Of a stretch of 64,000 nt of DNA, positions 1-64,000 are shown piece after piece. The notes under the pieces are model-generated. The model saw only the letters and a list, made by a program, of their open reading frames with translations, was not told where the DNA came from and made no database searches. The stretch is taken from positions 32,001 through 96,000 of the forward strand of contig CAVYBU010000007.1 in assembly GCA_963766735.1 (NCBI GenBank), read 5' to 3'. The number at the start of each line of letters is the position of its first letter. The first letter of the stretch is position 1. The position numbers and the translations under genes are program-made. The DNA comes from an uncultured Chloroflexia bacterium (GTDB lineage: Bacteria > Chloroflexota > Limnocylindria > Limnocylindrales > CSP1-4).

Positions 1-1881
1 CTCCTGGACAACCTCGAGCAGATCGTGTCGGCTGCTCCGGAGATCGCCCGGCTGGTGGCAGCCTGTCCAGAGCTTCGGATCGTGATCACCAGCCGGACCC
101 TGCTGCGGATCGCTGCGGAACGGGAGTTTCCGCTTGCCCCCCTCGCGGTCCCTGCCTCGTCCGACGCGGGCTCGACTGAGGCGCTCCTCGAATACCCGGC
201 CGTCGCGCTGTTCGTCGAGCGAGCCCGCGCCTCGAAGGGCAGCTTCGCGCTGACGCCGCAGAACGCGGCTGCCGTCACCGAGGTATGCCGCCGCCTGGAC
301 GGTCTTCCACTGGCGCTTGAGCTCGCTGCCGCGCGGCTGCGGATCCTGTCACCGGAGGCGCTCCTGGAGCGGCTGGACCACGCCTTGAACGTGCTCACCA
401 CCGGTCCACGCGACACCGCCGAACGGCACCAGACCTTGCGCGCCACGATCGACTGGAGCCACGCGCTGCTGGGGGAGTCGGAGCAGCGTCTCTTCCGGCG
501 GATGGCCGTGTTCGTCGGCGGTTGCACCCTCGCTGACGTCGACGCTGTCTGTGCAGAGCCGGGCGAGACGAGCCTCGAAGCGCTGGAGTCGCTCGTCGAC
601 AAGGCGCTCGTGCAGGCAGACGGTCAAGGGGACCGGCTCCGAATGCTCCAGACGATCGGCGAGTACGCCCGGGAGCAGCTCGAGGGGTCGGGAGAGACCG
701 AGGACGTCACTCGACGATTCGTCACGCGATACGCCGCGATCGCCCAGGACATCCGCGACGGCATCGAAGGTGTCGACCAGGTGGGGTCGCTCCAGCGCGC
801 CGTCGAGGAGGACGCCAACATCCTGTCCGCGCTCGAGACTCTGCTTGCCATGGCAGTGGCGGGGGACGAGGTCGCGGCGCAGGAAGGTCTGCAGATGTGC
901 GGGGACCTCTACATGTGCTGGCACATCCGTGGCAAGAACGTCACGGCGAGCGAGTACGGCACAGCCTTCCTCGAGGCGGACAGATCGGGCCGGCCCACGG
1001 TGGCACGGTCGGGCGCGCTCATCACGGCAGGGCTGGGATCGTTCGCCCTGGGCCATCTCGGCCAGGCGGATGAGCAGTGGGCCGAGGCGTATCGAGTCGC
1101 GGAGCAGGTCGGGGCGGGCCGCGAGATGTGTGTCGCGGCGTTCAGCCGGGCCTTCGTGCTTATCGCGATGGGCGACGGGGCGGCAGGACGGTGGGCGAAG
1201 GACGCCCTCGAGCGGAGCCGGGCGCTCGGCTCCGCCTGGGTGCTGGGGTTCTCGCTGACGGTCCACGGTCTCGCCCGTGCGGGCATCGGCGACACGGAGA
1301 CGGCGGAGGCTGAGTACCGGGAAGCCCTGCAGGTCCAGGAGGATCTCGGCGACCTCGAGGGGGCCGGGCTGACGCTGGGCTTCTTCGCTGCGCTCTGCGC
1401 CTCGCGCGGCGAGCGGCCGCGAGCTCTGGAGATGTACCAGCGGGCGTTGACGGGGTACGAGACGATCGGTGATCGTGCCGAGGAGGCCCGCATGCACGAC
1501 GAGATGGCGTGGACCCACCTGCTCAATGATGACATCGCCGAGGCGCGTCACCACTTCCTCGCGTCCGTACGGGCCTACGCCGACGTGGCAAGCGTCCGTG
1601 GCGTCGGGCTCGCGATGATCGGCCTGGCCGCCGCTGAGGGTGTCGAGAATCGGCCGGAGCGGGCCGTGCAGCTTGCCGCGGCGGCGGAGGTCTTCGCCCG
1701 TCAGGAGGGCATCGTCAACGTCTACTCCGACGCGAACCCGGGTCTCAACTTCGTCGAGCAGGCACGCGCATCACTGTCGGAGGCGGACATCGCCCGAGCC
1801 ACGGACATCGGCCGCCGATTGACGATCAAGCAGGCGCTCGACCTCGCCAGGAACGCCGACGCAGCTCCGGCCCAGGCCTAG
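1..1881 (+). CDS. STAND-type (NB-ARC-like) ATPase with winged helix and TPR-like repeats, 5'-truncated by window edge
   Basis: Frame open from base 1 (LLDNLEQ, Walker B region); VITSR, CRRLDGLPLALELAAAR, RHQTLRATIDWS, LVDKALV motifs; helical repeat C-terminus with no LuxR HTH. Confidence 0.85.
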   Translation, partial: LLDNLEQIVSAAPEIARLVAACPELRIVITSRTLLRIAAEREFPLAPLAVPASSDAGSTEALLEYPAVALFVERARASKGSFALTPQNAAAVTEVCRRLDGLPLALELAAARLRILSPEALLERLDHALNVLTTGPRDTAERHQTLRATIDWSHALLGESEQRLFRRMAVFVGGCTLADVDAVCAEPGETSLEALESLVDKALVQADGQGDRLRMLQTIGEYAREQLEGSGETEDVTRRFVTRYAAIAQDIRDGIEGVDQVGSLQRAVEEDANILSALETLLAMAVAGDEVAAQEGLQMCGDLYMCWHIRGKNVTASEYGTAFLEADRSGRPTVARSGALITAGLGSFALGHLGQADEQWAEAYRVAEQVGAGREMCVAAFSRAFVLIAMGDGAAGRWAKDALERSRALGSAWVLGFSLTVHGLARAGIGDTETAEAEYREALQVQEDLGDLEGAGLTLGFFAALCASRGERPRALEMYQRALTGYETIGDRAEEARMHDEMAWTHLLNDDIAEARHHFLASVRAYADVASVRGVGLAMIGLAAAEGVENRPERAVQLAAAAEVFARQEGIVNVYSDANPGLNFVEQARASLSEADIARATDIGRRLTIKQALDLARNADAAPAQA

Positions 1882-2084
1882 ACGTCGGTGGGGCTTTGCG
1901 GAGCCCCGGCGCCATGACGTGGCGGGAGCCCAAGCGTCAGTCCGTATGCTGGCCGGCCTGCCCTTCGAGACGCTGCTACCGGGGCATGGGGACCCCATCA
2001 TCGGCGGCGCGTGGAACGAATTGGCCGCGTACCTCGCCGGCGGGTGAAGTACGCGATCGAACAGGACCGCTACCGGCTCTCATG

Positions 2085-2290
2085 TCAGGCGTAGGCTGCG
2101 AGACGGGCAGTTGGCGCCCGGCGCCCGTCCGGGGGCGCCACGACCACACGCTGCCCTGCCCGAAGAACGGCATCGCCTCGGGTCGAAGGCGGATCGAAGC
2201 CGCCCCACGGCCGACGGTCGTCACCTCTTCCACGAGATTCGCGACGGGCTGCTTCGTTTGGTCGGGTGTTGCGCGTTCGAGCGCCGCGGG
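2085..2290 (-). pseudogene. Possible remnant of the C-terminus of a large serine recombinase
   Basis: Minus frame reads ERATPDQTKQPVANLVEEVTTVGRGAASIRLRPEAMPFF..WRPRTG, resembling recombinase tails; no start or catalytic domain. Confidence 0.3.
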
Positions 2291-2376
2291 AACGGCCAGC
2301 GACCGCGTGGGAGGGCGCCCAGGCCCGGTGGGCTCCCGGAACATCTGGGAGCTCCATGCGGGTCTCCGCTGATCGT

Positions 2377-3528
2377 CTACACCTGCAGGAAGGAGCCCAC
2401 GGCCATCCCCGCGAGCGCGAGCAGGATCAGCGCGAGCACGGCCGGGCCGCCCCAGCGTCCGAGCGACCACGCGGGATCGCGCACCGGACCCGTGCGCCGG
2501 GCGGCCAGGTACATGGGCACCACGATCAGCGCGACGACCAGGGCCGTCGCCCCGGCCGCGAGCCGCAGGAACTCGAGGAACTCCGCGGTCAGGAGCCACA
2601 CGAGGAGCAGGGACGGGATCGTGGCGGCGACCCAGGCGAGCCGGTGCGACACGGCCGTCCGCTCCCGCAGGATGTCCGCCAGGGCGAGCGATACCGACCA
2701 GTAGCTTGTCACCAGCGCCGCGACGATGAACGCCGACCCGACCGTGCCAGCCCAGGGTCCGATCCGGTCGGCGATGCCGATGATGGCGACCTTCGTCACC
2801 TCGGTGGAGACGCCGAGCGCCACGACGGCCACGACCGCCGTCAGCACGCCGTTGAGCGCCAGACCCAGCAGGAGCGCGCGGACGGCGCCCCGGCGATCGT
2901 CCCCCAGCCCGGCCACGACCTGGGGGACGCTGTAGAAGGTCCAGTAGGCGTACATCACCATCGCGTACAGCGCGAGCCACTCCGCCGGCGTCCCGGTCGG
3001 CCCGGGCGGAAGGTCGAACGGGACGCCCACCGCACCGGCGGCGATCACGACCACGAGGCCGAACAGGGCAAGCGCCCCGAACCGCTCGGCAACGCCGACC
3101 GCCTTGAGGCCGAAGAAGACCACTCCCGCTGAGACGACGTAGACCGCGAGCTCGGCGGCGAACCGGTCGATCCTCAGCAGACCGGCGACGATCTCGCCGG
3201 CGCCGGACACATAGGCGGCAAGGTTGGCGAGGAACGCGAGGCTGAGCAGCAGGAACACGGCCCACAGCACCGGCCGGCCCAGGCGACCGTGGAACACGTA
3301 CAAGCGCATCAGCTCAACGATCTGCAGGTCCCGGCCGGTCCGGAACAGGACCTCGGCGAGCATCAGGTGGACCATCGAGCTCGCCGCCCAGGCGATGGGC
3401 AGGATGATGGCCAGCCCCAGCGCGCCAGTGCGGTCCGCGAGATAGGGGACCGCCATGATCCCGGCGCCGACGCCGGCCCCGACCATCAGCGAGGTCGCCT
3501 CCCAAGTGCTCAGTCGCTGGGTCGTCAC
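2377..3528 (-). CDS. Aromatic amino acid permease family (HAAAP/AAAP-like) transporter
   Basis: N-terminal ATSLMVGAGVGAGIMAVPY motif and about 11 hydrophobic segments. Confidence 0.8.
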   Translation of the reverse strand: MTTQRLSTWEATSLMVGAGVGAGIMAVPYLADRTGALGLAIILPIAWAASSMVHLMLAEVLFRTGRDLQIVELMRLYVFHGRLGRPVLWAVFLLLSLAFLANLAAYVSGAGEIVAGLLRIDRFAAELAVYVVSAGVVFFGLKAVGVAERFGALALFGLVVVIAAGAVGVPFDLPPGPTGTPAEWLALYAMVMYAYWTFYSVPQVVAGLGDDRRGAVRALLLGLALNGVLTAVVAVVALGVSTEVTKVAIIGIADRIGPWAGTVGSAFIVAALVTSYWSVSLALADILRERTAVSHRLAWVAATIPSLLLVWLLTAEFLEFLRLAAGATALVVALIVVPMYLAARRTGPVRDPAWSLGRWGGPAVLALILLALAGMAVGSFLQV

Positions 3529-3568
3529 GATCCTCTCCGGAGAGTCGGCCCGGGGCCCTGGTCGGTGC

Positions 3569-4672
3569 TCATAGGGTCGCCATCTCGACGTACGGCACCC
3601 GGGTGTCCAGCCCGGCCGCCGGGTCAGCGTCCCACGCCATGACGAACAGGTCGCTGCGGTACGTCACGTGCAGCCACCGACGGGCGACCCGGAGGAGGGG
3701 ATCCTCGTCCGCGAGCCCGAGCATCAGGAACGCCTTGCCCCGCGCCTGCGCCCGTGCCGCAACCGCGGACAGGAGGAGCTCCATCACGTCGGGGTCGTCG
3801 TCGGAGACGCACGTGCACGCCGCGAAGGAGAGCGGGATGGCCGTCCCGGGTGGCGTCAGCGGCCGCGCGCCGATCAGCCGCGCCAGGAGGTCATACCCGG
3901 GGCTCAGGCGCCGGAGCCGCGGTCCATACGCGTGGACGATGTCCTGCTTGAAGGAGGCCTGGTCCCAGCCGGCCATGACACCGGCGATTGCCCCCTCACG
4001 CAGCACCACGGCCACGTCGTCCGGCGCCAGGCCCCGCATCGTCCTTCCCCCGGCGAAGTCCTCGACGGTGTAGGCCGGGTAGAGCTGACGCCGCGGGCCG
4101 TGGGCACGCAGGAATGCCACCGTCGGCTCGAGGCCGATCTCCGCGGCGCTCACGACCTCGAACCCGGCGCGCCTGACCGGCCGACGGGGCCGCAGCAGGA
4201 TCGCGCAGACCGTTAGTCCGGCGAGCCGGGCCGAGCGGAGCCCGCCGGGGGGGCGCGCGCCAAGCAGCACCCCACGAGCACGGGGGTTCTCACGGGCGAT
4301 GACCCCCATGTACAGCAGCCCCGGTGGGCTGGCGGCCCGAAACACCGGCATCGAGCGGTGCAGCAGCCACCGCCCACGATAGCCATCGGCCACACGGATC
4401 TGGCCGACGTAGCCCACACGGGTCTCGGCGCCGTTGAGGAAGGCGGAATGCTCGGCGCGGCACAGGATCCCGGCAAGGCTGCCATCCGGGGCACGACCGA
4501 CAAACACGTCGCAGGGGTCGCCCATGATGGACGTGCCCAGGAAGTAGTCGGGCTCGCGAGCGAACCGCACGCTGACAGCACCCGGCATCGGGGTAGCGGC
4601 CACGAGGCGGCGGATATCGGGCTCGTCGTCCGGCGTGGCGAGACGGACCTCGATGTCGGCCGGGGCGCTCAT
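3569..4672 (-). CDS. GNAT-fold N-acyltransferase-like protein
   Basis: ATG at 4672 overlaps the upstream stop (ATGA); EVRLATPDD..VGYVGQIRVADGYRGR acyl-CoA-binding-like motif; length fits a tandem GNAT. Confidence 0.65.
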   Translation of the reverse strand: MSAPADIEVRLATPDDEPDIRRLVAATPMPGAVSVRFAREPDYFLGTSIMGDPCDVFVGRAPDGSLAGILCRAEHSAFLNGAETRVGYVGQIRVADGYRGRWLLHRSMPVFRAASPPGLLYMGVIARENPRARGVLLGARPPGGLRSARLAGLTVCAILLRPRRPVRRAGFEVVSAAEIGLEPTVAFLRAHGPRRQLYPAYTVEDFAGGRTMRGLAPDDVAVVLREGAIAGVMAGWDQASFKQDIVHAYGPRLRRLSPGYDLLARLIGARPLTPPGTAIPLSFAACTCVSDDDPDVMELLLSAVAARAQARGKAFLMLGLADEDPLLRVARRWLHVTYRSDLFVMAWDADPAAGLDTRVPYVEMATL

Positions 4673-6003
4673 CGGAGGCCGAGCCGGATGCCCTGGCGCT
4701 TCCATGCCTCCTGCCTGTACAGCGGGTTGTAGGCGCAGTACAGCGCGAACCGGAGCGGGGACGACATGTTCGTGCGCCGGTCGAACGCCCGACGCAGGAT
4801 CGAGGACGCGCTGCTCCACCGACGTCGGCTCGCCCAGGCCGCCTCCGTGAGCTGCTCGGGCGTCATCCGGGCCGGCCGGAACGCGGCCTCGTTGAAGCGG
4901 TAGTCGGGATGGAGCCACCAGCGGCCGTCGTAGAGGAGGCGGCCCTCGGCCTGCAGCCGGGCATACAGCGGCGTCCCCGGGTACGGCATGAGCACGTTGA
5001 AGGCCGCGAACGTGAACCGGTTGTCGATCGCCCACTCGCACGCTGCAAATATGGAATCGGGAGTATCCCGGTCGTAGCCCACGGTGAACGCGGCCCACGT
5101 CTGGAGCCCGTGCTCGCGGATCGTCCCGATTGCGCCGGCGTAGCGGTCGAATCCGACGAGGTTGGTGCCCTTGCGCATCTGGCGGAGGTTCTCGGGGTCG
5201 AGGCTCTCGAACCCGATCACGTTGCCCAGGCAGCCGCTGTCCACGAACAGGCGCATCAGCTCCGGATCACGAACCTGGTCCACGCTCGCCTGCGACACCC
5301 AGCGGATCCGCAAGGGGATCAGCGCTCTCAGGAGCGCCTTCGCCGCTGCAGGATCGGCGATGAGGTTGTCATCGACGAAGAACAGGTTGCGTCCCTGCTG
5401 GGCGCGAATCTCGGCAACGACCTCGGCGGGCGCTCGCGCGTACTGGTGGTGGTGGAAGTACTCGGCGACGGCGCAGAACTCGCAGCCGAACCGGCAACCA
5501 CGTCCGAACTGCAGGAGGGTCAGGGGGAGGTAGCCCTTGCTGGCGAACAAGTCTCGTCGAGGGATGAGGGCCCCGGGCTGCGGAGGCCCGACCGGGGCGT
5601 CGTACCTGGGTCGCAGCCGCCCTTCGTGCGCGTCGGCCACGACCTGCGGCCAGAGCGTCTCGGCGTCGCCGGTGAACACGGCATCGGCGTGCGCGGCAAC
5701 CTCGTCCGGGATCAGGGTCGGATGCATGCCGCCCATCACCACCGGGACGCGGCGTGCCCGGTACTCGGCCGCGATCTCGTAGGCACGGCGCGCGGTGAAC
5801 GTCTCGACGGTGATCGCGACGAGGTCCGTGGGCTCGTCGTAGTCGATGATGTCGATGCGGTCGTCGAGGAGCTGGACGTCGACGCCGGCCGGGGTCAGGG
5901 CGGCCAGCACCGCCAGCTGGAGCGGTTCCATCCGTGCCGCATCGAGGAACGGCGCGCCGTCGCCGAGGCGCCCGAGGGTGGGCTTGATGAACGTGACGAG
6001 CAT
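4669..6003 (-). CDS. B12-binding domain radical SAM protein
   Basis: DLVAITVET..VVMGGMHPT cobalamin-binding region; CRFGCEFC [4Fe-4S] motif; FFVDDN, GFES, PYPGTPLY. Confidence 0.9.
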   Translation of the reverse strand: MLVTFIKPTLGRLGDGAPFLDAARMEPLQLAVLAALTPAGVDVQLLDDRIDIIDYDEPTDLVAITVETFTARRAYEIAAEYRARRVPVVMGGMHPTLIPDEVAAHADAVFTGDAETLWPQVVADAHEGRLRPRYDAPVGPPQPGALIPRRDLFASKGYLPLTLLQFGRGCRFGCEFCAVAEYFHHHQYARAPAEVVAEIRAQQGRNLFFVDDNLIADPAAAKALLRALIPLRIRWVSQASVDQVRDPELMRLFVDSGCLGNVIGFESLDPENLRQMRKGTNLVGFDRYAGAIGTIREHGLQTWAAFTVGYDRDTPDSIFAACEWAIDNRFTFAAFNVLMPYPGTPLYARLQAEGRLLYDGRWWLHPDYRFNEAAFRPARMTPEQLTEAAWASRRRWSSASSILRRAFDRRTNMSSPLRFALYCAYNPLYRQEAWKRQGIRLGLR

Positions 6004-6210
6004 CGCCGCATCTCCCGGCAGGACCTCAGCGACGATGGCCTGTCGCGCCCGGGGCGGCAAGTGCCGATCGTCGCGCCGTCAGGCTCCTCGGGCCTCGCCT
6101 GCCAAGCGAGCGGACCGATGGGGGTGTCCGTGCCCCCATGGTTGTCCGGGACGCCACCACATTCGCCTCCCGATCGAGTGGCGTTCTGGAAGGCGTGCTA
6201 GCGTCGCTTC

Positions 6211-6660
6211 ATGAATGGCACCTCGGCATCCCGCCCGTCTTCGCTTCCACGGCTCGTCGCACGGGTGGTTCTCGGGCTGTTCCTGCTGTTCACCGGCCTC
6301 GGTCACCTCACGTTCAGCCGCGCGGAGTTCAGCGCGCAGGTTCCGGACTGGCTGCCCGTGGGAGACGACGTCGTGGTCGTCGGGTCGGGCGTCGCGGAGC
6401 TGGCCCTGGGCGCGGCCCTCATCGCCCTCCCGCGCCACAGGGTCGCCGTGGGGTGGATCGTTGCAGCGTTCTTCGTGGCGATCTTCCCTGGCAACATCTC
6501 CCAGTATCTGAACCGGGTTGACGCTTTCGGACTCACCAGCGACGAGGCGCGAGCCGCCCGCCTGGCCTTCCAGCCGGTCCTCGTCCTGTGGGCTCTCTGG
6601 TCCACGGGCGCATGGCGTGACCGGGGAACGCTCCGGGGCGTGGTCAGGCGCCGGCGGTAG
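6211..6660 (+). CDS. DoxX-like membrane protein
   Basis: GLGHLTF..SGVAELALG..FFVAIFPGNI..RLAFQP pattern; four TM segments. Confidence 0.75.
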   Translation: MNGTSASRPSSLPRLVARVVLGLFLLFTGLGHLTFSRAEFSAQVPDWLPVGDDVVVVGSGVAELALGAALIALPRHRVAVGWIVAAFFVAIFPGNISQYLNRVDAFGLTSDEARAARLAFQPVLVLWALWSTGAWRDRGTLRGVVRRRR

Positions 6661-6876
6661 TCAGGGTCCAGCCTCGGGGGTCCTGTCGGCGATGGTGACC
6701 GAGGGAGCCTTCGCCGTCAGCTGACAGCCAGTTTCGGATCACGGGCAGAATCATCTCCCGCAGCCGCTCGGCAAGGGCACATGGGGTCATCGACACCGGT
6801 CCAGAGTAGGCAGATTCTCCGGTCGGGCACAAGATGAACGAGCTCGAGAACGCCGGACGTCGCTCCGGGCGTGACC

Positions 6877-8028
6877 TCAGCCGAGCGCGGCGCGCAGCGA
6901 CACGTCGAGGTCGGCCCAGAGGTCCTCCACGTTCTCGATGCCGACCGACAGGCGACACAGGGTGGGACCCACGATCGACGCATCGCCGGCGTAGCGCGCC
7001 CGGCGCTCGATCAACGACTCGACGCCTCCGAGGCTGGTGGCGTGGGCGAGCAGGCGCAGCCGCGCCAGGAACGCCTCGGTCTGGTCGACGGTTCCGGCGA
7101 CCTCGAAGGACAGCATCGACCCCGACCCGTGGGGGAGCACGCGCGAGGCGCGCTCGTGCTGCTGATCGCCGGGGAGGCCGGGGTAGAACACGTTCGACAC
7201 GTGCGGGTGTGACGCCAGGCGACGGGCGAGCTCCGCGGCCGACGCCTCGGCCCGGTCGAGCCGGACGGCGAGCGTGCGCAGGCCGCGCAGCGCCAGGAAG
7301 GCGTCGAAGGCGCCGGGGATCGACCCATGGTCGTGGCGGTACGTCGCCAGGAAGTCCGCGTGTGTCGTGTCCCTGCACACTGCCGCTCCGAGGAGGACGT
7401 CGGAGTGGCCCGCGATCAGCTTGGTCGCGGAGTGGAGGACGATGTCCGCTCCGAGGTCGAGAGGCCGCTGGCGGAGCGGCGTCGCGAACGTCGCGTCGAC
7501 CACGGTGATCGCACCGCGCTCCCTCGCCCCGGCGGCGATCGCGGGGACGTCGGCGACCACGATGAGCGGGTTGGCGATCGACTCCACCCACACCATGTCG
7601 GCGCCGTCGGCCGCCGCCAGGAAGGCGTTGGTGTCGCCCGCTGGGGCCAGATGGACGTGCAGGCGGCCGGACGCCTGCATCCGCTCGAAGATGTTCCTGA
7701 CGCCGTAGTACGTGACCGAGGACAGCACAACCGTCCCACCGGGCGGCACGAGGTCGGCGATTGCGGCCGCTGCTGCGAGACCCGAGGCGAACGTCACGGC
7801 CCGGCCGCCGTCCAGCGCACCCAGCGCCTCCTCGAGCGCGCCCCAGGCGGTGTTGCCGTCGCGGCCGTACTCGAGGCTCGCGTCGTGGACGTAGGTGGAG
7901 CTCAGGGTGATCGGCGCGTTCATTGGGGCACCGGGCGAACGCGCGGGCCGGCCGGCCTGGACGGCGACCGTGTCGGCCGACCACGCCTGGTCGAGGGCGA
8001 GGGGAGCGGGGTACAGCGGCTCGGTCAT
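6877..8028 (-). CDS. PLP-dependent trans-sulfuration enzyme (cystathionine gamma-synthase/lyase family)
   Basis: YGRDGN, FASGLAA, VDATFATP, HSATKLIAGHSD (PLP lysine), TSLGGVESL, RLSVGIE. Confidence 0.9.
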   Translation of the reverse strand: MTEPLYPAPLALDQAWSADTVAVQAGRPARSPGAPMNAPITLSSTYVHDASLEYGRDGNTAWGALEEALGALDGGRAVTFASGLAAAAAIADLVPPGGTVVLSSVTYYGVRNIFERMQASGRLHVHLAPAGDTNAFLAAADGADMVWVESIANPLIVVADVPAIAAGARERGAITVVDATFATPLRQRPLDLGADIVLHSATKLIAGHSDVLLGAAVCRDTTHADFLATYRHDHGSIPGAFDAFLALRGLRTLAVRLDRAEASAAELARRLASHPHVSNVFYPGLPGDQQHERASRVLPHGSGSMLSFEVAGTVDQTEAFLARLRLLAHATSLGGVESLIERRARYAGDASIVGPTLCRLSVGIENVEDLWADLDVSLRAALG

Positions 8029-8030
8029 GG

Positions 8031-8867
8031 TCAGGGCTCCGTCGATCGGGGGTGGGATGCGGTCAGCAGGCGGCTCGCCGTGGCGACGGCCGGGTCGAGG
8101 GCGTTGGGGCGGTCCTCCACGGCGACGACCTTCTCCCAGACGGAGACGTGGGACCGGCTCGTGTTCGTGAAGGGCGTCCTGGCCCAATCCTCCCATCGCT
8201 CGCGGACCTCCATGCCCGCGATTCTTGCCATCAGGTCCAGCTCGGCCGGCCACGCGTAGCGGAACGGGGTCGACGAGCGTGTGACCGTGCCGTCGTGCGT
8301 CGTCACGTGGTGCGAGACGAGCGACTGGCTCACGACGTCATATTCGTCGACGCCAATGTGGGACTCGGTCACAGCGAACGGAACGAACCGCCCACCTGGT
8401 GGGAGCCGCCGCAGGGCTGGAACGAAGGTCTCGACCACGAACCTGCCACCGGGCCGGAGGTGTGCGGCCGCGTTGACGAAGCAGTCGACCTGGGCGTTCT
8501 GCGTCGTGAGGTTCGTGATCGTGTTGAAGACGAGGTAGACGAGCGAGAAGCCCCCGGCATCGGGGAGGCGCACCGTGGAGATGTCCCCGATGGTGACCGG
8601 GATCGATGCCTCGTCGCCCCCGGGCTTGGTCCGCAGGCGCGCCACCATGGCTGACGACAGGTCGATCCCGGACACTCGGATCCCCCGGGCGGCGAGCGGC
8701 AACGCCACGCGACCTGTGCCGATCGCGAACTCCAGCGCCATACCGCCCTCCGCGTGCTCCGCAAGGAATGTCACGGCAGGCTCGAGCGCCCTTGGTTCGA
8801 ACATCGTCGCTTCGTCGGCGTCGTAGGTCGACGCCGTTTCCTCGTCGAACCAGTTGTCGGCAGGCAT
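8031..8867 (-). CDS. Class I SAM-dependent methyltransferase
   Basis: LEFAIGTGRV motif I, GIDLS, HLRPGGRFVVE. Confidence 0.85.
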   Translation of the reverse strand: MPADNWFDEETASTYDADEATMFEPRALEPAVTFLAEHAEGGMALEFAIGTGRVALPLAARGIRVSGIDLSSAMVARLRTKPGGDEASIPVTIGDISTVRLPDAGGFSLVYLVFNTITNLTTQNAQVDCFVNAAAHLRPGGRFVVETFVPALRRLPPGGRFVPFAVTESHIGVDEYDVVSQSLVSHHVTTHDGTVTRSSTPFRYAWPAELDLMARIAGMEVRERWEDWARTPFTNTSRSHVSVWEKVVAVEDRPNALDPAVATASRLLTASHPRSTEP

Positions 8868-9108
8868 GGCGCAAGCGTAGCCGACGGCCCCCGGACGGTC
8901 GGACAGCCACCGTGTACGAAGCCGGCCGCTTCGACGCTCTCATGGCGGGAGGTGTGCCGGTCTCGTCCTCAGTCCAGATGGCATGGCCGCCTCGAGAAGG
9001 CCCCAACGGCCCTCGACCCACCGCTCACAGCCGTGCACAGTCGTGTGCGCGCCCGATCGGGCTGACACCGGCTGGGACAGTCCGTGGGGCACGTGACATC
9101 TCACAGGT

Positions 9109-9648
9109 ATGAGCAGCCTCGCGCCGGACCTCGCGACCGCAGCAACGGTGGAGCGTGCCGTTGCCGGTGACGAGATTGCCTTCGCCCGGATCGTCGCGAC
9201 GCACCGAGCCGAGATGGTGCGCGTCGCGTACGTCGTGTCCGGGGACTGGGACCTCGCCCAGGATGCCGCTCAGGCCGCCCTCTGGAACGCCTGGCGCAAG
9301 CTCCCCTCGCTGCGCGACCCGGCATCGCTCCGTCCGTGGCTCATGTCGGTGGCTGCGAATGAGGCCCGGGCGATCGTACGCCGCGAACACAGACACCCGG
9401 TCGTCGAGCTGGCGGTCGCTGGCGAACAGGCAGGCAGCGACGGGCCGGCCGACGGGATCGACCAGATCGACCTGGGCAACGCCCTCCGTCGACTGAGTGG
9501 TGATGACCGGACGCTGGTCGCGCTTCGCTATGTCGCCGATCTCGATTCGGGCGAGATCGGGGACCTGACCGGACGCTCCGCTTCAGGTGTGCGTACCCGA
9601 CTATCCCGTGTCCTACATCGCCTGCAGAAGGACCTCGACCATGACTGA
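9109..9648 (+). CDS. ECF RNA polymerase sigma factor
   Basis: Region 2 ([26 protein letters not shown]) and region 4 ([21 protein letters not shown]). Confidence 0.9.
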
Positions 9649-11938
9649 GCACGAGGTCTTTGAGACCCGCCTGCGCACCGCACTTGCCCGGCACGTGGCC
9701 AACCCTCCCACCGACTTCGACGCACTCGCATTCGCCCGGACCGTCGCCGCCGCCGAGCCGCGCCGGCGCGGCCGAGCCGGCGCGATCGCCGCCGCCCTGG
9801 GCGCGCGGCGCGCGGACCGCCGGCCGTGGTGGGCGGTCCTCGCCCCATCCGCCGGCCGGAGCCCGGCGTACCGGATGGCCTGGATCCTCGTCCTCACCGG
9901 GCTGCTTCTGGCGGCCAGTGTCTCGGCGGTCTTCGTCGGGAGCCAGCTGCTGCACCGCACGAACGAGCTGGCTGTCGTGCCGCCAATGTTGACGCACACG
10001 TTGGCGCACCCCGGCGAAGTGACGGGGGTTGCGTGGAGCCCTGACGGCACCCACCTGGCCACCCGCGGCAGCACCACCGAGAGCAATCGCGACGCCGAAT
10101 GGACGCTGGACGCCGTTGGGGTCTGGGATGCGGCCACGGGCGAGGAGGTGCTGTTGCTCGAGCAGGTTGACGCGGGGGGTGGTCCTCTTGCATACAGCCC
10201 CGATGGCACCCGCCTCGCCATCAGAGGGTTCGAACCGACGGTCTACGACGCGGTGACCGGCGAGGAGGTCGGGCCGACGATCGTTGAGTTCCTTTCCTAC
10301 AGCCCTGACGGCACCCGCATCGCCGCTGGCGGTGCCTGGGGCGCGGCAGGAATCCTCGACGCCACCACCGGCGACGAACAGCTCGAATTCCGCGGGGCCG
10401 GCGGCTTCACGAACGATGCGGCGTGGAGCCCCGACGGCACCCGGATCGCCGCCGCCTATGGGACGAGCATCTGGGTCTGGGACGCGACCACCGGGGACCA
10501 GCTGCTGGTTCTCGAGGGCTACGTCGACGGCGACACCTACGACCGGTTGAGGGACATCGAGTGGAGCCCGGACGGCACCCGGATCGCCGCCGCCTTCAGT
10601 CTCGGGATCAAGATCTGGGACGCGGCCAGCGGCGACCGTTTGCTGACGCTGGAGGGCCACACCGAGGTCGCCTGGAGCCCTGACGGAACCCGCATCGTCA
10701 CGGCCAGCTCCGACGGGACCGCCAGGATCTGGGATGCCACCACCGGCGACGCGCTGACGACCCTCACCGGCCACACCAACCGCGTGACCGACGTGGCATG
10801 GAGCCCCGACGGCACCCGGATCGCGACCGCCAGCCTCGACGGGACCGCCAAGATCTGGAAGGTCCTGTCGCCGCCGGCCGTCGTGCCGGCCCCCAGCGTC
10901 TCCCCAGCGCCGGCGACGCCCGCGACCCTGTCGCCGCTGGCGCTCGACACGGTCGGCGAGCCGACCGTCTCGGAATCGGTGCTTGGCAGGATCACGTGGC
11001 GGACCTACGAGATCCCGCCGGGACATATGCTCGGGGAGCTGACCGGCACGCGGTACGGGCCCGTCGCGCTCGACGACAAGGACCTTCGCTGGCTAGGCCC
11101 GAATGGCACATGGGAGGGAGCGACCCTTCCGTGGGATGCGTCACCGCTGTCATTCGTCAGCGATGGGCGTGTCGTCAGCGGGCTGACGCCGGCTCACTGG
11201 ATTGTGTGGGACGGAAACCGGTGGGGCGTTGGGGATGCCCTCAAACTGCCGATCGGGGACGCCGACTTCGCGGCCGGGCCGCGCGGTGTGATCGTGGTCG
11301 GCCCCGCCGTCGCGGCCATCGCCCGCGACGGGCAGCACTTCGTGACCGTCTCCCGGCCGGGGGGCAGGTACGACTCGATCGGCCCGATCCTCGCGACGGC
11401 CGACGGGTTCGTCGCCCTCGTGCGGGCCGGGGAACCAAATCCCGTGGGGGGCGGCGACCTGGGCGAGCAGATCCCGTGGTTCTCGGCCGATGGCAGCTCC
11501 TGGGAGCCGGCATCGACCGCATCACCATTCGGCGGAGGGACCTCGATCGAGGACGTGGCCGGCCGGGACGGTCGATTCGTGGCCGTGGGACAAGTCGGGC
11601 TCGCCGGGAGCGACCTCGTTTCATGGGTGGCCTGGGTCTCTGATGACGGGCTCGCCTGGGAGCGCCTCACCGACCTCCGATTGCCGTTGAGCGAGGGGGG
11701 TGTCAGGGTGACGGCGGGGGAAGCCGGCTGGGTCATCTACTCGAAGGTCGGGTCCGCCTGGGCCTCTGCGGACGGGCTGGCCTGGGAGTCGCTCGGCGAC
11801 TGGCCAAGGGTTCGCGGCATGGGCTGGATCCCGCCCGAGGTCGTGCTCGCCGGCGACACGATCGTCGGCGTCGGCTATCTCGCGGGCCACGGCGACGTCG
11901 TCGTCGTCGTCGGCACGATCGAGCGTCCCTGGAGGTGA
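9641..11938 (+). CDS. Membrane-anchored WD40 beta-propeller protein, putative anti-sigma factor
   Basis: Overlaps the ECF stop; N-terminal FETRLRTAL segment, one TM, seven (W/Y)SPDGT repeats, Pro/Ala linker, second repeat domain with W.S.DG..W motifs. Confidence 0.75.
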
Positions 11939-11944
11939 TCAACC

Positions 11945-12922
11945 GTGACACGTCTAGTGTTGGCGCTGGTGGCGGTGGGGCTCTCGGCCTCCCTGGCGGC
12001 CTGCGGCGGTAGCAACCCAACAGGCGCTCCGACAGCGGCGGTCGCTCCGACAGCCACGACCGCTCCGACAGCGATGGCCGCTCCGATGCCGACGGCCGCT
12101 CCGACAGCGGCGCCTGAGGCACAGCCCCAAGCCGTCATCGAGAGAGATCTTGCGTTCGCCACCTACAACGGCGTGACGCTGACGCTCGACTTGTACATTC
12201 CCGCCGACCCCGACGGTGCACCGATCGTGATCGAGCCGTGGGAGAACTTCGCCGAACGAATCGCACAAGAGGGGGCGATCGCAGTCATCGGCAAGACAGG
12301 AGTCAAGGTTCCCGATGCCGGGGACGACGCCGAGGCCCGCCTGAGCGACCACGGTGCCGTCATCCGGGCTCAGGCCGAGCAGACCGCCTGTGCGATCCTT
12401 TTCGCCCGGGCGCGAGCGACCGAGCTGGGAAGTGACGATCCGGTCGTGGTGGTCGGCGGGTGGAGCCAATACGGCGGGGTTGCGGCACATGTCGCACTGT
12501 TCGGAGCCACGCTCGAGGAACGTTGGGACGAGTTCGCCGCCACGGTTGGTGGTCCGCCGCGTCAGGTCGAATGCGCGGTCGCCGACGGCTCGACACACGT
12601 GGATGCCCTGGTGGGTCTGGCCGGCGCCTACGACTTGTACGTACCGGCCTTCGACGGGCGGTATGGGCGAAGCTACCAGCAGGAGATGTACCCAGAACAG
12701 CAGAAGTTCCTGGCCGGCGCGATCGGAGTTCATCCGGAGCTCACGGTTCGCCTGATCCACGGCACTGGTGACGTCATGATCCCCATGGAGGATTCGGTCG
12801 CGTTCGAAACAGCGCTGGCCGACGCCGGCTACGACGTGCAGCTGGCCACCTTCGTTGGCGGGCACCAGAACCCGCCGACCGAGCTCAGCCTCGAGATCTT
12901 CAAGGAAGTCCTCGGCTTGTAG
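11945..12922 (+). CDS. Lipoprotein with alpha/beta-hydrolase fold
   Basis: Lipobox LAAC; APTA linker; TLDLYIP, GWSQYGG, IHGTGDVMIP, GGH. Confidence 0.65.
   Translation: MTRLVLALVAVGLSASLAACGGSNPTGAPTAAVAPTATTAPTAMAAPMPTAAPTAAPEAQPQAVIERDLAFATYNGVTLTLDLYIPADPDGAPIVIEPWENFAERIAQEGAIAVIGKTGVKVPDAGDDAEARLSDHGAVIRAQAEQTACAILFARARATELGSDDPVVVVGGWSQYGGVAAHVALFGATLEERWDEFAATVGGPPRQVECAVADGSTHVDALVGLAGAYDLYVPAFDGRYGRSYQQEMYPEQQKFLAGAIGVHPELTVRLIHGTGDVMIPMEDSVAFETALADAGYDVQLATFVGGHQNPPTELSLEIFKEVLGL
12026..12115 (+). repeat. Five 18-bp tandem units encoding an APTAxx linker
   Basis: gctccga(c/t) recurs at 12026, 12044, 12062, 12080 and 12098. Confidence 0.85.
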
Positions 12923-13109
12923 GTCTGTCATCGACCTGGCACCGATCGCCCCGCCGACTGCCCGTCTGGTACCGGTGATCCGGATCGGCGCTCCCCAGTC
13001 GTCGCGCGGTGGCGGCATGGGCCAGGACCGCACCGACCCGCCGTCGGGTGGCCGCGACGCCGTGATCTCGCCACGGCCTCGATGAGCGCCGGCGTCTCGG
13101 CGATCTCCG

Positions 13110-13270
13110 CATGACGAGTACGTCACTCGTGGACCCGACCGCGACCGCGATCAGGAACGCGAGGACGGTCGCGATGGCGTCGCCGATGTAGGGATGAAGC
13201 CCAGGAAGAACGTGAGGACGCCGACCGGCAGGGCGAGCGGCAGCCCGAGCAGAACCATCATCAGCCACGC
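13110..13270 (-). pseudogene. Internal fragment of an AI-2E family transporter
   Basis: Reads WLMMVLLGLPLALPVGVLTFFLGFIP / YIGDAIATVLAFLIAV across a one-base shift near 13192; the FIPYIG motif is typical of AI-2E/PerM. Confidence 0.6.
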
Positions 13271-13484
13271 CGTCCGACCCAGGTCCGGCGTCCGGTCGCC
13301 ATTGCGACGAAGACGGAAACGAGGACTCAGTCTCCTGGGGTCAGAGGCCCGGGCACGGCAGCGGCCCTTGGTGGAACCTTCGCAACTGGCGGTCTGGCAC
13401 GTGACTCGGTGCGCCCCGCCTCGTACGATTCCGCGACGGATCGCCGTCGTCGGCGACTTCGTCTACCGCGAGATGGAGGTGGCC

Positions 13485-14171
13485 ATGACCATCATCGACT
13501 GCCGTGGACGAGCGGCCACGGTCCTCGGGCTCGCTGCCGTCGTGGCGCTCGCGGCCTGCGGTGGAGCGGCCGCCCCCACGCCCGAGTCCACACTCTCGCC
13601 GACCACCGCGGCTTCGCCCGCGGCAACCCCGGTTCCCGCGCTGCCGGAGCGCACGCCGGAGATCAGCGCGGCGCCCACAGACGCGCCCGTGACCCCCGAC
13701 CCGGACGCGAACGGGGGTTTCGCGTACCCCGCCTCTGAGGTGTTGGCGTACTACGCCGGCCTCGGGTTCGAGTGCCTGGCTCCAGAGGCAAGCACCAAGG
13801 CTTCCGGTTACACCGTGCAGCGCTGTACCAGAGCGGCTCCGGCCGCTGATCAGGTGCACGTAGTCGCGGTCGTGACCGACCCGCGCGGCGTGCCCGGGGA
13901 CGCATTCGCGGCCGTCATCGCGAACGACGGCGCGACGATGCCGACACCCGCGCAGAGCCTCGCCCACCTGTCCCGGTTCGTAGGGGTCATGCTTGGCGGC
14001 GAGATGGGCATGGACCCCAGCGTGTGGCTGGTGAAGAACCTCGGCGCGGAGTCAGAGCAGACGACGGCCGGCGACCTCACGGTCACGACATACAGCTTGA
14101 ACGACGACAGTGGAGTCGGCCTCTTCCTGGAGATGGCCAACCAGGGGTTCCTGGACGCCGCCGCGCCGTGA
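13485..14171 (+). CDS. Hypothetical lipoprotein
   Basis: GGAGGT RBS before the ATG; lipobox LAAC; Pro/Thr-rich linker and a small domain with two Cys. Confidence 0.7.
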   Translation: MTIIDCRGRAATVLGLAAVVALAACGGAAAPTPESTLSPTTAASPAATPVPALPERTPEISAAPTDAPVTPDPDANGGFAYPASEVLAYYAGLGFECLAPEASTKASGYTVQRCTRAAPAADQVHVVAVVTDPRGVPGDAFAAVIANDGATMPTPAQSLAHLSRFVGVMLGGEMGMDPSVWLVKNLGAESEQTTAGDLTVTTYSLNDDSGVGLFLEMANQGFLDAAAP

Positions 14172-14277
14172 TCCGGAGCTGCCGGCAAGCGTCCCGGCCA
14201 CCGTCCACGGCGTAGGCCGAGTCGCGCCAGGCTGGAAGCCCCCGGAGTGAGGCCGCTGGGCAACGCGCCTCGTGCCT

Positions 14278-14467
14278 GGGGTGCTGGGCTACAGCGCCGG
14301 GCCTGACCCGCCGGCGCAGCCCCCTCGCCGCGATCGTGATGATCGTCGTCCTTGGGGCGGTCATCACCCTGGTGGTGGATCTCGACGGGCCGCGCGACGG
14401 GTTCCTCACGGTGAGCCAGCAGCCGCTGATCGACCTCCAGGAGCAGATCGGCCCGCCTTCGCCCTGA
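14278..14467 (+). pseudogene. C-terminal fragment of a DUF4239-like membrane protein
   Basis: GVLGYSAG / LTRRRSPLAAIVMIVVLGAVITLVVDLDGPRDGFLTVSQQPLIDL with a one-base shift near 14300; no N-terminus. Confidence 0.5.
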
Positions 14468-14516
14468 CCGTCCCGCCCACGCTCGGCCGGACGGCGCCAA
14501 CTGCGGGCACGAAGAA

Positions 14517-14550
14517 GCCCCCGTGCCGGACGGCTGTCCGGCACGGGGGC
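14517..14550 (-). terminator. Intrinsic terminator-like hairpin downstream of the nucleotidase
   Basis: Perfect 15-bp inverted repeat gcccccgtgccggac/gtccggcacgggggc followed by ttcttc on the minus strand. Confidence 0.7.
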
Positions 14551-14573
14551 ACTTGTTCCCGACGGGGATCAGG

Positions 14574-16318
14574 CTACGGCAGCTCGTTCACCCGGTCGGT
14601 GCTCGGCGGAGCAACCGGGCTGTAGGCCGCGAAGAAGTTGACAAAGGCCTGGAGGTCGTTGCCACCATCGAGGCGCGGCGCGGTGATGGTGCCGAACGTG
14701 ATGAAGTTGTCCCCACCGTCGGCGAGGAAGTTGTTGACCGTCACGTTGTAGGTGGCTCCCGGGTCGAACGCCACGCCGTTGAGCATCACGTTGCTCACCG
14801 TGACCGACGTGCAGTTGCCGGCGACGATTGTCGTGGCAAGGTCGTAGGTGAGGCCCTCGGACACGCCGAGGTGCAGGAACGGGTCGGCTCGAGCCGATCG
14901 GCTGGCACTGCTCCTCGAGCACCGAGATGATCTGGGCTCCGGTCATCGGGAAGGTGACCAGGGTGTTGCCGAACGGCTGGAACGTGAACGCCTCACCGTA
15001 GGTGACGACGCCATCGCCCTCGGCGGCGGCTGCGACTGCGGCGTACGTGAGATCAGACCGGAGCCCACCGGGGTTCATGAGAGCGAGCTGGGCCCCGCTG
15101 GCCGAGGTCGACCACAGCTGGGCATCGGCGACCAGGTTGCCGATCGCGCGACTCGACGCCACGGTCCGAGTCCGTCGGGTTCCGCCGCGAATGATCGTCG
15201 CGGTGACGTTGCCGATCGGGGTGCTTCCGGCCTGCGTCGTACAGCGGCTGCCACTTGGCGATGATCGCGGTGAGCGCCGGGTCCGGCGTCAGGGCTGTCT
15301 GGTCGACGACGTGGTTGGCCGCCTTGCTGAGGTCGCGGCGCACATCGTGCGTCCGCTTGTCCAGCACGAGGTTGACCTCGGACACGACTCGGCCGTAGGA
15401 GTAGGCGCTGGTGACGATGCGCGGCTTGCCTGCCGAATTGTCAAGCTTGCAGTTGTAGGGCAGGTGGGTGTGACCGGTCAGGATGGCGTCGATCTCGGGA
15501 TCGAGCGCGTCGTTGATCGCGACGATCGGACCGGAGATGCCGACACAGGCGTCAACGTCGCCCGGAGGCGGCGTCTGTGAGCCGCCCTCGTGCAGCAGCA
15601 CGACGATCGCCTCGACGCCCTGCTTCTTGAGGATCGGGACGAGCTTGTTCGCAGTCTCGGCCTCGTCGAGGAAGTCCCAGCCCTGGATGCCGGCGGCGGC
15701 GACGAGGGTGTCGGTGGCCTCGAGCGTCATGCCGATGAAGCCGACCTTGACGTTGTTGAACTGCTTGATCCAGTAGGGCGGCAGGGGCGTCTTGCCGGTC
15801 GTCTCGTTGACGACGTTGGCGGCCAGCCACTGGAACTCGGCACCGGCGTACGGGGCATCGGGGAAGTAGCAGCCGTCCACGGGGTGGCAGCCGCCGTTCT
15901 GCATCCGCAGGAGCTCCGTGACGCCTTCGTCGAACTCGTGGTTGCCCACGCCGGAGACATCGAGGTGCATCGCGTTGAGCGACTCGACGGACGGCTCATC
16001 GTGGAACAGCCCGGAGAACGCAGGCGAGCCACCGATCAGGTCTCCCGCGGCAACGGTCAGGCTGAACTTGTGGCCGCTGCGCAGCTTGGCGAGCTCCGCC
16101 GCAAGGTACTCGGACCCACCGGCGGGAGTCCCTTCGATTGTCCCGGGCGTGCTCGCCTCGAGGTGGCCGTGGTAGTCGTTGAAGGCCAGGAGCTGGACAG
16201 GGATGAGCTGGCCGGGCGGGTCCGGCTGCTTGCCAACCGCGCTGGCGGCGGTGGTCGCCACCAGCATCATCGCGGCAAGGACTGCCAGCAATCGTCGGGA
16301 TCCGGGGGTGATGGGCAC
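14574..16318 (-). CDS. Secreted bifunctional metallophosphatase/5'-nucleotidase, frameshifted (about four single-base indels)
   Basis: Signal peptide; FNDYHG, AGDLIG, GNHEFD, LLHEG, GHTH; C-terminal NPGGLR, QPFGN and NNFLADGGD lie in different frames with shifts near 15231, 15178, 15148 and 14882. Confidence 0.85.
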
Positions 16319-16471
16319 GATCTCCTCCGCTTGCGTGCGGGGTGGTTAGGGAGGTCCCGCAGTAGATTTGTATGGTAACCGGAGGTCGCGCCAATGGGGT
16401 GAACCGGCCATCGATCCGGTGACAGATGTCAACAGAGATCGTCCCGGGGAAGCGACCGCGGGTGCGGGGGG

Positions 16472-18817
<2,346 letters not shown>

Positions 18818-18859
18818 CGGGCCACGGTAGCAGCGCAGCCGGCGAGTCGTGGATATTAG

Positions 18860-18875
18860 TTGCGCAGATACGCAA
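18860..18875. promoter_or_regulatory. Palindromic operator candidate TTGCG-N6-CGCAA
   Basis: ttgcgcagatacgcaa in an AT-richer patch between the divergent uvrA-like and osmC-like genes. Confidence 0.4.
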
Positions 18876-18953
18876 GTAGATGGTAGCCTTCAGATGTCGC
18901 CGGTGCCCATCCTGGGATCGCCATCCCGCGCCGGCCGCAAGAGGGTTCACTTC

Positions 18954-19352
18954 GTGGAGATGATCATCGACTTCCCGGGCGGCTCGCGCGTCGACGCGCA
19001 TTTCGGCGGGTTCTCCGTGCCGACGGACCAGCCGCCGTCGGGTGGGGGTGAGGGTTCGGCCCCGACGCCATTCGCGACCTTCCTGTCGACGATCGGGACA
19101 TGTGCCGGCATCTACGTGCTGGGCTTCTGCCGCCAGCGTGGCATCTCGACGGACGGCATCCGCCTCGTCCAGCGGATGCAGACCGATCCGACGACCCGCC
19201 TGGTGAGCCAGGTGCAGGTCACGATCGAGCTGCCCGAGGGGTTCCCGGCGAAGTACGCGGAGGCGGTCGTGCGCGCCGCGGAGCAGTGCGCGGTCAAGAA
19301 GCACTTCGAGAACCCTCCCGTGATCCACGTGGGAAGCACCCTCGCGGGCTGA
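18954..19352 (+). CDS. OsmC family protein
   Basis: TDQP..GGEGSAPTPF..GTCAG and EQCAVKK with the conserved Cys pair. Confidence 0.85.
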   Translation: MEMIIDFPGGSRVDAHFGGFSVPTDQPPSGGGEGSAPTPFATFLSTIGTCAGIYVLGFCRQRGISTDGIRLVQRMQTDPTTRLVSQVQVTIELPEGFPAKYAEAVVRAAEQCAVKKHFENPPVIHVGSTLAG

Positions 19353-19418
19353 CTTCTCGTGGCTCAAGGTGCATTGACTCCCGTATACAGGGCGCCCTGC
19401 ACCGTGTAGGGTTGCGCA

Positions 19419-20669
19419 ATGGCGTCCCTTCCCACGCGCATCGACACCGCCGTGATCGGTGCCGGCCAGGCCGGGCTCACGATGAGCTGGCACCTGCAGC
19501 AGGCCGGTCGTGACCACCTCCTGCTGGATGCACGCGCCACCCTTGGTGGCGGCTGGCAGGACCGGTGGGACCAGTTCAGGCTCGTCGGGCCGAACTGGAC
19601 GGCATCGTTCCCTGGCGCGCCATATGACGGGAGCGACCCGGATGGGTTCATGGCGCGCGACGAGATCATCGGTCGCGTTGCGCGGTACGCAGAGACGATC
19701 GGCGCGCCGGTGGTCCTCGATACGCGCGTGCACGGGCTTCGAGGCGCGCAGGACGGATTTGCGCTCGAGACCTCCCAGGGTCCGGTCCGCGCCCGCGAGG
19801 TCGTGGTCGCCACTGGCGGCTTCCACGCACCAAGCGTCCCCGCCCTCGCAAGCGGGCTCTCGCCGCGGGTCCTGAGCCTGCATGCGCACGACTATCGACG
19901 AGCCGCCGACCTTCCTCCCGGCGCGGTGCTCGTCGTCGGCTCGGGGCAGACGGGGACGCAGCTGGTCGAGGAGCTGCGGTCGGCAGGCCGGGAGGTCTAC
20001 CTGTGCGTTGGTGGAACTGGTCGTGTTCCGCGCCGGTACCGCGGCAGGGACATCTTCTTCTGGTTGTCGCAGCTGGCCGAGCGCGGGAGGGACGTGGGGG
20101 TCACCCTCCCGTCGGTTGACACCCTGCAGGACCCACGGCGACGGCTGGCCGGCAACCCTCAGTTGTCGGGCCACGGTGGGGGCCACGAGGTCGATCTCCA
20201 CCAGCTCGGTCGGGATGGGACCACGCTGCTGGGCAGGCTCCAGGCGGTAGATGGCGAGCGCATCAGCCTTGGCGCGGGTCTGGCAGCAAGCCTCGCCTCC
20301 GCTGACCGGTTCTTCGGCGAGCGGTTCCAGGGTCCGATCGATGCCTTCATTGCGGCAGCCGGCATGGATTGCCCGCCGGCCGATCCGCCCGTCATCACGG
20401 ACTCCGTGGCACCGGCCATCGCCGAGCTCGCCCTCGATGAGGCGGGCATCTCGACGGTCCTGTGGGCGACCGGGTATCGCCAGGACTACAGCTGGATCGA
20501 GCCTCCGGTCACGGACGAGCTGGGCTTCCCGCGGCAGAGCCTCGGAGCCTCCGACGTGCCTGGGCTCTACTTCATCGGGTCGCTCTGGCAGCACGACCAG
20601 GTGTCCGCCACCCTGGTCGGGCTCCCGCGTGATGCGCGCACGCTGGCGAGCCGGATGGGGCTCGGCTAG
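19419..20669 (+). CDS. Flavin-containing monooxygenase family oxidoreductase
   Basis: VIGAGQAG (FAD), VVATGG, VVGSGQTG (NAD(P)H), LWATGY. Confidence 0.85.
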   Translation: MASLPTRIDTAVIGAGQAGLTMSWHLQQAGRDHLLLDARATLGGGWQDRWDQFRLVGPNWTASFPGAPYDGSDPDGFMARDEIIGRVARYAETIGAPVVLDTRVHGLRGAQDGFALETSQGPVRAREVVVATGGFHAPSVPALASGLSPRVLSLHAHDYRRAADLPPGAVLVVGSGQTGTQLVEELRSAGREVYLCVGGTGRVPRRYRGRDIFFWLSQLAERGRDVGVTLPSVDTLQDPRRRLAGNPQLSGHGGGHEVDLHQLGRDGTTLLGRLQAVDGERISLGAGLAASLASADRFFGERFQGPIDAFIAAAGMDCPPADPPVITDSVAPAIAELALDEAGISTVLWATGYRQDYSWIEPPVTDELGFPRQSLGASDVPGLYFIGSLWQHDQVSATLVGLPRDARTLASRMGLG

Positions 20670-20831
20670 ACCCGACATGGTGCCGCAAGGCACGAGCGAT
20701 TGGCAGCCCGGCGCTCGGAGCGGCACCGTGGTCGCGTATCCTGCTCATCTGACCATCGTTGCTCCCTTCATGCGGCGTGGCCATCGTCCACCTGCGCCAA
20801 GGTCGGAACGCACCTCGAGGAGGAACCTGGG

Positions 20832-23606
20832 ATGACATCAGCGCTCGAGCAGCCAGGCCCGGGTGCCGCGGCGAAGGCCGCTGCGGCCTCTCCGGTGTGG
20901 CACGCGCTCAGCCCCGACGAGGCTCTTGCCGCGCAGGGCGTCTCCGTCGATGCCGGCCTCACGTCGGCCGAGGCCGACTCCCGGCGCGCGACGTACGGCA
21001 GGAACACGTTCGCCGAAGCGAAGAAGGCGTCGACGTGGCAGCGGTTCACCCGCCAGTACGCGGACCCGATGCAGATCGTGCTCGTGGTCGCGGGCGTCAT
21101 CTGCCTGTTCCTGCCCGGCCAGTTCTACACCGGCGTCTTTCTGATCCTGCTCACCCTGTTCAACGCATGGATGGCGATGAACCAGGAGGGCAAGGCAGAG
21201 GCGAGCGCCTCGGCCCTTCAGGGGATGATGGTCGTCAAGGCCAAGGTGCGGCGCAACGGCGATCTAGTCGAGATCCCGATGGAGGAGCTCGTCCCGGGCG
21301 ACATCGTCAACATCGAGGCAGGCGACCTCGTCCCCGCCGACGCGCGCATCCTCACCGCGGCGACCCTCGAGATCGACGAGTCCGCGCTCACCGGCGAGAG
21401 CGTCCCCACCCCCAAGCAGGTCGACTCGGTCGCTGCCGACGCGGCTCTTGGGGACCGCGTGGACCTGGCCTTCATGAACACCCAGGTCACCCGTGGGGCC
21501 GGCACCATCCTGATCATCACCACCGGGATGGCGACCGAGGTGGGCCACATCAGCGGCATGCTCCAGTCAACTACGGTCGAGAAGACACCGCTGACCAAGC
21601 AGCTGGACGTGCTCACGAACCAGATCCTCGTCATCGCCGGCGTCGCGCTTGCGGTCTCGGTCATCCTGGGCCTGTACCGCAAGGTCGAGCTCGATGAGCT
21701 GTTCCTCAGCGCGGTGGCGTTCGCGGTCGCGGCCATCCCGACGGCGCTGCCCGCCGTCGTCACCGCCATCCTGGCGAAGGGCTCGCAGATGCTCGCCGAC
21801 GCGGGCGCCATCATGAAGCGCCTGCGCTCCGTGGAGACCCTGGGCTCGACGTCCGCCATCAACTCGGACAAGACCGGGACCCTCACCCTCAACCAGATGA
21901 CCGCCACCCAGATGGCGATCGTCGGCCGGCGCTACGCGATCAGCGGCGAGGGCTACTCGACGACCGGGCAGATCGCCCACACCGGCGGCCAGCCCGACGT
22001 GCCGCTCGAGCAGTACCTCCTGCCGATGGTCCTGTGCGCAGACGCTGAGGTCAGGGATGGGGGACTGGTGGGTGACCCGACCGAGGGAGCCCTGGTCGTC
22101 CTTGCCGCCAAGGGCGGCGTGGATCCCGCGCTGACGCGAGAGCAGTACCCGCGCGTCGCAACCCTGCCGTTCGACGCTGCGTACAAGATGATGGCCACGT
22201 TCCACCGCATGACGGACGCGAGCGGACGAGACGTCATCCGCTGCTACATCAAGGGAGCCCCGGACCAGCTACTCGCACGCGCGACGAGCGCGCACGGCCC
22301 GGACGGCACCGAAGTGCCCGTTGACCAGCTGCGCGACGCCTACCTGGCCGAGAACGATCGCCTGGGCACGATGGGCCTGCGCGTCATGGCGACGGGCCAG
22401 AAGGACTTCGACCCGGCAACGTTCGACCCGGACGCAGACCTGCTGCCGGCGCTTGACGGCCTCACGCTGCTGGCGATCGTCGGCATCGTCGACCCGCCGC
22501 GTCCGGCTGCGAAGGACGCCATCACCCAGGCGAAGGCGGCCGGGATCCAGGTCCGCATGATCACCGGCGACCACGCGGTCACCGCCGAGGCCATCGCCCG
22601 CCAGCTGGGCATCGAGGGCCGCGCGATCACCGGTGCCGAATTCGGGGCGATGAGCGACGAGGAGGCGATCCGCCAGATCGACGGCATCGGCGTTATCGCC
22701 CGCGTCTCGCCTGAGCACAAGGTCCACCTCGTCGACATCCTGCGCAAGAAGGGTCACGTCGTCGCTATGACCGGCGACGGCGTGAACGATGCCCCAGCGC
22801 TCAAGAGGGCCGACATCGGCATCGCGATGGGGATCACAGGGACGGAAGTCTCCAAGCAGGCCGCCGTCATGATCCTCACGGACGACAACTTCGGGACGAT
22901 TGTCAAGGCCGTCGGGCTCGGCCGCTCCGTGTACGACAACCTGATGCGGTTCATTCGCTTCCAGATGGCGGGCCTGTTCGGGTTCATCGCCACGTTCCTC
23001 GGCGCGTCGCTGTTCAACATCCTGGGCGGGATCCCATTCCTGCCGCTCCAGACGCTCTGGATCAACTTCACCGTCACGACCATCCAGGCGATCGGCCTCG
23101 GCTACGGAAAGCCTCGGGAAGGCCTCATGAAGGAGCCGCCCAGGCCCAAGGAGCAGCAGATCATGCCGCGCCGCCTGACGACCTGGCTCGTGTTCGTCGG
23201 ACTGGTGATGGGTGTCGGCACCCTCGGGGTGCTGTGGTGGGCCAACGACGCCTACGGCGAGGTCGTCGCGCGGACGATGGGTCTCACCGCCTTCTGCCTC
23301 TACCGCCTGTTCTCCTCGCTGGAGAGCGCGGATGAGAGCGAGTCCCTGTTCGGTGGGTCGATCCTCTCGAACCGGCCGCTTCTCATGGGAACGGGCATTT
23401 CCGTCCTGGCGATCATCCTCGCGACCGAGTTCGGCTTCTTCCAGCGTCTGCTGGGCACGACTTCCATGACCGTTGAGCAGTGGGCCGTGTGCATCGTCGT
23501 CCCGCTGTCGCTTATCGTGGTCGAGGAGGTGCGCAAGCTCCTCAAGGTGCGGACCGTTGAGCAACCGGCCACCACACAGGCAGCTTCGGCCGCCGCCGCG
23601 GCATAG
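20832..23606 (+). CDS. P-type ATPase of P2A-like architecture with atypical membrane site
   Basis: TGES, DKTGTLT, KGAP, DPPR, MITGD, GDGVND all intact; TM4 reads IPTALP. Confidence 0.92.
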   Translation: MTSALEQPGPGAAAKAAAASPVWHALSPDEALAAQGVSVDAGLTSAEADSRRATYGRNTFAEAKKASTWQRFTRQYADPMQIVLVVAGVICLFLPGQFYTGVFLILLTLFNAWMAMNQEGKAEASASALQGMMVVKAKVRRNGDLVEIPMEELVPGDIVNIEAGDLVPADARILTAATLEIDESALTGESVPTPKQVDSVAADAALGDRVDLAFMNTQVTRGAGTILIITTGMATEVGHISGMLQSTTVEKTPLTKQLDVLTNQILVIAGVALAVSVILGLYRKVELDELFLSAVAFAVAAIPTALPAVVTAILAKGSQMLADAGAIMKRLRSVETLGSTSAINSDKTGTLTLNQMTATQMAIVGRRYAISGEGYSTTGQIAHTGGQPDVPLEQYLLPMVLCADAEVRDGGLVGDPTEGALVVLAAKGGVDPALTREQYPRVATLPFDAAYKMMATFHRMTDASGRDVIRCYIKGAPDQLLARATSAHGPDGTEVPVDQLRDAYLAENDRLGTMGLRVMATGQKDFDPATFDPDADLLPALDGLTLLAIVGIVDPPRPAAKDAITQAKAAGIQVRMITGDHAVTAEAIARQLGIEGRAITGAEFGAMSDEEAIRQIDGIGVIARVSPEHKVHLVDILRKKGHVVAMTGDGVNDAPALKRADIGIAMGITGTEVSKQAAVMILTDDNFGTIVKAVGLGRSVYDNLMRFIRFQMAGLFGFIATFLGASLFNILGGIPFLPLQTLWINFTVTTIQAIGLGYGKPREGLMKEPPRPKEQQIMPRRLTTWLVFVGLVMGVGTLGVLWWANDAYGEVVARTMGLTAFCLYRLFSSLESADESESLFGGSILSNRPLLMGTGISVLAIILATEFGFFQRLLGTTSMTVEQWAVCIVVPLSLIVVEEVRKLLKVRTVEQPATTQAASAAAAA

Positions 23607-23632
23607 TCCGCACCCGCGAAAGGACGCATTCC

Positions 23633-24508
23633 GTGGCTAAGAAGAAGAACAAGAAGGACAACATGACCAAGCCCGAGGAGGCGAGCCATGACGTGGGGGG
23701 TGTTGAGGCTCCGACCACTCCTGCCGATCCCCCGGCGAAGATGAAGACCAAGGACTACGAGCTCGAGATGGCCCGTCTCCACGGCGAGCTCGTCGCGATG
23801 CAGGAGTGGGTCAAGGCGACCGGCGCCAAGGTCTTGATCGTGTTCGAAGGCCGGGATACCGCGGGCAAGGGGGGCGTGATCAAGCGGATCACCGAGCGAG
23901 TCAGCCCCCGCGTGTTCAAGGTGGTGGCCCTGTCCGCTCCGACGGACCGCGAGAAGTCGCAGATGTACATCCAGCGGTACCTGCCGCACTTCCCGGCCGC
24001 GGGCGAGGTCGTGATCTTCGATCGGAGCTGGTACAACCGTGCCGGCGTCGAGCGGGTCATGGGCTTCTGCACCCCGGAGCAGACCGAGGGCTTCCTCGAG
24101 CAGACCCCGGCTGTCGAGAAGGCCATGGTGGAATCGGGCATCATCCTGATCAAGTACTGGCTGGAGGTCAGCGCGGACGAGCAGACGCGCCGTCTGGAGG
24201 GCCGTATCCACGACCCGCGGAAGGTGTGGAAGCTGACCGACATGGACCTCAAGTCCTACAGCCGCTGGACGGACTACTCGCGGGCGCGGGATGCCATGTT
24301 CGCGGCGACGGACACGCCCTGGGCACCCTGGTACATCGCACGCACGGACGACAAGAAGAAGGGCCGGCTCAACATCATCACCCACCTGCTGAGCCAGGTG
24401 CCCTATGAGCCGCTCGAAACCAAGGACATCACGTTGCCGAAGCGCAGGGTGAGCGCCAGGTCCGCCGAGTCGAAGCTGCCCCTCAAGTACATCCCGACGC
24501 CGTTCTGA
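23633..24508 (+). CDS. ppk2: Polyphosphate kinase 2
   Basis: FEGRDTAGKGG Walker A, FDRSWYNR, RARDAMF lid, DDKKKGRLN. Confidence 0.95.
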   Translation: MAKKKNKKDNMTKPEEASHDVGGVEAPTTPADPPAKMKTKDYELEMARLHGELVAMQEWVKATGAKVLIVFEGRDTAGKGGVIKRITERVSPRVFKVVALSAPTDREKSQMYIQRYLPHFPAAGEVVIFDRSWYNRAGVERVMGFCTPEQTEGFLEQTPAVEKAMVESGIILIKYWLEVSADEQTRRLEGRIHDPRKVWKLTDMDLKSYSRWTDYSRARDAMFAATDTPWAPWYIARTDDKKKGRLNIITHLLSQVPYEPLETKDITLPKRRVSARSAESKLPLKYIPTPF

Positions 24509-24704
24509 CGGGAGCGGTCTGGGTCCCGTTGGCGTGACCGACGGTCCCTCAGATCAGCTTTTGCTTTCGGGGAGTTCCGGGGTCAGACGCCCCAAGCCAA
24601 GGGCATCGATGATCTCGATCCCCGTCTCGGGCGGATAGGAAGCGATGCCGCGTCCAGGAGCTTCGTGGTGGCGCGGCCGTCGGCACGGCGGCTGGCCCGT
24701 CGGG

Positions 24705-24893
24705 CTACCAGTGCCGGGCGCGCTGGAGGGCGTAGAGGCCCAGGTACACCGCGATGCCGATTCCCGCTCCCACCAGCACGATCACGCCATGGAGCTCCGC
24801 GGGAACCGTGGCCGAGAAGGCCATGAGCGCGATCTCGAGGATCACCACCGCGGCGACGACAACGACCCAATGACGACCATTCCGGACTGTCAT
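24705..24893 (-). CDS. Small two-TM membrane protein (62 aa)
   Basis: GGAGGT RBS before the ATG at 24893; MTVRNGRHWVVVVAAVV.. two hydrophobic helices. Confidence 0.55.
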   Translation of the reverse strand: MTVRNGRHWVVVVAAVVILEIALMAFSATVPAELHGVIVLVGAGIGIAVYLGLYALQRARHW

Positions 24894-25083
24894 CGACCAC
24901 CTCCGTCGTCGCCAAGTCTGGCGCGAAACAGGATGACCGCAAGTGTCGATGGTCACCGGCGCAGGCTCCGGCCCCGGGGGCGGGCGGTCGCCCGGCGCAT
25001 AATGGCGCTCGCCCATCACTCGGCCGACGAGGCACACGAGCCCCCACGGCAGGCCGACCGGACTCGACAGCAGGGATCGCCGA

Positions 25084-27858
25084 ATGACCCAACGGACGAA
25101 CGTGGCTCTCGTGGTGAACGGCACCCCCCGTAGCCTCGACGTCCCCCCGGGGTGGCGGCTCCTGGACCTGCTCCGTGATGGTCTCGGCCTGGTCGGGAGC
25201 AAGGAAGGATGCGACGACGGCACGTGCGGGACGTGCGTCGTCATGGTCGACGGGAAGGCGCTGCGTGCCTGCCGGACGTCTGCGACGAAGGCGGCGGGAA
25301 GCCAGGTCCTGACCATCGAGGGGCTCGGGAGCGTCGAACGTCCGCACGCACTGCAAGAGGCGTTCGTGGCGGCCGATGCGGTCCAGTGCGGGTTCTGCAC
25401 CCCCGGCATGATCATGGCTGCCGCGGCGCTGCTCGAGCGCAATCCCCATCCCAGCCGGGGCGAGATCGGCCAGTGGCTCGGCAGCAACCTCTGTCGCTGC
25501 ACCGGGTACGAGAGCATCGTGGACGCGATCGAGTGGGCAGCCAACGGGCAACAGGGCTCGCCGCGCGCCTGGCCTGCGCAGGCGGATGGCGCGACGCAGC
25601 CGCCGGAGGGGGCCGGTCATCGGCGCGTGGATGCGCTGGACAAGGCCACCGGCCGCGCGCTCTACGCGGCGGATCTGGCGGTCGATGGGATGCTGCATGC
25701 CCGGGCTCTGCGCAGCCCGCACGCGCACGCGGAGATCATCCGTATCGATACGGAGCGCGCGCGACAGCTGTCTGGCGTCTTGGCGATCCTGACCGCTTCG
25801 GACGTCCCCGAGAACAGCTACGGACGCAAGGTGAAGGACGAGCCGGTCCTTGCGGATGCCAGGGTCCGGAAGGCGGGCGACCCGGTCGCTTTGGTCGTGG
25901 CGACCTCGCCCGAGGTGGCGGCCTCGGCGCTCGCGGTGATCGAGGTGGAATACCGACAGCTCCCCGCCGTGTTCACGCCTGATGAGGCACTCGCGGACGG
26001 CGCACCGGCGATCCATCCAGGGGGCAACCTGCTGGCGGAGAACTGGCTGCGGTCGGGCAACATCGAGGACGGATTCGGGCGCTCCGATGTCGTGGTGGAG
26101 AGCACCTACACGACCCCCTGGAATGAGCACGCCTACCTCGAGCCGGAAGCGGCGCTCGCCTACTGGGAGGAAGACACGCTCGTCGTCCGGACGGCGACGC
26201 AGTACTCGCACTACCAGCGGGCCGAGATCGCGAGGACGCTTGGCCTGCCAGTCGAGCGGGTCCGTGTGCTTCCCACCGTCGTCGGGGGCGCATTCGGAGG
26301 CAAGACCGAGATCTCGTGCCAGTGCCTTGCTGCGCTGGCCACGTACCGCACAGGCCGGCCGGTCAGGATCGTCTACAGCCGGGCAGAGTCGTTTGCGACG
26401 ACGACGAAGCGGCATCCGTACCGGATCCGATGCCGGAGCGGCGCTACCCGGGACGGAAGCCTCACGGCCCTCCAGGTGGACATGGTCGCCGACACCGGCG
26501 CGTACGCCTCGTTCGGCCCCGGGCTGATGGTCAAGACGTTCGCCTCGGCGGCGGGTCCGTACCGCTGGCCGCACATCGAGCTTCACGGACGGGTGGCGTT
26601 CACCAACAACCCGACGGCCGGTTGCATGCGCGGCCCAGGCACAACGCAGGTCGCCTTCGCCGTTGAATCGCAGATGGACCAGCTCGCCGAGAAGCTGGGC
26701 ATGGATCCCCTCGCGTTCCGGGAGAAGAACGGGCTGCGGCACGGCGACAGGCTCCTGTCCGGACAGGTACTCGAGCGCGACCCGGCCTACGGCTCAACGC
26801 TCGAGGCGGTCCGGCCGCACTGGCTGGAGGCGAGGGCGAGGTGCGCCGAGCCGGGGGCCGGCGATGGCCCGGTGCGGCGAGGGGTCGGGGTGGCCTCGGT
26901 CTGGTACGGCATCGGTGGTGGTGGCGGCGGCCCCGTTCCCGGCCAGGACCCCGCGCTCACGGTGGGGCGCGGGCCAGGGCGAGCAGCGATCGACCTTGGC
27001 GCTGATGGTTCGATCACGCTGAGGACCGGCGCGCTCGACCTCGGACAGGGGTCCTCCACCGCCCTGGGCATCATTGCCGCGGAGGAGATCGGCGTCCCGT
27101 TCGATCAGGTGGACGTCCTGACCGGCGACACGGCCACGTGCCCGGACGCCGGCCCCGCGGTGGGCAGCCGGGTGACGTTCTTTGTCGGCAACGCGGTGCG
27201 GAATGCGGCAGCCGACTTCCGGGAGGCGATCCTGGGCACCGCAAGCGGGCTGCTTGATCGTCCGTTCGGGGAGCTCGAGGTCCACGGTGCGCAGGTCAGG
27301 AGCCGCGGAGGTCCCGAGGTTGCGATACCGCTGTCCGGTATCGCCCGGGCGAGGGCGGAGGTGGGACGCACCAACACGTTCGAGGGCTACTTCGACGCCG
27401 ACGTCCCCGCCTACGACCCCAGCCTTGGGCAGGGCGAGCCCTACGCGATGTACGTCAGCGGGACGCAGATGGCGGAGGTCGAGGTCGACACGAGGACGGG
27501 CGCGGTGCGGGTCCTGCGCGTGGTCGCCGCCCACGACGTGGGGAGGGCGGTCTTTCCCGAGGGCGTCGTCGGCCAGATCGAAGGCGGGATCGCCATGGGC
27601 CTGGGGTTCGCCCTCACCGAGGAGTTCATTCCCGGGGCGACCACCGGCTTCAAGCAGTACCGGGTGCCTCGCACGAGGGACATGCCCGAGATGGTCACGC
27701 TGCTCGTCGGTGGGGCCGGGGGGCCGCCCGAGCTGGAGGCCAAGGGCGTGGCCGAGTGCTCGAACATGGTCGTCGCTCCGGCCATCACGGGGGCGATCGC
27801 CCACGCGACGGGAGTCCGGGTCGTGGATCTGCCGGTGAGGCTCGCGCGCCGCGACTGA
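25084..27858 (+). CDS. Xanthine dehydrogenase/aldehyde oxidoreductase family molybdoenzyme with fused 2x[2Fe-2S] domain
   Basis: GCDDGTCGTC, QCGFCTPG, NLCRCTGY; HAYLEP, GGAFGGK, MRGPG, GQG, GQIEGG, AKGVAE. Confidence 0.92.
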   Translation: MTQRTNVALVVNGTPRSLDVPPGWRLLDLLRDGLGLVGSKEGCDDGTCGTCVVMVDGKALRACRTSATKAAGSQVLTIEGLGSVERPHALQEAFVAADAVQCGFCTPGMIMAAAALLERNPHPSRGEIGQWLGSNLCRCTGYESIVDAIEWAANGQQGSPRAWPAQADGATQPPEGAGHRRVDALDKATGRALYAADLAVDGMLHARALRSPHAHAEIIRIDTERARQLSGVLAILTASDVPENSYGRKVKDEPVLADARVRKAGDPVALVVATSPEVAASALAVIEVEYRQLPAVFTPDEALADGAPAIHPGGNLLAENWLRSGNIEDGFGRSDVVVESTYTTPWNEHAYLEPEAALAYWEEDTLVVRTATQYSHYQRAEIARTLGLPVERVRVLPTVVGGAFGGKTEISCQCLAALATYRTGRPVRIVYSRAESFATTTKRHPYRIRCRSGATRDGSLTALQVDMVADTGAYASFGPGLMVKTFASAAGPYRWPHIELHGRVAFTNNPTAGCMRGPGTTQVAFAVESQMDQLAEKLGMDPLAFREKNGLRHGDRLLSGQVLERDPAYGSTLEAVRPHWLEARARCAEPGAGDGPVRRGVGVASVWYGIGGGGGGPVPGQDPALTVGRGPGRAAIDLGADGSITLRTGALDLGQGSSTALGIIAAEEIGVPFDQVDVLTGDTATCPDAGPAVGSRVTFFVGNAVRNAAADFREAILGTASGLLDRPFGELEVHGAQVRSRGGPEVAIPLSGIARARAEVGRTNTFEGYFDADVPAYDPSLGQGEPYAMYVSGTQMAEVEVDTRTGAVRVLRVVAAHDVGRAVFPEGVVGQIEGGIAMGLGFALTEEFIPGATTGFKQYRVPRTRDMPEMVTLLVGGAGGPPELEAKGVAECSNMVVAPAITGAIAHATGVRVVDLPVRLARRD

Positions 27859-27937
27859 CGCGACGAGGCGCAGACCCGCGGTCCGCCACGGAGCGTTCGT
27901 ATCGCGAGTTCCACGCAGTCGGTACCCTTGACCGGTC

Positions 27938-29614
<1,677 letters not shown>

Positions 29615-29690
29615 CGGCCACCCGGCTCCGACCGGCGTATCGGGCCGTTTGTCACTGTCCGGTGCGGCGGTCCTTCGGCACCCTCAGCAG

Positions 29691-30155
29691 ATGCGCAGGC
29701 TCATTCTCGGCGCGGGCGCGATCATCGTCATCGCCTTCGTTGCCATCCAGGTCGTGCCCTACGGCCGCGACCACGGCAACCCTCCCGTCACCGGCGAGCC
29801 GCCGTGGGACTCCGCAGCGACACGCGAGCTTGCCGTGAGGGCCTGCTTCGACTGCCACAGCAACGAGACCAATTGGCCGTGGTACTCGAACATCGCGCCA
29901 ATCTCATGGCGCCTCCAGAAGCACGTCGACGAGGGACGCGAGAAGCTCAACTTCTCGGAGTGGGGGAGCGGGGAGCAGGAGACGGAGAAGATCGTCAAGG
30001 TCGTCCAGGAAGGCGAGATGCCGCCCTGGGACTACCTCATCCCCCACGCGGAGGCCAGGTTGTCGGACGCGGAGACGCAGTCGCTCCTCGATGGGCTCGG
30101 CAGGACGTTCGGTGCCGGCTCGGTCGGAGAGGGCAGCGAAGGCGACGAGGACTAG
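29691..30155 (+). CDS. Heme-binding (Haem_bd) cytochrome c domain protein
   Basis: N-terminal TM, ACFDCHSNET CxxCH, WPWYS, EMPP. Confidence 0.85.
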   Translation: MRRLILGAGAIIVIAFVAIQVVPYGRDHGNPPVTGEPPWDSAATRELAVRACFDCHSNETNWPWYSNIAPISWRLQKHVDEGREKLNFSEWGSGEQETEKIVKVVQEGEMPPWDYLIPHAEARLSDAETQSLLDGLGRTFGAGSVGEGSEGDED

Positions 30156-30179
30156 CGACTTCGCCCCGGGGGCCGTCGC

Positions 30180-32369
30180 TCAGGCGGCGGTGACGTCCTC
30201 ACCGGCCGGCGTCCGTTCCGGCATCGGCAGGGGTGCGGCGCTCCCGTCCTTGCCGAAGCGCTGGTCGAGGTGCCTCTCCGCCCAGCGACGGATCTGGCGG
30301 TAGACGGCCGGAGCCCCGACCAGCTCCTCGTCGAGCTCCCAGTCCGCCGGGTGCATGATGACCGGCAGGGTCTGCGGGCCGCCCAGGCCGCCGTGGGAGC
30401 CGATGAGCTCCTCGAATGCTGCGACCTCCTCGAACTCGGGGTCGTACAGGCTGATCACGGAGAGGTCGGGCACGTAGTCCATCCCGTCGAGACGCAGGAG
30501 TGCCTCGCGCGACCGGCCGCCGTACTGGGCGACCGGGTCCACGCCCTCGACGCGGTTCTCCTCCAGGTAGTTGATGCCCTCCCGACCGATCACGATGGAG
30601 CCGTGCTCCTCGGACTTGATGAGCATCGCCCCGATGCCCTGGTGCCGGGCCAGCGTGTCGACGAGACCCGGGTGCGCCTCGGCGAGCTGCTCCAGCGTCA
30701 CCCGTCCGGGCATCTGCGGGAAGTAGACGAGGCCCAGGTTGCCCGACGCGATGGCGATCAGGTCTGGGCGCTCCGCGGGTGCCTCACCGGCCACCGCCGG
30801 CGCCTCACGCTTCTCCTCTCCGGAGGGCCTGAGCTCCACGACACCATCCGAGGTCTGTGAGCGCAGGGCCGTCCGGGCAACCCTCCCGGAGACCCCCTTC
30901 GTGCTCGTCAGGTCGGACAGGAAGGCGTTCGTCGGCCCCCACTCCTCGACGCGGGCGGTTTCCTCCTCCATCTTCGTATCGCCACGCATCAGCCCCTTGA
31001 CCACGTCGCCGAGCGTCTTGCCGTAGCGCTGGAGGAACGTCGCGCCGAGGGTCTGGCCGTGGTCGGACACGATGATGAAACGGTACGGGCGAGGCGCGGA
31101 CGCCGCGGCCTTCTCCAGCGTCGCGATCGCCCGATCCACGCCGTCGAGGGCGTCGAGCGTTTCGGCCCGCTCGGGCCCGCTGTGGTGCGCGATCTCGTCG
31201 TAGTCGGTGTAGTCGACGTAGATGACCGGCGCGCCGCGGTACATCTCCTCGATGACCAGGGATGTCGACAGGTCGCGGAGGCCCACGTTGGTGGCGGCCC
31301 GCGCGATGGGGTAGGGCCGGCCGCGGTGCATCCGGGGGACGATGCCGGCCCGGACCTGGCGGCGCGCCTGGATGTTCTCCTTGATGATCTCGGCCACGAA
31401 GCGGACGATCGTGCCGAGGTAGTTGTACGGGCTGGCGAAGAACGTCATGAAGGTCTGGCTCTGGCCCAGGCCCTGTCCCTTGTCCTTGATCGTGGCCATG
31501 GTGATGTACGAGCGGACCGCATCGCCGGAGAAGAGGTTGCCGACGCTGGCCCCGTCGTTCGAGCACAGCCCCTCGCCATTCGAGATCCGGGTCGCAACCT
31601 CCATTGCGTCAGCCGGATGGTTGGCGACCATGACCCGGCCGAGCTCCTTCTCGTACCAGCGGAAAGCCGGGATACCGTCGTTGTTGCCGTGAAGGATCCC
31701 GGCCTGGCTGGCCGGGGTGGTGGGCGGCAGGAGCGCCTCCCAGCTCGAGAGGCTGTACCGGCCGGAGCGAACCCAGTTGGACAGGTGCGGGACGCGGCCG
31801 GCCCGGATCTGGCGGACCAGGATCGGGTGGGCGAGACCGTCGATCTGGATGACGACGAGGCCTGGCTTGTCAGTCCGGACCACGCCCTCCCGGCGGGCGG
31901 CTACCTGCTGCATGAGGACCGCGAAGTACGAGTCGTCGCTGGAGATCGAGAAGACCGCGACGAGGATGGTGTTCACCGTCGCGTAGACGAACGACGCGAT
32001 CAGCGCGGCCAGGATGCCGTTCACCTGCAGATCGCTCACGAAGACCGGCAGGAGCAGGAAGGATGCGACCTGGAAGATGAGCGTCGCGATGACGACGGCA
32101 ATGACCGAGATCCCGGCGAACAGGGCCAGGAACAGCGGCCGGACCAGGAGGTTCAGCAGCCCGAGCACGATCGCCGCGAGCGTCAGGGTGCCGATGATCG
32201 GGGCGCCGGAGACCAGATTGACGCCCGGCATGATCACGACCACGCCGGCCAGTGACACGACGCTGATCACGAGCGTGACGAGCAGGCGGCGAATGCGAGC
32301 GCCGCGGGTCGGCTGCCAGGTCCGCATGACCTGGATCTGGAGCCTGTAGAAGTCGATCACCCCGCGCAT
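30180..32369 (-). CDS. Phage-holin-family (4TM) domain fused to an alkaline phosphatase/phosphodiesterase domain
   Basis: N-terminal LGLLNLLVRP holin-like TMs; IQIDGL, TTPASQAGILHG, DYDEIAHH, VSDHG, GSHGG metal-site motifs. Confidence 0.8.
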   Translation of the reverse strand: MRGVIDFYRLQIQVMRTWQPTRGARIRRLLVTLVISVVSLAGVVVIMPGVNLVSGAPIIGTLTLAAIVLGLLNLLVRPLFLALFAGISVIAVVIATLIFQVASFLLLPVFVSDLQVNGILAALIASFVYATVNTILVAVFSISSDDSYFAVLMQQVAARREGVVRTDKPGLVVIQIDGLAHPILVRQIRAGRVPHLSNWVRSGRYSLSSWEALLPPTTPASQAGILHGNNDGIPAFRWYEKELGRVMVANHPADAMEVATRISNGEGLCSNDGASVGNLFSGDAVRSYITMATIKDKGQGLGQSQTFMTFFASPYNYLGTIVRFVAEIIKENIQARRQVRAGIVPRMHRGRPYPIARAATNVGLRDLSTSLVIEEMYRGAPVIYVDYTDYDEIAHHSGPERAETLDALDGVDRAIATLEKAAASAPRPYRFIIVSDHGQTLGATFLQRYGKTLGDVVKGLMRGDTKMEEETARVEEWGPTNAFLSDLTSTKGVSGRVARTALRSQTSDGVVELRPSGEEKREAPAVAGEAPAERPDLIAIASGNLGLVYFPQMPGRVTLEQLAEAHPGLVDTLARHQGIGAMLIKSEEHGSIVIGREGINYLEENRVEGVDPVAQYGGRSREALLRLDGMDYVPDLSVISLYDPEFEEVAAFEELIGSHGGLGGPQTLPVIMHPADWELDEELVGAPAVYRQIRRWAERHLDQRFGKDGSAAPLPMPERTPAGEDVTAA

Positions 32370-32409
32370 CTCGCCTCCCTCGTCCTCTGTATACCCACGC
32401 TGGTTCGGC

Positions 32410-33900
32410 TCAGGAGCCGGCAGGCGTCGAGACCCGACCCGCGTCGATGGCCTCTCGGTAGGCGGCATAGTCCTTCGCGTTGATGTCTGCGTACGTCTCG
32501 GCGAAGTCCGCGATCGCACCATCGAACGTGTCGCCCGTGCCGATGTAGGCGGCGATCGCAGCCGCATCGCCCGTGCTGGCGTGTGCACGAGCCAGCGACC
32601 AGCCGCAGATGCCGCCATAGAAGCTCATGCCCGGGGGCTGCAGGACCGTGGTGTCGACGGATCCCTTCATGTCCCACAGCTGGCGGAGGTAGAAGTCACG
32701 TCCGCCCGGGCCCGTCGTCCAGCCGAGGAAGATGTCCGACGTGGCCTGCATGAGCTGCTGCCCCACGACGACCCTCTGGCCGTGGTGGTCGTGCAGGCTC
32801 GTTTCGAGGTATGGCTCCATGACCGAGGCCGTGGCCTCCTTGGCCTGGAGGATGAGCGGGTCGTTCTCGTCACGACCCTCGAGGACCAGGATGAAGCAGC
32901 GGGTCCCGACGCTGCCCACGCCCACGACCTTGAGGGCAAGGTCCACGAAACGGTACCGCTCGAGGAAGGCGCGCCGGTTCTCGGGCATCGTGGCCCGGTA
33001 GTCGGTGAAGACCTTCTCGAGGGCTCCCGAGTCACCCTCCACGTGCATGACGAAGGGCGGGTCCTCGAGGATGACGCGGCGTCCGTCGGTCACCGCGGTG
33101 AGCGACTCGAAGGCCCGCATGCCGTCACGACGGCGCGCCTTGGAGAAGATGGCCTCAAGCCGTGCGCGGCGCGCGGCTCCGGTCCGTCCCTGCAGCAGGC
33201 CGGACGCCTCACCCGCCTCCCGGATATCGCGGTCGGTGATCTGCGTGTACCAGACGTCGAGCAGGCGCATGCCCGCGTAGCGAGCCATCCACTGGCGGTA
33301 GGCGCGGACGGTGGCCATCGTGGCCGCCCGGTTCTGCGCGGCGTAGAACCCGTTGGCACGGCCGGCGATCACGATGCTCGCGGCCAGGCGCTTGAGGTCC
33401 CACTCCCAGGGACCGGGCAACGTCTCGTCGAAGTCGTTGGTGTCGAAGACCAGCGTCCGCTCGGGCGAGGCGAAGAGCCCGAAGTTGGAGAGATGGGCGT
33501 CGCCGCTCGCCTGCACGATGATGTTCGAACGCGGTGTTCCCGAGAGGTCGAACGCCATCACCGCGGGTGTGCCCCGGTAGTAGGCAAAGGCAGACGCGGC
33601 CATGCGCTCGTGGCGCAGCGGCACGAGGTCCTGGAGCCTGTCCAGCTCCTGGGCCTCAAGGATCGCGATGGGGTCACGCCCGGGTGCCGGCTCGAACGCC
33701 GCGTGGCTGGGCCGGGGAACCTCCTTCCGGCGTGCCTTGCCGGCGGCGGCGCGCTGCGCGGGATCGACCCACGGCCTTGCCGTCCAGGAGGGACCCTGAA
33801 CCGGAAGGTCGGCCTGCCAGGCGGCGTCGTACTCCGCCGCCATCGCCTTGTCCGGGACGGTCTTCCGCGCCCGTCGCACCGACCTGGTCGGCTCGGTCAT
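32410..33900 (-). CDS. DUF2252 family protein (kinase-like)
   Basis: RHERMAASAFAYYRG, GDAHLSNFG, FDTNDFDET, KVVGVGSVGTR, LQAKEA, YLRQLWDMK. Confidence 0.9.
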   Translation of the reverse strand: MTEPTRSVRRARKTVPDKAMAAEYDAAWQADLPVQGPSWTARPWVDPAQRAAAGKARRKEVPRPSHAAFEPAPGRDPIAILEAQELDRLQDLVPLRHERMAASAFAYYRGTPAVMAFDLSGTPRSNIIVQASGDAHLSNFGLFASPERTLVFDTNDFDETLPGPWEWDLKRLAASIVIAGRANGFYAAQNRAATMATVRAYRQWMARYAGMRLLDVWYTQITDRDIREAGEASGLLQGRTGAARRARLEAIFSKARRRDGMRAFESLTAVTDGRRVILEDPPFVMHVEGDSGALEKVFTDYRATMPENRRAFLERYRFVDLALKVVGVGSVGTRCFILVLEGRDENDPLILQAKEATASVMEPYLETSLHDHHGQRVVVGQQLMQATSDIFLGWTTGPGGRDFYLRQLWDMKGSVDTTVLQPPGMSFYGGICGWSLARAHASTGDAAAIAAYIGTGDTFDGAIADFAETYADINAKDYAAYREAIDAGRVSTPAGS

Positions 33901-34126
33901 CGTGCTGCTCCCTGTGCATCCGGAATGCCCCCCGATCAGGCCGAATCTTGGGCGGCGCGGGGTGCGGTCACGAAGTCTAGCCGACGAACGCACGCGGGGC
34001 CGTCCGGGCGCCATTGCACGTGGACATCGCCGGCGTCGGTCGAGGTTCACGGTGCACCGACGGCCGGCGCGGGATCGGCGGTCCGCGCTACCGTTGGCGC
34101 CTGGAGAAGCACACGGGAGACGCGCA

Positions 34127-34492
34127 TTGGATGGGTCCGCGGCAGTCGTCATCACGCTGGCACTGGTGTTCTACTCGATCGGCGTCTGGAGCGAGCGGAT
34201 CCAGGGACGGCTCCGACCGTGGCACCTGGCGTTCTTCTGGGCCGGGCTGGTGTGCGACACGATCGGCACCGGGATGATGCTGGACTTTGCCGGCGGGCTC
34301 ACCGCGGACATCCACGGCATCTCCGGCGTCCTCGCCATCGTTCTCATGGCGATCCATGCGATCTGGGCGACGATCGTTCTGGCGCGGCGGGACGAGCGGC
34401 TGATCCTCACCTTCCACCGGTTCAGCCTGGTCGTCTGGGCAATCTGGCTGATCCCGTACTTCAGCCCGATGTTCTTCGCGCTGGGCGGTTGA
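34127..34492 (+). CDS. HsmA-like (TIGR03987-type) membrane protein
   Basis: ITLALVFYSIGVWSE..WHLAFFWAGLVCDTIGT..HGISG..HAIWA..FHRFS; TTG start after GGAG assumed. Confidence 0.7.
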   Translation: MDGSAAVVITLALVFYSIGVWSERIQGRLRPWHLAFFWAGLVCDTIGTGMMLDFAGGLTADIHGISGVLAIVLMAIHAIWATIVLARRDERLILTFHRFSLVVWAIWLIPYFSPMFFALGG

Positions 34493-34613
34493 GCGTGGGC
34501 CGCGAGGCTGATCCTGCCGAACGCCTCTGGTCCGGAGGGACGCGACGTCGCACCGTTGCGACCGGCAGGCTGGGATCCGCTGCTCTGTCGATCGCAAACC
34601 CGGGAGATGTGTG

Positions 34614-35111
34614 ATGGTCGTGTCGAAGGAGCTGCCCCGCGATGCCGCGAGGTACCTCCAGCAGGCGATCGACGCGGGCAGGGAGGGCATGCGAGCCCGC
34701 GCCGGCGGTCCGTTCGGCGCAATCGTGGTCGGACCCGACGGGGCCGTGGTCGGGGTGGGCTGCAACCGGGTCACATCGGCCAATGACCCCACGGCTCATG
34801 CCGAGGTCACGGCCATCCGCGCCGCCTGTGCTGGGTTGGGGACGTTCCTCCTGGAGGGCTGCACGCTGTACGCCAGCTGTGAGCCGTGCCCGATGTGTCT
34901 GGCGGCGGCGTACTGGGCCCGCGTGAAGGCGATCGTCTACGGCGCCACACGTGCGGATGCGGCTGCGGCCGGGTTCGACGACGCGTTCATCTACGAGGAG
35001 ATCGGGCTGCCCGTGGATGCCCGGCGGATACCCATGCGGCTTCTTCCCGGCGAGTCCGCGTCGGGGTTGTTCGAGGAGTGGCGCGCGATGGAAGACCGCA
35101 CGCCGTACTGA
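34614..35111 (+). CDS. Zn-dependent nucleoside/guanine deaminase
   Basis: GGPFGA, NDPTAHAE, SCEPCPMC, GFDDAFIY. Confidence 0.85.
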   Translation: MVVSKELPRDAARYLQQAIDAGREGMRARAGGPFGAIVVGPDGAVVGVGCNRVTSANDPTAHAEVTAIRAACAGLGTFLLEGCTLYASCEPCPMCLAAAYWARVKAIVYGATRADAAAAGFDDAFIYEEIGLPVDARRIPMRLLPGESASGLFEEWRAMEDRTPY

Positions 35112-35154
35112 TCGCCCAGGGTCAGCCCCGGATCAGCGCTGGGTGAGCCCCGGG

Positions 35155-35652
35155 TCAGCCCGCCTCCAGCAGTTCCGCTGCTATCGACGCCGCCCAGTCG
35201 TCGATTGCGGTCCAGTCACGGAAATCGCCGACGGGGTGCGTGGCGAGGATCTGGGGGTCCACCCCGGGCGCATCGGGATCCAGGCGCCCGCCAAACGTCC
35301 GGTGCCCCCGAGGCTCCAGCATCGCGGTGACCTCCGCCGCCTGCGGCGCGATCGGCAGGTCTGCGTCGGCGAGCCGACGGTCCAGGGGGCCGCTGCTGAA
35401 TAGCCAGACAGGGCGACCCTTGAGGGCCTCGCCATGACGGGTGGCGAACCGGTTGGCGTCGCGCTGCCAGTGCGCAGCGTAGAGGGCGCTACCGAGTACC
35501 ACCGCGTCAAATGCCGTGACGTCCGAGACATCGCGGGCGGACTCGGCGGACGCCTCCAGGCCGGCAGACGTGAGCGTCGCCGCGATCCTCTCGGCAATCT
35601 CGGCGGTGGAGCCCATCTTGGACGCATACGCGACGAGCACTCGAGTGGTCAT
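35155..35652 (-). CDS. Flavodoxin-domain protein (HemG-like)
   Basis: VAYASKMGSTAEIA, VVLGSALY, WLFSSGP, GDFRDW. Confidence 0.85.
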   Translation of the reverse strand: MTTRVLVAYASKMGSTAEIAERIAATLTSAGLEASAESARDVSDVTAFDAVVLGSALYAAHWQRDANRFATRHGEALKGRPVWLFSSGPLDRRLADADLPIAPQAAEVTAMLEPRGHRTFGGRLDPDAPGVDPQILATHPVGDFRDWTAIDDWAASIAAELLEAG

Positions 35653-35800
35653 GGCATCCTCGTTCGAGCGCCGCCTGGGACGCCGCCGGCGACCCGCACA
35701 TCTTGCCTCAACGGACGTCGATGTTCACGGTTCTGGTGTTGGGGCCGCGCCCGGGCCGGCGGATACCCGCCGACCCGGGCGGAAGGCCGTGCGGACCCGG

Positions 35801-36352
35801 TCAGGCGGTCGCGGGGACCGGCTTGCCGGACATCAGCCACCTCCGGAGCGCCGGACTGACCCGCTCGGCCAGGACGCCGTCGAGGCCGTAGTACCGCCCT
35901 GCGCCGAGTCCGACCAGCGTCGCGCAGATGAGCGCGTAGGCCAGGTGCTGGTTGACCACGCCGTAGGCGAAGTCCCAGGCCGCGACGAAGAAGAACAGCA
36001 TCATCAGCGAACCCATCGCGGCGGCGAAGCGGGTGAACAGCCCGAGGACCAGGCAGATACCGATGGCGAGCTGCCCGAACGGTACGAGGACGTTGATGAC
36101 GCTCATGGCCGAGGAGTTGCCCGCCAGGGCGACCCAGAAGGCCTGCGTCGGGTTGAACACGGTGCCTTCGGCAATCTCGCCGACCACGAAGGGCCAGCCC
36201 AGGGTGCCGGCCGTCGCGAACTTGAGGAAGCCACTGGCATCGAATGCCTCCGGGGCCAGAAGCTTCTCCAGCCCGGCCCACAGGAAGATGATCCCCACGG
36301 CGATGCGCAGGAGGGCCACCCCTCGCTGGTGGATCTTGCCCTTGATCTCCAC
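35801..36352 (-). CDS. DoxX/DoxD (TQO small subunit-like) membrane protein
   Basis: LLRIAVG..AGLEKL..GQLAIGICLVLGLFTR..GAGRYYGLDG. Confidence 0.8.
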   Translation of the reverse strand: MEIKGKIHQRGVALLRIAVGIIFLWAGLEKLLAPEAFDASGFLKFATAGTLGWPFVVGEIAEGTVFNPTQAFWVALAGNSSAMSVINVLVPFGQLAIGICLVLGLFTRFAAAMGSLMMLFFFVAAWDFAYGVVNQHLAYALICATLVGLGAGRYYGLDGVLAERVSPALRRWLMSGKPVPATA

Positions 36353-36542
36353 GTGAAACCTCCGACCCCTCGCTCCGGCGACGATCGCCGGCGGCCACCG
36401 GCCGCGGGGTGATACCGACCCTGTGACCTGCCAGGGACGCAGGGGGTTCGACAGCACAGGCCATCTGGCCCCCTGTGGACGGGCCATCAGGAGGACAACG
36501 ATATCGGAAGGAGCTGGCGCCTGAGAAGGTAGGCTGCCTTCG

Positions 36543-37328
36543 ATGGAGGGCGTGGAGACCCGATCGGCGATGAACCTGTTGCGGCGCGGGACGCGGTGGC
36601 TGGAGGCTGCGCCGGCGTACCCGGCCAACGCGGCGGACCTCAGGACGGTCAACGTCCTGGGGCTTCGGCTTCCCGTGCGCGCGACGGTCGCGGTGGTCGC
36701 GGTGGCGCTGCTCCTTCTTCTCGACTACCACGGGCGGATCAACGGCCTGGTCGAGGCGGTCCTTGGTCCGTTCGGCCATGACGCTGCTTCCGCCAAGCGC
36801 TTGAGCTCGATCGGGCGCCTCCTGCTGGAGGGCGGAATTCCCCTTCTCGTCGTGCTCTTCGTGTTCCGCGATCGGCCGGGACGGTACGGCCTGGCGATCG
36901 GAGACTGGCGAGCCGGCCTGGCGATCGCGATCGGCGGCTGCCTGGGCATGATGCCCATCGTCCTCGGCGCCGTGCACCTCGCAGACTTCGCTGCCTACTA
37001 CGCCCCACAGGGGACGTCCGTCGCGAACGTGTTCCTGACGACGGCGCTGGAAGTCATCCCCGCCGAGTTCTTCTTCCGGGGGTTCCTGCTGTTCGCGCTG
37101 CTGCGCGTCATCGGACCGCTTGCGGTCGTCATCGCCACCCTGCCGTTCGCGTTCATCCACCTGGGCAAGCCGGAGATCGAGACGCTCAGCACCCTGGCAG
37201 GCGGGTTGCTGTACGGGTGGCTGGACTGGAGAACCGGGTCCGTGGTGTGGAGCGGGCTTGCCCACACCTGGATCCTGTCGGTCACGATCCTCGCCGCGGC
37301 GGCAGCAGGTGTCGCGCCCGGAGGCTGA
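36543..37328 (+). CDS. CPBP family intramembrane glutamic protease
   Basis: AEFFFRG, FAFIHLGKP, SGLAH motifs; start may instead be the ATG at 36570. Confidence 0.8.
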   Translation: MEGVETRSAMNLLRRGTRWLEAAPAYPANAADLRTVNVLGLRLPVRATVAVVAVALLLLLDYHGRINGLVEAVLGPFGHDAASAKRLSSIGRLLLEGGIPLLVVLFVFRDRPGRYGLAIGDWRAGLAIAIGGCLGMMPIVLGAVHLADFAAYYAPQGTSVANVFLTTALEVIPAEFFFRGFLLFALLRVIGPLAVVIATLPFAFIHLGKPEIETLSTLAGGLLYGWLDWRTGSVVWSGLAHTWILSVTILAAAAAGVAPGG

Positions 37329-37383
37329 AGACCGTCGTCGCCCGGACGGCGCAGCGGCTGTCCAGCGGCCGTATCCTCGCCCC

Positions 37384-38412
37384 ATGGCCCAGGGTTCCGC
37401 CCCCGACGACATCGTCCAGCTCGCCAACGCGCGTGCCGCCGCCCGGCGCGCGCGGGACTGGATCACCGCGGACGATCTGCGCGCCCGCATCGAGGCCGCG
37501 GGCTGGAAGGTGATCGACGTCGGCACCCTGTACGACCTGGAGCGCGCAGCGCCCGAGGACACCCGGGATGGGGGGACGATCCGGTACGGCGCCAGCTCAT
37601 CCGTTCCATCCCGTCTGGGCGAGACCCCAACCCGGTCGGCGTCCGTCGTCCTGCTGGCCACGGACTGGCCCGAGGATGTCGAGCGGACTGTCCGGGCCCT
37701 GGCGGCGACGTCACCGGCCGGAACCCAGGTCATCGTGGTCGCAAACGGGGAGTCGGAGGCGCAGGCGACGTCCCTGGCCGCGCTCGAGGAGGGCGGACCC
37801 CCCGGCGAGGGTGTGACGCTGGAGGTGATCCGCACCAGCTCGCGGCTCGGGTTCGCGACTGCGCTCAACGCGGGGATTCGAAGAGCCGAGGCTCCGGTTG
37901 TGGTGGTGGTGGACACCTCGGTTGAACCGCAGGGGAACCTCATCACGCCGCTGGTTGCCGCCCTCGGGGATCCCGGGGTCGCAGTCGCGGGGCCGTACGG
38001 GGTTGTGTCGGAGGACCTCCGCCGGTTCGCGGAGCCGGCGGCCGGCATCGTGGACGTGGATGCGATCGAGGGGTACGCGATGGCGTTCCGCCGGGAGGAC
38101 TACGCCGCACGCGGGCCGCTGGACGAGCACTTCGTGTTCTTCCGGCACCTCGACCTGTGGTGGAGCCTCGTGCTCCGGGACCAGGGAGAGGACGATCCCG
38201 ACGAAGCCGCCCCCCGGCGTGCCGTGCGGGTGGCCGGGATCGCGATCCAGCGCCATCCACACCGGGAGTGGGCCCGCGTCGCGGACCAGGAGCGCGACCG
38301 GCTCTCGAAGAAGAACTTCTACCGTGTGCTCAAGAGGTTCGCATCTCGCCGCGACCTGCTGGTGGGGCAGGGGGTGGGCGACCGGGGGACACAGGACAGA
38401 GGGCATCGATAG
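37384..38412 (+). CDS. GT2-family glycosyltransferase with N-terminal CysRS C-terminal-like helical domain
   Basis: N-terminal ARAAARRARDWITADDLRARIEAAGWKVID; GT-A motifs VIVVANG, LGFATALNAG, VVVDTS, GPLDEHF. Confidence 0.7.
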   Translation: MAQGSAPDDIVQLANARAAARRARDWITADDLRARIEAAGWKVIDVGTLYDLERAAPEDTRDGGTIRYGASSSVPSRLGETPTRSASVVLLATDWPEDVERTVRALAATSPAGTQVIVVANGESEAQATSLAALEEGGPPGEGVTLEVIRTSSRLGFATALNAGIRRAEAPVVVVVDTSVEPQGNLITPLVAALGDPGVAVAGPYGVVSEDLRRFAEPAAGIVDVDAIEGYAMAFRREDYAARGPLDEHFVFFRHLDLWWSLVLRDQGEDDPDEAAPRRAVRVAGIAIQRHPHREWARVADQERDRLSKKNFYRVLKRFASRRDLLVGQGVGDRGTQDRGHR

Positions 38413-38440
38413 CGCGAGCCGGGAGACGATCCAGCCGGAG

Positions 38441-38573
38441 CCCTAACGAACCCAGCGGCGTCTCGTTCCCTTGGCAGAGGCCTCGCGGACAGCATCGTTC
38501 CCCCGGCGGTGTGGCACAGCGAGGCCTCATTTTCTTGTTGACCCTTGCCGGGACGGCGATGGGCGCCTGAGGG
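38441..38573 (+). ncRNA. Rod-shaped structured RNA candidate with central bubble (6S-like)
   Basis: Nested pairings 38441-44/38570-73, 38451-65/38549-63 and 38477-86/38519-28 (perfect 10 bp), plus an apical stem; G-U pairs favour the plus strand but strand is not certain. Confidence 0.5.
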
Positions 38574-38593
38574 GGCGTTCCCGCCCTCGCCCG

Positions 38594-38599
38594 TATACT
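38594..38599 (+). promoter_or_regulatory. Candidate -10 element for the OppA operon
   Basis: TATACT hexamer about 55 nt upstream of the CDS in GC-rich DNA. Confidence 0.45.
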
Positions 38600-38654
38600 C
38601 CGCCCGTGTGTCGCTGGATCCGCGGCGACTCGACCCTGGATTGCCGGAGGGGGC

Positions 38655-40310
38655 GTGGCAGAGGCTGACCTGATCGACGAGGGCCCGCTGACTCCGCCGT
38701 CGCGCGGGCGTCGGTTGGCCGTCGCCGCGCTCGCGGTCGCGCTCGTGGGCGCGATGGTCGTCGGCCTATGGCCGGCCGCGCCCGTCACGGTCACGCCCTT
38801 CGTGGTCGCGGCCGAGCCCGCCGACACCGACGTCGTCACGATCCTGGCCGGCTCGCCCGCCTCGATCGACCCGGCGTACCACGGGGACCTGGGCAGCGCG
38901 TCCTTCATCAGCCAGCTGTTCGAGACCCTCACGGCCGTCGACCCCGGTCTGGAGGTCCGGCCTGCGCTCGCAGAATCGTGGACCGTGGAAGACGAGGGCA
39001 GGCGCGTGACGTTCACGCTCCGTCCCGGCTTGCAGTTCAGCGACGGGACGCCGCTCACCGCGACTGACGTCGTGCACAGCTGGCGCCGCCTGTTCAACCA
39101 GGGCAATCCTTCGCCTCTTGCCTCGCTGGTCGCGGACATCGTCGGGGCGCGGGCACTTCTGACGGGCCAGGCGACCGACATCTCGACGCTGGGGATCCGG
39201 GCGGAGGGCGACCGCACGGTGGTGGTGGATCTCGAGCGGGGAGGGGGAGACCTGCCCGCAATCGTCTCAGGCGCGCCGTTCGCGGTGGTGCCGCCGTCGA
39301 CCACCGCAGACGAGATCGTGCCGGTGCCCGGCAGTTTCGTGGGCAGCGGCGGCTACGTCCTGGAGAGCGTCGGCCCGGATGCCTTCGTCCTGACCGCCAA
39401 CCCTCGGTACTGGGCCGGCGAGCCTGCGATCCGCACTGTCCGAATGCTGGCGACCCTCAACGGGGGCAGCCCGCTCGATGCGTTTGTCGAGGGCACCGTG
39501 GACGTCACCCCGGTCAGCTACCTCGACGCGGGCTGGATCGCCTACGACCGGGAGCTCGGCTCGTCGCTCAGAAGCGACGCGGACCTGTCGGTGACCTACT
39601 ACGGGTTCGACACCGTGCAAGCGCCTTTCGACGACGTCGGTGTGCGCCAGGCGTTTGCGCAGGCCGTGGACTGGCGCCGCCTCGCCCTCCTGGACAACCC
39701 CGGCTCGTCGGTCCCGGCCAGCGGCATGGTTCCTGCCGGCATGCCGGGTGCGCCGGAGGGGGACTTCATGCCGCCGTACGATCCCGGTGCCGCCCGCCGC
39801 CTGCTCGCCGATTCCGGCTACCCCGGCGGTCAGGGTCTTGGTCCGATCTCCTTCATCGGCAGCGGCGGCGGCTACGACCAGGCCGTCGTGACGATGCTTG
39901 AGGAGAACCTGGGCGTCACCATCGACTACGCGACGATGGACTTCGCCGCATACCAGCTTCGGCTGGCAACGGATCCCCCCCAGCTGTGGAGCCTGTCGTG
40001 GATCGCGGACTACCCGGGTCCGAACGACTTCCTGGGGGTCCTCCTGGGCACGGGATCGACATCCAACCAGGGGGGCTGGTCATCGGCTCCGTTCGACACC
40101 GCGATCACAGACGCCACCTCGGCCGCGGATCCCGCTGATGCAACCGCGGCGTACGCGCGCGCGATGATGATCGTCAAGGAGGACGTTCCGGTCGTGCCCG
40201 TTTCGTACGGCACTTCCTATTCGCTCGTCCGGGAGGGCCTCACGGGGGCCAGCCAGACGGGGACCGGCATCCTCCGGCTCGCGGGCCTCGCGTGGGGAGA
40301 CGTGCCGTGA
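38655..40310 (+). CDS. Peptide ABC transporter substrate-binding protein (OppA/family 5)
   Basis: PALAESW..TFTLRPGLQFSDGTPLTATDVVHSW, GSGGY, VRQAFAQAVD, WIADYPGP. Confidence 0.9.
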   Translation: MAEADLIDEGPLTPPSRGRRLAVAALAVALVGAMVVGLWPAAPVTVTPFVVAAEPADTDVVTILAGSPASIDPAYHGDLGSASFISQLFETLTAVDPGLEVRPALAESWTVEDEGRRVTFTLRPGLQFSDGTPLTATDVVHSWRRLFNQGNPSPLASLVADIVGARALLTGQATDISTLGIRAEGDRTVVVDLERGGGDLPAIVSGAPFAVVPPSTTADEIVPVPGSFVGSGGYVLESVGPDAFVLTANPRYWAGEPAIRTVRMLATLNGGSPLDAFVEGTVDVTPVSYLDAGWIAYDRELGSSLRSDADLSVTYYGFDTVQAPFDDVGVRQAFAQAVDWRRLALLDNPGSSVPASGMVPAGMPGAPEGDFMPPYDPGAARRLLADSGYPGGQGLGPISFIGSGGGYDQAVVTMLEENLGVTIDYATMDFAAYQLRLATDPPQLWSLSWIADYPGPNDFLGVLLGTGSTSNQGGWSSAPFDTAITDATSAADPADATAAYARAMMIVKEDVPVVPVSYGTSYSLVREGLTGASQTGTGILRLAGLAWGDVP

Positions 40311-41674
40311 AGCGGGGCAGAGCGCGCATTGGCGTGATGGAGGGCCTGGCGACCCTGGCGACCGCCGCCGCCCTGCTGCTGCCGACCGGGGTGGTGCATG
40401 CCGCCGACGTCGCCTTCGGCACCCCGGACGCGACCGCGACCTTCGGCGAGAGCATCGAGTTCACGGTACCGATCACCGCTGGCGCTGCGCCTGAGCGGAT
40501 CGAGCTGAGGCTCGGGTTCCCGGCCGCGCTCGGTCCCTACGTCATCGACATCCCGGCGCCCGGACCCGGTTCGCAGACGCTGCGCTACGTCCTGGATCTG
40601 ACCGGCTCGGGCCACCTGGCGCCCAACACGCCGGTCGTCGCCACCTGGGCGGCCTTCACGTCCCTGGACGCGGCGCCGGTCCTGAGCTCGCCGGTCACCG
40701 TCCGCTATGAGGACACCGCTCATGAGTGGCGCGAGGTGAAGGGGGACCTCGTCACCGTCCACTGGTACGAGGGCAGCGAGTCCTTTGCCAAGAGGGCGCT
40801 GCGGATCGGGGAGGACGCGGTCCGCGAGACTGCCGCGCTCCTCGGGGTGACGGAATCCGAGCCGATCGACTTCTACATCTATGGTGACGATGCGTCGTTC
40901 CGCGCGGCCCTCGGCCCCGGTTCGCGCGAGAACATCGGCGGCACGTCGCACTCCGACATCCGCACCTTGTTCGCGCTGATCACGCCCGGGCAGATCGACG
41001 ACACGTGGGTCGGCATCGTCGTGCCCCACGAGCTGGTCCACCTTGTCTTCGCAACCGCCGTCGACAACCCGTATCGCCAGCCGCCGCTCTGGTTCAACGA
41101 AGGATTGGCCGTGTACCTGTCGGAGGGCTACGGGCCGGCTGACCGGAAGCGGGTTGAGGATGCCGTGGCCACGCGGGACCTCTTCCCGCTCACCGCGCTC
41201 GACCAGTTCCCCAGGTATGGCGATCTCGTCAACCTCGCCTATGCGGAGTCGGTGTCCGCCATCGACCACATCGTCCGCACCGACGGAGATGACGCCCTCC
41301 TGGCGGTGGTGGATGCCTACGGCAATGGCATGACCGACGACGAGGCGTTCACGGCGGCGCTGGGGAGGGATTTCGAGGCCTTCGAGGCTGGCTGGCTGGC
41401 GGAGCTGGGGGCCGAGAAGCCCGAGAGGTATGGCCCGAAGCCCGCGCCGGCTGGCCCGTTGCCCCCGGGCTGGAGCGGTCCCAACGCCTCGCCGGGTCCC
41501 GGCGCTACGCCCGGTGCCCTCAATCCATCCGCTCCCGCGACGGCTGCACCAACCGACGGCGGGGAATCGCGGAGCGGTCTCGAGACCGGGGCCGTCCTTG
41601 CGGCCATCCTCGCAGTCGTGGCGGTGGTGGTGATCGCACTCGTCGTGGCCCGGCGGCGCGCAGGTCCGGCGTGA
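40307..41674 (+). CDS. Peptidase MA family metalloprotease, secreted and C-terminally membrane anchored
   Basis: HELVH..WFNEGLA gluzincin motif; signal peptide; C-terminal TM followed by RRR. Confidence 0.85.
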   Translation: MKRGRARIGVMEGLATLATAAALLLPTGVVHAADVAFGTPDATATFGESIEFTVPITAGAAPERIELRLGFPAALGPYVIDIPAPGPGSQTLRYVLDLTGSGHLAPNTPVVATWAAFTSLDAAPVLSSPVTVRYEDTAHEWREVKGDLVTVHWYEGSESFAKRALRIGEDAVRETAALLGVTESEPIDFYIYGDDASFRAALGPGSRENIGGTSHSDIRTLFALITPGQIDDTWVGIVVPHELVHLVFATAVDNPYRQPPLWFNEGLAVYLSEGYGPADRKRVEDAVATRDLFPLTALDQFPRYGDLVNLAYAESVSAIDHIVRTDGDDALLAVVDAYGNGMTDDEAFTAALGRDFEAFEAGWLAELGAEKPERYGPKPAPAGPLPPGWSGPNASPGPGATPGALNPSAPATAAPTDGGESRSGLETGAVLAAILAVVAVVVIALVVARRRAGPA

Positions 41675-41678
41675 CATC

Positions 41679-42446
41679 GTGAACGCGATCAAGGAGCACC
41701 TGCGGGCGATCCCCAGCTGGCAGATCACCCTGGGTGCCGCACTGCTCTTCCTGGGGTTCCTCGTCGCCGCCCAGCTCGCGTCCGAGGGACCCAGGGTCCG
41801 GATCACCAGCCTTGAGCGAACGCCGCTCGTGGAGACCGCGCTTGACCTTCAGGCGCAGCAGGAGGGGCTCAAGCAGCAGATCCTCGACCTCCGCTCGGCG
41901 ATCCAGGACCTGGAGGAGACCGGGCAGGGCGGTGCGGCCATCACGAAGGAGCTCAACGACCGGCTGGAGAACGCGAGGATCGCCGCTGGTCTCGTCCCGA
42001 TGTCGGGACCCGGCATCGTGATCCAGCTGAGCGATGCGACCACGGCCGTGCCACCGGACGGGAACGTCCGTGACTACCTCGCGTCGGGGCGTGACGTCCT
42101 GACGGTGGTCGAGGAGCTGTGGCTGGCCGGCGCGGAGGCCGTCGCGGTCAACGGCGAGCGGGTGACCGTGGCCACGGCGATCGTGGACATCGGCGGCTCG
42201 GTCCTCGTCAACTCGGCCTACGTGACCGCGCCCTACCAGGTGGCAGCGATCGGCCCGGCGGACATGTTCGAGCGCTTGACAGCAGCCGTTGGGTTCGTGG
42301 ACTTCGTGCGGAGCCGGGCCGAGACATTCGGGATCGGGGTGGCATACGCGAGCCCGGAGTCGGTTGACCTGCCAGCCTACGCCGGCTCGATCAACCTCCG
42401 GTACGGGCGGGTGGAGCCCAGCGCCGCGCCGTCGGGGACACCCTGA
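41679..42446 (+). CDS. DUF881 family protein
   Basis: TM, coiled coil, AGL..GPGIVIQL, ELWLAGAEAVAVNGER. Confidence 0.88.
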   Translation: MNAIKEHLRAIPSWQITLGAALLFLGFLVAAQLASEGPRVRITSLERTPLVETALDLQAQQEGLKQQILDLRSAIQDLEETGQGGAAITKELNDRLENARIAAGLVPMSGPGIVIQLSDATTAVPPDGNVRDYLASGRDVLTVVEELWLAGAEAVAVNGERVTVATAIVDIGGSVLVNSAYVTAPYQVAAIGPADMFERLTAAVGFVDFVRSRAETFGIGVAYASPESVDLPAYAGSINLRYGRVEPSAAPSGTP

Positions 42447-43120
42447 TGCAGCGCGGGTCTGGGCGGATTGCCATGACCGCCCTCCTCCTTCTCCTGGGCT
42501 TCCTCGTCGTGGTCCAGCTGCGCTCCCAGACCACGGATCAGGGCCTCGCGGAATTGTCCGTCCAGGAGCTCACCGAGCTGGTGGCCAACGTCACGACGCG
42601 CAACAACCAGCTCCGGCAGGAGATTGGGACCCTCGAACGACAGCACTCGAGTGTCGCCGCGGCCGTGGATCGCGGCGACACGTCGGCCGTCCAGATGCGC
42701 TCGGACCTTGACCGGGTCCTCGGCTGGTCGGGGGTGCTCGGGGTCTCCGGCCCAGGCGTCCGTGTCGTGGTGGAGGGACCGGTACCGGGCGACGCCGTGG
42801 AGCTGTTGCTCAACGAGCTTCGCAACGCCGGGGCGGAGGCGATCGCGATCGGCGACGTTCGCGTCGTTCCCGGCGTGGTCGTGTTCGGACCCGCTGACGC
42901 TCTCGTCGCCGCCGGGATCCCGCTTGCTGGGCCGCTCGAGATCCTGGCGACCGGCCAGCCGGAATCCCTGGCAGGCTCGCTCGCTCGTACCGGCGGGCCC
43001 ATCGCGCAACTTGCCGCGCGGTATCCGGACGTCAGGATCACGGTCAACGATGCCGATCTCGTGGAGATCCCCCCGACGGATCGCGATCTGAACCCTGCGC
43101 TCGGCCAACCACGGCTCTGA
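42446..43120 (+). CDS. DUF881 family protein
   Basis: TM, coiled coil, [19 protein letters not shown]. Confidence 0.85.
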
Positions 43121-43151
43121 TCGCCGGACGCCCTCTGCTACCCTCGCCCCA

Positions 43152-43391
43152 ATGACCGGCCACCCCGTGCTCGAGCTCTTCCTGGGCGATGTCGTCCGCC
43201 TCCGGAAACGCCACCCATGCGGCGGCGAGACCTGGCTGGTGGACCGCCTCGGCGCCGACATCGGCCTGCGCTGTGAGACCTGCGGCCGCCGCGTCCTGGT
43301 GACGCGGCCGGCCCTCGAGCGGCGCATCGCGGGCTTCAACCGGCGCGGCGATCCCGCCCTCAGCGCGGCTGTGGGTCCGGTGCGCGCGTGA
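43152..43391 (+). CDS. DUF951 family protein
   Basis: [29 protein letters not shown]. Confidence 0.9.
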
Positions 43392-45028
43392 CGCAGGAGC
43401 CGGCCGGCGTGCTGACGGAGGTCGACGGCCTCGACGAGCCGCTGGAGTCGGCGGGCGCCCTCGACGTCTTCCGGAACCGGCCGTTCCTGCTGCTCTGGCT
43501 CAGCCAGCTGTTCACGCAGATCGGCGGCAACATGGTCCTCTACGGCCTGACCGTCATCGTCCTCGTGACCACGGGCTCCAATACTGTCGTGAGCCTGCTG
43601 ATCCTCACGTTCCTGGTCCCGGCCGTGCTGTTCTCGGCCGTCGCCGGCGTCTACGTCGACCGCCTGGACAAGCGCCACGTGCTGGTGGGGACCAACGTGC
43701 TGCGCGCGGCGTTGTTCGGGATGCTGTGGTTGGCAGGTGACTTCCTGCCCGTCCTCCTGCTGCTCAACGCGCTGATCTCGACGGTGACGGTCTTCTTCGC
43801 ACCGGCCGAGGCATCGATGATCCCGCAGCTCGTGCCCCGCCGCCAGCTGGTCGCCGCGAACGGCATCTTCACCCTCACCCTGAACGCGGCCTTTGCCGTC
43901 GGCTACGCGCTGATGGGTTCGCTGGTGGTGACCCTGGTCGGCGCCCAGGGTCTCATCGTCGTGGTCGCGGTGTTCTACCTGGTGGCCGCCCTGTTCTGCT
44001 GGTGGCTGCCGCCGTCCCCGCCCGTGCGCTATGCCGGCGCGGAAGAGGACCAGGGTGTGATCGACCCGGACGCCGAGGAGGCGATGGGCTCGGTGGTCGG
44101 TCAGCTCCGCGAGGGCGTCGGCTTCATTCGCGAGAACCGGGCGATCAGCTGGTCTCTGCTGTACCTCGGGATCGCCGCCTCGCTCGTCGGGGTGCTGGGC
44201 GTCCTGGGACCGAAGTTCGCGACAGACTCGCTCGGCCTCGAGTACAAGGACTTCGTCGTCGTCGTCCTGCCGCTCGGGTTCGGCATCGTGACCGGGATCC
44301 TGCTGCTCAACTCCTTCGGCCACCTGTTTCCACGCCGCCGGATCATCGAAGGCGGGCTGATCGCCCTGGGCATCTTCGTGCTGCTGATCGTGGCGGCCGG
44401 ACCCATCTCGAGGGTCCTGCAGAACGCGGAGCGCGCGACCGGGCTCGCCACGGCACTCGCCGATTTCACGTCGCTCCTGTCAGTCGTCGTCTTCATCGCG
44501 CTGCTTGCCGGCATGGCCTACGCATGTGTCGCCATTCCTTCCCAGACCCAGTTGCAGGAGGACATCCCGGAGGACGCTCGAGGACGCGTGTTCGGCGTGT
44601 TGAACATGCTGGTCTCCGTGGCGAGCTTCCTTCCGATCATCATCCTCGGATCGATGTCCGACGTGGTCGGGACGCCGAACGTCCTCATCGTCGTGGCGAT
44701 CGCCATTACGACCGCCGGGATCGTCTCGATCGTCCGGCGTGGACCGCTCAGCGCGGCGGAGGCTCGCGCGACGGCACATGGCCCCGCATCACCTGCCGGC
44801 CTGGACCCGGTGGCCGTCGCGACCGCGTCGGAGCTGCTGGACGCCGACGAGAGAAGGGACGCCGACGAGAGAAGGGCAGCCGATGCCCGGGCCCGCGCGG
44901 AGGTCGCCGAGGCCGCTGAGGCTGCGGACCCTGCTGGGCCTGCGGACCCGACCGAGCAAGATGAGCCTGGTGCCGGGGGCCGCGAGGAGCGCGAAGCTGC
45001 GGCAGGCGGTCCCGCGGAAGGCGAATGA
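43388..45028 (+). CDS. MFS transporter
   Basis: [21 protein letters not shown] motif A, RGRVFG; about 12 TMs; acidic tail. Confidence 0.9.
44840..44875 (+). repeat. Exact 18-bp tandem duplication (DADERR twice)
   Basis: gacgccgacgagagaagg occurs twice in the MFS C-terminal tail. Confidence 0.85.
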
Positions 45029-46683
45029 ACGTGGCGAGGGCCGATCTGCTCGTCACGGGGCGGATCGCGACCTTTGCGGGTGACGAGGGGCCTGGTTGGG
45101 CCGGGGCCGTGGCGATCGCCGGTGGACGGGTTGTCGCCGCGGGGTCCGGGGCTGACGTCGAAGGGCTGGTGGGCTCCCACACGCGGCGACTGGTGTTGGG
45201 GCCGGACGACGTGGCGGTTCCCGGGCTGACCGACGCACACATCCACCTGGCGGAGGCGGCCCTGGCGCGGCTCCGCGTCAACCTGGACGACACCCGATCA
45301 ATCGGCACGATCCTCGAGCGCGTTCACGAGGCCTCGGTCGGTTCGCCGGACCCGGCTGCCTGGATCGAGGGCGCGGGCTGGGATGCGGACCTGCTGGAGC
45401 GTTGGCCGACGGCAGCCGACCTCGAGCGTGCGGCTCCGGGGCGACTCGTCGTCCTCTGGGCCCACGACCACCACGCGCTGCTGGTCAGCGAGAGGGCTCT
45501 GACGGAGGCTGGGATCGACGGCGATCGTGGCGACCCCGACGGTGGCGTGATCAGGCGTGACGGCGACGGACATGCGACCGGGGTGCTGCACGAGACCGCG
45601 GCGAGGCTCGTCGCCGGACGGGTTCCCGCGCCATCGGGCGCCCGTGTCTCGGCGGCGCTGGTCCCGCTGATCCGGGAGCTCGTCGGGCTGGGCGTCGTGG
45701 CCGCACACGATCCTGGTGGGCTCGCCGAGCGGGACGATCTCCGGGGTCCCTTCGAGGCGTATCGAGGGCTGGCTGCGCTGGGCGAGCTCGGCATGCGCGT
45801 TCACCCGTGCCTGCGCCCGGAGCAACTGGACGCGGCCGAGGCCGAAGGCCTGCGGAGCGGACAACCGCTTGGCCCGGACCCCCTGGACCGCCTGCGGCTG
45901 GGATGGCTCAAGACCTTCGCAGACGGATCGCTCGGGTCACGGACGGCCGCGCTGCTGGAACCGTTGGAGCACCTGCCCGGGGAGCCGGAGCCCCCCAACG
46001 GTGGCTACGGTGTCTGGCTGGTCCCACCTGACGAGCTCCGGGTCCAGGCGGCGCGTGCCGCGGCGCTCGGGATCACCACCCAGATCCATGGGATCGGCGA
46101 CGCGGCGGTCCGGGCCGCGCTGGACGCGCTTGCGCCGACGGTGGGCCGTACGGCCCTGGTGCCTCGGGTGGAGCACACGCAGCTGGTCGGCGACGCGGAC
46201 ATCCCGCGGTTCGTCGCCCTGGGAATCGCCGCGTCGATGCAGCCGGTCCACGTCCGGTCCGACGCGGAGAAGGCACGGCGTCTGTGGGGACCCCGCGCGG
46301 ATGCCCGGGGATATGCCCTCAGGGCGCTCGCGGCCACTGGCGCGCTGATCCCGTTCGGAACCGATGCGCCCGTGGAGCCGGTTGACCCGTGGCCGGGGAT
46401 CGCATGCGCGGTGACTCGATCCGCGCCGTCCTGGCCGGTGGGCACACTCCCCTTCGGCCCGGAGAACCGGCTGGACCTGTGGCGAGCCCTTCGTGCCGCA
46501 TGCCTGGACCCGGCCCTCAGCGCGGGCGAGCGGGATCGCGGCCGGCTGGTGGCGGGGCATCGCGCGGACCTGGTGGTGCTGCCGGCGGCGGCGATTCGCG
46601 AGCCGGTCGAGGTGGATGGGGCGCTCTGGAACGCGAGGCCGCGGCTGGTGCTGATGGATGGCGAGGTCGTCTCCGGCGCCTGA
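45025..46683 (+). CDS. Amidohydrolase 3 (YtcJ-like)
   Basis: PGLTDAHIH, KTFADGSLGSRTA, HGIGD, RVEH, FGTDAPV. Confidence 0.9.
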   Translation: MNVARADLLVTGRIATFAGDEGPGWAGAVAIAGGRVVAAGSGADVEGLVGSHTRRLVLGPDDVAVPGLTDAHIHLAEAALARLRVNLDDTRSIGTILERVHEASVGSPDPAAWIEGAGWDADLLERWPTAADLERAAPGRLVVLWAHDHHALLVSERALTEAGIDGDRGDPDGGVIRRDGDGHATGVLHETAARLVAGRVPAPSGARVSAALVPLIRELVGLGVVAAHDPGGLAERDDLRGPFEAYRGLAALGELGMRVHPCLRPEQLDAAEAEGLRSGQPLGPDPLDRLRLGWLKTFADGSLGSRTAALLEPLEHLPGEPEPPNGGYGVWLVPPDELRVQAARAAALGITTQIHGIGDAAVRAALDALAPTVGRTALVPRVEHTQLVGDADIPRFVALGIAASMQPVHVRSDAEKARRLWGPRADARGYALRALAATGALIPFGTDAPVEPVDPWPGIACAVTRSAPSWPVGTLPFGPENRLDLWRALRAACLDPALSAGERDRGRLVAGHRADLVVLPAAAIREPVEVDGALWNARPRLVLMDGEVVSGA

Positions 46684-46705
46684 CGGACGACGCTGTCGAT
46701 CCCTG

Positions 46706-47521
46706 TCAGCCGGCGGCGGCAGCCGCACCGCGTTGGCGGCGTGCCTCGTAGAGCAGGACCGCGGCGGTGATCGACACGTTCAGGCTGTCGGCCACGCCCA
46801 GCATCGGGAGGTTGACCGGGATGACCGAGGGGCCGGTCCACACCGTGCTGAGGCCATCCGCCTCGCTGCCCAGGACCAGCGCGAGCGGTCCCCGCAGGTC
46901 CACGTCGGTGTAGGGCGCGTCCGCGTCAACCCGGGCGACCACCAGGTGGATGCCACGCGCGGCGAGGTGGTCGTGGACGGCGTTGCTCGATCCGGAGGCC
47001 ATCGGGACCGCGAAGATCGTCCCGAGCGATGCGCGGATGGCGTTCGGGTTGAAGAGGTCGGTGCGAGGGTCCGCGGCGATGACGGCATCGGCACCCGCGG
47101 CATCGGCCGTCCGCAGCACCGCGCCCAGGTTTCCGGGCTTCTCGATGCCCTCGACGACCACGACCAGCGGTTCCGCCGGGAGGCCGAGGCCCGAGAGAAG
47201 CAGGTCCGGGACGCGGACGACGGCAACGAGTCCCTCGGCGCGATCGCCATAGGCCAGGCGGTCCAGCACGGTGTCGGAGACCGGCGTCACGATCGCACCA
47301 CCGCGCCGCGCCTCGTCGACGGCAGACGCACCCTCGTACCCCAGCCGGTCTTCATTCACGAAGATCTCGGCCACGTCCGCGCCGCCCGCGAGAGCCCGGG
47401 CGAGCTCGCGAACCCCGTCCAGCAGCGTCAGGCCCGCCTGGTCACGCGCACGACGGTCGCGCAGGGCCGCGGCGGCCCGGATGCGAGGGTTCCTCGTGCT
47501 GGTGATCGCGGCGTCGGTCAT
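46706..47521 (-). CDS. TrmH/SpoU family RNA methyltransferase
   Basis: ITSTRNPRI, EKPGNLGAVLRTA, LGSEADGL, SLNVS. Confidence 0.92.
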   Translation of the reverse strand: MTDAAITSTRNPRIRAAAALRDRRARDQAGLTLLDGVRELARALAGGADVAEIFVNEDRLGYEGASAVDEARRGGAIVTPVSDTVLDRLAYGDRAEGLVAVVRVPDLLLSGLGLPAEPLVVVVEGIEKPGNLGAVLRTADAAGADAVIAADPRTDLFNPNAIRASLGTIFAVPMASGSSNAVHDHLAARGIHLVVARVDADAPYTDVDLRGPLALVLGSEADGLSTVWTGPSVIPVNLPMLGVADSLNVSITAAVLLYEARRQRGAAAAAG

Positions 47522-47548
47522 CGCGGGATCCTCGCAGGCGTGGCCGCG

Positions 47549-48370
47549 TCAGCGGACCGGGCTGTGGGCCCAGGCCCCGAGCGGCAGGCGCGACCCGGCT
47601 CGGCTGTCGAGGGTCAGGGCCTCGCCGGTCGCCGGCACGCCGAAGTGCTCGCGGACGAGCGCCCCGAGTCGGTCCGCGTCGTAGCCTGGGGTGTGGGCGC
47701 TGAGCAGCACGAGCGAGGGGCGTGGCCCGACCAGGGCGGCCAGATCAGTCAGGAGCGGGCCCAGGTGGTCCTCGATCTGCCAGACACCCTCGCCGTGACC
47801 GTACGTGGGCGGATCCAGGACCACGCCGTCATACCGCCGGCCGCGGCGTCGTTCGCGCTTGACAAAGACCCGGGCATCGTCGATGAGCCAGCGGACCGGC
47901 TTGTCCGTCAGCCCGGACAGCTCCGCGTTGTGGCGGGCCCACGCGACGGCGGGTCGCGACGAGTCCACGTGCGCGACGCGGGCACCCGCCCGGGCGCACG
48001 CCAGCGTGGCTCCACCCGTGTAGCCGAAGAGCGAGAGAACCTCCGGCGGGCGGCCGAGGCTCGCCAGCGCTGAACCCACGACCCGCTCAAGCCAGGTCCA
48101 TGTGCCGGCATGCTCGGGGAAGACGCCCAGCTGGCCACCCGCCGCGGGACGGCACTCGAGGGTCAGCCCGCCGACCTGGACCGTCCATGGATCGAGGGCG
48201 GCACCGCGGACCCAGGCGCCCTTGCCCCACTTGAAGCTCGAGCGCTTCCACTCATCGGCAGGCAGCCGCTGGATCCAGTCTGCCGTCGGTGCGGGTCGGT
48301 CGACGATGGCCGCGCCGAATCGCTCCAGGCGCCGGCCGCCGCCACAGTCGAGAAGCTCGAGATCCGCCAC
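47549..48370 (-). CDS. Class I SAM methyltransferase (RlmI/RlmK-like)
   Basis: LLDCGGGRRLERFG, GVFPEH, LSLFGYTGG, VLDPPTYG; GTG start assumed. Confidence 0.8.
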   Translation of the reverse strand: MADLELLDCGGGRRLERFGAAIVDRPAPTADWIQRLPADEWKRSSFKWGKGAWVRGAALDPWTVQVGGLTLECRPAAGGQLGVFPEHAGTWTWLERVVGSALASLGRPPEVLSLFGYTGGATLACARAGARVAHVDSSRPAVAWARHNAELSGLTDKPVRWLIDDARVFVKRERRRGRRYDGVVLDPPTYGHGEGVWQIEDHLGPLLTDLAALVGPRPSLVLLSAHTPGYDADRLGALVREHFGVPATGEALTLDSRAGSRLPLGAWAHSPVR

Positions 48371-48490
48371 GGCCCCATGGTCGCACGCATCGGCGATGGT
48401 TGGCACGAATTGCGGGTGCAACGGTGTCCACGACCGGGAGGTGGTGGCCGACACAGCGATCACCACCCGGGTCTCCCTCTCCGCGGTTCG

Positions 48491-48499
48491 TGGTATCTT
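48491..48499 (+). promoter_or_regulatory. Extended -10 promoter candidate for tRNA-Val
   Basis: TGgTATCTT 9 nt upstream of the tRNA 5' end. Confidence 0.55.
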
Positions 48500-48508
48500 C
48501 CCGGCCGA

Positions 48509-48585
48509 GGGCGATTGGCGCAGTTGGTTAGCGCGCATGCTTGACATGCATGAGGTCACTGGTTCGAATCCAGTATCGCCCACCA
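48509..48585 (+). tRNA. tRNA-Val(GAC)
   Basis: Acceptor gggcgat/atcgccc, anticodon arm catgc-ttGACat-gcatg, T-loop ggttcgaatcc, encoded CCA. Confidence 0.97.
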
Positions 48586-48602
48586 TCCCCGGCCCTTGGG
48601 TC

Positions 48603-48846
48603 GAGGCATAGCGCGTCGAGCGGGACGCGCCCCACCGGGACGTCGCCAGAGAGCGGGTGCCATCGGCTGCAAGCCCCGCAGACTCGACCGGTGGCGGCAC
48701 CACCCGCGAGCGGCCGGTGAACCGGCCCGGGATCCGCCCGTTAGCGCGGCACGAGCGCACGTCGCCTGGCACCGGTGGCGTGAAGGCGGGTGGAACCGCG
48801 GGAGGTCGAACCTCTCGTCCTGTCAGGACGAGAGGTTCTGTGTTTC
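48603..48846 (+). promoter_or_regulatory. T-box riboswitch (Thr) with intrinsic terminator
   Basis: AGAGAG (48648) and GCTG (48666) stem I motifs, ACC specifier near 48699-48704, T-box aaggcgggtggaaccgcg, terminator hairpin 48808-48838 plus tgtgttt. Confidence 0.9.
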
Positions 48847-48861
48847 TCGGGAGCGTTGACG

Positions 48862-50716
48862 ATGGCTGAGGACAAGGCAGGAGCGGCGGTTGCCGCCGAC
48901 GAGGATGAGATCGCGTTCGATGCCCCGGAGCGGGGCTCGGCGGACGAGCTGCTCGACGCGGGCGCCCACGCGCCCATCGACGCCATGCGGCACAGCACGG
49001 CGCACGTGATGGCCGAGGCCGTCCTGACGCTGTTCCCGGGCGCAAAGCTCGGGATCGGGCCGGCGATCGACAACGGCTTCTACTACGACTTCGAGCTGCC
49101 GCGCCCGCTCACGCCGGATGACCTCGCCGCCATCGAAGCCGGGATGCAGGGGAGCGTCGCCGCGGACCACGCCTTCGTGCGGCGCGAGGTCGCGTTCGAC
49201 GAGGGCCGCGCCATCGAGGAGTCGGATGGCCAGGGCTTCAAGGTTGAGATCCTGGACGACCTCGCGAGCAAGGCGGCCGACGCGGCCGAGCCCCTGCCGC
49301 CGGTCACGTTCTACGAGCACGGCCCATTCCGCGACCTGTGCAAGGGCCCACACGTGGGGTCGACCGGCCACATCGGCCCGTTCAAGCTCCTGGCGGTCGC
49401 GGGTGCCTACTGGCGCGGGGACGAGAAGCGGCCGATGCTCCAGCGGATCTACGGCACCGTCTGGGAGACGCAGGACGAGCTGGACCTGTACCTGACCCGC
49501 CGCGAGGAGGCGAAGAAGCGCGACCACCGCAAGCTCGGCGCGCAGCTCGACCTGTACAGCTTCCACGACGTGTCGCCCGGGTCCGCGTTCTGGCATCCAA
49601 AGGGCCAGCGGATCTGGCGAACGCTGGAGACCGCGATGCGCGACCTGCAGGAACGCCGCGGATACGAGGAAGTGTCCACGCCGATCCTCGTCTCCGAGAC
49701 GGCTGTGGCGCCAGTCCGGGCACTGGGACCACTACGCGGACAACATGTTCATCGTCGAATCGGAGGGGCAGAAGTTCAGCCTCAAGCCGATGAACTGCCC
49801 TGAGTCCACGTATATCTACCGGAGCCACCTGCGCTCCTACCGCGACCTGCCGCTGCGTTTCAACGAGTACGGCCGGCTCCACCGCAACGAGCGCTCCGGC
49901 GCGCTCTCCGGCCTGACACGGGTGCGCCAGTTCATCCAGGACGACGCCCACGTCTACGTGCGTCCGGACCAGCTGAGCGAGGAGATCGAGGCCCTGGTCG
50001 GTGAGGTCCGCGAGGCATTCGGATGGTTCGGGCTCAACCCGCGATTCGCGTTCGCCACGCGGCCCGACAAGGCGATCGGCGATCCTGCCCTGTGGGAGAT
50101 GGCCGAGCGCCTGATCAAGGAGGCCCTCGACCGAACCGGCGGCGACTACGTCGTGAAGCCCAAGGACGGCACGTTCTACGCACCCAAGATCGACATCTAC
50201 ATCGACGACGCGCTCGGTCGGGAATGGCAGATGGCCACGATCCAGGTTGACCTCACGATGCTGCCGGAGCGGTTCGACCTGACGTACATCGACGAGGACG
50301 GGCAGCCGAAGCGCCCGATGGCCATCCACCGGGCGATCTACGGCTCGCTGGAGCGGTTCATCGGGATCCTGGTGGAGCACTTCGCCGGGGCGTTCCCGCT
50401 CTGGATCGCGCCCGTGCAGGCGGTGGTCATCCCGATCGCCGATCGCCACGTGGACGCCGCGCGGGAGCTCGCCTCCGAGCTGCGCGCCGCGGGCGTGCGG
50501 TTCGTGGAGGTGGACGCATCCGACAACCGGATGCAGAACAAGATCCGTCTGGCCCAGGGTCAGAAGGTCCCGTACATGCTTATCCTCGGCGACCGCGAAG
50601 TGGAGGCCAGGACAGCGTCCATTCGCAGCCGCGACGGATCGCAGGAGCAGGGCGTTTCCTGGACGGACCTGGCCGTGCGCCTCGGTGACGAGATCCGGGA
50701 GCGGAGCCTGGGGTAG
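48862..50716 (+). CDS. thrS: Threonine--tRNA ligase (one extra base near 49699, probably a sequencing error)
   Basis: RHSTAH, DLCKGPH, RDHRKLG, then after the shift SGHWDHY, KPMNCP, HRAIYGSLERF. Confidence 0.95.
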
Positions 50717-50825
50717 GGGAGGATGATCGCCGGAGCAGGCGTATCGGGGGGCTGACGGGCCCGACCGGGCGCCGGACGGGGAGGCCCCGTACCCCTCCCG
50801 TTCGTTGCGGGCGTTCGAACCCCTG

Positions 50826-50834
50826 TGCTATCCT
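50826..50834 (+). promoter_or_regulatory. Extended -10 promoter candidate for infC-rpmI-rplT
   Basis: TGcTATCCT about 70 nt upstream of the infC start. Confidence 0.5.
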
Positions 50835-50906
50835 CCCGCGGCGATTGCGCACGATATTTTGGTGTGCGCCGCAGTGCCCAAGTCATTCGAGCAGAGGGAC
50901 CACGCC

Positions 50907-51672
50907 ATCAGTCGAGACCTGCGCATCAACCAGATGATCCGTGTCCCCCAGGTCCGGGTCCTCGACGAAGATGGCTCACAGCTCGGTGTCATGGCGACGC
51001 CGCAGGCCATGGAAATGGCACAGGAGCGGGGTCTCGATCTCGTCGAGGTCGCTCCCACGGCAGCCCCACCGGTTGTCAAGTTCCTCGACTATGGCCAGTA
51101 CAAGTACGAGCTGACCAAGCGCGAGAAAGAGGCGAAGCGCAAGCAGCGCTCGGTGGAGTTCAAGGAAGTCCGCCTCTCGCCCAAGATCGGTATCGGCGAT
51201 TTCGAGACCAAGGTTCATCGCGCAATCGAGTTCCTCGAGGATGGCGACCGGATCAAGGTCACCGTCCGCTTCCGCGGCCGGGAGCTCACACATCCCGAAA
51301 TCGGGAGGGCACTCCTTGCCAAGTTCGGCGAGGAGGTCAAGGAGCACGGGACCGTAGACCGGACGCCGGCACTCGAAGGCAAGTCCATGTTCATGACCCT
51401 GCTCTCGGTCCACAAGCCGAAGGTCCACGAGCACCGCAACCCGGCGACGACAGCCAAGGCGCCGACAGCCGAGGCGCGACAGCCGAGGCGCGACAGCGGA
51501 CGCACCAACACCCGACGCACCAACACCCGACGCACCAACACCGAAGGCCAACAAGCCGACGGTCAAGGCAGACACCGCACCTGATAGCCCGGCCGCCGTT
51601 CCGGCCGAAGCCCCGTCCAACCCGACGCCCACCGCCCCGCCGGCGGCCGAGGCGGCGCCAGCAGGAGAGTGA
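50907..51672 (+). CDS. infC: Translation initiation factor IF-3 with ATC start and Ala/Pro/Thr-rich tail (as written the ORF stops at 51584; restored frame ends at 51672)
   Basis: RINQMIR, LDLVEVAP, DYGQYKYE, KEVRLSP, FRGRE; no in-frame ATG/GTG between the GAGGG RBS and the conserved start. Confidence 0.92.
51499..51543 (+). repeat. Three 15-bp tandem units (DAPTP) in the IF-3 tail
   Basis: gacgcaccaacacc(c/g) occurs three times. Confidence 0.85.
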
Positions 51673-51679
51673 GGCCAGC

Positions 51680-51877
51680 GTGCCGAAGATGAAGACCCAC
51701 AAGGGGACCCAGAAGCGAGTCGGGGTCACCGGCAGTGGGAAGTTCGTTCGCGTGAAGTCCTGGCGTGGACATCATCTCGAGCTCAAGTCGTCGCGCCGCA
51801 CGCGTCGCTACGCGGGCAAGGCGGTCGTCGGCCCCGAGCACCAGGAGCAGCTGCGCCGCCTGCTGCCGTACCTTTAG
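51680..51877 (+). CDS. rpmI: 50S ribosomal protein L35
   Basis: MPKMKTHKG..TGSGK..RRLLPYL, 65 aa, between infC and rplT. Confidence 0.95.
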   Translation: MPKMKTHKGTQKRVGVTGSGKFVRVKSWRGHHLELKSSRRTRRYAGKAVVGPEHQEQLRRLLPYL

Positions 51878-51886
51878 GAGCAAGCG

Positions 51887-52237
51887 ATGGCACGCGTCAA
51901 GCGGGGCGTCACGTCCCACAAGCGCCACAAGCGCCTGCTCAATGCCTCTGAAGGCCGGACCGGCACGAACCGCAAGCTGGTCAAGAGGGCGCACGAGGCC
52001 CAGCTGCATGCGCTCGCGTACGCAACCCGGGACCGCAAGCAGCGCAAGCGCGACATGCGCCGGCTGTGGATCATCCGGATCAACGCAGCTGCACGCATGA
52101 ACGGCATCACCTACGGGCATTTCATCAACGGCCTCAGGAAGGCCCACGTCGAGATCGATCGGAAGATCCTGGCCGACCTCGCCGTGCGTGACGCCGCGAC
52201 CTTCGGCAAGATCGCCGAGGTCGCCCGCGGCGCCTGA
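51887..52237 (+). CDS. rplT: 50S ribosomal protein L20
   Basis: [38 protein letters not shown]. Confidence 0.97.
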
Positions 52238-52347
52238 CCTTCTCGGTCGCCCCGCCCGGACCCTCGACGTCCTCGACGCTCGGGGGTTCGTGATTCACGG
52301 GGCCTGGGCAGCCCACTGGAACCCGCATCGGACCCGGAACCCTGCTG

Positions 52348-53388
52348 ATGGACCTCACCCAGCTCACCTCGGACCTCGACCTGCTCCGTGACCGAGCCGT
52401 CGGCGCGGCCGCGGCCGCCCCGGACACAGGCGCGCTCGACGCCCTCGAGGTCGAGGTGCTCGGCAAGAAGGGCGAACTGACCGCGGTTCTCCGCGGGATC
52501 GGCGGCCTGCCGGCGGAGGATCGTCCGAAGGTGGGTGCGGTAGCCAACCAGGTGCGGATGGGGATCGAGGCTGCTCTTGCGGAGGCCCGCAACCGGCTGG
52601 GTGGAGCCGAGCTGGCGGCCCGTCTCCGTGCGGAGGCGGTGGACGTCACGACACCGGGTCGTCCGGTCCGGAGGGGCAGCCTGCACCCGATCATGGAGAC
52701 CACCCGCGAGATCGCGGAGGTCTTCGCCCAGTTTGGTTTCGTCGTCTACGAAGGCCCCGAGGTCGAGGATGACGTCACGAACTTCCAGATGCTCAACATC
52801 CCGCCGGACCATCCGGCGCGCGATCTGTGGGACACGCTCTACCTGGACGTCGGGGGTCGCCTGCTGCGCACGCACACCAGCCCCGGGCAGATCAGGGTGA
52901 TGCACCAGGAGCGGCCGCCGATCCGCGCCCTGTTGCCGGGACGGTGCTTCCGGTACGAGGCCGTGGACGCCAGCCACGCCTCGGAGTTCTTCCAGGTCGA
53001 GGGCCTGATGATCGACGAGGGCACATCGATGGCGGACCTCAAGGGCCTGCTCGACCAGTTCGCCCACGCGATGTTCGGCGCCGACCGCGCCACGCGCTTC
53101 CGGCCGGGCTACTACCCGTTCACCGAACCATCCGTCGCGTTCGACATCCTGTGTGTCATCTGTGATGGGGAGAAGTGCCCCGCATGCTCGCGCACCGGCT
53201 GGATGACCATTCTCGGAGCCGGCATGGTTCACCCGGTGGTTCTCCGGTACGGCGGCATCGATCCGGAGCGGTACCAGGGCTTCGCGTTCGGCATGGGCGT
53301 CGAACGGATCGCAAACCTGCGCCACGCCGTGGCGGACCTCCGTCTCTACATGGAGGACGACCTGCGCTTCCTGGGAGCGTTCCGATGA
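52348..53388 (+). CDS. pheS: Phenylalanine--tRNA ligase alpha subunit
   Basis: DHPARD, LLRTHTS, FFQVEG, YPFTEPS, CxxC..CxxC insert, GFAFGMGVER. Confidence 0.97.
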   Translation: MDLTQLTSDLDLLRDRAVGAAAAAPDTGALDALEVEVLGKKGELTAVLRGIGGLPAEDRPKVGAVANQVRMGIEAALAEARNRLGGAELAARLRAEAVDVTTPGRPVRRGSLHPIMETTREIAEVFAQFGFVVYEGPEVEDDVTNFQMLNIPPDHPARDLWDTLYLDVGGRLLRTHTSPGQIRVMHQERPPIRALLPGRCFRYEAVDASHASEFFQVEGLMIDEGTSMADLKGLLDQFAHAMFGADRATRFRPGYYPFTEPSVAFDILCVICDGEKCPACSRTGWMTILGAGMVHPVVLRYGGIDPERYQGFAFGMGVERIANLRHAVADLRLYMEDDLRFLGAFR

Positions 53389-55889
53389 GGGTGCCCATCT
53401 CCTGGCTGCGCGAATTCGTGGATGTGCAGCTCACCCCGGAGCAGCTGGCCGAGCGGCTGACCCTCCTCGGCATGGAGGTCAAGACGATCGAGCGCTGGGG
53501 CGCCGACTGGCAGCACGTCGTCACGGGCGAGTTGCTCACGGTGGAGCGGCATCCCCGGGCGGACCGGCTCTCGCTCACCACGGTCACCCTCGGCGATGGT
53601 GGCGAGCCGATGTCCATCGTGTGCGGTGCGACGAACATCGCTCCCGGCCAGCGCGTCCCCGTGGCCGTCCCCGGGGCGGTGCTGCCCGGCGACCGCCGGA
53701 TCGAGCGCGCCGAGAAGATGGGCGTGGTCTCCAACGGCATGCTCTGCTCGGGCGAGGAGCTTCGACTCACGGGCGACGGCGACGGCATTCTGATCCTGCC
53801 CGCCGACACGCCGCTCGGCGTCCCGCTGGCCGACCTCTACGGTGACGTGATCCTGGACGTGGACGTCAAGCCCAATCGCGGCGACGCGCTGTCCATCCTG
53901 GGTCTCGCCCGTGAGGTTGCGGCGGCCACGCGCCAGCAGGTCCGCCTGCCGGAGGTCGTCGTGGTGGAGGGCGGCGGCGCACACCTCTCGGAGCGTCTTG
54001 TCGTCGACGTCCGGGACCCGGATCTCTGCCCGCGGTTCGTCGGGCGGTGGGTCAGTGGCGTCACGGTGGGACCGTCACCGGACCACGTCCAGATGCGCCT
54101 GCTCGCGGCCGGCCAGCGGCCGATCTCGAACGTCGTGGACGCATCCAACTACGTCCTGCTCGAGATCGGCAAGCCTATCCACACCTTCGACGGAGCGGCC
54201 GTCACGGCCGGTCCAGACGGACGCGCCGCGATCGTCGTCCGGCGTGCAACGGCCGGGGAGCACCTCGAGACGCTGGATCATGTCGATCGCGAGTTGAGCC
54301 CGGACACCCTGCTCATCGCTGATGCCGCAGGGCCGCTCGCCATCGCCGGCGTCATGGGCGGGGCGGCGTCGGAGGTCTCCGAGGCCACGTCCGAGGTCAT
54401 GGTCGAGTCCGCCATCTTCGATGCTGTCAGCATCCGCCGGACCGCGCAGCGCCTCGCGCTCCGTTCCGAGGCGTCGTCGCGCTTCGAGAAGGGCCAGGAG
54501 TTCCGCCTCGCTCGCACGGGGGCCGACCGCGCCGCGCAGCTCGTCCAAGCCTGGGCGGGAGGCGAGATCCTGCCCGGCATGGTGGACACGGCCCCGGTGG
54601 AGCCGGCGCCCACGAGGGTTGCCTTCAGGCCCGCCCGCGTGAACCGACTGCTCGGAACGGACCTCACTGCCGATGAGCAGCAAGACCTCCTGGGACGCAT
54701 AGGCGTCGTCACCGAGCCGGTTGCCGCAGGGGAGGCCGTCGTGGTCGCGCTGCTGCCGGATCCGCTGTTCGTGACTCCCGGTGCGGGCGAGGCCCTGGCC
54801 GCTGTCGTCCCCACCTGGCGCCGGGACATCGCGATCGAAGCCGACGTTGCCGAGGAGATCGCCCGCGTCCGCGGTTACGAGCTCGTCCCATCCGTGACCC
54901 CGGATACGCTGATGCCCGGGTTCCGTCCCTCTCCCCTGGAGGTCCGGGAGCTGGTCCGTGAGACGCTCGCCGGCGCCGGCCTGACCGAGGTGGTCACCAC
55001 CGCGCTTGTCTCGCCTCGTCACATCGAGACCTTCGCCCTGGCCCGCGAGGTGCCGTCGGTCGGCGATGAGGACCAGCCCGGTGGTGAGACGATCGGCGTC
55101 GGCAATCCACTCTCGCGGGACCACTCGCTGCTCCGGAGGAACCTGTTCGGCAGCCTCCTGGACGTGGTGGGAGTCAATCTCCGACACGGAACCGAGGACG
55201 TCGCGGTCTTCGAGATCGGCAAGGGCTACGCGCGAACCGGCGAGGCACCGCGCGAGTGGTGGCGCCTGGGCTTCGCGCTCGTCGGTGCCGCCGAGCCCCG
55301 GGCCTGGAGTCGCGTCCACCGCGAATACGACCTCGATGACGCCAAGGGGATCCTGGAGCTGCTGGCGCACCGACTTGGCCTTGGGCCGATCACCTACACC
55401 CCAGAGCCAGGCGAGGCGGTCTTCCACCCGGGTCGCACCGCGCGCGCGAACGTCGGTGACACGCTGCACGCGGTCGTCGGCGAGTTGCACCCGGACGCCG
55501 TCGATGCCTGGGAGCTTCGGACGACGAACCGCGTCCTCGTCGCGGAGGTGGCGGTCGCCGGGCTTGCCGCCGGTCGCCTGGCCCCGGAACGGGCGCCCAC
55601 CGTGGGTCGCTATCCAGAGGTCGATCGTGACCTCGCCATCGTGATCCCAGCTGCCACAGCAGCCGCCGACGTCGAGGCGCTCGTGCTCGCCCATGCCGGT
55701 GAGCTGCTCCGTGACGTCCGGCTGTTCGACATCTACCGCGGCGTTCCCCTGGCCGGCGACGAGAAGAGCCTCGCGTTCCGCCTGCGGTTCGCGGCTGCCG
55801 GACGCACCCTGACCGAGGGTGAGGTCGAGGCGGCCGTCGCCGCGGTCCTCGAGGCGCTCCCGGCCATCGGAGGCCGCCTCCGGGCCTGA
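53385..55889 (+). CDS. pheT: Phenylalanine--tRNA ligase beta subunit
   Basis: MRVPISWLREFV, IVCGATN, PNRGD, SEASSRFEKG, FDIYRG..KSLAF. Confidence 0.97.
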   Translation: MRVPISWLREFVDVQLTPEQLAERLTLLGMEVKTIERWGADWQHVVTGELLTVERHPRADRLSLTTVTLGDGGEPMSIVCGATNIAPGQRVPVAVPGAVLPGDRRIERAEKMGVVSNGMLCSGEELRLTGDGDGILILPADTPLGVPLADLYGDVILDVDVKPNRGDALSILGLAREVAAATRQQVRLPEVVVVEGGGAHLSERLVVDVRDPDLCPRFVGRWVSGVTVGPSPDHVQMRLLAAGQRPISNVVDASNYVLLEIGKPIHTFDGAAVTAGPDGRAAIVVRRATAGEHLETLDHVDRELSPDTLLIADAAGPLAIAGVMGGAASEVSEATSEVMVESAIFDAVSIRRTAQRLALRSEASSRFEKGQEFRLARTGADRAAQLVQAWAGGEILPGMVDTAPVEPAPTRVAFRPARVNRLLGTDLTADEQQDLLGRIGVVTEPVAAGEAVVVALLPDPLFVTPGAGEALAAVVPTWRRDIAIEADVAEEIARVRGYELVPSVTPDTLMPGFRPSPLEVRELVRETLAGAGLTEVVTTALVSPRHIETFALAREVPSVGDEDQPGGETIGVGNPLSRDHSLLRRNLFGSLLDVVGVNLRHGTEDVAVFEIGKGYARTGEAPREWWRLGFALVGAAEPRAWSRVHREYDLDDAKGILELLAHRLGLGPITYTPEPGEAVFHPGRTARANVGDTLHAVVGELHPDAVDAWELRTTNRVLVAEVAVAGLAAGRLAPERAPTVGRYPEVDRDLAIVIPAATAAADVEALVLAHAGELLRDVRLFDIYRGVPLAGDEKSLAFRLRFAAAGRTLTEGEVEAAVAAVLEALPAIGGRLRA

Positions 55890-56016
55890 CGCCCCGTTTC
55901 GGTGTCGCTCGGGGGCACCACGCCCGTTGCGGTCGGCTTCCAGGCGCTGCTACCCTTCGGCGGGGCTTTCGCCCAGTTCCCGGGGTCGCCGGCGTCGCGA
56001 AGATGGGTGCGTGAAC

Positions 56017-56598
56017 ATGACGGAGTTCCTGAACACGATCAGCTTGGTCGACATCCTGATCCTCCTCGGCCTGTTCGCGTTCTTCATCCTGGGCTGGGCC
56101 CAAGGCACGATTCGCCGGCTGATCGGCATCGCGTCGATGACGTTCTCGTTCTTCCTGGCCGCCGTGCTCCATGTCCCCCTGGGCAGGTTCCTCACGGAGA
56201 ACTGGACCCAGTTCCCGCCGGAGTACAGCGTGATGATCGGGTTCCTCACGCTGTTCGTCGCGGGGGTCGTCGCGACCACGCTGGTGATCCAGGGCACCTA
56301 CAGCAAGACCGAGATCTTCGCGGAGCACCCGATCGTCGACGAGGTCCTCGGTGGCGTGCTGGGCGTGGTGCAGGGGTTCCTGCTCCTGATGTTCGTGACG
56401 ATCATCCTGGACCAGTTCTTCCTCTACACGAACATCCCACCCGATGCGGACGAGCTGCCGTTCCTGCGCGACATCTGGACGCAGATCGACGCCTCGGCCA
56501 TCGGGCAGGCGCTGCACGAGTCGATCATCCCGGTGTTCCTCGGCATCTTCTCGTTCATCCTGCCGGAGAGCGTCACGGTCCTCTACGAGATCGGGTGA
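56017..56598 (+). CDS. CvpA (colicin V production) family membrane protein
   Basis: VDILIL..LGWAQG..DEVLGGVLGVVQG; position between pheT and mutS2. Confidence 0.8.
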   Translation: MTEFLNTISLVDILILLGLFAFFILGWAQGTIRRLIGIASMTFSFFLAAVLHVPLGRFLTENWTQFPPEYSVMIGFLTLFVAGVVATTLVIQGTYSKTEIFAEHPIVDEVLGGVLGVVQGFLLLMFVTIILDQFFLYTNIPPDADELPFLRDIWTQIDASAIGQALHESIIPVFLGIFSFILPESVTVLYEIG

Positions 56599-57308
56599 CC
56601 GACGACGCTCCAGACGCTCGATCGGAGCCGGGAACCCAGATCGTCCGGCGTCCTTTCCCGCGCGAGGTCCTGGCCGCGGATACCTTCATGGCCGCGCGTG
56701 CCCTGTTGGGTGCCCGACTGGTCCGTGATGCACTCCCCGGGCTGGCAGGGCGCCGGGTCGGGCGCATCGTTGAGGTGGAGGCGTACGTCGGCCTCGACGA
56801 TCGAGCCTCCCATGCACGCATGGGCCCCACCAACCGGAACCGGGTCATGTTCGGGCCTCCCGGCATCGCCTACGTGTACCTTGTCTACGGCATGCACCAC
56901 TGCCTCAACGTCGTCACCGACGCCTCCGGATCGCCAGCGGCACTGCTCGTCCGTGCCGTGGAGCCCGTTGAGGGAATCGACGCCATGCGCGCCGCGCGCC
57001 ATGCCGCCGCGGACCGGCCGCGATCCAGGAGCGTGCGCGAGCGTTCCCCCATGAGCATCCCGGACGTGCGTCTCGCGGCGGGTCCGGGCCTGGTGGCCGC
57101 CGCGTTCGGGATCGATCGCAGCCACACCGGGCTCGACCTGTGCGACCCGGAATCGCCGCTCCGCCTTGAGCTTCGCCAGGCCGATGAGCCGGCGCCCGAC
57201 GTCGTGACGACACCCCGGATCGGGATCGCGTCTGCGGGCGAGCCGTGGCGGAGCGCCCCGTGGCGGTTCGTCGTGCCGGGCAGCCCGTCCCTCAGCCGGC
57301 GCTCCTGA
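56595..57308 (+). CDS. DNA-3-methyladenine glycosylase (MPG/AAG family)
   Basis: GRIVEVEAY, DRASHA, YVYLVYGMHHCLN, LVRAVEP, TPRIGI, PWRF. Confidence 0.93.
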   Translation: MTDDAPDARSEPGTQIVRRPFPREVLAADTFMAARALLGARLVRDALPGLAGRRVGRIVEVEAYVGLDDRASHARMGPTNRNRVMFGPPGIAYVYLVYGMHHCLNVVTDASGSPAALLVRAVEPVEGIDAMRAARHAAADRPRSRSVRERSPMSIPDVRLAAGPGLVAAAFGIDRSHTGLDLCDPESPLRLELRQADEPAPDVVTTPRIGIASAGEPWRSAPWRFVVPGSPSLSRRS

Positions 57309-57309
57309 G

Positions 57310-59715
57310 GTGGATCAGCGCTCGATAGCCCTGCTCGAGTTCCCCGTGGTCCGGGCGCGCCTCGCGGAGCACACCTCGTTCGATCCGTCTCGCAGGATGG
57401 CCGAGGATCTCCTGCCCTCAGCCGACCCCGTGATCGTGGCCCGCGGCCTGGACGAGACGGACCAGACGCGTGCGCTGCTGCAGGATCGGCCCGGCGTGGG
57501 TATCGGGTCTGCCCATGACATCGACCCGTGGGTGGGCCGAGCCATGCGTGGAGGCCGGCTGGACCCACACCAGTTCCTGGAGATCGTGGAGACCCTGGAC
57601 GCCGCGTCGCGACTCGCCACATCACTTGCGGAGGAACGGCGACCGCTGCTGCGCGACCTGGGTCGTCGGCTGCACCCGCTGCCGGCCCTTCGCAGCACCC
57701 TCGCCCGGAGCTTCGACCCCGTCGGCGAGCTGCTGGACACGGCCTCCCCGCGTCTCGGCGGGCTGCGGGGTGCCGTCCGCATCGCGTACGACCGGCTGCG
57801 CCGTCGCCTGGACAGCCTCGTGGGCTCCGAGCTCGGCGGGGCACTCCAGGAGCCCATCATCACGCTCCGCAACGGCCGGTACGTGGTCCCGATCCGCGCC
57901 GAGGCCCGCGCCAGGGTCAAGGGCATCGTCCACGATGCGTCTGGAAGCGGCCAGACGCTGTTCATCGAGCCGCTGGTGGTCGTCGAGCTGGGGAACGCCT
58001 GGCGCGAGGCCCAGGCCGCCGTGGACGAGGAGATCGGCCGCATCCTCGACGAGCTCTCCGCGCTGGTCGCTGCCAACGGGATTCTCCTCCGGGAGACGCT
58101 GGACGCTCTGGCCCAGTTCGACTTCTGGGCTGCCAAGGCGCAGCTCGCGGCGGAGATGGACGGCGTGCGCCCTGCCCTCGCGGACCGCACGGAGGTCGTT
58201 CTCCTCTCGGCGCGCCACCCGGGGCTCACAGGTCGCGTGGTGCCGATCGACCTGCACCTGGGCGACGGCTACACGGCCCTTGTGATCACCGGGCCCAACA
58301 CCGGCGGCAAGACCGTCGCGCTTCGGACGCTCGGGTTGCTGTCCCTGATGAACCAGGCGGGCCTCCACATCCCCGCGGAGTCGGGGTCCCGGCTGCCGGT
58401 GTTCCGTGACGTGTTCGCGGACATTGGCGACGAGCAGTCCATCGCCCAGTCCCTGTCCACGTTCTCGGGCCACCTGCGGTCGATCATCCGGATCGTCGCC
58501 CACGCGGGGCCGGAGACGCTCGTCCTGCTGGATGAGCTAGGAGCCGGCACCGACCCCACCGAGGGGTCGGCCCTGGCCCAGGCGCTCCTGGACCACTTCA
58601 TCCGCTCCGGGGCGCTGATCGCGGCCACCACCCACTACGCGGAGATCAAGGTCTACGCCCACGAGACACCGACCGCACGCAACGCATCCGTGGAGTTCGA
58701 CCTCGAAACCCTGTCGCCAACCTTCCGCCTCACGATCGGCCTCCCTGGCGGGAGCCAGGCATTTGCGATTGCCGAGCGCCTCGGCCTGCCGGAGGGGATC
58801 GTTGCAGACGCGCGTGGACGCCTGTCCGAGAACGAGCGCGCGTTCGAGTCGACCCTCGCCTCGATCCGCCGCCAGGAGGTCGAGATCGCGGACGCGGTGG
58901 AGCGGGCACGTGTCGCCGAGAGCAGGGCCGCCGATGCGCTGAGGACCGCCGACGAAGAGCGCCGCCGCGCCCGCCGTGAGCGCGATGAGGTCGTGCGGGC
59001 CTCCCGGGTGGAGGCGGAGCGCCTTGTTGAAGGTCTCCGTGACGATGTGGCAGGTGTGCGTCGGCAGCTGGACCGCGAGACCGTGACCGCTCCTGCGATT
59101 GACGCGGCTCTCGCACGGGCCGAGCGCACGCTGGATCGCCTGCCGGACCCCGGTCGGGAGCCGGAGAAGCCCGCCGAGCCCGTCGTCCCGCACGCGTGGC
59201 GCCTCGGTGAACGGGCGAAGAGTCGCAGCGGCAGTTGGGAGGGCCGCATCGCCGCGATCGAGAAGGGCGGTACCCGGGCGACGCTGGAGGCGGGCGGGAT
59301 GAGGGTGTCGGTTTCCGTGGACGACCTCGATCCTGTCGTATCCCCGCCCGCCGGCGATACCGGCGCAGGAAAGGGTACCGATGGCGGGTGGGCGCCGGGC
59401 ACCGGGCCCACGACCGCGGCGCGTGGCGATGACGCTCCCGGGATCTCGACGCTCCGGCTGTCCCGGGCGCGGACGGTGGCCTCGTCGCTGGACCTGCGCG
59501 GCGCGCGGGTGGACGAGGCGCTGGATGCCCTGGGACGCTACCTGGACGATGCCTCGCTGGCGGGGCTGGAGCAGGTACTGATCATCCACGGGCTCGGCAC
59601 TGGGGCGCTCCGGGACGCCGTCCGGTCCCACGCCGGCGGTCACCCCCTGGTGAAGAGCTTCCGGGCGGGGGAGCGGGGCGAGGGCGGCGACGGAGCCACG
59701 ATCGTCAGGCTCTGA
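57310..59715 (+). CDS. mutS2: Endonuclease MutS2
   Basis: GIVHDASGSGQT, TGPNTGGKT, IGDEQSIAQSLSTFS, DELGAGTDP, Smr domain LDLRG..IIHGLGTG. Confidence 0.95.
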   Translation: MDQRSIALLEFPVVRARLAEHTSFDPSRRMAEDLLPSADPVIVARGLDETDQTRALLQDRPGVGIGSAHDIDPWVGRAMRGGRLDPHQFLEIVETLDAASRLATSLAEERRPLLRDLGRRLHPLPALRSTLARSFDPVGELLDTASPRLGGLRGAVRIAYDRLRRRLDSLVGSELGGALQEPIITLRNGRYVVPIRAEARARVKGIVHDASGSGQTLFIEPLVVVELGNAWREAQAAVDEEIGRILDELSALVAANGILLRETLDALAQFDFWAAKAQLAAEMDGVRPALADRTEVVLLSARHPGLTGRVVPIDLHLGDGYTALVITGPNTGGKTVALRTLGLLSLMNQAGLHIPAESGSRLPVFRDVFADIGDEQSIAQSLSTFSGHLRSIIRIVAHAGPETLVLLDELGAGTDPTEGSALAQALLDHFIRSGALIAATTHYAEIKVYAHETPTARNASVEFDLETLSPTFRLTIGLPGGSQAFAIAERLGLPEGIVADARGRLSENERAFESTLASIRRQEVEIADAVERARVAESRAADALRTADEERRRARRERDEVVRASRVEAERLVEGLRDDVAGVRRQLDRETVTAPAIDAALARAERTLDRLPDPGREPEKPAEPVVPHAWRLGERAKSRSGSWEGRIAAIEKGGTRATLEAGGMRVSVSVDDLDPVVSPPAGDTGAGKGTDGGWAPGTGPTTAARGDDAPGISTLRLSRARTVASSLDLRGARVDEALDALGRYLDDASLAGLEQVLIIHGLGTGALRDAVRSHAGGHPLVKSFRAGERGEGGDGATIVRL

Positions 59716-59728
59716 TCGCGAACCTGTG

Positions 59729-62453
59729 TCAGGGTTGCTTCGTCGGCTTCGGCTTCCCGTTCCCCGGGTTCACCACGACGGGCGGGGGCGCCGGCTCGAT
59801 TGACGGGCACGGCAGGAGCGGGTCCAGCGAGATGCAGATCGACGGCGGCGGCGGCGCCAGCGGGCACGTCTTGGTGGGAGCGAAGTTGCCGCCCCAGGAT
59901 CGGCCAAACGGGTAGAAGCCGCCGCCGTAGAAGTAGGCGGTCCGGGTCCTCTTCGGCCCGCCGGCCCTGCCGGAGCCCTTGGCGGCCCGGGCCTGCCACC
60001 CCTGGTTTGCCTTCTGCCAGACCGGGTATCCAGCCTCATTGTTCCGCAGGTCGATGAAGTTCTCGGTCACCATCGGCCCCACGCACCCCTCCTGCCAGAG
60101 CAGGCCGCTGGCCTCATCGATGTCCACGGCCACCGCTATGTCGGCCGCCTGTGTCGGGGCGGTGCCGGGCAGGAAGAGCTCCTTCACGGTCTTGGTGGTG
60201 GTTGGCCCCGGCAGCATGCCCGTGAAGGCGTCCACCGTGGCCGTCACGAGGCCCTTCGGCCTGACGCGGGAGAAGCCCTCGATCTTCATGCCCTTGGAGA
60301 CCTCGGACAGGATCGCGCTCCAGAGCGGCGCCGACGTGTCCAGCGACAGCTTTCCGTCGTTGGGCGAGTTGTCCGAGTTGCCCAGCCAGGCGCCGGCGAC
60401 GAGGCCCGGCAGCGTCTTGTCGGACGGCGGCGCCAGGTAGCCGTATGCCAGCACGTCGCGGTTGTCGCTGGTGGTGCCGGTCTTGTAGGCGGCGGGGCGG
60501 ACCTTGGAGCCGCTGATGCCGTCGGTCACGCGCCACTTGGCCCAGAACGGGTTGACCGACCTGATGGTGTTGCCCGCGAGGATGTCGGTGATGATGTAGG
60601 CGGCCTGGCGCGAGACGACCCGCTCGCCCTTCAGCTCGGCATCGGCCTGCGGCCACACCTGCTGGCCATCCGCGTCGAGCACCCGCAGGATCGTGTGGCG
60701 GGGCATCAGCACGCCGCCGTTGGCGATCATGCCGTACGCGCCGATCTCGTCGATCGGGTGGACCTCGAGCGTGCCGATGCTCTCGGACGCGACGGGGGTG
60801 GCGGTGTTCGGATAGGTGAGCCCGAAGTCCTTGGTCCGCTCGAACTGGTGCTCGAGCCCGTTGAGGAAGCCCGCCTTGATGGCCGGGATGTTGAGCGAGA
60901 ACTGGAGGGCGTTGCGGAGCCGCACGGGACCGCGCTCGAGGTTGTCGGCCTGGGTGGGGTACCAGGCCTTGGCGCCGGACGACGCGAAGTTGGTCACGAC
61001 GTCCATGAACATCGTGGATGCGGTCAGCGTCTTGTCCTCGATCCCGACCAGGTACACGAGCGGCTTGATCGAGGATCCCGGCTGGCGCCAGCCGTCGGCG
61101 AGGACGTCGAACTGGGGCTGGAGCTTCTTGCTGCCCTTGGCCGTGTACGAGGCGGAGCCCATGTAGCCCAGGACCTCGCCGGTCCGGTAGTCCATGACCC
61201 CGGCAGCGGCGTTGTGGACGTTGTGACCGCGCAGGGTCTTGATCCAGGACCACTCGGACTTGGGCACGCCGAGGGCCTTGAGCAGGGAGTCGGGCTTCTT
61301 GGAGTTGGGGACGATGGCGGCGGCGTAGACCCACTTCTCCACGATGCGCTGCATCTCGTAGTCGAGGGTCGTGATGACCCGGTAGCCGCCGCTGTCGATC
61401 TTCTCGCAGTCGTCCGCGCTGGTCCCGCACAGGATCTGGCCCAGCTCGTCCCGGACCTGCCACACGAAGTGCGGCGCGCGCCACTGGTCGGACGCCTGCG
61501 AGGCGAGGATCACCGGCTCGGTCTTGGCCGCCTCGAAGTCCGCGTCCGTGTAGCGATCGGCCGTGAGCGGCGCGCGCGTCTTCATCAGGTCCAGGATCAG
61601 ATTCCGGCGGATCGACCACGGCGGAGTCGCGCGGGACCACAAGGCGGGTCTGCTCCTCGCCCTTGTCGTCCGTGTAGGTCTCTTCGACCGCGTTCTTCAC
61701 CAGGTCGAAGCTGGTGGGCGACTTGGGGATGCCCGCCAGGATCGCGTACTGGGCCAGCGTCAGGTCCTTGAGATCCTTGCGCCAGTAGGTCTGCGCGGCG
61801 GCAGCCACGCCATAGCTGCGGTTGCCGTAGTAGTTGTCGTTGAGGTAGGCCGCCATGATGGCCTCTTTCCCGCCGCGCCCCGGGTAGGCCTCGGTCAGGC
61901 GGATCGACTGGATGATCTCGCGCGCCTTCTTCCAGTAGCGATCGACCCCGGCCTCGGTGTCGGCGGCAGGCAGCAACCGGTTCCGGACGAGCTGCTGGGT
62001 GATGGTCGAACCGCCGCGGTCATTGCCCTGGAGGGTGTCGACGGCGGCAGATGCGAAGCCAAGCGGATCGAAGCCGGCGTTGTCCCAGAAGGTCTTGTCC
62101 TCGATCGCCGTCGTCGCGTCGATGAGGGTCGGAGGGATCGCCGCGTAGTCCACGACCACCCTGCGGTCGGTCCCCAGCTTGGCCAGCAGGACCCCACCGG
62201 TGCGGTCGTAGACTGTCGTCTGCTGTGCAAACTCGATGGTTTCGAGGGTCTGCTGTGGCTCGGGAAGATCCTTCGAGACGAACGAGTAGGCTGCCACCGA
62301 CGCCGTGGCGCCGACAGCCCCGAGCAGGAGCAGGGTGGTGATCAGGAGGAGGGGAAGCGCAATGACGGCCGCGCGAGCGGCGCCGCTTCCCCGCGGGCGA
62401 CGTCGCTCAGCCGATCGGCGGCGACGCTGCCTCCGTGCGAGGCTGGTTGGCAT
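59729..62453 (-). CDS. Class A penicillin-binding protein (transglycosylase/transpeptidase); one-base shift near 61610
   Basis: TM, AIEDKTF, GGSTITQQL, YLNDNYYG; after the shift QPGSSIKP (SxxK), SLN, KTGT. Confidence 0.92.
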
Positions 62454-62548
62454 GACGGGCGGAACGATACCATGCGGGTAATGGACACCCGAATTCCCCA
62501 ATCGGGCCGGGATAGTGACGCTCCCGGCTCCGCGCTTGTGACGGTCGC

Positions 62549-63859
62549 GTGAGCGCCGTCCCTGCCCACGACCACGCCCCCGCGCTCCGCGGGTTCCTCG
62601 AGGAGCTCGACTGGCGGGGCATCCTCCACGCCACCACGCCCGGCCTGCCCGAGCGGCTGGCCACCGGCCGGCGGATCTCCGCCTACATCGGGTTCGACCC
62701 GACGGCGGATTCCCTGCACGTCGGGCACCTGGTCCCGATCTTCGGGCTGCTCAGGCTCCAGGCGCACGGCGGCAGGCCGGTGGCGCTGGTCGGGGGCGGC
62801 ACGGGGATGATCGGGGACCCGTCCGGGAGGTCGTCGGAACGGAACCTCCTCGACGTCCCGACGCTCGAGCACAACGTGGCCGCGATTGGCGCCCAGCTGG
62901 AGCGGTTCCTCGACTTCTCGCCGGGACCGTCCCAGGCCGTCATGGCGAACAACCTTGACTGGCTGGGGAAGCTGTCGCTGATCGAGTACCTGCGGGATAC
63001 GGGCAAGCACTTCACGGTGCCCTACATGCTGGCCAAGGATTCCGTCCAGCAGCGCCTGGAGCGGGGACTCTCGTTCACCGAGTTCAGCTACATGACCCTC
63101 CAGGCGTTCGACTTCGCAACCCTGTACCGGGAGCACGGCGTCGAGATGCAGATGGGCGGCGCAGACCAGTGGGGCAACATCACCGCCGGCCTCGAGCTGA
63201 TCCGTCGGACCGGTGGCGGTGCCGACGAGCAGGTTGCACACGGCATCGCCTACAAGTTGCTGCTATCGCCGTCCGGGGCCAAGTTCGGCAAGAGCGAAGG
63301 CGGCGAATCCGTGTGGCTCGATCCGGCCCGCACCACGCCGTACGCCTTCTACCAGTACTGGGTCCAGGCCGACGATCGCGACGTGCCCACCTACATCCGA
63401 TGGTTCACGCTCTGGGGACGCGAGGAGACCGAGGCGCTGGACGTCGAGATTGCCGGGCGCCCGGAGGCCCGGGAGGCCCAGAAGCGCCTCGCGTTCGACG
63501 TGACGACGCGCGTGCACGGGAAGGCGGCCGCAACCGACGCGGTGGCTGTCTCGGCCGCCCTGTTCCAGCGGGAGGCGATCTCGGACCCTGCGCTTCTCGA
63601 GAGCGTGCACGCCGCCACGCGGGGTCCGTCGGTCGGAGCGGACGTGATCGGCGAAGGCGTGATTGCCGTGCTGGCGGAAACGGGCCTGACGCCGTCCCGC
63701 GGGGAGGCCCGGCGCCTGATCCAGGGCGGGGCGATCACGGTCAACGGGGATCGTGTCACGGATCCCGCGGCGGCGATGCCGGAGCCGATTGCCGGAGAGT
63801 GGTACGAGGTCCGCGTCGGCAAGCGCAACCGGTCCGTGGTGAGGGTGACCCGGAGCTGA
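62549..63859 (+). CDS. tyrS: Tyrosine--tRNA ligase
   Basis: YIGFDPTADSLHVGH, QMGGADQWGN, KFGKS, C-terminal S4 domain. Confidence 0.97.
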   Translation: MSAVPAHDHAPALRGFLEELDWRGILHATTPGLPERLATGRRISAYIGFDPTADSLHVGHLVPIFGLLRLQAHGGRPVALVGGGTGMIGDPSGRSSERNLLDVPTLEHNVAAIGAQLERFLDFSPGPSQAVMANNLDWLGKLSLIEYLRDTGKHFTVPYMLAKDSVQQRLERGLSFTEFSYMTLQAFDFATLYREHGVEMQMGGADQWGNITAGLELIRRTGGGADEQVAHGIAYKLLLSPSGAKFGKSEGGESVWLDPARTTPYAFYQYWVQADDRDVPTYIRWFTLWGREETEALDVEIAGRPEAREAQKRLAFDVTTRVHGKAAATDAVAVSAALFQREAISDPALLESVHAATRGPSVGADVIGEGVIAVLAETGLTPSRGEARRLIQGGAITVNGDRVTDPAAAMPEPIAGEWYEVRVGKRNRSVVRVTRS

Positions 63860-63889
63860 CGACGACCAGCGGCCGCGGGGCGACACAGC

Positions 63890-64000
63890 TCAGGCGGAGC
63901 CGGAACGACCATGGCGGGCGCGGAGGACGTCCAGAACCGCCCGGGGCTCCAGGTCCCGCTCGGCCAGGAGCACGAGCGCGTGGTAGAGGAGATCGCCGGC
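63890..64000 (-). CDS. hisE: C-terminus of phosphoribosyl-ATP diphosphatase (HisE or bifunctional HisIE), truncated by window edge
   Basis: Manual translation AGDLLYHALVLLAERDLEPRAVLDVLRARH..stop. Confidence 0.8.
   Translation of the reverse strand, partial: AGDLLYHALVLLAERDLEPRAVLDVLRARHGRSGSA

Follow-up and report, generated by a model that had tools for sequence, protein, structure and literature searches.

What might a P-type ATPase transport once it has lost the acidic residues that bind Ca2+? This question is raised by an ORF, free of internal stops, in the window (the whole 64,000-nucleotide stretch of DNA analysed here), which encodes a P2A-fold ATPase (Table 1). The signatures DKTGT, TGES, KGAP (residues 474-477) and GDGxND, which a sequence-only reading had described as intact, are all present and in place, and the superfamily model TIGR01494 scores 268 bits against a cut-off of 62. 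PTALP, Q711, N745, Q752 and R825 are kept in 120 of 120 aligned close homologues (the query counted), and rough dN/dS values against five orthologues were 0.24-0.26 for the membrane part and 0.10-0.15 for the rest of the protein. Because the site residues are so constant and dN/dS is low, the gene is under purifying selection, with no decay. A promoter and terminator scan around the locus returned none, which equals the chance expectation, and in a metatranscriptome comparison based on contigs only, mostly from relatives, four runs shared 6-16% of words.

Table 1. Coordinates in the window of the ATPase gene, its sequence motifs and the downstream kinase gene.
Feature	Position	Strand	Details
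Shine-Dalgarno-like GAGGAGG	20817..20823	+	8 nt 5' of the ATPase ATG; from sequence
P2A-fold P-type ATPase ORF	20832..23606	+	924 aa, 10 membrane helices, membrane core without Asp/Glu
A-domain TGES dephosphorylation loop	21390..21401	+	residues 187-190, intact
M4 IPTALP	21735..21752	+	residues 302-307; Thr304 in place of SERCA Glu309
DKTGT phosphorylation site	21867..21881	+	residues 346-350; Asp346 in 99/99 clade rows
GDGVND P-domain motif	22773..22790	+	residues 648-653, intact
M5 FQMAGLFGF	22959..22985	+	residues 710-718; Gln711 kept from SPCA-type RFQ; Leu715 (Asn768) and Phe718 (Glu771) fill site I
M6 WINFTVTT	23058..23081	+	residues 743-750; Asn745 (Asn796) kept; Val748 (Thr799); Thr749 (Asp800)
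M8 FCLYRLF	23292..23312	+	residues 821-827; Arg825 at SERCA Glu908 = LMCA1 Arg795; one subclade only
Polyphosphate kinase 2 (ppk2)	23633..24508	+	TIGR03707 347.9 bits, cut-off 301.8; alternative start ATG 23663

The Ca2+-site residues of SERCA are listed in a passage of PMC6879984, and we took the register of the window pump from HMMER alignments to LMCA1 and SPCA1. This register bears out the substitutions in M4, M5, M6 and M8 that had earlier been made out against SERCA: E309, N768, E771, T799, D800 and E908 correspond to T304, L715, F718, V748, T749 and R825, and N796 is retained as N745. Relative to LMCA1, PEAL reads PTAL, FAGNLGA reads MAGLFGF, INLVNDSLP reads INFTVTTIQ and ILART reads CLYRL. 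In M2, Thr100 stands in place of the Glu/Asp of LMCA1 and SPCA1, at what we take to be SERCA E90. T749 is itself a minority state, with Asn at this position in 113 of 120 close homologues. The site contains no alternative acidic residues; in an AlphaFold model with ten membrane helices (pLDDT 86.8), R825 is the sole charged residue in the defined core positions. With a core free of carboxylates and with both E309 and D800 gone, canonical Ca2+ binding, which the sequence-only reading had dismissed outright, is predicted to be very unlikely.

Might the protein nevertheless be a Ca2+ or Mn2+ pump, as databases annotate it? Its nearest solved structures are SPCA1 and Listeria LMCA1 (PDB 8iwu, 7yam and 6zhf), with Foldseek TM-scores up to 0.86 and 847 residues aligned to 7yam (VIA Z 40.6, rmsd 4.5). 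It shares with SPCA1/PMR1, LMCA1 and SERCA1a the fold, the ten helices, the A-, N- and P-domain motifs and Asn796, and with the SPCA/LMCA1 pumps the RFQ of M5 and, as in LMCA1, the Arg at the Glu908 position; both P2A descent and the type II ten-helix fold are evident. JGI calls the homologues Ca2+-transporting ATPases, and CtpF, which lacks Asp800, is a Ca2+ exporter according to a passage of PMC6879984. In contrast, site II, described as universally conserved in Ca2+-ATPases, reads Thr304, Asn745 and Thr749 for Glu309, Asn796 and Asp800, the M2 acid is Thr, and Leu and Phe occupy site I. The P2A equivalog models score below their cut-offs (TIGR01522, 574.8 against 798.3; TIGR01116, 517 against 703.4), a weak test in that a sister PEGL pump also misses the first of them (754.7). 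The window genome, moreover, encodes two canonical Glu/Asp pumps. With no carboxylate in the core, we consider a Ca2+/Mn2+ function highly improbable.

How widely is this unusual site distributed? The window pump falls within a clade of 99 rows (support 100), nested among bacterial SPCA/PMR1-like pumps carrying RFQL...NIIMDGPP (support 99-100, in a tree without eukaryotic sequences), and the clade persists when the site columns are removed. A quick tree of the cytosolic part alone left it unresolved; the constrained tree improved on this by 27 log-units and was not rejected (p-AU 0.83). The clade comprises Actinomycetota, Chloroflexota and some methanogens, and has PT[GA][LM]P as its typical M4. 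It was found in 20 of 151 genomes belonging to the class of the window, and in 28 of 201 sampled Actinomycetes. What had been offered as a possible uncharacterised P-type subclass is thus a distinct and widespread bacterial and archaeal lineage, apparently undescribed; in the open-access literature we found no paper on it or on a link between P-type ATPases and ppk2 or the arginine deiminase (arc) operon. An ESM Atlas query with residues 690-910 returned only generic PF00689 clusters. A single group uniting all P2 pumps without the Glu was rejected by the AU test (p = 4e-5). A recent review of the superfamily (PMC10654040) anticipates undescribed P-type families in prokaryotes, and this clade, though annotated as a Ca2+ pump, is a large candidate for such a family.

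Within the clade the catalytic residues are near-invariant (D346 in 99/99 rows, G188 in 93/93, D653 in 97/99), and the membrane core lacks Asp and Glu in 57 of 89 rows, a state seen in none of 36 PEGL-type pumps. T304 is found in 90/99 members and N745 in 77/97. Asp occupies the D800 position in 22/97, and in a sample that admitted acids at 304, Glu or Asp stood there in 8 of 28. The clade therefore offers a natural series of sites (Thr, Glu or Asp in M4; Asp, Asn, Gln, Thr or a hydrophobic residue in M6) in which to ask how ATP can drive transport by a P-type pump whose site has no carboxylates.

Some of the changes in the site are old. The loss of site I (N768, E771, T799 and E908) goes back in part to one-site ancestors of the SPCA/LMCA1 type, and the loss of D800 alone is already known from CtpF (Asp800 to Ala, in a passage of PMC6879984); what is new is the joint loss of E309 and D800. 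The mycobacterial pumps CtpE (P6), CtpF and CtpH/I are likewise actinobacterial P2-like pumps with an altered M6 (Asp to Ile in CtpE, a protein of 791 aa), but all retain PEGL or PEGM in M4. The PEGL and M6 Ile of CtpE are absent from the window pump, the tree having been built without a CtpE sequence, and CtpF-like pumps lie elsewhere in the tree and, in our sample, had no polyphosphate or arc neighbours. Chan et al. in 2010 reportedly listed the TCDB families FUPA 23-32 as uncharacterised and prokaryotic. By a second-hand and partial account, FUPA23 is CtpE and FUPA24 is CtpH/I.

The strongest clue to the role of the pump, unused in the sequence-only reading, is the gene that follows it. The neighbours of the ATPase gene in the window are a flavoprotein gene and ppk2; the latter begins 26 bp downstream of the ATPase stop codon in the same orientation, and the two probably form one operon. 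Among 98 clade loci (seed L043, whose ppx matches are MFS, left out), ppk2 occurs at 36 (at 31 of them adjacent and on the same strand), ppx at 9 and any polyphosphate gene at 44; the arc operon occurs at 22, and 61 loci have one or the other, against none of 26 control pumps. In a taxon-matched sample of Actinomycetes the corresponding figures were 16 of 28 for the clade and 0 of 31 for other pumps, so that canonical Ca2+ pumps in our samples never have ppk2, ppx or arc neighbours. At 37 of the 98 loci neither kind of gene lies within 5.6 kb. Two distinct PPK2 kinds (TIGR03707 and TIGR03709) stand beside clade pumps, and pump and PPK2 distances are overall uncorrelated (Mantel rho 0.09, with 194 of 2000 permutations as high); deep co-inheritance of the two is unsupported. 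Both observations imply that pump and PPK2 genes have come together time and again, which speaks for a functional link more than for hitch-hiking. The link may also reflect co-regulation, because ppk2 and arc genes belong to a wider neighbourhood of SulP, MFS, MalT-like regulator, DUF6325 and DUF7144 genes. Co-folding of the pump with PPK2 scored 0.00 in two runs, in which the method returned no answer and is uninformative either way.

Since the calcium-binding acids are lost and genes that make ATP from polyphosphate or arginine adjoin, the clade pump probably moves a cargo other than Ca2+, most likely potassium or ammonium. The association with PPK2 and arginine deiminase suggests that polyphosphate-based and fermentative survival includes a primary transport step not recognised before.

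Could the cargo instead be inorganic phosphate, free or as a neutral metal-phosphate, or an oxyanion, so that the pump would serve polyphosphate breakdown and arginine fermentation, including the Pi-consuming catabolic ornithine carbamoyltransferase (OTC)? PPK2, Ppx, OTC and the CYTH-like and CHAD proteins encoded beside clade pumps have a single metabolite in common, phosphate; SulP anion carriers occur at 13 of 98 loci; and in the window's subclade the site is lined by hydrogen-bond donors (T304, Q711, N745, Q752, R825 and S829) invariant in 120/120. The earlier proposal that the positive charge signals an anionic cargo, however, is not supported by comparison: LMCA1, a Ca2+ pump, is already known to have Arg795 at the E908 position, just 14 of 97 clade members carry Arg825, and the window genome's own paralogue has Asn there. 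Glu and Asp, furthermore, recur in the clade site, and pumps with an acidic residue at 304 stand beside ppk2 (5 of 6 with Glu, both with Asp). Among the subset of neighbours that was annotated, there was no gene for Pit, Pst or PhoU. We regard phosphate as a fairly unlikely cargo; if it were correct, the clade would be a new P-type family and the first P-type ATPase to move an anion, with the Arg825 subclade as its most specialised form.

Positions 304 and 749 tolerate neutral or acidic residues and almost never basic ones, which suits a cation or a hydrogen-bonded ligand better than an anion. We tentatively favour, at somewhat short of an even chance, a single-subunit K+ or NH4+ pump with a neutral, KdpB-like Thr/Asn site fed by non-respiratory ATP. 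In the part of PMC12247778 that describes it, KdpB holds K+ at the Ca2/Na2 site by M4 carbonyls, Thr265 and Asn624. Thr304 and Asn745 of the window pump are their counterparts and would likewise be the sole side chains to hold an ion at site II. Both threonines lie 42 residues N-terminal to the phosphorylated Asp. The protein is predicted to be an active single-subunit pump, descended from a one-site SPCA/PMR1-like Ca2+ pump, that has lost Ca2+ transport. Main-chain carbonyls at the unwound M4, together with Thr304, Asn745 and an Asn, Thr, Gln or Asp at 749, would form a pocket for a monovalent cation, most likely K+ or NH4+ and less likely Na+. The pump might work when respiration is off, on ATP from polyphosphate (PPK2) or carbamoyl phosphate (carbamate kinase), and could balance cation, charge and pH, K+ being the counter-ion of polyphosphate turnover and NH4+ a by-product of arginine breakdown. 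The likeness to KdpB is convergent and not one of subfamily homology: TIGR01497 scores 131.6 against 527.9, the window pump has ten helices, and no kdpFAC genes were seen beside it. Against a K+/NH4+ pump, M5 lacks Asp583 and Lys586, which coupling in KdpB requires according to the same part of PMC12247778, or any other core charge, and neither KdpA nor another partner gene recurs beside clade pumps. ATP supply, moreover, cannot explain all the neighbours, because ppx yields no ATP.

A proton (hydronium) pump converging on P3A, using fermentative or polyphosphate-derived ATP to build proton-motive force or to resist acid, was also considered. As in AHA2, Pma1 and the methanogen P3A pumps, the M4 Glu is missing and the M2 Asn is kept (N111 in 89/90 rows); the M6 Asp recurs, in 11 of 17 members of one group rich in arc operons. 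Arginine deiminase is, furthermore, a classic acid-resistance system. However, P3A pumps require an M6 Asp and an M5 Arg (from a section of PMC10654040), whereas the window pump has Thr749 where AHA2 has Asp684 and no Arg in its M5 core; across the clade the M6 Asp is missing from 75 of 97. TIGR01647 reaches 386.7 against a cut-off of 615.5, and the P3A-like rows L017 and L061 lie outside the clade. A proton pump is accordingly distinctly unlikely. The P3B pump MgtA also differs: its PEML in M4 and M6 Asp are absent here, identity to E. coli MgtA is 30%, and TIGR01524 scores 349.5 against 610.75.

One part of the clade fits the Thr/Asn site of the favoured K+/NH4+ pump poorly. In a 31-row actinobacterial subgroup, Asn745 is found in just 13 of 30 and M6 is almost wholly hydrophobic, yet 10 of its 31 loci still carry ppk2; a Thr/Asn ion site is therefore not the whole story. 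Such an M6 would suit a bacterial protein that works like a flippase and carries a lipid, an amphiphile or a neutral solute. P4 flippases, with PISL in M4, likewise lack an acidic residue at the M4 kink, and lipid-related genes are occasional neighbours (DAGK at 4 loci, LPG synthase, MMPL, VTT). These are, however, far rarer than ppk2 or arc; M4 reads PTAL, TIGR01652 scores 62.6 against 431.25, fold and phylogeny group the window pump with P2A, no beta-subunit gene was seen, and P4 flippases are described as eukaryote-only. We consider this reading improbable.

It is distinctly doubtful, too, that the protein is a phosphorylating ATPase un- or loosely coupled to transport, acting as a regulated ATP sink, a sensor or a motor for a partner protein. 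The catalytic core is kept while M5, M6 and M8 change far more rapidly than those of Ca2+ pumps (between proteins 60-70% identical in the cytosolic part, conservation of M6 and M8 is 0.51 and 0.41 in the clade against 0.80 and 0.80 in PEGL pumps), a pattern that also fits relaxed or absent transport; every site type is found with both ppk2 and arc neighbours, and KdpB D583A, in a passage of PMC12247778, is a precedent for uncoupled turnover. Within subfamilies, however, the site helices are conserved like the cytosolic part (M4 0.90 and M6 0.86 at cytosolic 0.84), the polar core residues are invariant among the 120 close homologues, and no single partner gene recurs. Because the clade has cultured, harmless carriers (Nocardioides terrigena, Agromyces cerinus, Kribbella and Methanosarcina sp. 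T3), the question of cargo is directly testable.

What sort of pump is encoded by the gene that precedes ppk2 (polyphosphate kinase 2)? Among the NCBIfam P-type models, the protein exceeds the cut-off of the general model only (TIGR01494), and the best specific model, the PMR1-type TIGR01522, scores 574.8 against a cut-off of 798.3. A PDB sequence search placed Listeria LMCA1 and human SPCA1 at the top (E about 1e-146 to 1e-144). An AlphaFold2 model built from a 103-row alignment (mean pLDDT 86.8) has ten membrane helices, and its nearest structures are SPCA1, LMCA1 and SERCA (Foldseek TM at most 0.86; VIA comparison with 7yam: Z 40.6, rmsd 4.5, 847 aligned). A sequence-only reading had described a P2A-like ATPase with intact catalysis that had lost its acidic cation ligands. 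Every motif that it named is present, the catalytic core is intact, and its SERCA register is fixed by alignments with LMCA1 and SPCA1. In this register, with the SERCA site residues taken from excerpts of PMC6879984, Glu309 is replaced by Thr304, Asn768 by Leu715, Glu771 by Phe718, Thr799 by Val748, Asp800 by Thr749 and Glu908 by Arg825, and Asn796 is retained as Asn745. The site is free of carboxylates: all Asp and Glu residues of the membrane region lie in loops or at helix ends, and Arg825 is the sole charge among the defined membrane-core positions.

In LMCA1, Arg795 occupies the Glu908 position and Ala691 the Glu771 position, and the protein nonetheless pumps one Ca2+ via site II, which is called universally conserved among Ca2+-ATPases in the excerpted text of that paper (bioRxiv 10.1101/2020.06.23.166462). 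In CtpF, Ala replaces Asp800 (PMC6879984, excerpts); Ala is also found there in 16 of 30 actinobacterial pumps outside the clade described below. Therefore, neither the Arg, nor the loss of site I, nor the loss of Asp800 alone is unusual; the unusual feature of this pump is the joint loss of Glu309 and Asp800. That its cargo is Ca2+ is highly improbable.

The gene shows no decay and is under selection, as judged from its site residues and rough dN/dS values. Names attached to close homologues indicate Ca. Limnocylindrales (Chloroflexota). Across the best 120 of 7999 hits, a set made up of the query and homologues 82-97% identical to it, PTALP, Gln711, Asn745, Gln752, Arg825, Ser829 and Glu831 were retained in 120 of 120, and position 749 was Asn in 113 and Thr in 7. 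The rough dN/dS against five orthologues was 0.24-0.26 for the membrane part, versus 0.10-0.15 for the rest of the protein.

Whether the homologues form a clade, a question raised by the sequence-only reading, can be answered in the affirmative. In a 147-row FastTree, 99 rows formed a single clade with a support of 100, and its sister is a PEGL group inside the bacterial RFQL...NIIMDGPP (SPCA/PMR1-like) pumps. The branch survived the removal of nine site columns, with 31 members among 57 rows on one side (SH-aLRT 100). When the cytosolic columns alone were used, a quick tree of the 57 rows left the 31 members unresolved; the tree constrained to the clade scored better and was not rejected (p-AU 0.83). 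The trees contained no eukaryotic, CtpE or CtpH/I sequence. Five P2 pumps (L025, L035, L037, L060 and L068) lack the M4 Glu (PSGL, PAGL, PSAL, PAAL) and keep Glu771 and Asp800; these are independent losses outside the clade. A tree that united the clade with five Glu-less pumps from outside it was rejected (p 4e-5).

Across the clade, Leu715 occurs in 96 of 97 members, Thr100 in 86 of 90, Gln711 in 93 of 97, Asn745 in 77 of 97 and Thr304 in 90 of 99, the last count being inflated because the first search pattern excluded Glu; with an acid-permitting pattern, position 304 in 28 members was Thr in 20, Glu in 6 and Asp in 2. Among 97 members, position 749 is Thr (22), Asp (22), Gln (21), Asn (14) or Ala (6), and position 825 is Asn (23), His (21), Thr (20), Arg (14) or Ser (11). 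Of the PEGL-type pumps, 0 of 36 had a core without any acid, compared with 57 of 89 clade members. Where cytosolic identity was 60-70%, the identities of M6 and M8 were 0.51 and 0.41 in the clade versus 0.80 and 0.80 in PEGL pumps, and at 80-90% the clade's M4 and M6 matched the cytosolic part in conservation. The site was thus rebuilt in several ways and then fixed within subfamilies.

The clade is strongly and repeatedly tied to polyphosphate (polyP) and arginine-deiminase (arc) genes. A tblastn survey of 5.6 kb around 98 clade loci (L028 and L157, one duplicate, counted twice; some flanks end at contig ends) found ppk2 at 36 (at 31 of these on the same strand and no more than 400 bp away), Ppx/GppA at 9, any polyP-related gene at 44, two or more of arcA/B/C at 22, polyP or arc at 61 and both at 5. 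No polyP or arc gene was found by tblastn around any of the 26 pumps that served as controls (14 canonical ones from the window's family, five SPCA-like plasmid pumps and seven pattern-caught outsiders). In a taxon-matched test, 60 of 64 pattern matches in Actinomycetes (one of them unparsable) yielded 28 clade loci, with polyP genes at 14, arc at 3 and either at 16, and 31 other P2 pumps, with such neighbours at none; the Fisher significance is overstated because the loci share kinship. The arc operon comprises arcA, arcB, arcC and YfcC- and NhaC/ArcD-like carriers, and the pump often abuts its end directly. Two kinds of PPK2 partner occur, TIGR03707 and TIGR03709. In class-I pairs, pump and PPK2 shared the same nearest neighbour in 12 of 25 and overall distances were uncorrelated (rho 0.09), which indicates co-inheritance at short range and partner exchange at long range. 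The link is one-way, in that 3 of 28 class-sample ppk2 matches (E<=1e-60) adjoin a pattern-found pump. In excerpts of PMC6864096, M. mazei ppk2, which may or may not adjoin such a pump, does not respond to phosphate starvation. MFS, MalT-like regulators, SulP, DUF6325 and DUF7144 also recur near clade pumps, and given these the linkage could reflect general co-regulation.

What might be transported? We tentatively favour a monovalent cation. Carboxylate loss favours monovalent over divalent ions; K+ is the counter-ion of polyP and NH4+ a product of arginine, and each has a place in the respective partner pathway. Both main partners regenerate ATP without respiration. By analogy with KdpB, whose K+ ligands are M4 carbonyls, Thr265 and Asn624 (PMC12247778, in part), the remaining M4 carbonyls, Thr304 and Asn745 would hold K+, and Thr265 and Thr304 have equal offsets to the phosphorylated Asp. 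However, the KdpB coupling pair Asp583/Lys586 has no counterpart, and in one subgroup Asn745 is gone from 17 of 30 members, although ppk2 is kept at 10 of 31 loci. A phosphate pump is unlikely, and the anion cargo proposed from sequence alone is not borne out: the clade site accepts neutral or acidic residues, and ppk2 adjoins 5 of 6 Glu-bearing members. We regard a proton pump as quite doubtful, the M6 Asp being required in P3A (PMC10654040, section 9), and give an uncoupled ATPase or sensor no greater credence. Transport of a lipid or neutral solute, also proposed earlier, appears slightly more doubtful still.

The ancestry of the pump lies in P2A, but the site II that defines that family is not intact, and the membership tests of P1A, P3A, P3B, P4 and P6 each place it outside. 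Sections 9, 11, 12, 14 and 15 of Palmgren 2023 (PMC10654040) name P6 and isolated CtpH/I and anticipate further prokaryotic families; this clade is absent from those sections. The comparison also touched parts of PMC3573892, PMC7065118 and PMC5615198. Our search of the open-access literature listed no publication on this clade, which may have been listed earlier among the FUPA families. These were reportedly defined by Chan et al. in 2010. The uncharacterised P-type subclass proposed by the sequence-only reading corresponds to a real, conserved and apparently undescribed pump subfamily whose transport site has been rebuilt and is free of acids.

Scanning GTDB genomes for the motif gave at least 118 stretches, 80 with flanks; 7 of these 80 were listed as non-members, and the matches listed came from Actinomycetota, Chloroflexota, Methanosarcina sp. 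T3 and one other methanogen. In an M5-M10 search of 50%-representatives, the best 150 of 10051 matches were diverse relatives grading into SPCA-like PEGL pumps. As pattern-based lower bounds, the motif occurs in at least 20 of the 151 genomes sampled from the window's class, in at least 28 of 201 Actinomycetes genomes (29 loci or more, centre genome included) and at least 5 times in 71 genomes from the family to which Methanosarcina sp. T3 belongs; 2 of these 5 matches read PTGL, a patchiness that may reflect horizontal transfer. Methanogen copies L041, L023 and L196 stand immediately behind a ppk2 of the TIGR03709 type and cluster with sequences from Chloroflexota.

Features of the window around the pump gene
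Feature	Window position	Strand	Remarks
P-type ATPase, 924 aa	20832-23606	+	Pfam domains are those of a type II P-type ATPase
Class-I-type ppk2	start 26 bp past pump stop	+	TIGR03707 above cut-off
5'-nucleotidase-like metallophosphoesterase	14574-16318	-	three frames: 15053-16318, 14569-15162, 14574-14864
Holin-4TMS/phosphodiesterase fusion and DUF2252	30180-34155	-	both recur near pump in other genomes
Flanks of probable pump-ppk2 operon	16472-20669 and 25084-29614		UvrA-like ABC, OsmC-like, MSMEG_0569-like flavoprotein, fused 2Fe-2S/molybdopterin oxidoreductase, EttA-like ABC

The split of the 5'-nucleotidase-like gene apparently results from frameshifts or sequencing errors. The fusion and DUF2252 genes are part of the pump's wider neighbourhood, and the proteins flanking the probable operon lie outside the set of recurring neighbours. 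The window's genome also encodes two canonical Glu/Asp pumps and a 64%-identical paralogue, a second clade member (PTGL, with Gln at position 749 and Asn at 825; L001:10106-12868, G000:C6), whose neighbours are sulfatase, TMEM175, DUF1269/DUF6325, AI-2E, SulP-PASTA and holin-ABC1, with no ppk2 nearby. In L152:6088-12822, one TIGR03709-type ppk2 lies between two clade paralogues (PTGL and PEAL types) on the same strand. Some Ppx/GppA proteins (L004:8730-10253, L058:4357-5919, L158:8942-10471, L160-L162) carry an extra N-terminal domain of ~190 aa, which stands alone in L043; it begins IPRWEWRTFG, has no Pfam match and looks CYTH-like by eye only. For an unannotated protein of ~260 aa encoded upstream of the pump (L006:9654-10433, L004:10256-11014), the ESM Atlas gives a lead to CYTH, with a score of 0.92 and PF01928 present on 14% of members. 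On actinobacterial plasmids, the SPCA-like PEGL pumps at L124:4178-10787 and L176:5872-14571 have genes for subunits of a V-type ATPase (F, A, B or D, B, A) as neighbours.
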